This document shows, in pieces, positions 1 to 49,019 of a stretch of DNA of 49,019 bases. The DNA comes from Bigelowiella natans CCMP2755 (Eukaryota > Protista > Cercozoa): NCBI GenBank assembly GCA_000320545.1, contig ADNK01000986.1, positions 1 to 49,019 of the forward strand, in the 5' to 3' direction. The translations under genes were made by a program, and so were the position numbers. Below the pieces are notes generated by a model. It was not told the origin of the DNA. It searched no databases and saw only the letters and a list, made by a program, of their open reading frames with translations. Every line of letters begins with the position of its first letter. The first letter of the stretch is position 1.

Positions 1-49
1 CAGTAGCTTGATGCTACATCCCGCCCCTGCAACGGTAGAGTGACGCTAC

Positions 50-793
50 CTTACGAAGTCGTCTTTCCAAGAGCCCTGTGTGTGTTTGTTTTGCGTAAGT
101 CAGCACTTCGTCCAAACGTTCTTCCCAAATTCTTCCACCCACGCGCGAATTCGCATCAAGCGACACATGCAAATGCCAAAAAGTCCTGGAAACTCAACAA
201 CCCCCGTGGAGAAGAAACATGAATTTCATCACACTGCACCCCCCCCCCCTCCCCCGACAAACATTGTTCGCCTGCTGCACGCACAGCAGCTAGTATCGAC
301 TGCAAACACAACCAACTACCTTTTGGTTGGCGCTGAATGTGCAATTATCCGTACCGACACAATCCATTGCCCCTGCCAACAAGCATAGTCGCACTGAGTG
401 TGTGTGTGCATTAGAAGTAGCAGCAGTGCGTAGATCATCTATCTCCGGCTGCTGTTTCAAGCTGTCTTGAATATCAGTGATAGGCCGTTACCAGATTTGA
501 GCGCCTCTGCAAGGTAAAGCTTGGTGGAAGGATCCTCACGGAGTGGAGGAGACATTACATACCCCGCAGCGTGTCTTTGATGGCGTTGAAACAACAACAA
601 CAATAACAACAACAATTGCATATATATATATATATATATATAAATATTATTGATTTATGGTTTTACAAGTTATATAATCGATCTAATCTAGACCTCCAAT
701 CAGGATGGTAGTATTCTCTTCCATCGCATGCCAAGGCAACGGCTAGAGGCTCTCCGTAAACGTTGATTCCTGCATGAAATATACATATATTTC

Positions 794-833
<40 letters not shown>

Positions 834-1601
834 TATATAAGCTCACTCTAATCAAAGTAAGTAGCGTTACAAACGGAAAGATAAATAAATGGAAGAAACG
901 GCTACTCCCCCCCCCCCCCCCCCCCTTATTATTTCTTTCCCCCTCTTAGACAAACCTTTAGCTTTGGCCCTCTCCACCTCCTGGGGGGCCGATTTCGACA
1001 TGACGTGGACAACAAAGAGAGGTACATTCACCTGATGATGATGATGATGATGATGATCTTGGTCTTGATGATGATGATAAAAAGGATGATTATAGCCCTA
1101 ACATTGAAGAAAAAAAAGAAGATGATGATGATGATGATGTTGGAGAAGATGGGAGTGGGGAAATTTGTGTGTGTGCTCTCTCTCCCTGCCCCATACCTGG
1201 TCAGCCATTGCAATAGCCCGGTGCGTGGCCTCGGCCTCGGTCGCCTTGATTCGTGTGATTGATGTGATGAACAGTAGAAGAAGAAGGAGGAGGAGAAAAA
1301 GCAGCAGCAGCAGCAGCAGGACAATGTAATTTTAAAAAGTTTAAATGAAAAATATCGATCTGTTGTCAACGCTGTTGTCAGTGGTGTGGCAAAACGTGAT
1401 TGCGGGGGGGGAAGGGGGGGGGGGGGGGGGGGGGGTCAACCCCCTTTTTCCCTGAGTGTTTATGGAGGCCCCGGGGCTTTGACATCGGGTGTCCTTCAGG
1501 ACCATAGATCCCGTTGGAAATCATACTCTATGTTCGCACGGCCAAAACACCAGCCAAAGTAAATCTTCACTGTTGATTGCTGCGGGTGCGGGTGCTAATG
1601 G

Positions 1602-1643
<42 letters not shown>

Positions 1644-4470
1644 CAAAGAAAAAGCACACAATCACTCACTTCTTGGCCATCATCAACCATATCGCCATTC
1701 TCCGCATGAACCTACAGTAGAGAAGGACGGCGGTGGTGTACGGAAGGAGGGGGTTTATTTATAGCAGTTGTCCGCTGCTGCTGCTGCTGTCGCAAACGCC
1801 TCAGGAAACACAATCGTCACCGCAAAGCGTAGCAGAGAGAAGAGAAAGCAAACACAAGGAGAGTTGTTACGGATATGGGGACGAGATATTGCACACTATA
1901 TAGCAGTGGGGGGCGACTTTGTGCAAGAAACGACGGTCACAAGAGTTGTGATAGATTCTCTTCGTGAGTACCAACCACGTTGTTATACCTGAGCCAGTAC
2001 TCCAAGCTCTTTGCACCTACGAAACACCTGCGAACACGACCATTGGAATCACCGTCATCGTCAATATTATTATCGCCGTTACTCATCATCATCAGCAACA
2101 GCATCATTAATCATCAGCAGTATCATCATTAATCATTATCATCATCATCAGCAGCAGCAGCAGCAGGTTGTCGCTCGTACTCTACCCCCCTCCAAGTGGC
2201 TTTATTGAACAAAAAATGCGGAAGTTATCAGAGAGCAGGGGAGAAGACACAGAGCCAATTTTCCCGTTGTTGCTGCTTTGTCGATGATTGCTTGATTCCC
2301 ACCTTAAGGAGCTCATCGTCGTACATTCGCAACACTCCGTTGTATGCGAGGAAGAACTTGTAAGACGTAACCTGTCCGCAAATATACGCAGCAGGGCGTC
2401 GATTATTGATAGTGAGAATCATGATGATGATGATGATGATGATGATGATGGTGATGATGGTGGTGATGGTAGTGGCCACTTAGCAGCTTGATTAGGATCC
2501 TCTGGTAGTCTTTTGCACGTTTTTTCGTCGTGTGTTACAGAAGAAAATAGTCGCTGCTGACTCTCCGTATATTGTACGCTACAGCACTGCTTGCGTGTCA
2601 CCCACAGCAGCAGCAGCAGCAGGGGCATGTTGTCGTAAGGTAAGGACTACAAACAATGTGCAGAAAAGCGACAGACAACGACGACGACAAGACGATGACG
2701 ATAACGGCAGCGCCTGACCCCATATTCCTTGGCGAGAGTTCCCATCTCTTCCAACACCTGATCACCGAACCACGTAACGGCCATGTGGAATCCGATGTCG
2801 CAGTTAATCTTGGGGACGGCCTGTCGTACACGTTGCGCGGTGTATCACATCGTAGTTAACTTCGCGCCCGGGAGAACAAGAAGAATAAGAAGCAGGAGAA
2901 GGCGGGGAGGAAGGAGAAGAACTCATAGCGCTGGGATGATGTTCGTATTTATGGCTATTGTCGATGAGCTTAGCGTGGAGGTGGGCGTCGTGTAGTCGCG
3001 TCGTTGACCGACCTTGCGTTCCCATTCTTTGTATGCTTCCACCAGGCTCTGGCCTGAATTGAGCCACCAGAAGTATAATAATAACAATAATAATAATAAT
3101 AATAATAATGATAATAATAATGATAAAAGTAATTCTAATCGGATGTGTGGAATGATGAATGGCTGCCAGGTGTACATATGGTGATGGGTACGACTACTCA
3201 TAGCAACCATGCTAGCTAGTGGTGAAACAGGTTCTTCCTCTTTGCTAGTGCAACATCGTCATCACCTCTCCCAGGGATAACGAAGTCGAGCAAGCAGGTA
3301 GTTCCTAAGTTGGTCAATTATATGAAAGATTGATGCTGCTCCTGCTGCTACTGATGATGATGATGATGTTGGTAGTCGTGGTGGTGGCGGTGGTGGCGAT
3401 GATGAAAGATGCCCAATGCTATTCTGCTCTGTCGCTTTGCCCATTTCCTTCCCTTCTTTGCCTCAACACAAACACACACACACACACAGACGCGCGCGCA
3501 CACTTACATACACATACACACGCTCCACTATCGCATTTCTGCCAGTCTCACCTCCTGCTACAGCAGCCGTGGTACCTATGTGAAGCACCAAGGAAGGAAT
3601 TTAGACGGCAGTGGCCAGATAGTAGTACAAATCGAACATCGCATATGTGAAAAGCCGTGGCCTGCTTCTACATGCGGCCTCGATCAGCTCATCATCCACA
3701 CAAGCACGAGGCGTTAGCGATAGAGGAAGGTTGTTGATTGATACCGTAGTGAAAGTCGTCGATCGATACCGTCCCCATAAAAGGCATCTTACATATATGG
3801 CCGATGAAGAACAACAGCACGTCAGCAACGTGAAACTGATGGCGCCATAGATTCAGTTCTCTCGCCGACATGTAGTCATACATCAGAGCTTGGTATGGAG
3901 GAAACGAAGCATACATGATGATGGACTTTCCACCTCCATATGCGTATGTGTATCAATGCCGCCCGGAATAACGTAGCGACCTAATTGTCAGTACCATTCA
4001 ATCATCATTTCGAGTTATGTTTACGGGACATATTTCAGCCCCTATTCAGCGTCGCCGGTTACCTGTTGCATCGATTTCCCTTGTATTTGAGGGAAGCTCG
4101 TCTTGCAAAACTGACCCAACTTTCTTGATCACCCCCTGATGGAGTTATGGCTTGGTTAGTTACGGGTGTATCGCCACCCTTGCATTCATCCCGCGCCCTG
4201 CAAGTGTCATCACTTGGTTTTCGCCGTCCCCGCTATGTCCCTTCCTCCAGCTAGCTAGCATACCTTGTCGGTGAGAACATCAGCTTGGAACATTCCATCA
4301 TGATTAACTACCAACCCATTTCTGTGGTGGTGGTGGTGGAAGCATAACATAGATGCGAAAGAGGAGGCAAAGTGGAGTGGCAAACAGAAGTGAATTTGTG
4401 TTAGGAGAGAGCGGGGGGGGGGGGGGATAGATAGATATGTAGGTAGGTATGTATGTAGGTAGGTAGTAGC

Positions 4471-4502
<32 letters not shown>

Positions 4503-4659
4503 TAGTGGTAGCAGTTTTAGTCGCGTGAAATGTTAAGAAAGTAGATGTGAAGCACGACAGAAACTTGATGGCTGTTGCTCTTTTGCTGCTACCGAATCCA
4601 CAGAGGAGGGGCTTTTTCCCAATCTCTTTCCGAAGGAGATGAAAATCCACGGCTACCAT
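50..4659 (-). CDS. DPYS: Dihydropyrimidinase (D-hydantoinase, amidohydrolase superfamily); ~18 exons in window, 3' end beyond window start
   Basis: Phase-consistent exons give MVAVDF..AIK|NGLVVNHDGMFQADVLTDK|GVIKKVG..IDATG|RYVIPGGIDTHTHME|MPFMGTVSIDDFHYG|TTAAVAGG|TTCLLDFVIP..|AVPKINCDIGFHMAVTW..|VTSYKFFLAYNG..|VFRRCKELGVLAQ|VHAENGD..|..GPEGHPMS|ATEAEATHRAI..|VNVPLFVVHVMSKSA..|INVYGEPLA..|HAAGYVMSPPLREDP..|AMDCVGTDNCTFSANQK. All metal ligands are present (DTHTH, carbamylated K in SYKF, VHAE, VVHV, TDNC). Exons at 50-75 and ~1440-1545 look error-containing. Confidence 0.95.
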
Positions 4660-5323
4660 TGATGTTGGTGATTACGCCGTTGTATCGGGCTTTGCGCGCA
4701 TTTCGCGAGAGCAGTCGTCGAACGCTGCCATTGGCCCAAGACAACACATTTACACACAATACTTAGGAAGAAAACCGAATCGTAACACGCCTCTCGCAAT
4801 GTGCGGGTGCGTTGCGGGCGGGGAGGACCTTAGCATTGGGATGGCTTCCTATTCGCTTGATCGTAGACACGAAGTGTGAGCAGGTGGTGGGGAGCAACGG
4901 TGGCGTCCTGAGATATGTTGCAAATGGGCAACGGTGGTATGCCCGATACCCCTCTTCCTGGGAGTTTCGTGGAGATTTCTCCGGGGGATCTCTCCTGAAT
5001 TCGAGCTGGGAGTTTCGTGGATATTTCTCTGGCGATCTCTCATGAACTCGAGCTGCGATTACCGGAGAACATCGGCCCGGAAGAACCCAGGCTAGGGGCG
5101 CTAGTCAGCCGTGCACTTCTTGGGTCGGTTACGAGGTCGGTTACAGTACAGTGAGATTCCGCCCTTGGTAGATCTACTGTAGATTCTAGATCTATCTACG
5201 AGCAGATTCTTTCCCTTGGCGAAGGACTCCCCCCAACGCCGAACGATGGACGCCTAACTTTGATCAGACATTCTTCGACCGGTTCCTCCTGTTGAGATTC
5301 TCTCGAGCAGAGCTCTCTGCATC
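4660..5323. promoter_or_regulatory. Putative bidirectional promoter between DPYS and the receptor-RBR gene
   Basis: 664 bp between head-to-head ATGs and free of microsatellites. Contains a 48/47-bp tandem duplication, a GGTCGGTTAC direct repeat (5123-5132, 5135-5144) and the palindrome GTAGATCTAC (5168-5177). Confidence 0.5.
4958..5052. repeat. Imperfect 48/47-bp tandem duplication
   Basis: ctgggagtttcgtggagatttctccgggggatctctcctgaattcgag (4958-5005) followed by ctgggagtttcgtggatatttctctggcgatctctcatgaactcgag (5006-5052). Confidence 0.85.
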
Positions 5324-6948
5324 ATGGGATTCAATCCCAAATTGAGTTTTGGCTTGGCAAGAACGGCTCCCACCTTCGTTCATTTTCTTGTTCTTCTGGT
5401 CCAGATAACTCCCCTGGTGGGAGCAAGCGTATCCTCGACGAATTTCACAACGCTGTTGCGGCTAGAGGTCGACGACACTTTACGATTCGATATTAAATTC
5501 CGAGGCTTGCAAAGGTAGTTTGAGTGTCGGCCATTTTTGTAGCCTCTCCTTTATTCAGAAAAGTTCTCCCTCTCACCATAGGCTGGCAGAAACTTCGACG
5601 GCGACTTTCGAATTTGACCTTAATCCCAATGGGATTCATACACTCCCACCGTTGACAAGTCGTCTGGAGAACATTGGGCCGGTGCTAGCTGCCGTCATCA
5701 TCAAACCTCTGTCCTATTGCAGTACCAACCCATGTGCCAGCACTGTTCGGATATATGGCATCGAGGTACGAAGAGATGATATTCATAGTGGTGGCAGGGA
5801 ATTTAGCTAGGAGATGGTAGTTGGAACTTTGGGACGCAGACAGACGAAAACAATGTGAATGCTAACCGCCTGCACGCACTTGTTTAAGCGAAGAAAGCTG
5901 ATGTAAATTGGTACTGCACGATTTATTCTCCTTTCTCCAGGTAACTTATCAACAGAAAAAATACTTTTCGAACTTCGACCGTGCAGTAGGGATTCTAGCA
6001 ACACTAAACGCAGAGAACCTTTTCAACGTCACTGTGTTGGATCCAGCGACGACATTTGCGCCTACACATCAAAACACAATCCAGCCAACCGTTACTACAT
6101 CTCCGTCTTCAACTCCAACTTCGTATGAACCAATCTCAAATTAACTTATATAGTTATTTATGTGTGTGTGTGTGTGTGTGTGTGTGTGACTGCATAATGT
6201 TTGTGTTGGTTTGTCAATAGTTTATAAAAACACGTAATGTGTACGTGTTTTTAAAATGCCTACAAATTCCACGCCACTACTCTACCTCTCGTCAAAAGCA
6301 AACTTGACTTTCAAGTGAGAATTGATCTATATATACTTTTTCACTCAGCCATCCGAGCACCATAGGACCGGTTCAGACTAGGCTTCGTCTCGCAGATGGG
6401 GGGGCTGACTACGGGCGACTCGAGGTGTTTTACAACGGTGCTTGGGGAACCGTGTGCGATGATGCTTTCTCCAGCCAGGATGCTCGTGTCGCCTGCAGGG
6501 AGTTGGGCTATTCCAGGTGATGATTCCCACCACTATCTCTGGTGTCTTCTGCTGTCATGAACATTCTTTACTACTGGAATAGTGCTAAGATTGCCTGCAT
6601 GACCGAATCTGCGATGGTCTCGTTGTTCTCCCTCTCCCTCCTCCTCTTACCATTGATATAGTGGGACGTATTGCGCACGTGCGTGCTACGGGCGCGGGTC
6701 CGGTCCTATCCACATCGACGATCTTCGGTGTACAGGATCCGAAAGCTCCATTTTTGATTGCACAGGGCGGTTCGGAAGCCACAACTGCAATCATGGAGAG
6801 GACGTGGGACTGGATTGTTCAGGTTCTACTGGGACGAGATATCCAACCCGCTATCCTTCAAAATATCCTACTTCCTACCCAACGAAATTCCCGCAAACGT
6901 AAGTATGACCTTCAGAAGAAGTCAAAGTGTCTCTGAACGTTCATGGCC

Positions 6949-6990
<42 letters not shown>

Positions 6991-8577
6991 GACATACTTT
7001 TCCGTTTTCCAGCCGACCGACGAGTTATCCGACATTCGCTGGGTATGTTGGAGAAGGCTTTCCCACATCCGAATACAACGGCCCAAGAACAGGATACCCA
7101 ACTTTCTTTGTTGAGAGAACCAGTGCAACGCGCTTTCCTACCCCCTACCCTGGCGTGACAAGCCGGCCTTCATCGGGGTATCCTACGGTAATGAGAATAT
7201 GCTGCTGTTCCTATGCGCTTGTGGTGAGCAGAAGTGTGAGTTAGCCCATTCTTGTTACCATCGAAGTTGTTCCCTATCCCATCGTCTTCTTCCCTCCCTC
7301 TGCTTGTTGCTGATGTTGTTGTTGTTGTAGAAATACCCGACTGGGTTCTGCCCAACACGGTACCCAACACGGTACCCAACACGGTACCCAACGCTGTACC
7401 CGACATCCTATCCAACTCGTTACCCAACCCGATATCCGACACCGTTTGGAGGTTTGCCTTGCCAGCAGAATTGAACCTGATTTGTTGTACTGCATGTATG
7501 ATATGAACACACATCCCCCCCTCCCCCCTCTCCTTTACAGCTTCATCGAGACCGTCTGTATCTCCCACCGGTTATCCGACCCGATATCCTAGCCCATATC
7601 CGACTTCGTGGCCTACCCACTTCCCAACACGTAACTAGATACAAAGATGCAAGTTTACAGTCACCAGGGGAGGAGGAGGAGGAGGAGGAGGGGGGGGGGG
7701 GGGGGGGGAGGGGAGGAGGAGAAAGCACGTGTAGAAAGACAGTGTTTAGTTGAAAAATAACAAGAGGATTATCATATGAGCGAGATACTTTGAGGAATGA
7801 CTGCTTTGCTGAATCAATCAGCAAAGAGGACATAGCTGCTTGCTTGGAACAATATGCATGAAAATACACCGCACCAATAAACGGTCTGAACCCTACGTTG
7901 CAGCATTCCCCACCACAAATTCTCCAACTCCGAAACCCAGTTTAACGTCGGAATCAGTAAACTTCACGGCCCCTTCAAATGGCGGTAAAATCCCTGTCCA
8001 GCAGGTAGGTTTCTGATGACAACGCCATTGACGACGACGATGATAATAAATACTACTATTATTAACAAATGCTCTTGCACCTATATCTTGCTAGGCTTGG
8101 ATATATTCCTTCTCTGCCTCATCGCCGTCGTCGCATGCTTCTTCTTCTTCTTCTTCTTCTTCTTCTTCTTCATCATCATCATTGAGAACGTGGAGAGAAG
8201 TAGCGAGTTGTGCGCTTGGTCTTGGCCAGTGTGCGGTCGTAGGGCCGACACGAGATCCATTCATTCAGCTGGATTTAGGTGAGATATTGCACTGTGCACT
8301 AGAAACAAGTCAAACTTATAATAAATCGTAACCCATGATAACGAGGGGATATGCTTCTAGTCCCCCTCCTTCCCTTCGCTTGTTATCGCTTTTCCTGAAA
8401 TGCGCTGGTGCTGGCATCGTCATTGCAACAATCACTTAGGTCACTACCGTTTCGTCGAGAAGGTGGTGCTGATATTCGCTAACGGTGGAAGTATCAATCG
8501 CCTCACGGCACGCTTGGGAACTGCAATGGGGTTTTCACCTGATGAAGGGGTCCTCGCGACTTTCGCCTGCTACTTTC

Positions 8578-8615
<38 letters not shown>

Positions 8616-8987
8616 GACTGATGAGGCAAACATGTACATATTCCATGTGTACGAGTTACATACGTATTCTCACTATAAGACGCACGATATGCTAAAATAA
8701 CAGGTTTCCTGTGACCCATTCTCCCCCATCGCCGCTGCCCGCACCGAGAGTATGTGCCGTGGTTTTGCGCGATATTTGACTATCGTCAAAAACGGCGCGA
8801 AGAGGGCGATTCCTGCCATATCATCCATCACCGTTCTTGGGGCTGAAAAGCCGATTCAAATCATCAATGTCACTTCTGCTTGTAATATCCCCGACACTGG
8901 TAGGAATTTTCCTTTGATTCTCGTCTTTGCGAGAGGGGGGGAAGAGATAGATGGGGAGAGAAAGAGAGAGAAAGAGAGAGAGAGAGA

Positions 8988-9019
<32 letters not shown>

Positions 9020-12000
9020 GTGTGTGACAGAATAATCAACATTATCTCATTGATGACATGGATATATGCTAAGACGATCCTCTTGTTATTTGTTCCTTAT
9101 CCACATTAATTTATTCTTTTTTTCTACATTCACAGCTGCCCCCTCTTCCGCCCCAACGGTTACCCAGAGTCCGAGTGCAAATCCGAGCACTTCACCGTCC
9201 TCTGCTCCGACCACATTGACGCCTTCCCTGAGCCCTAGCGCGTCTCCTATCAATGGATCTTTGGTTTGTGTTTGCTAATTATTTGTCACTTTTATAGTTA
9301 CGTTCGTGCAGCACAGATATGTGCTCTGAACCTTTCATAATCTTCCGTCACATTGTGATAGAAAAGCTTGCTTCCAACCCTACCGCGTACCCACTTCTCC
9401 CACTAGGTATCATCGTCGCCGTCAACCATTGTGCCCTCGCAATGCCCCTCCTCTGGGACAGCTAGCCCCACAAACAGCCCGGTTGTGATGGTAGCACCTG
9501 GCCGAACGTATGGCAGATGCAGGAATGCGACGTCCAGCAAGTAATTACTCGTGTGTCATCTCTTCGTTGATCCGCATCTTATCGCGCAACAGCTGACGTA
9601 TTCATTCTCGTCCTCGACTCCCTGCTCCACCTTTTTCCTCCTTATCTGCCCACCCCCCTTATTACCACATGCCTACTCAGCGAATGCTGCAGTCTCAGTC
9701 AGGGTATAGATGATGAATGCTTCCCGGCGGCATCTGGTGGGACATTTTCCAGCGGGTTAGTCCTCGATAGCATACGATACATGCCATACTTCTATGGACG
9801 TTTTGCTGAAACTCGCTTCTTCACCTTTCCATGATCTTGCGTTCTCTTACTTACACGTAGCTTCTCCTGCGAGCCGTTCTCTTTCATTAAAGGCGTCACC
9901 GAGCCATTCGCCTCGTGCGGAACCGCGGAAGACTACTTCAAGGCATCGTGTGAATCTAGGAGATCCTGCATCTTGTCTGTTAACGCAACCGAATTCAGGG
10001 ATGATGCCGAACAATGCGCTGCAAAGGGCGGCTCGCATAGCAACAGATTCACTCTTAGGTATGATTTGTAGTAGTAATGGCGCTTATACGGGGGAGTTTC
10101 CTTATAATAATGCAACTTAATTCCTTGTTTTCCTCGACCACGCCTCCTTACCCTCAGGTATACTTGCAAAGGCGATATATTGCCACGAAGTGTAATTTTT
10201 GAGGACGGGCAAACTGTCAAGATCGACTGTGAAAACGCCCCCTTCGATGCTTACTTCCTGCGGCAGCCCTCTTCTTGCCACTGCATGAGATTGAACAACA
10301 ATAATACCTACACAACCTCCACAGTAAGTCAGAATGGCGGCGCGGTCGCGATGGCACGCCAAGACTGCGCGCGGGAGTGCTTTGGAAACCGAAGCTGCTT
10401 TGGCTATGAGTATTCCGAGATCAACGGGACCTGTGCCTTGATGCTGGATTTTATGCCTGAATGTGCAGTCTCGTGCTCCAACCAGTACCTCCTCTCTCTG
10501 CAGTCAGTATATTATTCAACATAGCATAACGACGGCGACAATAAAAATAGCGATAGCGCCGCCGGCCACGCACGACAAACACATTCACGTACGAGGGAGT
10601 GCTTCTTTTTATTCTCGCCTCTATCTGCCAAACTTTTGACATGTTAAATTAACATATGGAATCGCTTGCCCTCCACCTCGAATGTTGTCTTAAGAGGATG
10701 AATGTGGGGCGTGGGAGGTGGGGAAGAATGATATAAATGTGAAAAACTTTGACGTTAAAAAAAGGTTCAACGTTTTGGCGGCCTCAAAGTTGCAGATCTC
10801 TGCGTTCCCGGTGAGCACTTCCGCCACCTCCTCGACGGCTGAGCTTGGTGCGATTTGTGGCGATCTCGGCGCAACCTTTAAATCATTCAATGTCGCGTTC
10901 GAAGATGATTCCGCAAAAAGCTGCGTGCGTCACATTCCCAGTGCCAACAGTAACAACAGCGCCGGCACCGTCATGCCCCTGGCCACAACCACCAGCCGGT
11001 GCGGCCCCGAGGCGTCGCGTGTGTGTGTGTTGAATGGAACCGCGACTGAGGTCGGGTTCGTCGGAGCTCTGACCACGGCTTTCTCGTCCGAAGTCGTTCC
11101 CCCAGGCAGCAACAGTGCACGCTACTTCGCAGCCCTTTCAGACCTCATTGCCAACGCAACGATGGCTTCAGCGAGCCCGTGCGATGTGGTGGTGGTGCTT
11201 GCTCCTTATGGCGGCAATCGAACCCAGGGGGATTTCGTTCCAAGCACTGCTGAGGCCACACGCTTGGGCGAGTGGGTGGGGGCAGGAGGACGGCTGGTTC
11301 TTGCAGGAAATCTCACACGCCTTAGACCCCTCTTCCAAGCAACATTCTCTAACAAAAGGTGCTAGCAATAGAAGAAACCGCGACAAAATCGTAGCAGTAG
11401 TCAGGAGAGCATGAGAAGGAGAGACCCCAAAAAAAGTAATAGAGCGAGATTATCCTGATTTACTGATAACGATGCCTGATATACCGGATGTATACCAGCT
11501 TTTCCGAGGAGATCGTGCCCTCTTCAGAAGCCATTGCCACTGCTTCTGTGACTCATGCTGCGCTTCTTTCGAAGTACACTGCACTCGGATCTTTGCGTTG
11601 GATATCGCCACAGACAATGGCCATCTCTACCTCCAGTCTTCCTATTGGGTTCGTCTTTCATTGCTACTGTTCCTTACGTACAACTATATTTAATGTCTAG
11701 CATTTTGCCATTAATGCCTTTTTCTCCCCTCACGATGTCCCAACGCAGATACAAAAGGGTCTTCTATCGATACGGTGAGTCGTGGGTGGCAACAGGTACT
11801 TATCTCAATAGATCTCACCCGTGAAACAACAATCGAAGCGCCAAGCACGCAACGCACACAGACACATCTACCTGCAGGTGTGGAGGGCTATGGCGACGTT
11901 TCCTTCTTCGGTGCCGACTTTTCAGCGCCGGGTTTCGTGAACAGCTCGGACCCCAGCCACAGAGCGTGGGCGCTCGCGCTCTCCGCGTTGATCTTCCGTG

Positions 12001-12572
12001 GCAAGATTAAACTCATTTCCTGCCATTCTCCGACCCAACGCTTCACCCTCTCGAAGGGATTTCGACGAGACATCGCCTCGCGAACGATCTCCGGGTGTCA
12101 AAACCGCGCAGCAACAGCCATGTGTGGAACCGGCGGGAGTCCAGGTATTACCGCCGTCAGCGTAGTGTCGGCCGACTTGGGAAGACTACGACGAGATACG
12201 TGTCCGTGCAGTACTCAAGCCAGCGAGCCATCGTGCTACAAATCCTCCTCCGCAGATGCGCCATGTGTGGGGCTGCAAGGGGCCCTTACACAACACTACA
12301 GGTGTCACGTAGAACCACACTGTCATGCGCGTGTTCGCACCCTTGGAATCGAGAGTGTCGATGTTGATGTGCTGCAGAGAAACATTACACGGCTGCTGCT
12401 CCTGCTGCTACTACTTGCCCTGCCGCCGCTGACTCTATATACTTCAGGAACGGAGAGTGCAGAGTTGGATCATCTTGCACTCTGTATCAACAGCTCGACA
12501 ACATGGGAAGACTTCCGTTCCTGTCCTATGTAAGCCCTCTACGCTCGCAGCCATATACATCCATGCAGACAA

Positions 12573-12608
<36 letters not shown>

Positions 12609-12694
12609 GCAAAAAAAAAACGAACACGAGAACATCGTGAAACCTGTACTTACGGTATCCTTATTAACACTATTCTCACTGTCTCTCTCTCACT

Positions 12695-12734
<40 letters not shown>

Positions 12735-14219
12735 CCTCCCTACCCTTATTTAACCAGCCCGACGCCTCCCAACAAGTAAGACTTACCGGAGGAGGCGGCA
12801 GCGGCAATTATGCTGGTACTGCGCAGATACGGAGGGGGCCGCACGAAGCTTGGGGGCACATATGCGATGATCACTTTGACGACAGAGAAGCTCGAGTCAT
12901 CTGCCGTATGTTGGGATTGAGTGGCGGGACTGCTTATTCAAACAATAGATATGGCAGAGGTCGGGTATAAGCAATGATTTTTCGTGATTGTTGCGAAATA
13001 GCGCTCATCTACCACCCATCCCATCTACACCGAATCTAACCCCCCCCCCCCCCCCCTCCCTCTCTCTTTCTTTCTTCTGCTCTATGCATAATAAATGACT
13101 ACTTCGATCATCAGTTTACCTCTTCTTCTCTTTCTAACCTTCCCCTCCGCCTTTCCCTCTCCTTTCTGCGCAGACTTAAGTCCGATAATAGCCGATGACT
13201 TGCGGTGCACAGGGACTGAATATTCCATCTTCGACTGTGATGGGAGATGGGGATCCCATAATTGCGGTTTTAACGAGGTGGCAGGCGTGGCATGCGAATC
13301 CGGCGGATCCTTCGCTCCGACAAGCAGTCCGACGACTGGCCAGCTTCCTCAGGTCTCTTTGCACTTAAATATAATCTAAATATGCTTCGATCTCGGGGTG
13401 CTAGGCTGGTGGGCTCGGAGCCGGGAAGGATACTATCGTCTTACAAAAAGTTTCTTCTTGCACATACATACATACATACATAGACCGAAACCGCTCTCGA
13501 GATTCCTCGGTCATACAGATCCATTACGTGCCCGGGTAGCGACGTCTACTCTCTTCTTACATACCAGTGCAACGCAGAATTGGGGAGGGGCAACGGCTTC
13601 TCAAGCGCAAAACCTCTACTTCCCCCACTTTCCTTCGGCCTCTACACAGTAGCACTTGCTTCCAACAACATGGTGAAGGAAAAATCCTTTGTTTTAGAGA
13701 GCAAGTGATAGATCGGGAGGAATATGACCAACAACGATCTTCCTGCGCCTTACGTTTTCTCTCTTCCTCTTTCTCTCCCTTCCTCCCTCTTTTTTCCTCT
13801 CTCTTTCCCCTCTTACAATGTATACTCACAAAATCGTCTCATATCGTTGCATCTACCCAGCAAATCGTGGCACGTTTCTGCGGGCCACGTGGATTCCGAG
13901 ACGGGCTGGTGAGATCTCGCGCCATCTCCTCCACGGAAGGAAGCTCGCAGTGCATGAACGGCTTTAAATTCTCCAAGGTTGATATCCAGGGCCAGCGTCG
14001 TAGCCTCTCGTGCACTCGCATCCAGAAGTACGGAAGGATTTTCCTGTCAAAATGCCTTCAGCTATGCGAGGCCGAGTCAAGCTGTGTCTTCGTCGGATCT
14101 CATCTCGATGACAAGCGGGTTGGTGGTGATAGAATTGCTGGAATAAGTGCTCTCGATTGCCTTTTCTCCTCTCTCCCCTATCTCCTACTCTAATGTCTGC
14201 GTTTGTGTTTTTGTGTTTC

Positions 14220-14271
<52 letters not shown>

Positions 14272-14658
14272 TGACGAGATGGCAACCTATGTTCTCAGGT
14301 ACGCATCTGCACTCTTTACAGTGGATGTGCCACATCTTCTCCTGTAACATCGGCTCTCAAAGGAGAGCTTTATGCCAAAGCTGGTCATCAATTCGTCTTT
14401 GGTGCGGCAACACGTACCGCCCCTCTCACTACCAACGTGAAGTATGTGCACGAGGTTGTTTTTTTGCGCTACGTCGGCTGCTTCTGGAGCTCCTATACCC
14501 AAGGTTGGCCTGAAATGAAAGTGTACGGCCAAAACTTGACCGTTTTGGGGTGTGCTGAAACGTGCCGCCTCGCCAAAAAGGCTTATATGGGATTGAAAGG
14601 TGATTGCTTCTTTTTTGGGGGAATATTACGTGCAAAATTCGGCCGCACACCACCTCTC

Positions 14659-14725
<67 letters not shown>

Positions 14726-15135
14726 TACACATACCAATACATTTTGCTCTTCCAGACAATAATATTAATCATCACCACAATCATAATAATCATGGTGATA
14801 ACAACAGGGTCTAAATGCTACTGCGCCAACTACTTCGGTCTGATGGGACGCTCCGACCAGTGTCGATTCTCTTGTTCTTCGGGTAACGAGAATACACGTG
14901 CGTGTGGTGGAGCAAGGAGCTTGAGCGTTTACAGCACCAAATTGGACATCGAAGGGGTAGTAGTAATTGAGTACGGTGTCACTGCTGATAGTGAGAGAAG
15001 CGCTTTTAAACGTAGAAGCAACCTCTAACGGCGATTACCTTGATATCCAACATATCCAAGCCTGACTTATACTATCACACACGTGTGTGTTGGTTTGTTC
15101 GAATTTCATGGCTCCCTACTCTCTTCCCCCCCCTC

Positions 15136-15174
<39 letters not shown>

Positions 15175-16989
15175 GGTAGTGGGAGAGGGCCATTATTGTG
15201 ACCACTATGGGCGAAACGATAACCGCTTTGATATCTCCAGTGGCATCCCAGCGGCTCCTCCGATCACCGTTGATTTTAATGAGTCTGTTCTTTGCCCGCG
15301 ACTCGAAATTCAGACTGCATACATTGCGCGTGATATTGTGAGCGATGTGTCCTCGGGGGCCAACAGCCGTGGTATTCGTCTAGTGGGAGGAAGCACGGAG
15401 CATGAAGGGCGGATCGAAGTCCTTTATCAGGTGGAGATATTGATGATGATGATGGTGGTGGTGGTGGTTGTGATGGTGATGATAGCACATTAATTATATC
15501 TCTGCCATTTCCTTTCCATAGCTAATACTACTTGCCACGCTGTCTTTCAGCGACAAACGTTGTGTGAGAATCGCCATCGTCGTGCTTGCCATTTGTTCTC
15601 ATTGTTTACGGTGCTAGGGCCGATGGGGCACCGTGTGCAAAAAAGGCTTCGACAGTAAAGCTGCAAGGGTAGCGTGCAGGATGGCAGGGTGAGTTATACA
15701 GCTAGAATCAATATCATTCCATTCCAACAACGAGGAGTGAAAACACTTTACAGTTTCTAAACGGACACGCGCATGATACTAGTCTAGTGATGCTTTAATG
15801 TGGAAGAGAGCACTCAGAACTAGTGAGAAATTCGCGCATTTTCAGAAAGGTGGCGCTCTTTTGGAAGAGCCCTTGAATGAGCATCTGCAATAACACGGCA
15901 CAAGAACGGTGAGGGAAATCATCCAGATTCATGAGAAATACCAATAATCACAGATATAGCGGAGGGACGTACACCAGTCAATTCGGGCCAGGGGCCGGCC
16001 CAATATGGCTTTCAGATCTGCGGTGTAGAGGAGGCACTGAAGAGAGCCTCTTCGACTGTATTCGTAGCGGGAAGGCAGTAGGAGCTAATGGAAACTGCGA
16101 TCATGGAAAGGATGCAGGAGTATGTTTTAATACACGAAGCAGCCTTTTCTTTATTGATGAGATATTCCCCACCGCCCCTATTCCTACCTCTCTTTTTATA
16201 TTTTTGCCCATACCTATCCGTATGCTGGAGGCGCTCCGGCCGAGCCCTGTATTTTCTAGATGCCGGTAGCCGTTGTGTTCGTTCGTAAGAACTTATTGTT
16301 TACGTATCCACAGGTATTCTGCGAATCTGAAACGAGTGCTGCCTCTAATCGCTTGCATCGCCCCGACCCACATCCGCAGCAGCGCCAAGTCGCAAACCCA
16401 AAGGACCGTAAGCGTTTGCTCCCCAAAGACGTACCCGAATACATCCGCGCTCGGAATCAGCAGCAGCTCGATCTTCTTCTATCCGACGACGCAGCACTGG
16501 ACCAAGATGCACTACATCGCTTGATATTCTTCGATCCAAGCGAGTTTGTACACGCGGAGCCGCAGATGCTTTTGGACAAGATTGCGACTTCAGAGGACGG
16601 TCTCGGGACATCGCAGGTAGATAATATGGCTCTAAGGCGGATGTGTACGTGAGAGTGTGTGTGTGTGTATGTGTGTGTGTGTGTGTGTTGTATATCTTGT
16701 ACGCTTGAGGCGGAAGATAATATGAATCCGTTGATTGATTCCATTCATTCCATCAAATCGCACAGGGAGAAGTACGGATCACCGTGGGGCTTGGCACGAA
16801 TTCCTCGGAGCTGACCTTGTGCTTGGACAGCTTCACAGACGAGACCGCGCAAGTGATTTGCTACATGCAAGGCTACGAGAAAGGCATAGCGACGCAGCCC
16901 GTTTCCACAGCTGCTGCGGATTCTGGTGTCATTATTATTCATAACGATGCAGTAGATTGATGACGAAGATTGGTGCCAATGATGATGAT

Positions 16990-17041
<52 letters not shown>

Positions 17042-17196
17042 CAGATGAATGTTGACAGTACTATCCAAATCATTAGATCCAATGGCCGACTTCTACTATG
17101 ACTGCGCATCAGCGGCGACCGATCTTTCAGGTGTGCTCCGAGAGCCTTGATACTCCAGAACGAGAGACAGAGACAGAGAGAAAGAGAGACAGAGAC

Positions 17197-17245
<49 letters not shown>

Positions 17246-18080
17246 GTTCATTCCCTTTGGCATGATTATTCAGCAGTAAGAGAATGCTAACCGTGGTGTC
17301 AGGATGCACGCTGCGCCCATCGGCCTCCTCCTCGTGCCAGGGTGGTCCTGCAGGCGTTGAATGCACTCGGCCATTCGCTTTGGGTTGTGGAAAGGGGGAG
17401 CATTGGCAAGAATCAAGCCAGAGCTGTGAGCTTTGCGGACGGAATTCGTAATTAATAAATCGATGGGGTAGGGAGAGGGGAGGGGGGGATAGGGCCTCTA
17501 GTTGAACCTTGATGTTATAGAGTGCGCGCGTGCGGTAGAGAGTTAATGGCCGAAGGTGTAGAGAATATAATACATACTTCATTCGAATTCTATCTTTTTG
17601 GACTGCATACATCAATATCAATGAAGACACTTATAAGGTTCTTCGGAGCAAATTCCAAAACAATTTCCAATGAAGTTTCCCTTCCCACCATCGCAACTAA
17701 TACATTCTCCTGTCATCCATGCCGTACCCCCCCCCCTTTCTTCCTATTTCTACATTGTGCAAGTTACCAAACAGCTGATAATCACCGGGAGACATCGTGT
17801 AAACAATGCCGCTGGGAATACATCACCTTCACCTACGGCTCGACATCCGAAGAAGCGTGCACATATAAGGCGCTGTCGAACGACGCATTCTACATCTTCA
17901 TCCCTTTCTACGCAGTATTCATCGCGTTTATTGTTTCGTACGGGGCGTACAATGTTTATTCCAATTTTCGAGACTATGCCGTGGAAACCATGCTGATACA
18001 CTACAGGGTATTATCATTTGTTCGTGAGCATGTAGGGAGGAATCAACACATCGCCAAACACACACACACACACACACACA

Positions 18081-18127
<47 letters not shown>

Positions 18128-19312
18128 AGCAAGCAGTACGAATGCTGCATTTGATGAGTACATATTTGGAAAGATATCACTAAAACTACGAAGTAGTAGC
18201 AGCAGCAGCAGCAAACTCCGCCAAAACGCCCTCCCCGCTAATACATCTCCATCATCCCTTGCACCATCTACTCCTGCTTTATTAGCGTTGGCTTCTCTTA
18301 CCTCTTTTTATTGAGGTTCCGCTGATATGTCTCACCTATGAAGCATCGATTTTCCAACCCGTCCGCTTTGAATATTCGACGTACAAGCACGACAAACTTC
18401 CGGAAGAAGTGCGAAACCTGATACTGGCTGGGATGGTTTTGTCCATTGTACGGTCTGCTATGGGATTCCTCCTTTTGATCAGTGGTGCGACTGTCGGCTT
18501 CTACAACTTGCTGGTCTTTCATATCCCTGTGGACTTCGTCTTATTCGTAGGCGCATGCCTCTATCTCTCTAATTTACCCGAGGGCAACGACTACCCTATC
18601 GTCGGCAGCGCCGGAGTGGTAATGTGACGATCGTCTTTGCATGTGGGCATGGCGCGATTTTCCCGCCGTGGTGAAAGATATCATGATAAAAGCGACGACG
18701 CAGATGATGAGATGGCTGCTATGCATGGTTTTCCGATTAGGTGATTCGCCATCTCCCAATATGGCCGGACACGATGCGTAACTTTCCCACGCTGATACCC
18801 TGTCACTTATTCCTGATGTATATGGTTCACGGACTGGCAATGTTGGCCGCTGCCTGTTTTCGAAAACAGCGAGATCGTCTAATGCACACATCCGCTCATG
18901 CCATCAAGATGCAGGTCGTATCATAGAGCAGTTAACCCCCCTCCCCAATCCCCCGTTTCTGCTGACACTCGCGTCATAAACACAACAAAGTTCCAGACGT
19001 ACCACATACATGCGATGCAAAACAAGAATATACTGCCTCGCCTAACTGTTGTCGTCAATATCTTCTAACAGGTCCGAAAGCAGTGGTCAGAGGACTCAAA
19101 AGTTGTGGTTCAGATGGCCCGTCCGGACCAGGCGGACCTCGAGCAAAAGCGGCTCGAATTCTACAAGTTTGGCAAGCACGTTAAGTGCGCAGTGTGCAAG
19201 GGTGTAGGGACGCTACACTCGGAGACGTCATTGCCTGGGGTATGTATGCGATGCGTGCAGCTACTAAATCCTGCCCGTAGACATTCCATGCTACAAGCCT
19301 ACTTAGAAGGAG

Positions 19313-19359
<47 letters not shown>

Positions 19360-20206
19360 GGGAGAGAGAAGGAGATTATCGTCGCGGCTATTTCGATTGC
19401 AGCACAGTCGCTTTCGTTCCCAATATCCTAAAATCCTAAAAATCCTGAGCAACATCATGCCCCAACCACTACTAGGTCGTGTGCGAAGCAGGATCTTCAA
19501 ACACAGAAGCCTCCGCGAAGATCGTACAGCCTATGGACAATATCATTGATGCAAAGGCAGCAGCAGCAGGAGGAGGAGGAGGAGGAGTAGATCCATCATG
19601 CCCCACCGCTGAACTTGCCGCTGGGGGCACTTCAGTTGTCGTAGATGCTGTTGTCGTGCAAAGCGAGACCAAATCTCAAAGGTTGTTTACTCCTTCTACG
19701 CTCGTGTGGGCGACTGATAATTGTGATGATGAGGATTAACGATGATGATACCGATGGTGATGATATCATGAGAAAGATGATAATTTTAGTATGATGAACG
19801 ATTCGATACCCATAATGCCCCCACCCCCTCCTATTTTTACATACAGAGAGAGGGAGAGAGGGGGAGGGGGGGGAGACGGCGTGCTATAGAGGAAGAAGGT
19901 GAGAAGAATTTCATCCTTTGTGATTCTGGTATCTGTATCTTTCAGCGGAGGAAACGGATGCTGGATGTGTAAGGGGACTGGCCAAACTTCGGAGTGGATA
20001 ACTTCATATCAGGTAGTATCTCTTCCTCCTCCTCCTCCTCCTCCCATCTCCCTTCTCCTCACATCATGATGGGAAGGAAAAGGAAGAAGAGCCTGCGGTC
20101 CTGCTAGCATGATGATGATGAGGATGATGAGATGAAAATATTGATGATGGCTTGGGGGAGAGCGAGGGGGAGGAGGGAGGAGGAGGAGGGAGGAGGACTC
20201 CTACCA

Positions 20207-20240
<34 letters not shown>

Positions 20241-20580
20241 CCCTCTATCTCCCCTTCTGTCTCTCTCTTTCAAATTAAGACGGAGAGCTCAGCCTCAACT
20301 CATTTTTATTATTAACAATATCATCGTCATTCTCCTCTCGTAATTATAGGCACCGCACGAGAAGAGCATTCCTTGCATGATCTGTTGGGATGAGTCCCAA
20401 TGGGGCATCTCCACCGAGTGCACGCACTTCTTCTGCTCTACGTGTATCAAGCACTCTTTGGAGGCAATCTTGGAACAAGGGCAGTTCCCAGCATATTGTC
20501 CCGCCTGTAGAGCAGATGCTGGGGTACCCAGAAACCGCATAAATATGAATACGATACGTTGGTCTTGTGTGCGAGTGCGA

Positions 20581-20621
<41 letters not shown>

Positions 20622-22045
20622 ATCATCATATATGGCCATATTTCCACAGATGGTAGAGGGGCAGCACGTTTGCTCTGCCATACACATGCGCTCGCTAGCG
20701 GGAACAGAAACATTTCGCCCTCACTCAGTTATAGGCTTTAAAGGCTGAACATAGATGTCTTTAGGATCAATTCTTAACAGCATCCATGTGCGTGTGTGTT
20801 TGGAATTCATTACCTGCACGCTCAGGGCAAGGACATTAAGGCGGGCAGGATCGAGGGCCCGGCACTTACTTTCTTGGAAAAACGCGGCGTCATCTCTAAG
20901 GACCTCCAGTACGTCATTTCCGGATACAACACACAGCCCTGCCACTTGCTTTGATACGTCACACTGAAAACAACTTTTAATTTTTCCGGAGCCTCGTGCT
21001 CCGAATAACAGTATACGTGCATATGTGTATCAGATACAGGTTCATGAAGCAGCAGAGAAGAGGGGTTGAAGAGTTTTTCCGGTGTCCCGCAAACTGCGGA
21101 AACTACCTGAAGCATAAAGACCCAGAATGGAAGAATCTCATAGTCCCCGGCAAAGCAGGCCCTATCTCGAGGAGAATCCAGGCACCGGGAAAATGCCCTT
21201 GTGGAGTGATGGTTTTACTATTTTCGCTATCCTTTCCATGATGTGATACATGCAAAGGGGAAATAATGTAGTATTATTTTCACGATACATACCACATCCG
21301 CAGAAAGCTGCACGCAGCTCGGATGTATGATTTTACGTACATGACAAGCGAACCCCCAAACCGTCTTTTATGAACCTCCTCCTCACCTCCTAATATTTCG
21401 TGTTTCAGGTGTGTCTCAGGTGCCATTTGCAGCTGGATAGGAAAGACTTCTTGTCCCACGACTGCGGCCTCGATAAAATGAACCCCATGGACGCCAAGAC
21501 GCTAGCGAAAATGAATCAGCTCGGCAAACGCTGCCCCAACTGCAACAATTTCATCGAAAAAACGGGGGGGTGCAATGTGATGATGTGCGGCACGCACGCG
21601 CATGGCGCTCTTCTAACGGCCATCAAGAATGGCGGATGTGGCCATCAGGTTCGTTTATTATTTGTTGGGGATGTGTATACCACTGCAGAAGGAATAAATG
21701 AATCAGTATTCGCTATGTGATTATTTGTTCACGTGGTGCGGTGACTGGGCACTCTTTCTCCTCGTCGCGTCGTTCATTTATCATATATCTATTCGTCTAA
21801 GCCTGTTATGGTGAATAATAATCCCACGCATACACGCTGATATCGAATTGACCCTTACACCATGCATCTTGTCTGTTTACCAGTTCTATTGGGACTCCGG
21901 CCAGCCTGCAAGCGGCGCCTACACAGGTATCGATGGGAAAAGGAAGAATGGATTTATTTCTCCACAAGAACGGATGGAGGCGATGCAGAAGCTTGGAAAG
22001 GTGGAGAAGAAAGAGGGAAACACGAAAAAGAAAGATGCAAAGTGA
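5324..22045 (+). CDS. Giant multipass receptor with SRCR/lectin/PAN/WSC ectodomain fused to a C-terminal RBR (RING1-IBR-RING2) E3 ubiquitin ligase; ~47 exons, ~2,900 aa
   Basis: GT-AG introns can be chained in consistent phase from ATG 5324 (hydrophobic leader [17 protein letters not shown]) to TGA 22045. The weakest junction is ~10470-10695, which needs a small exon at ~10525-10588. Domain order: SRCR, YPT repeats, F-type-lectin-like, SUEL-like, PAN, GIFT-like, SUEL-like, SRCR, PAN, WSC, SRCR, divergent SRCR, ephrin-receptor-like Cys repeat, ~5 TM, CxxCxGxG pair, RBR. Confidence 0.8.
6380..6822 (+). other. SRCR domain 1 (2 exons) of receptor
   Basis: [44 protein letters not shown]|..[39 protein letters not shown], a canonical SRCR pattern. 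Confidence 0.95.
6839..7630 (+). repeat. Coding (Y/F)PT-x tetrapeptide repeat stalk, including a 12-bp tandem CCCAACACGGTA x3 at 7351-7386
   Basis: Exons translate to [78 protein letters not shown]. Confidence 0.85.
8190..8850 (+). other. F-type lectin / F5/8-C (discoidin)-like domain
   Basis: DPFIQLDLG|[17 protein letters not shown]..|[21 protein letters not shown] resembles the PWxxVDLG...C..GRYV.I pattern. Confidence 0.55.
9861..10170 (+). other. SUEL/Gal-lectin-like module; a second similar one lies at ~12115-12490
   Basis: [28 protein letters not shown]|YTC; second copy [17 protein letters not shown]..|[10 protein letters not shown]. Confidence 0.5.
10360..10445 (+). other. PAN/apple-like module; a second one lies at ~14030-14330
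   Basis: [22 protein letters not shown]; second copy [15 protein letters not shown]..|RICTLYSGC. Confidence 0.6.
12776..13300 (+). other. SRCR domain 2
   Basis: [35 protein letters not shown]..|[35 protein letters not shown]. Confidence 0.93.
14467..14935 (+). other. WSC carbohydrate-binding domain
   Basis: [21 protein letters not shown]|[23 protein letters not shown]. Confidence 0.9.
15370..17362 (+). other. SRCR domain 3 (15370-16325) and a divergent SRCR domain 4 (~16520-17362)
   Basis: [19 protein letters not shown]|[24 protein letters not shown]|[25 protein letters not shown]|VFC; then [37 protein letters not shown]. Confidence 0.85.
17385..18860 (+). other. Ephrin-receptor-like (GCC2/3) Cys repeat followed by ~5 transmembrane helices
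   Basis: [15 protein letters not shown]|[17 protein letters not shown], then [78 protein letters not shown] and [23 protein letters not shown], followed by basic RKQR. Confidence 0.75.
20374..21895 (+). other. RBR E3 ligase module (RING1-IBR-RING2)
   Basis: RING1 [17 protein letters not shown]; [16 protein letters not shown]..|VCLRCH..HDC; RING2 [25 protein letters not shown]|FYW with the catalytic Cys in GGCN. Confidence 0.93.
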
Positions 22046-22704
22046 ATGTGCCCGTCAGGATAATAGTGCGCACAAGGACGAGCTAGGAGAGGCTTGCTAG
22101 AGTAGTCACTCACGCTATTGCAACTATCATGTATAGCCCTAACAGCGTAGCTCCGATTTCAGATTGTGAACGATGATTGCATGTTCAATAATGAGGCTGT
22201 AAATAACTCAAGCCTTTCTCCATCATATATGTCTATTAGATACGTTTGTTCTTTGAACGCTGCGCATTTATTGCATCGTCAATGTTGCAGCTACATGTAG
22301 AGCACACATATTTTTTGCATACACACACATGATGAGACGGATGCAATGTAATAATTACATTTCTTCAATAGTCATCCTAATGTTTACCTGTGCAATGCGG
22401 CGGCTACCCGAAGCAAACTTGCACTACATTGGGATGGCAATTACAAAGATTTAATCTACTCATCTAGTCATGACATCCGTCTCATATGCACACTTGGCCA
22501 GCCAGTATGAAATTGCACTGCGCGCGGGCTATTCGAGTTGTATCTACATACAGTAGCAAAATGGAGGTGACTGTGGTTCAAGTTTTGATATAGAACATGC
22601 GAACTTTATTTAGTCGCTGCGGCGAACTTGTACAACTCCCTATTACTTAACACAAAATCGCATTAAAGGCATTGCGATTAGGGGTAGAACTATGAGGCCA
22701 TAGT

Positions 22705-22851
22705 TTATGAAGAAGGGACACGCTGAACGTTGTAGAACTGATTGATTAGAGCCACGTTTGAGTTGTAAGCGTCGAGATACCTAAACAGAGGAAGAGATGA
22801 CGTTAAATACTGCAAGTCCGTTGTACACACACGCACACACACACGCACACA

Positions 22852-22915
<64 letters not shown>

Positions 22916-23267
22916 AAGAGAGAAGCTAACTACTGAATCAAGTGTTGCTGTGAAATCCTACTTTCCCAAGGAATGGCTTGCGAAATTCGTTCGGCTCCCC
23001 ATGAAGGTCCTCTCCACGAATGACGGATCCGGAATACAGTTTCCTAGTGGGTGGGTTGTTATTGTCAGTCAAGTTAAGTCTGGCAGCAGCCACTGGCTCA
23101 GCAGCAGCGGCAGTAGCAGCTAGGGGGAGAGACAAACGCGGAAAGGGGGCATCCATTCATACGTCGAGCACACGAACACAGACAGAAAGAGGACCACACA
23201 CACACCTTTGTCATCGACGACAGCTTCTAGTCCTGCGTGCTTGAAAAGCAACGGGATGCTGTGTGGC

Positions 23268-23305
<38 letters not shown>

Positions 23306-23825
23306 CAGAAGAGAGATGGAGAATCTGACGAGAACTCCGCTGTTGTGAAGGGGGGGCTCGACTTTTTGGTCAATTAGCCAGTTAATTGCTCTCTGTTCGG
23401 TTTCTTTGTTAATTAGCCAGTTAATCGGCTCTCTTTCTCTCTAGCACCTTGGCTGGCCTGTAATCACATCGCGTTCATATACGATGCGAATGAACGCGGG
23501 GACCTGAGCAGAGATGGCGTGGTAAATATTACTACAAAACCGAATGGCGTCAGATAACGTGTTTATTTCATCTCTTGGATTCGTGGTCACTTTAGCAGCA
23601 ATAGACGTAGCAGCAGCCATAGCAGTAGCAGTAGTAGTAGTAGTGCGCTGCTTGTTGGAAAAAAAAGTGTCAATTATCACCACTCGATCCACTAGCCTGG
23701 CAAAGGGGCGATTGCCGACCTGCCGCAGCACAACCACGCAACAATAACAACAACAACAATAACAATAACAACGACAGACTTGCTCAAGCACAAGGAAGGC
23801 ACATATCATGTGTTATCCTCAGTGA

Positions 23826-23859
<34 letters not shown>

Positions 23860-24120
23860 GGTGGTGGAAGTAGTAGCGGTATTAATAATGATGACAATAC
23901 TGATAATCATAGTACCCTGGGTTGGCCAAAGGTGACACAGCCGACCTCAAAAGACGTAGATTTCTTTCCCTCAGTGCTCCCAGGCCGAAACCCCTAGTAT
24001 AGAGAGGGAGGGGGAGAGAGAGAGAGAGAGAGAGAGAGAGTGTGTGTGTGTGTCGGATGTCATAATACGTGGGGGGAGAGGGCAAGACCATGCAGCGCAG
24101 AAAGATATATGCTAATACAG

Positions 24121-24157
<37 letters not shown>

Positions 24158-26519
24158 AAGTATAAGTATAAGTATAAGTATATACGTACATTTATATGCA
24201 TATATGTTAATCTCCCATTGACCAATGAATGCAAGCAGCACTAACGTCAAATGCCCCCACCTGCAGAGTCCCAAGGTCCAATGCTGAGAGGCAGGCCAGA
24301 GCCCCGCCCAACGAATGGCCGGTCGTTATTATCGGAAAGTCCTCCCTTTGAGTGTGATAGTGCGCGTCCTGATCAGTTGCGGGAGGAGGCCAATCAATCG
24401 TCGTTGCAGCAGCAGCAGCAGCAACAACAACAACAACAGACAAACGGTGAGACCAATAAGGGTGGGATGTATTGTGGAGAATGAATGAATGGATGAGTGA
24501 GAGCAAACTGCTCAGGGAGAGGGCTTGCAACACCTTCAAGCTGCTGATTTTGGGGTTCAGATAGTCTGCAATAGCGCCGAGAACCTGTGCACGTACACAA
24601 CCAATCAGTGTGCTGGTGACCGATGATAGGGGGGGGGGGGAGATGGTAGTGCCGTTCGTTGTTGTTGATGATAATGATGATAGCGATTTTCCAAGGCAGC
24701 TCCTCGCTACAACAACAACAACAACAGCAGCAGCAGCAGCAGCAAGGAGAACAGCAAAGGGAAGCAGGAGGCACTACTGCTACCACTTCTTTTCGTAATA
24801 CCTGTGTCCGAATCGACATATAAGCTGACCAGAACCTTGTTGTGCAGAGTCAAATGAATGAGGAGGAGGAGGAGGAGGAGGACGAGGGGGAAAGGGAGAA
24901 GTACTACGTCAGGGAAGCAGCTGGGAGAAACACGGCACATAATAACCATCACGCCACTATACTCCTCCATCATCACTACTATTAGCAGCAGCCAAAAACT
25001 AGCAAACAACTGTTTCCTCATTCACGATCAACGACGTACCCACTGTGGACGCACACGCCTTTGTTTCGAAGCAAGTTCTCTTTGCTCATCTGATGACCAC
25101 GCGAAAGAGGAAGACAGAGGCGGGGGGCGGGGGGCGGGGGGGGGGGGGGGGAATCAGGGACGATGTGTCCGAGCCGCAAGAAACAATAGCTCACAGTCCG
25201 TGCCAAAAAAACAATTCTACCACAGATACTACTAGTACTACTGCTGCTGCAAATAATGTCTATTGAGCATCATCATGATTGAATGCTACAGCTACTACCA
25301 TTCCGAAATCATCAGGCGCTACGCGCCACGCGGAACAATCCGTAAGCATGTTTTGGATGTTGGCGGTCCCTCTGTCGATATGAAGAGAGAGAGGCAGCAG
25401 CAGCAGTAGCAGCATTTGTTTCATTTGAATCATGTGATGGGTAGTAGTGGTACGTGGTTGCGGTTGTTGTTGTTGTTGTTGGCAAGATGAAGGAGGAGGA
25501 GAAGATGGATGATTGACCATACTGGTATCCCCATCGCTATTGCTACTACTCCTACTAGTACTACTGTTACTACGATGTTCAACCTAAATGAGATAATTAA
25601 ACATCTGGGATTTTCGAGCTCAGCAACCTGTGGTGGTAAAACAAGCATGCTCTCTTCATACACACAAAAACACAAACACATACAGACAGGCAGACACACA
25701 CACACACACACACACACACTAGCAATAATAATAATGCATACACACATTCGGATGGAATAACTATCATCACCATCACCATCACCATCTTCTTCATCATCAT
25801 CATCATCATCATCTGTTGTTTCCTCCCTCTTCTTCTTCTCTCTACTGACTATGCAGCGAATATGCTCCTCGCTTTCGAGCACATTTAAAATACGGGGCCT
25901 GCAAATAAATACGAATATAGATGATGACATAGTAGTAGTGGCTAGGATCTTCTCCCTCCCATCTCCCCTGCTCTTACTACCGTATATTGGCGGGGACCGA
26001 CCACCCCCCCATCTTCTTCCAGCTCTCCGTCAGGTTCAGTTGCTGAGAAAAGGGGGGGGGGGGGGGATGCAGTCGTCACGCCGCCGTTGATTCCGCATAC
26101 ATATAAGATGAGGCAGCGGAACAATGCGGGACAACGATCATGTATGAGAATGTCCTTTACGATGACAGTAGCACTGCTTTACCTGTGTCCTGAAGGCTTC
26201 TTTCAGTGGCGATGTTGTGGGAGATTTCTTATTCTTCTTCTTCTTCTTCTTTTTGCGGGCCGAGCCTACCATCATCATCATCTGGTCGTCGTCATCGTCG
26301 TCGTCGTCGTCGTCATCGTCGTCAACCCCTCCCCCTTTCTCTTCCCCGTCATCGTCATCATCATCGAAGAGCGCCGTGGTGTCCGGAGTAGCGATGATGG
26401 CCTGATGCTCTTCGCTCGCCTAAATTTGGGCGGAAGAGACGGGGGAGAGAGATCACTGGATTAGGAAGAGTAGAAGATGATATACTTGTTCTGCTGCTAA
26501 ATACAAATATACATTATAT

Positions 26520-26565
<46 letters not shown>

Positions 26566-26919
26566 TATATATATATTATGCAGCATTAAATACTACTACC
26601 TGGCTGAAGGGGTTGGCCTCTTCCATTTGGATATGGTACACCTCCCAGCTGCGTCGAGAAAAGAACGCCATTAACGACGGGCAGTGTTGCATGCACATCG
26701 AAGAAGCAGCAGCAGCAGCAAGCACTTGTATCTACTCCTCTCATATCGATCATTTTTATTTACCAATTATTTTGAGGCTAATTCATACATTATATATATA
26801 TATATATATATATATACGTAGTTGTTACCTTAGGAGAAGACACATCTTTGACACCTCAAAAGGAGTGCCTTGGGGAAGATCCACGTTGGAAAATATCTGC
26901 CATTGTTGTTGTTGTTCGG

Positions 26920-26960
<41 letters not shown>

Positions 26961-27271
26961 ACACAAATACACCATCAGAGATAGTGACTTGCAGCGCAAA
27001 ACGATGTTGGGCGGTCATTTGAAGGAAAATCGCCGCATAGCCTTATTATTATATCTTACCTCTGAGATTTCCGTCTCCAGGGTCTTCAGCTTGCCTAATT
27101 GCATGGAAAATTCATTCTGTCGTGAGATCTACGAATACATTATAAGTATTATGTACAGTACATGTGTTGCAGTTGCGCCCTTCGCGATGCGACCACCATC
27201 ACCACCATCACCGATGTCCCCCCCCCCCCCCCCCTTCTCTCCATGCATGTAAGTCATCTTGATCATATTAT

Positions 27272-27318
<47 letters not shown>

Positions 27319-27930
27319 AATATTGTCGCAAGCAACCAAGGGACTCAGAGGCTGGAAGAGGTATGTAGCACCATCCGAGCAGCAGCATATAGCCATGGGC
27401 GACCATCTATTCGGTGATGGTTCATTGATGATTCATTGATCAAATGATGATGATGATGATGATGATAACAGCGATGGACGTGTGTTTAGTAGTAGGGGGG
27501 GGGGGAGTCGCAGTCTATACCTGATATCCCGTCACAATTTGCTCCTCTCTATACGCTGCAATCCCTGGTAGTAGCAGCAGTAGTAGTAGTAGTAGTAGTA
27601 GTTAGTATTCAGATTATAGTGAAGAGGTCTTTGATTTTTCTCTGTGCGTGTGCGTTCGTGCTGGTGGTGGAGATGCATTGAAGGAAGAACCGCCTGACAA
27701 CTTTTCACCCCACCTCCCTCCTAACTAACCCCCTCCCTCCCTCCCTCTCTCCTCACCGAGGCAGGCGATGATCGAGGTCATGATGACAGTCGTTTGGAAG
27801 CAGAAGAATCTGAAACCAAGCTGCCGCATGCGAGTCTGGATGTACGAGAACTCCTCCAGGGCTTTCGCGGTGCGGACCATGAGCACGATGAGCCAAACAA
27901 ACCAAATACCGTAAAACAGCCATGTTGCCT

Positions 27931-27961
<31 letters not shown>

Positions 27962-28679
27962 ACCGCGATGATATTAAAACAAGATGATTCAGCATGCAAC
28001 GTATTCTTTCAACGTCCCCTCCCCCCCTTGCCTTTCGTTCTTCTCTTCAATGCAGTGATGCTACAACGAGGGGCGACCAGCATGACTGCGCGTCCATAGG
28101 GCGAGTTTCCCTGGATCAACAGGACAGACTCCACACTGCATATCATCAGTCATTCAAAAGACAATCAATGGCAGCAGCGACGACGTGATGAAATGGTTGT
28201 CAATGGTGACATTAGCGTGGTTAACCCAGAGAATGGTGGACCTCTTACTCACTGACAACAATGAGGAGAAGGCACCAGCGTTATCCAACAAGCTGCACAA
28301 CACTACAAATTACCTCGCGTTGGCCAGAGCAAAGAGAAGTTTGTAGCCGTAAAACCCGCACTCGTAGACCCCCGTCCGACCGAATGAATCCATCAGCAGC
28401 AGCCAAAGGAGCTTCAGCGATGACTGGAGACAGATATGGCATGCGTGACATATTGAATATATATTAATTATTATAAGCTGGTGTTGCTTTAAAAAAAGGA
28501 GAGAAATAGCACCAAAATACAGTAGCAGCAGCAGCAGCAGCAGGCAGCGGCGGCGGCGACCGTGAGAACAGCTCCTGCAACTATTTTGGAGGTCTTGTCC
28601 CTAGCCACGGATACCTCCTGACTAATTCCCCAACTCCGGTGGAAGGTCTTCAAGACGAACTGTACCATCGGATACAAAG

Positions 28680-28723
<44 letters not shown>

Positions 28724-29885
28724 GCGGTAGTAGTAGTAGTTGTTAGCAGTGGTAGCAAGCCGCAGCAGCAGTTGTGGTAAAGTGAGGTGGGAGAGATGTT
28801 TCATAATAAAATGGGTAAAACAAAAGGCGAATATATAGAAGCAAGTGCTCAGTTCTCTCAAGAAATGATAAATGTGGTCCTTACCTCTCCAGCGCAGAGA
28901 GCACATATGAACAGAGTCAAGAGAATCCACACTGCGATTGTTGGATGATCGGTTATGATTCGTGGCAGACTTCCACGGGTTTATGATGATGATGATGATG
29001 ATGATGATGCGGCGTGATATCATTTAGTGTCGTTAGAAATGCTGCTGCCATCACCTTGCTCTCTAACACGCGTCGTCCTTCCTCTCCATAAGCCAACGCA
29101 GTCGCAACAGCAGTTCCTAAGAAGAATAATGTCACCGGAGGAGAAGATTGGGAAGACATCAAATTGCTAAAGAACAAGTATATTGCTGACAGTTGGCAGA
29201 TTTTTGCTTGTAACTGTGACCACATACTTTATGAACCACAGGAAGAAGACAAGATATCCCACTGCGAGAATTGGATTTAGCAGATAAACGTGTACCGCAC
29301 GGTCGGCTCCGGGCTAACAAAATAATGATGGGAAAACAAGAAATTAGGCTTGAAGGGAAAACCTGCAGTTTCTCGATAATTTCAGTGCTGCTGTATTAGA
29401 GCAGCATGACTTACATCAATGCAGTACGTGTAGACAATGGCTCCCACTGCCAAAAGGTACGTGTACCCAAGCATGATCCGAACCTGGATGAATGTTGTTG
29501 TAAGAATGCCATAATCTCCTCTACTAAGGGAGCAGTGTGATAAATTTTATCATTCATTTACAGTCTATAGATGGTGTTTACTCGAATAGTGGGGGGGGCG
29601 AAACCGCGCTTATACATACCTGCAGCAAGGTCATCGTCTCAAGGTTTATAATGGGGTTGTAGTGCGCGGAAGCCTGTTCAAAGAACCATTTATTTTCACG
29701 ATCTAATATCTCCTAGAATCGCTAGGTCATGAATATATTTTCGAATGTTCGTGGCCAACCAGAAGTTTCTTTTCTAAATCGATTTCCTCCGGGTCCCATT
29801 GCGGCCTTTCGTCACCCGTCCAGGCGTTTGCGGGCCCTTCAAAATGTGCATCTCTTTCAGAAAACTGCGGAGGTGTGAATGCCAT
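22705..29885 (-). CDS. Multipass membrane protein (TMEM181/Wntless-like TM region) fused to a C-terminal class 3 lipase
   Basis: Exons give MAFTPPQF..|TM segments incl. REQ|VWILLTLF, LLWLLLMDSF..GFYGYKLLF, FSYIQTRMRQLGFRFF, YMLLLGWCYIP. The lipase follows: LIISFR|GT..NMLTD, VHSG|FW, TGHSLGGALA (24285-24325), TFGQPR|VGN, RIVYERDVIT, FKHAG, DPSFVER..SHSL..|YL. Stop TAA at 22705-22707. Confidence 0.88.
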
Positions 29886-30182
29886 GTTGGTATGAAAAAA
29901 AACAACCGTCTTGGTGCAAGTCCCATTCGCCACCGCCTCCCCACATCGGAGGGGTCTGCCTGGAAAGAAGTAAGCAGAGGTTCCAAAGCCCAACGAGTAC
30001 TAAAAAATAATAGTTGCCGCAGGCTGATGAATCCTCGCCATATTGAAATCGCGACAATAAAACACGGGACTTTAAGCCGATAAGAAAGGAACACTTTCAT
30101 GTCTTTGTCGCAAGAGAAAATCACAGGCGATTTATCGTTACGCCGCTCCTCAGCTCTCCCCACCACGTGATCAAAGATCGGC
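29886..30182. promoter_or_regulatory. Short putative bidirectional promoter
   Basis: 297 bp between divergent ATGs (29885 on -, 30183 on +); no microsatellites. Confidence 0.5.
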
Positions 30183-32031
30183 ATGGCCGGCGCGCGCCCG
30201 TACAGCCGCCTTCTTCGCCTGTGCAAAGGGTTCGTGGGGGCCGGAGTCGCATTGACAGCCGCTTGTGCCACTGTTACGGTCGCATCTGCTTCCGAGAAGA
30301 AGTCTACCATCTTCTTATCAGTTGGAGCTTCTGGTGCCGGGAAGGTGTTCCCGTGTAGTCAGAGAGAGAAGGGGGAAATTCAGGGAGATTTGTGGAAGGG
30401 ACTGGAATTTCGCGGATCGGAGCTGATAAATGTTGATGGTGTTTCAAAGCACCAGGTGATGAAAATGGTTTTGTCGGCAGGATACGCTCTTGTTGAAGGC
30501 AAAGGAGAGGCTAGGGAAAGAGGAATGCCCCGACGTCATGTTTATCAAGAGGCATCTGACGAGAGAAAAGGTCTAACAATTAAAATCCTTCTCCTGTTCA
30601 CTAGATCTACTTCGAACTTACCTGCAGCTCTCACATGACAGAAAACCACCCCGTTGGAGAAAGCTGTATCTACGTCAACATTCCTCGCCGATTCGGTTAA
30701 TGGCATGCACGCCCTCGAATGGGTATTCTTAAGCACATTCAAAGACTGCCATTACGTTTCCGTTAAGATTCCTTTGCTAAATTTGGAGAGATCCTGAGAT
30801 CATCTCTCCGCTGCGAATTGAAATTTCCCCTCTTTTCGCCGACAGGATGCTCACAACACGAAATACGCCATTCCCTCGAAGCCCGTATCACAAGCCATCA
30901 GAGCAGGTAGCTCTCAAATCGTATGTCCCAGCGTATTATTCTTTACGGCATTTCGTCTCCGAGAAAATCTGAACCGGGAGAGTATAGGATCTCTAGGCAT
31001 GCACGTGTATTTACAGTTTCGTGGTGTGCGCGTTGACAGATAGAACAGTTATGGTCAATGCATCTTGTTTATATCAGGCAAATCAATGGTGATGAACGTG
31101 TCTAGGTACATTATTAGCATTGTGCTGATCATATGCTTCCTATTACTTCGCTCGCTCTCTTTGTTAAAAATGGGGAGAAAATAATTTGCTATGTGACGAT
31201 TTGCAGATCCATCATAGATGCCGCAAGAGAGCTCTTCGGGCAGGACGCGGTGAGTGCAGTTTGCATAAGAAGACGAAGGAGAACGATCATGATAAGGAAG
31301 ATGAGAGGAAGAAGAAGATAATGTAGACAAAAGGAGACCAGAGTGAAATTGGGGGAGAACTGAAGGAGGGATGATGGAACTAGGAATCTATCTCCTGGCG
31401 ACGACAGTGATGATGACGATGATGATAATAACAATAATACCAATAATAATAATAATAATATCAAGAAATATAGCAATGATGTATAATAACGATTGTGTGA
31501 TTTTCTCTCTCTCTCTCCCTCTCTCTCTCTCTTTCTTTCTCTCAGGAAGTCATGTGTTTGCACATCACGGCGAGTAAAAAAACCCTTGCAGAGAGACTCA
31601 GAAGGCGTGGTTAGTGCTGCATTAATCACATCGGCCAGACAACACGCATCGTAGCAACATCTTTCCGACCTTCTTCTCAATTATGCGCTTTTTTAAATTG
31701 AGGGGAATTACTCCCACCCGTCCTCCCTCGCCCTCCCTCTCATCAATCTACTCGTAACCAACAGGCAGGGAGACGGATGAGCAGGTTACGGATTATTACG
31801 ACTTCACAGAGGAGCTCGATGATTATGATGATGATGATGATGATGATAAAATTTTAATGTTTATGATAGCATTCTTCCTAAGCACTTCTTCTTCTTCTTC
31901 TCCCCTCTCTCCAGATTGAGAAGAGATTAGAACGCGCAAGCAACTACAATGGGTCTGTTCGAGGTGCGGCTGACATTGAGAAGAGAGCACGCGAAAGGGA
32001 AGTTGGGAGGGAGGGAAGAAATATTGTCATA

Positions 32032-32071
<40 letters not shown>

Positions 32072-32259
32072 CTCTCCCCCCCCACTCCGCCTCCCTCCCC
32101 CCCCTCGGTTTCAAATCAAGAGCACACCACCACCATCAGGGAACCATGTTATCGAAATCAGAAACGAAGGCTCTATTGAGGAGGGGGTAGGCCCGCAAGG
32201 CAGTGTGCAATGCATGAGTGGCACGGTGGACGACGACGACGGCGATGAGAAAGAGAGAA

Positions 32260-32302
<43 letters not shown>

Positions 32303-32729
32303 CGGGCATGATGATGATAATGTTGTTGATGATGATGATGATGGGTACCGATTTGCTTTGTTCATATGCGCTATTCTAGGTGGATATGGTCGTTGGAGCA
32401 TTGAAGGGCGATATGCAGTAATAACATGCTCTCCGATGATATATATAACATGCTGCGAGATAGGATAGATATTAATATATCACATCTTGCCTCCGCCCTC
32501 CTTCTCCTCCTCCTCCTCCCTCTGGGTAATAAACGCTTGCTGCTGACAACAATGGTGGAAGGTACGCCCTTTGGCTGGTCCCGAAGAAAGGCGAGACGTT
32601 CCACACGGAGGCGCGATTTCAGATAGAGAAGATCGCTCAGGAGAAGGTGTTGTCCTACTGGTGATAGCGGGAAAATTGGGAGCATGAACTTGCCCGCGTG
32701 CCCTTTTCTTTGGTGGTGTCTTAGTATTA

Positions 32730-32805
<76 letters not shown>

Positions 32806-34523
32806 TTAACTGTATGGTTGTGTGGCTTAATTTCGCACCGAAGTTATATATCTCTGTCATCATCCTTCCCCTTTACTCCTCCCCCCCCCTCCCCCCCCTC
32901 CCCTCCTGATCCTAGTCGAGTCATCCCTTCGAGCCTCACGTGACCATTGGGAATTTGTTCAGAGCCTCTCAGCTAGAAGTAGGAATAAAAACATCATGAG
33001 ACGAGATACGATGAAGAATGTGCGCGCGTTTCGTGTTGTATTTTTGCCCTCACGAGAGCGTGGAAGTGATGCACCGCGTCCTCACCACAAGCCTTTTTTA
33101 TGATTTAAATTTAGGCAATTTCCATCGCCAAAGTTGCAGCTGAAGCCATAGGTCGTGTCTGATATCTTATCACCTCCTCGTTGCATCTTTTCAATATTTC
33201 GAGCAAGAGTTATTCACATCCATTCTGAGTGCGTGTGTCAACAACAGAGGCGCCGGTGCGGATCTCCCCAACGGGAATGAGCGCTGAGGCGGGCACACGC
33301 TTTCGAGCCTTTGTGAGGAGGAGTTGCGATTGTGATCGGAATGATGATGACGACGACGATGTTTGATGATGATGATGATAATGGTAGCGACAACAACGCT
33401 GATTCAATGATAGAAATCATATCTCATAAACTTTTTTTGAGTCTCTCTCATTCCCCCCCCACCCCCTTCCTCCTCCTCCTCCTCCTCCCCCTCCTCGGAA
33501 CGGCAGGTATTAGAAGCGTCTCCGACGTACGCCCTGAGGTAAGCACAATTCGCTACGCATAGGAAAGATAGGAGGACAAAGCAAGTGTAGTAATAATCAG
33601 GGAGGGGGTGAGTGAGTGGGTGCTGATGATGATGAAATAATGTGAGCGTTCTGACCCAACTCGATACTTATTTCGCATTAATTCTTGCTTTAGTCTTTGA
33701 TTATGTGTTCATCCTTCCTGACACATAGATTTTTCCTCTCCTTCTTTTTGTTGCTACCATTTCTCCCCTTTTTCTCTCTCGCTCTCTCTCTCTCTCTCCC
33801 TCCCTCAATCACGTTCTCCTCATCTTTAAGGCAAGCGTGTTGCACACTCCGCCAGATCACGAGTCAGGCAGATGCGAAGAAGGAGCGGAGGACAGTAAGT
33901 GCTCACAATTCAAAAGATTTATCTCTGAATAGTCAGTGGGGTTTCTCCTTCATTCTTCGACTCCTTCTTCTTCTTCTCTTCCTCCTTCCCCTCCCCAATG
34001 TCCACACGATGTATACTGGTTCCCATCCCTTCATTATTAGGTGGAACGTGAAGTGCAGAATACATACAAGCCCCATCTCTCTCTCCTGTACGACATAAAA
34101 TAATAGATAACAGTATATTCCAATCAGAATCAGAGTCACACAGCCATAGTCAGTACCATAATGATACATGTGTGCAAATACTGCGATCACTATACGCTAT
34201 CCTATGGTAATGGCATCATTAGCAGACGCTCTCGCACACACGCGGAAAGGCTATTGTGTGGCCTCTGCAGAAAAATGTCGATGATAATGATGATGTTGAT
34301 GATGATGATGATGACGGTTTTGTGGTTATTTATCGGTGCTTTTCTCCTGTGCAACACTCTCTAGATATGGCGAGTACGATGCGAAGACTTTGCAGAAGCT
34401 GAAAGACGAGTACGAGCCGATCATAGGTGCCTCCTACATGGCAGCTGGGTAGTTGTAATGGTAGTGTGCGAATTATATCGATCCTTCTCCTCCTCATTAT
34501 CGTCATCGTTACTGCCATTATCT

Positions 34524-34555
<32 letters not shown>

Positions 34556-35086
34556 TACCACCACCACGACTAGCACGAACATTTTATTCATCGTCGTTAT
34601 CGTCGTCATCATCTCGATTTTCTAGCTTCAAAGCGGAGGAGCTGGCTCTGGTGCAGTGCACAGTGCGATCACATCAGTGTTGGACCGAGGTACATATCGG
34701 CAGAAGCCATGGGTTGATTCCCATGGCTAGATGGTGGTGGGAGGACAAGATGGTGATGGTGTGAAATCTGCAACATGTGCATTCATTCGCGCGACAACAC
34801 TGAGATATGAACTGTATCTTAACATCACTGACCGTGTTCGAAGACTCGGCCATGCTCAGAATATAACTGCCGCTTTAGCGAAAATGCAGAAGCTTCAGTA
34901 TGTGGGCGTGATTGTTGATGCTTCGTTGCTGCTGCTGCTGCTGCTGCATTTGCTATCATCGCCTAAATGTTCATTGATTATCAGGTGGCAAGATTTCCAA
35001 TTAAGCACAGCAAGCCTCCCCCCGGAACTGGGGACAACAGCATTAGGAAAAAACGGTGGAAGGGACTCTTCAGCCTATTCTCCTAA
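30183..35086 (+). CDS. phnN: Fusion of a PhnN-like ribose-1,5-bisphosphate phosphokinase and a 2H cyclic phosphodiesterase (CPDase), with N-terminal presequence; ~21 exons
   Basis: PhnN part: VGASGAGK|DTLL..FIKRHLTR..ALEW|DAHNTKYAIP..G|KSMVMNVSR|..LHITAS..LAERLRRRG|RETDEQ|IEKRLERA..IRNEGSIEEG. CPDase part: Q|YALWLVP..|PFEPHVTI..FRAF..YKPHLSLL|YG..W. Both 2H HxT/S motifs are present (~32935, ~34075). Stop TAA at 35084-35086. Confidence 0.88.
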
Positions 35087-35776
35087 GTGTGAATTCTCTC
35101 GCGTGCTATACGTGTGACAGATGCGTGTAGTGCGCACCGAAGCATGCAGCTACACAGTAGCTCACGCCATTGAACACAAGCAAGCGATACAATCATCATT
35201 AGGCATGTACATGCGAGTTATAAGGCATGCATTTGAATGTTTTGAGGCGATATACATCATCATGCGAAGTAACGGACCCATCCCTTCATTTGCGATTGTT
35301 CGAAACTTGTATTAGCTCTACCAGAGGCTAGTCTTAATGCAACGTTCATGATGTTGTCAGTACTGACATTTTCCGGCGGCTGGTGTAGGTGACATAACCG
35401 CGCGTAGTGTAACATGGACATGTCAACCTTTAATTCTCGCTAGCGGACTGATGCGCGCGACGCACACATCTAGACGTGTACTCCGTTTGGCAGTAGCAGC
35501 AACTCGCAGATAGCTACCATACAAAGATCCACACGACCACAATGTGCTTCCTATTATGACTTTCTATAAATATCGCAACAACAAACAACAATGAAGCCTG
35601 TGCATTTCTATGTAAACATCCAACATTGGCCATCATTGCCGCATAACTAGATGTAAATATCTTGACTCTCATAGCTAGTGCAATGCACAGCTCGAACACA
35701 TATTAAGAGTTTTGATAGCACTTAAATTTGTTGTTGCCTGACGGTCTTATTCGAATGCCGATGATTGTCACCAAGC

Positions 35777-37522
35777 CTAAGCCTTAACCTTTTCCTCTCG
35801 ACGCTCTTCGCGTTTGTTGCTGCGGACGTCAACTTCTTTGTCTTTTTCCTCCTTTTCATCGCTGTTCGGAGCAGCATTGCGGGCCTGCTCCTTGCGAAAC
35901 ACGTACAGATGGCTCGGCCCTTCATTCGGGGTTTCGAAAGCCTCCGGCATGTCGTAGTGCTTGCAGCTCAGATCTACGCCCTCGAGCTCGTGGCACTTCA
36001 CGCAGATCCCCCTTTCTGACGGGCTTGTGGAAAGGTAATCGGGTTGATAATGATGATGATGATGATAATGATGATGATGATAGTGTTAATGATGGTGGTG
36101 ACGATGATGATGTTGATAGCGAGAGAGATCACAAACGCCTATCTACCAAAAACTTCAATGCATTTTTCAGCTGCTACCCGTAAAGGGAGAAGATGGCTGC
36201 TTCGCCCCCTCTGACTAAGATTCGAGAGATTTCCTACACAGCAACACACATTACCAATCAAGCAGCAAACAAACACCGAGAAGAGCATTTTGTGAGCAGT
36301 ATGTTCCGACAGCGATACAAAGTCAAAGCAGCATACAATTCTTCCTCCTCCTCCTCCTCCTCCTCCTCCTCCTCCTCCTCTTACTCCTACCACTACTACT
36401 ACTACTACTATTACCTTAAGATATTGGTGAGCCGATTGCTCGCCCTTGTCTGTTAGCATAACACAATCCAATGTACCCTAAACCGGCGGCGGTGGTAGCA
36501 CAAAACATACATAAGCTACGAACGTTTTCGCATAAATGACTGATTCTGTTAAGCGGAGTTGGCAGGTACCTTGTCCACAACGGCATCAAAGCTCTCCTTT
36601 TCGAACGACATTCTCCTTTACATCCATCTTCTTGAATTCCTACCGTAGATATTCATATATCTTCGTCATCATTTTTGCCAGCCCCCCCTTAAAAGTCATC
36701 ATCGTCGTCGTCGTCGTTATCGTCGTCGTCGCCGTTGATGTTGTTCAACACAACGGCCTTTCTTCTGCGAACACGGCAGGCAGCTTTTCTGACTATTACC
36801 ATGCCTTTGAGCTCACTTTTCTCTTGAGCGGACTGAAGGCTCTTGATGCAATCGTCGGAGAAATCTATTCCGACCTGGGATGCGTAGCCTGCCTACCAGG
36901 GGGTAGCGGGGGGGAAAGACGCCCGTTGAGATGTGAAGAGAAGAGAAGTAACACAGAACTTCGATCGCTTTTTCACTGGAATCGTTTTTCCTTCTACCTT
37001 GTGCAGCCTAAATGGTAGCTCTGAGGTTCCCGTTCCAGAATGCAGTATCCTACACAATTGCGGGCACACCGACGATCCCTTTGTCAATATATGTGGAGGA
37101 AGGAGTCGTACTGCACCGTACCTATTCGAATGTTTCTTTGCTTTGAAGGTGTCGAGGTGCTTCTGCAGCTCCCCGCAGACGTCATCTAGATCGAGATACC
37201 TGGCAGAATGTAGTACTGACTCTCTCTCTCTTTCTCTCTCTCTTGTACTCATAAGTTTAGCGAAAGGTGTTAAGGCTGTTATTAGCGAGCGATTCCACTC
37301 GACGAACAAATACGAACTGACCATTCTTTGAAGCCGCTCGTTTCCATCGTCCATGCGCCATAGAAGTCCTTTTAACAAAACAAGCACTTAGATGCAGTCG
37401 CATCGATGAGGCATCGCTTTTCTATAACTACAGAATACGTTGAGCTAATAACAGTGTTACACTCACTCACCACACACGAATTCTACCTGCCATGATTGCT
37501 CGTTGTGCAAGGAGAAGGCCAT
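35777..37522 (-). CDS. Class I SAM-dependent methyltransferase, METTL13-N/EEF1AKMT4/CSKMT-like; one apparent 1-nt frameshift
   Basis: MAFSLHNEQSWQ|DFYG..FKEW|YLD..R|ILHSGTGTSEL..|AGYASQVGIDFS..|EFKKMDV..SFDAVVDK|GTLDC..|EISRILVRGG..SLYG|PSER..HLYVFRK. The exon at 36570-36639 is 70 nt long between two phase-0 junctions. Confidence 0.85.
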
Positions 37523-38615
37523 AGCCTTTGGTCGCCGAAACACTAAAACAGCCGTCGCTTTCGTAGTCTCGGCTCTCGTTGGTACGCAAAACTTGCCAGC
37601 TCGTTGCGCTTTGATGACAAAACGAGGCCTATCTAGGACCACGCGCCTCGCTCGAGTCGACTCTCAGTGACAAGGAGAAGATATTCACGCGGCGGCGACG
37701 GCGACGAGCCTTCGATCGTCTTTTGGCGTCTGCAATGAACCCCGTCGTTCCGCTCTTGCTGAAAACCGCACAGAAGGGATCTGCCCCAGCAGCAACTGCA
37801 CGGAGAAGCTAGCAGAACAGCAGCAACAGCGAAAGGTCTTCTTCTCTTCAGGTGGCCTTTGTTCTGCCACGAACTGGAGACAGGGGACTAGCCTGCGCCG
37901 TGTTCCCCGGGGAGAGGGCAAGTCTGCTGAACGGAAGCACATTCCGATCTTCGTAGAAAAAAGAGGAATTCAAGCAATATTCCTTGTCGCAGGATAAAAA
38001 CCGCATGCAAACAATATGTATTGCGAAAACTGACGTGCTCCTTCGCGGTCTTGTTCGGACGCCAAGCATGGAGAATGGCCGGGAGCCGACTGGACTTTCG
38101 CGATATTCAAGTAAAAATTGAACGCCGTTTATTTCCAAGTGCGACAACGAATTGCGGGTGTTTTTCTTTATAAATGCCCTAAATTCCGACGTTGTTTCCC
38201 CTCGTTTAACAACTTTGCACCGCCGGCAAAACTCTCACCTCGTCAGCTGCGGCAGGGCACATCTTGTTGCACAGAGATCGGGGAGGGTAAGGACCACACC
38301 TGGTGGAGGCCGGGAACGAACAGTAGACTACTGGCAAAAGGTGGTGGTGGGCACGTAGAGAGAGCTGAGAGATGGGAGGGAACACTGAGTGCGAACAACC
38401 GATGGACGCTCTTGACGTATCCCATGGAAACATAATTTGACAACTAGAGTAAAAGAACAAAAAAGGATCTGTTCCACATGTGCATAATAACAACTCCGGC
38501 CTTTTCATTGATTATCAGGGTTGAGAACAGAGTCGAGAACAGCCCATAACCGAGGAGGACTCAGGCTGGCCTCATCCGCATCCGTCCCCTCACGTGAGGG
38601 AGATTTTGCGGCCTG

Positions 38616-38717
38616 ATGCAGAGCGCCTACCAGGAATGGGAGCAGCTCGAGAAAAAGTACCAGCAGGCGGAGGTGAATTGCGGTGCTGCTTTGCGTTTCT
38701 TTATTTCGTAGCGTATA

Positions 38718-38753
<36 letters not shown>

Positions 38754-39151
38754 GTCCTGTAAGGCGGACTCGGAATTAAAAAGAATAATTAACTCATTTT
38801 TCCTGCCCTTCCTTTTTTCCCTAACTTTTCCTCCTCACCCCCCCCCCTCCTTTATCAGAAGCTGTGGTCCGTACCCTTGGCCTCCCTCCGGAAAGAATGT
38901 GAAAGAATAGAAAAGATCTTTCTCCCGGTGATTGCAACCGATTTCCCGCTATGGACGCACCAACCACGTTTTGATTCTTCACTCCTCAACTCCTCAAAAT
39001 CCCTATTCCCCCATCTACTACTCTCAGAAATTCTTGTCCCATCCACGCACGGATCTGGATCATATGTACGCCAAGAGATGTCAGAAAGCGCTCGAAGAGC
39101 TATCGCACGTGCTCGAAAGGAGGACCGCCTACGCTAGAATCGTTAGAATGC

Positions 39152-39191
<40 letters not shown>

Positions 39192-39313
39192 ATCATCATA
39201 GGCATGCAATCATTGGCCGAAACTTCCCTTATCTGGGATGTATCAAGGAAAATGCAACTCGAAAGATACTATGAATGACCACTCACGCGCGCGGGCGCAC
39301 ACGTACACACACA

Positions 39314-39366
<53 letters not shown>

Positions 39367-39385
39367 TACACGCGTGTGTCTATAC

Positions 39386-39435
<50 letters not shown>

Positions 39436-39651
39436 GAGTATAGATATTTCCGTGTATGAGACATGCAATTTCTGCGGTAATAGGTCTCGAATAAGGGCAA
39501 TGTGGAGGATCATTACGAAGTGCTGCGCCAGCTCGGAGAAACCACATTGGGGGGGTAGGAGCATTAGACGATGATGATGATAATGATCTTCTGATGATAC
39601 CAAAGTGGACCCTTCGATGCCTGTTTAGTGTAGTTGAGTTGCGGTGTTTCG

Positions 39652-39688
<37 letters not shown>

Positions 39689-40720
39689 GATGATTGCTAT
39701 ATCTATTATTTCCTTTTCTCATCAATATTATCATCATTATCATCATTATTATCATCATTATCAATATCGTTTTTAGACATGTGGTGCTAGCCCGGCATCG
39801 AAGGACAAAGAGGTTGGTTGCCATCAAGCGCTCCCCGCTCCACATGATGTGTCGCTGCGGAAAAGGTCACTCGAGATAGAGGAGGGGGGGGGGGAGGGGG
39901 AGCGAGAGAGAGAAAAAGAAGAAGGAGAAAGAGGCCCCTTCATTTTGTGAAAATGCGCCGTGTTGTGATTTGCTGCTGAATTATCATATGCTGCAGAATT
40001 TCCTCTCCACGAAACGACAGTATACCGGATATTCCAGCGCCAAGCCCCTTGGGTAATAGTGCGTGCAAATAGTAGAAGTAGTAGTTGTTGTTGCAGTAGT
40101 AGTAGCAGCAGTCATTGGCCACGTGTTCTCTCGTCGCTATAGTCCCACCACCCTTCGTTTGCGTGGGTCTTCCTTCTCTCCGGAAGAGTCCTCTTTCCCC
40201 GAGATGTCGTCATTCTCTGCGTCTCTCCCACGCCACTTGCTGATGGACGTCCGATGTGTTTTTCCTCTCTTTTTATTCTGGGGGGGTTCGTGGCGCAACA
40301 AATAGATCCCGCACCCGGGTTGGTTCTTGCGGCTGAGTCCTTACCAAAGGGAGGGCATTCAAATGCGCTTGACAACGGCCTTCAATCTGCCAAAGGAGAA
40401 GAGGGAGGCCACGCTGCGGCAGGTGGAGAAGTGTGGAAGGATGTCGATCATGATTACGATGATGATGATGATGATGATGATGATGTGTTTCCCATGGTGC
40501 TTTCCTCCCAGATCTCACTCTAAAACGCGTTCGCGCGGTCGTGTGCTGCTGCTGTTTTTTGTTCTGTCATTCATACTCGTAGTTGAAAGTAGAAGATGTG
40601 CGCAAAGCTTCACGTTTCGTCGGATGAGGTATTCGGCGAGCAGCGTAGGCAGCAGCACTTCCTGCGCTCACGGTCCTTGTGGGGCTTGGGTGGTCTCTTC
40701 CCCTCTTCCCCCCCCCCCCC

Positions 40721-40758
<38 letters not shown>

Positions 40759-40969
40759 ATAAAAAGGCAAACCAATTGATCAAGTACTACTTTCTGCTAA
40801 GTAACTGCCAAGAGTTTTTCGCGCAGTTCGGCCAGTACCGCAACACGGGTGGTCCTCCGCTGCTGGGAGGAGGTGGGGGGGGGTCGGGCGAGGAAAAAAA
40901 GGCGTCCAGTATCAACCGTAGCGGCCACCAGCACATCGCTCAATTTATCGAAGATTTTGCGGATGAACA
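38616..40969 (+). pseudogene. Ser/Thr protein kinase fragment (N-terminal helical region plus N-lobe only); 5' end uncertain, possibly from ~38068
   Basis: DHYEVLRQLGETTIG|HVVLARHRRTKRLVAIK (39500-39830), LHETTVYRIF, and after a long insert HQHIAQFIEDFADEQ (~40925-40969). I found no downstream HRD/DFG/APE exons. Confidence 0.6.
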
Positions 40970-41128
40970 GTTAAAAATACATCGTTGCCATGCTCCCCCT
41001 CCCCCTTCCCAAACATCAAGCTACTCTTCTAGCTCTCTGTCATAAAACGCCATCATCATCGATCATCAATGATACCCGGCACTGTCTGCTGCTTTCGCTT
41101 CTCCTGCTGTTCTCCTCCTCTTCCACCC

Positions 41129-41171
<43 letters not shown>

Positions 41172-41305
41172 TGTGTGCGTCCAGGTGTACCTTCTTCACA
41201 CTTAAAACAAACCAACAAATAAACACAAAAACAGAACGCATCTTTTTGCACCCCCCCCTCCCCCAAACAAATGAACAATCTCCAAAGAGACAGTCGATGC
41301 GGTAC

Positions 41306-41873
41306 CAGCATAACGCCCGAGCACTCCAACGCACTTGTCCACAATTGTGAACCACAGCAACACAGATCCTGCGAAGGTAGGAGAGGGGGGAGAAGAAGTA
41401 GGAGAAGAAGGAGGAGGAGGAGGAGGAGGCAAGAAATATCGCCGGAAAAGGTGAAGAAGAAAGAAGAAGAAGAAGAAAATGATGATGGGAAAAACATAGG
41501 GTATTCTTGCCGGCGAAAGTGTTACCTTTATTGTTAAAGTCCATAACGAGAAAGGTTTGTGTGCACGGTATGTAGAAGTACATCATACACGAGAGAAGCT
41601 GACAATCACGCAAACAAAACACTCTCAACCAAGGCAGTAGCAATAGTAGTAGCAGTATTATTATTGTTATTATGTATTTATTTATTTATTTGTAATTCCT
41701 ATTTTTGTCACTATTAGCAGTAGCAGCAGGGGAACGACGGCACAACAACGGGATAACGAGGGTGCTCGCGATGCCGATCGATCCTCATCACAGAAATGGT
41801 GGAAATGGTGGAAATCTCCCACATTTACAACAACAATAACAACAACTACTACTACTGCCACTACGACTATTAC

Positions 41874-41908
<35 letters not shown>

Positions 41909-44900
41909 CACTACTATTACTATTTCAATAACCTGCACAGCTACTGGCCAGCACCAAGGTCCCGCACTACTCGGCGACGAAGCTGCTGGTAATTTGCCGT
42001 TAGGCCCCTCTGTCTTCGCGAGAGGATCATTGCTGTCGCGAGCGGGATTTGCACAGGGCGCCGGCGTTCTCTCCTTCCCCCCCCCCTCCATATCGGCGAG
42101 GAGGAGGCTATTGCCGCTGCTTCCTCCCCCGGGAGGCAGCAGTGCCGGCACCCTTCCTGTCATCGGGGGTGTGCCGTGGGGACCGGGGGGTAGCAGAGGA
42201 AAGTTGAAGGATTGCTTTCTTCTCTGGCGGAGCGGCCAATTCGGCGCAGTGGATGAGCGATGGGGCAGTAGAGGTGTCAGTAATGAAGAAGGAGAGGCAG
42301 CAGCAGCAGCAGCAGCTGCGGGAGCTGCGGGAGCGCGAGGAGGAGGGGAATGGTGGTAAAGATGTTGGTGATGAAGATGGTGATGGCGGGACTTCACTGA
42401 CGACGATCGAGAAGGTGACAATGCGTCGAGTTGATGATGATGAGGAGGAGGAGGATGATGAGCGATGGACGACGACGATGATGATGATGGGCCGCCTCCT
42501 ATTACACATCCAGCAGAACATTATGCCGTGAGCTGTGAGACGTGCTATTCATTCATGATGAAAGCATCCATTGATGACCAAAGTACACCATCCTTCTTCT
42601 TCTTCTTCTTCTTCTTCTTCTTCTTCTTTTTCTACTACTGCTACTACTTCTATACCATTAGCATGATTTCCCGATAATACACTCTGCTCAGGGCTCGAGG
42701 ACTTCAGTTTTTGCTTCTGTTTGTTCTTGGAGACGAAGAACTCGTCGTTGTCCTCCTCACACGCGCTGGAAGCCAAAGAGGACCTGCGTCAACAACAACA
42801 ACAAGAACAACAACAACACCAACAAAAGCCACGCGCAAATGACAATTGACCCAGGGCGAAAGAGAAAAGGGAAGAGGGGGGGGGGGAGCGGGAGGGGAAA
42901 GAAGCTGAGGCAGTAGTAGTAGTAGTAGTAGTAGTAGTAGTCGTAGTTGAAGTACATAGTGGTAAGTAGATAGTGCTTACTAGGATTTGTTTGATTCAAT
43001 TCCTACGCTCTAATACAGATCTCAATGATAATACCATGAGATCAGGTAGAAGCTCGACGTTGCTAGTGTCAAAATGACTCCTTCATAGTAGTAGTAGTAG
43101 TAGTAGTAGTAGTAGCAATAGTAATAGGGAGGGGGAATGGTAGAGATGCGTTCAGCCTCGGCGTTGCGCACATGACGATAGCATAGAATAAGAGCCACGC
43201 TACGCACTAGAAGACAATGAACACCACCGCTTCCGACAGGGAGCAGCAAAAGGCATCAGCGGCGCAGTCGCTAGCAATGTCACTCAACCGCCACCACATA
43301 TTTCTACATTTATGTGTATATCACCACCTGTGAGGAGGAAGAAGATATTCGGAGAGAACGTTGGGGATGGGCCGGGCTTTGACGAAGGTGATGATAAGGG
43401 CAGAGCACAACAACAAATGGAAACCGCCAGTCACAATTAACACAAAGTGACGTCAGGCATAGCATAGATACCGTTCTTTGTTGCTCTCTCTCTTCTTAAT
43501 TACATGCCGCATGAGCTTTTTAACGAAATCCGAGATGTGTGTGCGTTTGTGTGCATATGCATGTGTGTGTGTGTGTGTGTGTTTGAGTGAGAGGTGGGTA
43601 AGATAAAGAGAAAGATAGAAAGAGAGAAAGAGAGAGAGAGAGAGAAGGAAGAGAGAGCTACCAGTTGCAGTGCCGCAATGATCGATGGAAGGATGTTTGA
43701 GAACGACGTGCCTAATGACTATTACCACGATTTATTAAGAATAAGGGAGGAGGAGGAGGAGGAGGAGGAGGAGGGGGAGAGAACCGATTAGCTCCGAATC
43801 GAAACCATTCTCAAGCTAGATTGTCCTTAGAATTGAGAAATAACAACTCCTCGTTATCTCTACATCCTACCTCTCTCTTTCCCCCATCCCCCCCCCCCCC
43901 CCTCTCTGCCCCTCGTTCAATCCGCCTCCACCCTACTACCATCGCAGCCGTCATCTGCGGGCAGAAGTGTGTTGCGAACGCCCAAAACGTGACATTTGAC
44001 ATGGACCCGACAGCTCCTATGTTGTACGTTCAAATTGCTAAATATCCCACAGTCTGTGACCAGCAGCTCCCTACCGCCCCCCCCGCCCCCCCTCCCCCGC
44101 TCTGGACAGTATTATGATGATCACGTCGACAGAAGAAGGATGCGTGAATTGCAGGCCGCGTGTAAGATTGGGATCGATGCTTGGTTTTGTTGTGGTGTAG
44201 CATGAGGAAGGACCTGATGCGAAGGCCGCCAAGACGAGGGTCACAGACACATTCATCCCAAAAACCACCGCTGTAGAGTCCCTGTAGTGTAGTGTAATGT
44301 GGTGGGTTGGGGGGGGGGGGGGGATAAGGAATGAGAAAATGACGGCAACAACTTCTACGTATCATCAATGGATCTTCACAATTCCTTCCCCCCTCCTTAT
44401 GGTGTCCTTAATACTCTCATCATAGGTCGGCACTATCGTCCCCCCCCCTTCCATTTCAGGCTTCCTTCGTCGTTCGTATACCATGCCCATGTTAGCGCCA
44501 GGCTCGCGAAGATCTCGAGGATCAAGACTCCGAGAATGACCTTCAAATTGGATTTTCGGGATGAGAAGAAGGGAGGGCCAGGCCGGGCCGACGGGCGTGA
44601 CCTCTTGCTGCTGCATGCACGTGTATTATGATGTTTGGGCGAATATCGGATGCAGACCTTTCGGAGGTCGAAGACGAAGTAGCGATTTGCGACCACGTAG
44701 ACGATAGTCACAATGTTGCCGGCCTGGAAATGAGATTAATCGAGCGCAAGTAACTCAGATTAGCACTGATTATTGAACCGTCGCCACGACCAGCAACACG
44801 CTACCTGTATAGCAACCGCCATGTGGGAGGCGATAGCATTTCCCTCGGGGACGGCAAAGGAGTTCGGCCCATCTGTGAAAGCTGTATGTAGCAGGGCCTC

Positions 44901-45010
44901 ATGGTGAGGAGGAGCGTTGGATAAAAAATCGGGGGCAGAGTGGCTATCTATCGCAACTCGTAGTTTCTGCTCCTCTTTTTCATTTGTATTATTTCCAGTG
45001 CAGTGTCAGG

Positions 45011-45048
<38 letters not shown>

Positions 45049-45453
45049 TTTTTTATAGGTTGTTCTTCCACTTGGGAGTCTGAGAAAATGGTATGAACTG
45101 CCCCTGCCTCCCGCCACCACATTGATTAGAACCTGCGAGCTGGAGGAAGAGCGCATTGACCAGGATCCATGGGGCGATCTACATCGGCGTGGAGGGTACC
45201 GTGATTAAGAACACATGGCATTACCGGTGAGAGGGTGTTGGTGTGATGATCGGTGATAGGACATCCATATTTATTTTGTTCTAGATCGAAAAGCGTTTTA
45301 CTGAAAAACGAAGAAAACCTAACCCCAACGTCACGGGAATCGAAACGCACACACAAGGCCAGCATAACGCCGATGTGTCGCTCGCGTCGTGCTACATACC
45401 CCTGTCATAAAGAAGAGCGCCCATGCCACTGAAGAGTAGCCCTGCTCCTCCAT
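41306..45453 (-). CDS. SLC52/RFVT riboflavin-transporter-like protein; C-terminal TM helices missing
   Basis: MEEQGYSSVAWALFFMTG|IAPWILVNALFLQLA|..VPEGNAIASHMAVAIQ|AGNIV..|VILGVL..AW|..|AVGSMSNVTFWAF..|SLGTSFSNILPSIIAALQL|PGPSPTFSP..FF matches the SLC52 motifs W..VN, LPEG, SNVTF, LP..LAL.Q. A large low-complexity loop follows, then LLSCMMYFYIP and SVLLWFTIVDK..GRYAG. Confidence 0.8.
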
Positions 45454-46070
45454 TGTCCGCTAAATCCGATCCAGTTGACTACCTCGATCTCAATATTCAG
45501 CTTGGTCGTTGGATAGTGCGTCGTCGTCGCCGTCGTGTGGGGGGGGGGTGGTCGTCGTCGTCGTCGACGTCGTACGGTGGGGGTGGTCCAGCACGCAGCT
45601 GGCTTTTCTATAAAATATTGTTTTTTTGTGAGATAATAAAGGTCATTTTTATCGGAATCGCACATCCGATTAGGAGGGGATCTTTAGATATATTTAGCTT
45701 TACCAAGGTGAAAATTTAAAATTGGGAGGGGTTCGAGGTTGGAGTGTGAGGCGATCGTATTTGCGGTAGTAGAGTTAGGTTGGGATTGTCGCAGGTTGAA
45801 TATCGCCTGGATTTGCAGAAACAAAGAGGATCTCGATCGAACACCCTTCCGGATTGACGAAAGAGCATCCATCGATCAAATAATCCCAGACTTCCTAGGA
45901 CTTCCTCCTTCTCCTCCTGCTACTTCCTCCTCCTTCCTTCTCCGGGAGAGGCCTTCTTGCTAAGCCACTACAATTTGATGATGATCGCCATCAACATCAT
46001 CTCCGTTTGAGGTAGAGGTGTGGCCGAGTAGTAGTATCAGGAAAAGAGAAATTCTCTCCCTCGCAAGCTT

Positions 46071-48196
46071 ATGGCTGAGGAAAAGGGTGACTTCCGCAGC
46101 CCTGCAAGCGGGTCGCAGGGAGATAAAAGTGAGCCGCTCATTCAGGCTGGTTCTACGAGCTCAGATCATCGAGAGAAAGACAACGAACTAGGTAGGCACT
46201 TGGTTTCTCATCATGATAATCTTGACAATTATCTGTTTGCTCTTGGCCCAGAGAATCACGGGCAGGACTCCGACATGCCTCCTCGCGCCATGAAAATGTC
46301 GGCGAATCATCCTTCATCTCGACAAATTGCGGCGTCGAAAGATACCAAGCAATTCGACGTGGGCAAACGTGTGACCTTCCAGACCAAATCCATTCGTAAG
46401 TCAGCGAGCGCAGGAAGCTTCTCGGCGCTGCGGGAGGTAATGATCCCCAAATAGAGTCAACCCGGTGTGTGTGGAGGAGATGTATATTTGAAATGAAGAA
46501 GATGGCTTTCCCCAATTTGTCCCTGATGGCCCCATTCTCTCCCCCCCAACGTCTTTGTCAGCTCGAGAAATCTACGGGAAATCTATCCATGGGGGAATTC
46601 ACAAGCCTCGATGAGTAATCATGACTCTGCTAACATTGCAATTGATGCTAACGAAAACGTTCCAAATTAATCATGGATGGTGATGTGTGAAATGCATGTG
46701 CAGAAAATGCCCCGCACACTTGCGGGCGAGGGCAATGAGGGTGTGCTGCGACCGAAGGGGTGTATTATACAATAGCCGCCACCACCTGATTCATGCTCTT
46801 TTTTTCTTACCATCTTTAGGCAAGAAAGAGAAGGTGACGCTTTGACCCCAGAGGTCAAGAAAGTTTGGGTAAGAAGCAACGAAGAACATCGGAAAACGCA
46901 CCATTTACGATATTATCACATGAAGCATGCGTGTATGATCTGACCTATGATTCTGTTGGCAGGAGAAGGGCAGGAAAGAGCGGTGGTGGGTCAGTCCTTC
47001 GGAATTCAAGATTCCAGAGAAAGAAATGGCATCAGGAGCTTGCGGAAAGGTAGTGGTATAGGCTGGCTATTACGTGTATATCAATGATAAAACCGATGGG
47101 GTCTTTTACGTTGAATATGTGCATGCAGCAGTTGTTATCGTTGTTGTTTGATGATGATGACAATGATGATGAAAATGGGTGTCTTATTGTTCGCCAGGTA
47201 TATGTCACGAAGTGGCGTTCTCTTCGAGTGGCAGTCAAGACCATTAAGAAGGCCACGTCGCGCAAAGAGGTAGGAAGGTTTTTTTTCTATGAAAGGGGCG
47301 CGAAGGTCATTGAGGAAGGGGGTGGGGGGAGGAAGGAAAAAGCTTGATGTGACAGGGAACACCATCAACAACATTCTCCTTTAATGCTGCTGCTGCTGCT
47401 GCAGCACTATCGTTCGCTCACGATTCTTCTCTTCTTGTCAGCTGGAGGACCTGCAGCAAGAAATACAAGTGTGGTCAACGACACGCCATCCCAACGTCGT
47501 CACCTTCATGGGTCTGTCTGTCTGTTTTTCGACTGAGAGAGAGAGAGAGGAGCGAAGGGGGAAGGGGGAAAGGGAGAGAGAGTGGGGAAGGAGATTCCGT
47601 ATCTGCGTGGATGCATGATGATGATTTCCGAAATTCAGGTGTTGTTGTTGTAGTTCTTGTCTTCTTCTTCTTCTCCTTTTTTCTTCTTTTTCTTCTACAT
47701 AACGCCACAAATCTCATCATCGTTAGGAGCTTCATACAATCCGCACAACGGCGTTATGCTAATCATGGAGTTCATGAAGGGAGGTGGCCATATCTAAAAT
47801 AACATAAATATGATATAGATATATATATATATATATATATATACATCTCTCATACACTTACCGCGCCGCCCCGTCCCTGCTTTGACCGTTGTACTACTGC
47901 CCTCCCTCCTTTTGGTGGTTGTGGGCATGGTGATGCTGCTTGTATTTGCAGGCGACTTGCAGCAGCTAATAGATAGAACAGGAGGTCCAATTCCACGGAA
48001 GAGAGCTTATCAGATTGCGCTGGTAACGACCTTGCTTCTCATGATGTTAAGCAGCTAGCTGTAGTAGCAGCAGCGGCTGTATATTATTACGGCTTCAACC
48101 GCGAAAACACACCGCCTTGGCACATGCATGCACGCGCAGCACGATCGTGTCGTCGATAGTTGTGTGAGTGAATATCAATGACAAATACACATATAT

Positions 48197-48238
<42 letters not shown>

Positions 48239-48709
48239 ATAATATGTATATTTACACGTGTATGTGTACATGTCTTATCGTCGTTAGGACATTGGAAAGG
48301 CCTTATGTTTCCTCCACGCCTGCCACGTAAGTCTTGTTTGCTTCACCCATCACATCATCACCCCCATCGCTTCGCTCCGGATGGTGTGCGTGCGTTTTTG
48401 TGTATGTGTGTGTGTGTGTATGTGTGTGTGTGTGTGTGTATGTGTGTGTGTGTTTTCCCGCTGCTTTCCTGGTGACAGATACACTGCTTCTCTCTCCACA
48501 TAAAATATAAAGACATATCGTTCAATCCCTCTCCCTCCCGCCCTCCTACGGCATGATGTGATGGATGTGTTGCCGATGCATGATGCATGATGCATGATGC
48601 AGTGCTGTGAGCATTCGTTGGTATGTTATATATCCTACCCCAGCCCCCCATCATCCATCGCGACCTCAAGCCGCCGAACGTGTTGTTCGACGCGCACGGA
48701 GTGGCAAAG
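46071..48709 (+). CDS. Tyrosine-kinase-like (TKL/MAP3K-Raf-like) protein kinase; continues past window end
   Basis: RWWVSPSEF..MASGACGK|VYVTKWRSLRVAVK..|..QQEIQVWSTTRHPNVVTFMG|A..LIMEFMKGG|DL..|DIGKGLMFLHAC|PPIIHRDLKPPNVLFDAHGVAK. Confidence 0.92.
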
Positions 48710-49019
48710 GTATGGTGCTTTAGTAGAAGTAGTAGTAGTGGTAGTAAGTAGTGGTAGCAGCAGCATCATTGTCTTATCAGCTTCTCTCTAAAAACAGCAT
48801 TCACCTGTACAGAACAGCGTATGTACCCATATATAATACACACGCACTCATACACACACACACACACAAAGATACACACATAAATTGTATTTTCTCACAA
48901 TACAACGATTCTTCGATTTCCCACTCCTCTAGCTCTTGCTCTCTCTCTCTCTCTCTCTCTCTCTCATTCTCTTATTCTCTCCGCTGCGGTGCTGCTTTTG
49001 GCCTCCATGTGAAGCTCTA

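What the first reader, a model, noticed from the sequence alone, without database searches (positions are those of the whole stretch)
30183..35086. Eukaryotic PhnN + 2H cyclic phosphodiesterase fusion: possible cyclic-ribose-phosphate to PRPP salvage enzyme
Seen: an intron-rich gene with PhnN-type motifs (GASGAGKDT, ALEWDAH..YAIP, NVSR, ITA, RL..RGRE) spliced in frame to a CPDase (YALWLVP, PHVT, PHLS). The CPDase exon has no in-frame ATG of its own. Established: in the bacterial C-P lyase pathway, 5-phosphoribose 1,2-cyclic phosphate is opened by PhnP (a 2H protein, DUF1045, is the proposed substitute in some operons), and PhnN phosphorylates the resulting ribose 1,5-bisphosphate to PRPP. Eukaryotic 2H CPDases (yeast Cpd1, plant CPDase) open ADP-ribose 1'',2''-cyclic phosphate made by Tpt1. 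Inference: the fusion performs two consecutive steps, recycling cyclic ribose phosphates from Tpt1/NAD chemistry, phosphonate metabolism or ingested bacteria into PRPP. No other phn gene is in the window.
Basis: partly seen in the sequence, partly recalled or inferred. Interest (0 to 1): 0.82.

Follow-up and report, generated by a model that had tools for sequence, protein, structure and literature searches.

The report
PhnN kinase fused to cyclic phosphodiesterase
This alga makes one protein joining a bacterial-type sugar-phosphate kinase (PhnN) to a cyclic-phosphate-opening enzyme; marine protists of several kinds share the fusion, which probably turns ribose cyclic phosphates back into the nucleotide precursor PRPP, though no one has tested this.

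Summary
Window 30183-35086 (+) holds a 21-exon, all GT-AG gene of Bigelowiella natans. A 1529-nt transcript contig (L010) maps to the window in 21 blocks. Its 441-aa ORF (P0002) contains every exon peptide in order, including the junction GDMQ|YALWLVP across intron 32418-32561.

- **Kinase half:** the N-terminal half is PhnN-like, not guanylate kinase (TIGR02322 134.8 bits against 46.8). It scores under the equivalog cut-off of 156 and lies in a distinct clade.
- **Phosphodiesterase half:** the C-terminal half is a CPDase-type 2H enzyme (PF07823 47 bits; fold match to Arabidopsis Appr>p CPDase; both HxT/S motifs invariant). It is not DUF1045.
- **Distribution:** the fusion is not unique. At least 18 sequence clusters span the junction, including Picozoa, a choanoflagellate and MMETSP protists.
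- **Related fusions:** one lineage adds an ADP-ribosyltransferase-like DUF4291 domain. Bacteria independently fuse PhnN to another 2H family, DUF1045.

The most likely function is 5-phosphoribosyl 1,2-cyclic phosphate to ribose 1,5-bisphosphate to PRPP. The cyclic substrate could come from spontaneous PRPP decay or from NAD/Tpt1 chemistry. This is inferred, not shown.

I found no paper describing the fusion, and no earlier scan note covers it. JGI's ab initio model splits it. I rate it a new variant of known kinds, of moderate to high interest.

The parts
30168..35274 (+). Transcribed span covered by cDNA contig L010 (5' UTR at least 15 nt, 3' UTR at least 188 nt)
   Evidence: blastn of L010 against the window gives 21 collinear blocks at 97-100% identity
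30183..35086 (+). Coding region: 21 exons, 441 codons plus TAA. Exons: 30183-30344, 30481-30570, 30642-30722, 30846-30906, 31078-31105, 31207-31249, 31546-31609, 31765-31784, 31915-31963, 32140-32186, 32380-32417, 32562-32646, 32916-32978, 33115-33151, 33248-33312, 33507-33538, 33831-33894, 34041-34087, 34365-34448, 34626-34689, 34985-35086
   Evidence: Exon table with phases and GT-AG sites; each exon peptide found in order in P0002
30183..30296 (+). N-terminal extension, residues 1-38: basic stretch then an Ala/Val/Gly-rich hydrophobic segment (GFVGAGVALTAACATVTVASA). Candidate signal peptide, signal anchor or organelle presequence
   Evidence: Hydropathy maximum 1.9 over 15 residues; pLDDT below 50 for residues 1-29; similar hydrophobic N-termini in 7 of 14 full-length relatives
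30303..32417 (+). PhnN-like P-loop kinase half (residues about 41-228, exons 1-11)
   Evidence: TIGR02322 134.8 bits, E 2.6e-39, residues 43-224; guanylate-kinase fold, TM by target 0.70-0.76
30324..30486 (+). Walker A motif G48-A-S-G-A-G-K54|D55-T56, split by intron 1 (30345-30480)
   Evidence: Direct reading; G48, G51, A52, G53, K54 and T56 invariant in 13 fused proteins
32418..32561 (+). Intron 11, the junction intron (GTAATA...AAG). If it were retained, the frame would read CAG TAA (stop at 32419-32421) and give a PhnN-only protein, as in JGI model 72469
   Evidence: Spliced out in cDNA L010; JGI ab initio model P0001 ends at ...GDMQ
32562..35086 (+). CPDase-type 2H phosphoesterase half (residues 228-441, exons 12-21)
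   Evidence: PF07823 47 bits against a cut-off of 21, residues 227-399; Foldseek 1FSI/1JH6 TM by target 0.83-0.85, E about 1e-9
32937..32945 (+). First 2H motif H264-V-T266 (exon 13)
   Evidence: H264 and T266 invariant in 13 fused proteins
34074..34082 (+). Second 2H motif H355-L-S357 (exon 18)
   Evidence: H355 and S357 invariant in 13 fused proteins

Best explanation
The gene encodes one 441-aa bifunctional enzyme that most likely recycles a ribose 1,2-cyclic phosphate into PRPP in two consecutive steps. Step 1 (inferred): the C-terminal CPDase-type 2H domain, using H264-x-T266 and H355-x-S357, hydrolyses the 1,2-cyclic phosphate of 5-phosphoribosyl 1,2-cyclic phosphate (PRcP) and leaves the 1-phosphate, giving ribose 1,5-bisphosphate. 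[quoted passage not shown] Step 2 (inferred): the N-terminal PhnN-like P-loop kinase transfers the gamma-phosphate of ATP onto that 1-phosphate, giving PRPP. [quoted passage not shown] An N-terminal hydrophobic segment probably tethers or targets the protein. Shown here: the fusion, the family assignments and the conservation of both active sites. Inferred: the substrates, the direction of flux and the location.
For: One mRNA joins both halves. The kinase half matches PhnN far better than guanylate kinase (134.8 against 46.8 bits) and sits inside the PhnN family, separated from Gmk by a branch with 100% support. The C half passes the Pfam CPDase threshold, and its best 2H structural match is the Arabidopsis Appr>p phosphodiesterase. 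The AF2 model is confident and treats the two domains as one body (pLDDT 88.8, pTM 0.84). The fusion has no linker and is conserved, with Walker A and both HxT/S motifs invariant, in at least 18 clusters including Picozoa, a choanoflagellate and MMETSP protists. The same pairing of PhnN with a 2H enzyme arose independently in bacteria with another 2H family, seen as DUF1045-PhnN fusions (P0032 and P0099; P0206 and P0252; an Atlas cluster of 79 members). It is also seen as a PhnN/DUF1045 neighbour pair outside a C-P lyase operon (L013). In the literature, DUF1045 flanks phnN in 86% of cases (PMC3266647). The PhnP and PhnN chemistry is established (PMC3463581). PRPP decays spontaneously to PRcP, and a Nudix enzyme converts ADPR-cyclic-phosphate to PRcP (bioRxiv 10.1101/2024.02.11.579819). 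One eukaryotic lineage fuses an ART-like DUF4291 domain in front of the same two domains (PMC12522546), and B. natans has a separate DUF4291 gene.
Against: There is no biochemical datum for any member. The kinase scores below the PhnN equivalog cut-off (134.8 against 156). It belongs to a separate clade in which the bacterial ITR....GGEDH motif is replaced by ITR...K.TDLE (TPLE in this protein), so the phosphate acceptor may not be ribose 1,5-bisphosphate. Characterised CPDases act on Appr>p and nucleoside 2',3'-cyclic phosphates; activity on PRcP is untested. If the N-terminal hydrophobic segment is a cleaved signal peptide, both domains would sit in the secretory pathway, an odd place for PRPP synthesis. 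Six-frame searches found no Tpt1 or PhnJ in the genome, but the same kind of search also missed this very gene, so those negatives say little.
Confidence: 0.55

Rival explanations
1. The enzyme works on ADP-ribose derivatives without removing AMP. [quoted passage not shown] The PhnN-like kinase then phosphorylates that to ADP-ribose 1''-pyrophosphate (ADPR-PP), which a NAMPT/Namat-like enzyme could turn straight back into NAD+ with nicotinamide.
For: Known CPDases use Appr>p, and the best structural match is that enzyme. ADPR-PP is a real metabolite that a Namat enzyme converts to NAD+ in phages, and it decays to ADPR-cyclic phosphate. An ART-like DUF4291 domain is fused to the same two domains in one lineage. 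DUF4291 neighbourhoods are enriched in Nudix, Macro and Tpt1 genes. The kinase clade differs from bacterial PhnN in the presumed acceptor motif.
Against: No PhnN relative is known to accept an ADP-ribosyl substrate. The bacterial 2H-PhnN pairs sit in phosphonate operons, where the substrate is PRcP. No Namat-like partner was sought or found here.
Confidence: 0.15
2. The two domains act on unrelated substrates and are fused only for co-expression or co-location. For example, the 2H domain would clear nucleoside 2',3'-cyclic phosphates from RNA turnover, while the kinase salvages ribose 1,5-bisphosphate formed by phosphomutases or nucleotide phosphorylases.
For: Arabidopsis CPDase also hydrolyses nucleoside 2',3'-cyclic phosphates (established knowledge). 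PhnN-like kinases are also fused to a phosphomannomutase (P0031) and to thymidine/AMP-phosphorylase-like enzymes (P0205, P0208, P0215). Those fusions point to sources of ribose 1,5-bisphosphate that need no cyclic phosphate.
Against: A linker-free junction kept in very distant eukaryotes, and the independent recurrence of 2H + PhnN in bacteria, are what consecutive steps predict rather than chance co-location.
Confidence: 0.17
3. It is an RNA-end healing enzyme (5'-kinase plus 2',3'-cyclic phosphodiesterase) like the kinase-CPD module of fungal and plant tRNA ligase Trl1.
For: It has the same order of a P-loop kinase followed by a 2H phosphoesterase. There is a weak hit to AAA_33, the clan that holds polynucleotide kinases (22.7 bits, below cut-off).
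Against: The tRNA-ligase kinase and CPD Pfam families gave no hit at E <= 10. The kinase has the PhnN-specific motifs and fold of the guanylate-kinase/PhnN group, whose members phosphorylate a phosphate and not a 5'-OH.
Confidence: 0.05
4. There are two neighbouring genes, and the joined transcript is an assembly chimera or a read-through.
For: JGI's ab initio model (P0001) stops at the TAA at 32419. Only one transcript contig was found.
Against: The CPDase exon has no start codon. The cDNA removes the 144-nt intron precisely and in frame. More than 16 homologues from other organisms show the same junction, some as single uninterrupted ORFs on genomic contigs. P0001 also breaks the P-loop with a mis-spliced intron 1.
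Confidence: 0.01

Closest known systems
Bacterial PhnN, ribose 1,5-bisphosphate phosphokinase (PRPP-forming; TIGR02322, E. coli b4094)
   Same: It shares the P-loop GxxGxGKD[ST]LL and the motifs W.AH...YGIP, NVSR, ITA and RL..RGRE. It is the best-scoring family (134.8 bits), with 31-40% identity to alphaproteobacterial PhnN, and both proteins fall inside one clade far from guanylate kinase.
   Different: It scores below the equivalog cut-off of 156 bits. It forms a separate clade in which GGEDH is replaced by K-x-T-D-L-E. It is encoded in an intron-rich eukaryotic nuclear gene with no C-P lyase genes detected, and it is fused to a 2H enzyme.
[quoted passage not shown]
   Same: It has two HxT/S motifs, passes the Pfam gathering threshold, and matches the fold with TM 0.83-0.85 by target.
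   Different: Only about 18% sequence identity to the Arabidopsis enzyme. It has no start codon of its own and always sits as the C-terminal half of a kinase fusion in this family.
Bacterial DUF1045 (PF06299/TIGR03223) next to or fused with phnN; PhnP as the canonical PRcP phosphodiesterase
   Same: It shows the same logic of a 2H phosphoesterase coupled to PhnN. Fusions exist (P0032, P0099, P0206, P0252), as does a neighbour pair (L013).
   Different: The domain order is opposite (DUF1045 is N-terminal). It is a different 2H family, with no Pfam hit and hhalign probability of 0.6%. PhnP is a metallo-beta-lactamase-fold enzyme and is unrelated.
Kinase-CPD healing module of tRNA ligase Trl1
   Same: A P-loop kinase followed by a 2H cyclic phosphodiesterase in one chain.
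   Different: It has a different kinase family (a polynucleotide 5'-OH kinase) and a different CPD family. Neither gave a hit here.

Membership tests
PhnN (TIGR02322, ribose 1,5-bisphosphokinase) | Scores over the curated equivalog cut-off (156 bits) | tested here: not met
   134.8 bits, E 2.6e-39, residues 43-224 covering model positions 3-177 of 179. It is the best family by far but lies under the cut-off.
PhnN (TIGR02322, ribose 1,5-bisphosphokinase) | Closer to PhnN than to guanylate kinase | tested here: met
   PhnN 134.8 bits against guanylate kinase 46.8 bits. In the tree the PhnN family is separated from E. coli and B. natans Gmk by a branch with SH-aLRT 100. B. natans has its own true Gmk on contig C2990.
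PhnN (TIGR02322, ribose 1,5-bisphosphokinase) | Family motifs: Walker A GxxGxGKD[ST]LL, W.AH..YGIP, NVSR, ITA, RGRE | tested here: met
   All are present in P0002 and conserved in the fused family.
PhnN (TIGR02322, ribose 1,5-bisphosphokinase) | ITR....GGE[DN]H motif of bacterial PhnN (presumed acceptor site) | tested here: not met
   It is replaced by LTREKKTTPLE here, and by ITR...K.TDLE in all fused relatives.
PhnN (TIGR02322, ribose 1,5-bisphosphokinase) | ATP-dependent phosphorylation of ribose 1,5-bisphosphate to PRPP | not testable with these tools
   This needs an enzyme assay.
PhnN (TIGR02322, ribose 1,5-bisphosphokinase) | Association with C-P lyase genes (phnGHIJKLM) | tested here: inconclusive
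   No Phn protein matches the window and there is no PhnJ hit in the genome. The same six-frame method also missed this gene, so the genome-wide negative is weak.
CPDase (PF07823, 2H phosphoesterase superfamily) | Two HxT/S motifs | tested here: met
   H264-V-T266 and H355-L-S357, invariant in 13 fused proteins.
CPDase (PF07823, 2H phosphoesterase superfamily) | Pfam gathering threshold | tested here: met
   47 bits against a cut-off of 21, residues 227-399, model positions 1-185 of 199. All 11 relatives scanned also pass.
CPDase (PF07823, 2H phosphoesterase superfamily) | 2H fold like Arabidopsis CPDase | tested here: met
   Foldseek 1fsi_C E 9.8e-10, TM by target 0.83; 1jh6_A TM by target 0.85, rmsd 2.6, on a model with pLDDT 88.8.
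CPDase (PF07823, 2H phosphoesterase superfamily) | [quoted passage not shown] | not testable with these tools
   This needs an enzyme assay.
DUF1045 (PF06299 / TIGR03223) | Match to the family profile | tested here: not met
   No hit at E <= 10 in Pfam or NCBIfam. hhalign of the C-half alignment against the DUF1045 halves of bacterial fusions gave probability 0.6%.
Trl1 kinase-CPD module (PF08303/PF08302) | Match to the tRNA-ligase kinase or CPD profiles | tested here: not met
   Neither is among the Pfam families at E <= 10.

The most novel reading that the evidence does not exclude
The PhnN-CPDase fusion, together with the ART-like DUF4291 domain that one lineage fuses to it and that B. natans encodes separately, is the core of an undescribed eukaryotic NAD/ADP-ribose recycling route. 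[quoted passage not shown] The product would be PRPP after a Nudix cut, or ADP-ribose 1''-pyrophosphate for direct NAD+ resynthesis, as in the phage NARP1 pathway.
Probability: 0.2. Interest if true: 0.85.

Novelty: new variant of a known kind. Interest (0 to 1): 0.62.

Why it matters
PhnN is treated as a bacterial phosphonate-pathway enzyme, and CPDase as the little-understood enzyme that clears the by-product of tRNA splicing. A conserved, linker-free fusion of the two in unrelated marine protists, none known to carry a C-P lyase (none was detectable in B. natans), says that ribose 1,2-cyclic phosphates are a real metabolite pool in eukaryotes and that cells spend ATP to bring them back to PRPP. 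Two old questions would then become directly testable with one recombinant protein. [quoted passage not shown] The second is whether the chemically labile PRPP has a repair cycle. The fusion also gives a functional handle on two domains of unknown function: bacterial DUF1045 by analogy, and DUF4291 by fusion. Finally, it corrects the public B. natans gene model.

Tried and rejected
- **Exon-by-exon family scans.** Pfam and NCBIfam scans of ten exon peptides gave nothing useful, because the exons (20-54 aa) are too short.
- **Six-frame genome searches.** Searches of the genome with TIGR02322 and PF07823 missed this gene entirely. The later negative six-frame results for Tpt1 and PhnJ are therefore not evidence of absence.
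- **E. coli PhnN against the window.** tblastn gave only noise-level hits.
- **PDB by sequence.** Only weak guanylate-kinase hits appeared, with no PhnN or CPDase entry; the fold search was needed.
- **Profile word search.** The search with the family alignment was capped at 8000 candidates and returned mostly bacterial PhnN, so it gave no organism names.
- **Literature.** Searches for PhnN with cyclic phosphodiesterase, eukaryotic phytoplankton, Micromonas, or Tpt1/KptA/ADP-ribose found no paper on a eukaryotic PhnN or on this fusion. The 2017 PRPP review is not held.
- **JGI model.** I rejected model 72469 (P0001, 265 aa). It inserts 37 residues of intron 1 into the P-loop and stops at the retained-intron TAA.
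- **DUF1045 origin.** I rejected a DUF1045 origin for the 2H half.
- **Not attempted.** The taxa of most unlabelled metagenomic relatives remain unknown.
- **Joined model.** All full-length analyses used the natural database protein P0002, which matches the exon series exactly.


Full report
**What is in the sequence**

The window is nuclear DNA of the chlorarachniophyte alga Bigelowiella natans. The only near-identical database model is named jgi/Bigna1/72469, and the assembly is 91.4 Mb in 3736 contigs.

Reading the three forward frames of 30100-35200, I built a 21-exon model from ATG 30183 to TAA 35084-35086. All 20 introns are GT-AG, the phases are consistent throughout, and the model has 441 codons.
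- GASGAGK|DT, split by intron 1
- ALEW|DAH..YAIP
- NVSR, ITA and RLRRRGRE
- YALWLVP, PHVT and PHLS

The frame upstream of YALWLVP runs '**TLAADNNGGR' with no ATG.

**How the searches were run**

The exons are 20-54 aa, and those scans gave nothing.

Instead, a word search seeded with exon 1 found JGI's ab initio model P0001 (265 aa). A search with P0001 then found P0002, a 441-aa 'complete' ORF from an MMETSP transcriptome. All full-length work used this natural database protein.

**Proof of the fusion**

- Each of my 21 exon peptides occurs in P0002 in order and contiguously, and the only gaps are the single residues encoded by split codons.
- The encoding cDNA contig (L010, 1529 nt, JGI sample 3300017192) aligns to window 30168-35274 in 21 collinear blocks at 97-100% identity.
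- An in-frame TGA lies 15 nt upstream of the ATG, so the ORF is complete at its 5' end.

JGI's model P0001 is wrong in two places. It reads 37 residues of intron 1 into the middle of the P-loop, and it stops at the TAA that follows the exon-11 donor. The gene is single-copy.

**What the halves are**

- **Kinase half (residues 43-224).** It matches NCBIfam PhnN at 134.8 bits (E 2.6e-39), against 46.8 bits for guanylate kinase. That score is under the curated equivalog cut-off of 156.
- **Phosphodiesterase half (residues 227-399).** It matches Pfam CPDase at 47 bits against a cut-off of 21. The generic 2H families score lower, and DUF1045 and the tRNA-ligase kinase/CPD families give no hit.
- **Structure.** An AlphaFold2 model built on a 46-sequence alignment is confident (mean pLDDT 88.8, pTM 0.84). 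Only residues 1-29 and the last ~19 are disordered.
- **Fold search.** Foldseek matches the N half to guanylate kinases (TM by target 0.70-0.76). No PhnN structure appeared among the matches of either PDB search. It matches the C half to the Arabidopsis Appr>p cyclic phosphodiesterase 1FSI/1JH6 (TM by target 0.83-0.85).
- **DUF1045.** A profile comparison of the C half with the DUF1045 halves of bacterial fusions shows no relationship (probability 0.6%).

**The fusion is a conserved family**

An exhaustive HMMER search of 1.84 billion representatives with P0002 found 1688 hits. The best ones cover both halves in one stretch:
- P0008 to P0018 and P0020, at 32-45% identity
- junction-spanning fragments P0021, P0024, P0029, P0035, P0087 and P0137

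That makes at least 18 clusters at 50% identity. Where a source label exists, it is eukaryotic:
- Picozoa sp. SAG22 (P0012)
- the choanoflagellate Acanthoeca spectabilis (P0258)
- MMETSP transcripts (P0172, P0259, P0260)
- a EukProt gene model (P0186)

All eleven relatives scanned pass the CPDase threshold. In the alignment of 13 fused proteins the junction has no linker (consensus AL.G.LKYSLWL.P). Walker A (G48, G51-K54, T56), H264/T266 and H355/S357 are invariant.

A maximum-likelihood tree of the kinase domain (93 rows; quick search, so moderate trust) gives two results:
- The 16 fused proteins, 11 other T-D-L-E-type rows and two rows my motif filter mislabelled form one clade of 29 rows (SH-aLRT 96) within the PhnN family.
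- The whole PhnN family is separated from E. coli and B. natans guanylate kinases (SH-aLRT 100).

The clade has its own signature, ITR...K.TDLE, in place of the bacterial ITR....GGEDH.

**Clues to function from other architectures**

1. **Independent bacterial pairing.** Bacteria repeatedly couple PhnN to another 2H family.
   - DUF1045-PhnN fusions exist: P0032 and P0099, and P0206 and P0252.
   - The Atlas's nearest cluster is a 79-member bacterial DUF1045/guanylate-kinase-like family (this is a lead only).
   - One of the closer bacterial relatives found by the first word search (P0004) lies tail-to-tail with a DUF1045 gene, outside any C-P lyase operon (L013).
   - A survey reports DUF1045 in 78 of 223 C-P lyase operons, flanking phnN in 86% of cases (PMC3266647).
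2. **A three-domain lineage.** One eukaryotic lineage makes a 659-aa protein, DUF4291-PhnN-CPDase. It has 15 members on contigs up to 8 kb, one beside an RPB2 gene called in several pieces, as introns would cause.
   - DUF4291 has been proposed on structural grounds to be ADP-ribosyltransferase-like.
   - Its neighbourhoods are enriched in Nudix, Macro, ADP-ribosyl-glycohydrolase and Tpt1 genes (PMC12522546).
   - B. natans has a separate DUF4291 gene on contig C1219.
3. **Other kinase fusions.** PhnN-like kinases are also fused to a phosphomannomutase (P0031) and to thymidine/AMP-phosphorylase-like enzymes (P0205, P0208, P0215). Enzymes of these families make or use sugar 1,x-bisphosphates.

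**Most likely mechanism**

Established chemistry:
- PhnP opens 5-phosphoribosyl 1,2-cyclic phosphate (PRcP) to ribose 1,5-bisphosphate, and PhnN phosphorylates that to PRPP (PMC3463581; E. coli annotation).
- CPDases open that cyclic phosphate to the 1''-phosphate (title of 1FSI; otherwise my own knowledge).
- PRPP decays spontaneously to PRcP, and a Nudix enzyme converts ADPR-cyclic phosphate to PRcP (bioRxiv 10.1101/2024.02.11.579819).

[quoted passage not shown] The substrate source is open.
- Spontaneous PRPP decay would make this a self-contained repair cycle. It would explain why exactly these two activities are fused, and why bacteria keep the pair outside phn operons.
- The DUF4291 fusion points instead to NAD/ADP-ribose chemistry.

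I put about 0.55 on PRcP to PRPP. I put about 0.15 on a variant that keeps the ADP moiety and makes ADPR-PP, about 0.17 on uncoupled activities, 0.05 on RNA-end healing and 0.01 on an artefact.

**Caveats**

- No member has been assayed.
- The kinase is a divergent PhnN, so its acceptor could differ.
- Residues 1-38 form a basic-then-hydrophobic segment. Seven of 14 full-length relatives carry a comparable Ala/Val-rich N-terminal segment. In the choanoflagellate protein and in P0187, basic residues follow the segment, which suggests an N-terminal anchor with the enzyme facing the cytosol. The other seven relatives have no extension.
- I could not run a targeting predictor. A cleaved signal peptide (VASA|SE) is not excluded and would be hard to reconcile with PRPP synthesis.
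- Absence of C-P lyase and Tpt1 in the genome could not be established, because six-frame searches miss genes with such short exons.

**Novelty**

I found no paper that describes a eukaryotic PhnN, or a PhnN-CPDase protein, in the library searched. Public annotations call the relatives simply 'ribose 1,5-bisphosphokinase'. Both domains belong to known families, so this is a new variant (a new, conserved domain architecture in a new biological setting) rather than a new kind of system.

Noticed in passing
window 30345-30480 and 32418-32421: The public JGI ab initio model Bigna1 72469 (P0001, 265 aa) is mis-built. It reads through most of intron 1, inserting 37 residues between GASGAGK and DTLL, and it ends at the TAA just inside intron 11, so it misses the whole CPDase half.
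   Followed up: yes
G000:C1219:68774-69210 (-), loci L016/L017: B. natans has a separate DUF4291 gene (58.9 and 33.7 bits on two exons, over the Pfam cut-off). The same domain is fused in front of PhnN-CPDase in another eukaryotic lineage (P0011, 659 aa).
   Followed up: partly
G000:C2990:47089-47544 (-), locus L001: A bona fide guanylate kinase (…HTTRGPRSGEKDGTHYHF…) is encoded in a long open frame. The alga therefore has its own Gmk besides the PhnN-like kinase.
   Followed up: partly
proteins P0031, P0205, P0208, P0215, P0127: There are other natural fusions of PhnN-like kinases: with a eukaryote-type phosphomannomutase, with thymidine/AMP-phosphorylase-like enzymes (677-691 aa, Bosea and Burkholderiaceae), and with a phosphomethylpyrimidine-kinase-like domain. 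They hint at several routes that feed ribose 1,5-bisphosphate to PhnN.
   Followed up: no
window 31400-31540, 32020-32080, 32260-32340, 32730-32805, 33340-33510, 34290-34320, 34510-34560: The introns of this gene are packed with microsatellites, (CT)n, (GT)n and (GAT/ATC)n, and with polypyrimidine runs. The whole window shows the same habit, seen as ORF translations full of 'SLSLSL', 'THTHTH' and 'RERERE'.
   Followed up: no
window 30636-30660: At the start of exon 3 a different frame reads TENHPVGES, which recalls the bacterial PhnN 'SENH' motif. The transcript uses the other frame (KTTPLEK) after acceptor 30641, so I take this as coincidence.
   Followed up: partly
locus L013 (Logan SRR26909571 contig, 4715 nt): A bacterial PhnN-like gene lies tail-to-tail and overlapping with a DUF1045 gene, next to an HD-domain gene, and no C-P lyase genes are on the contig. 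This suggests a role for the pair outside phosphonate use.
   Followed up: no
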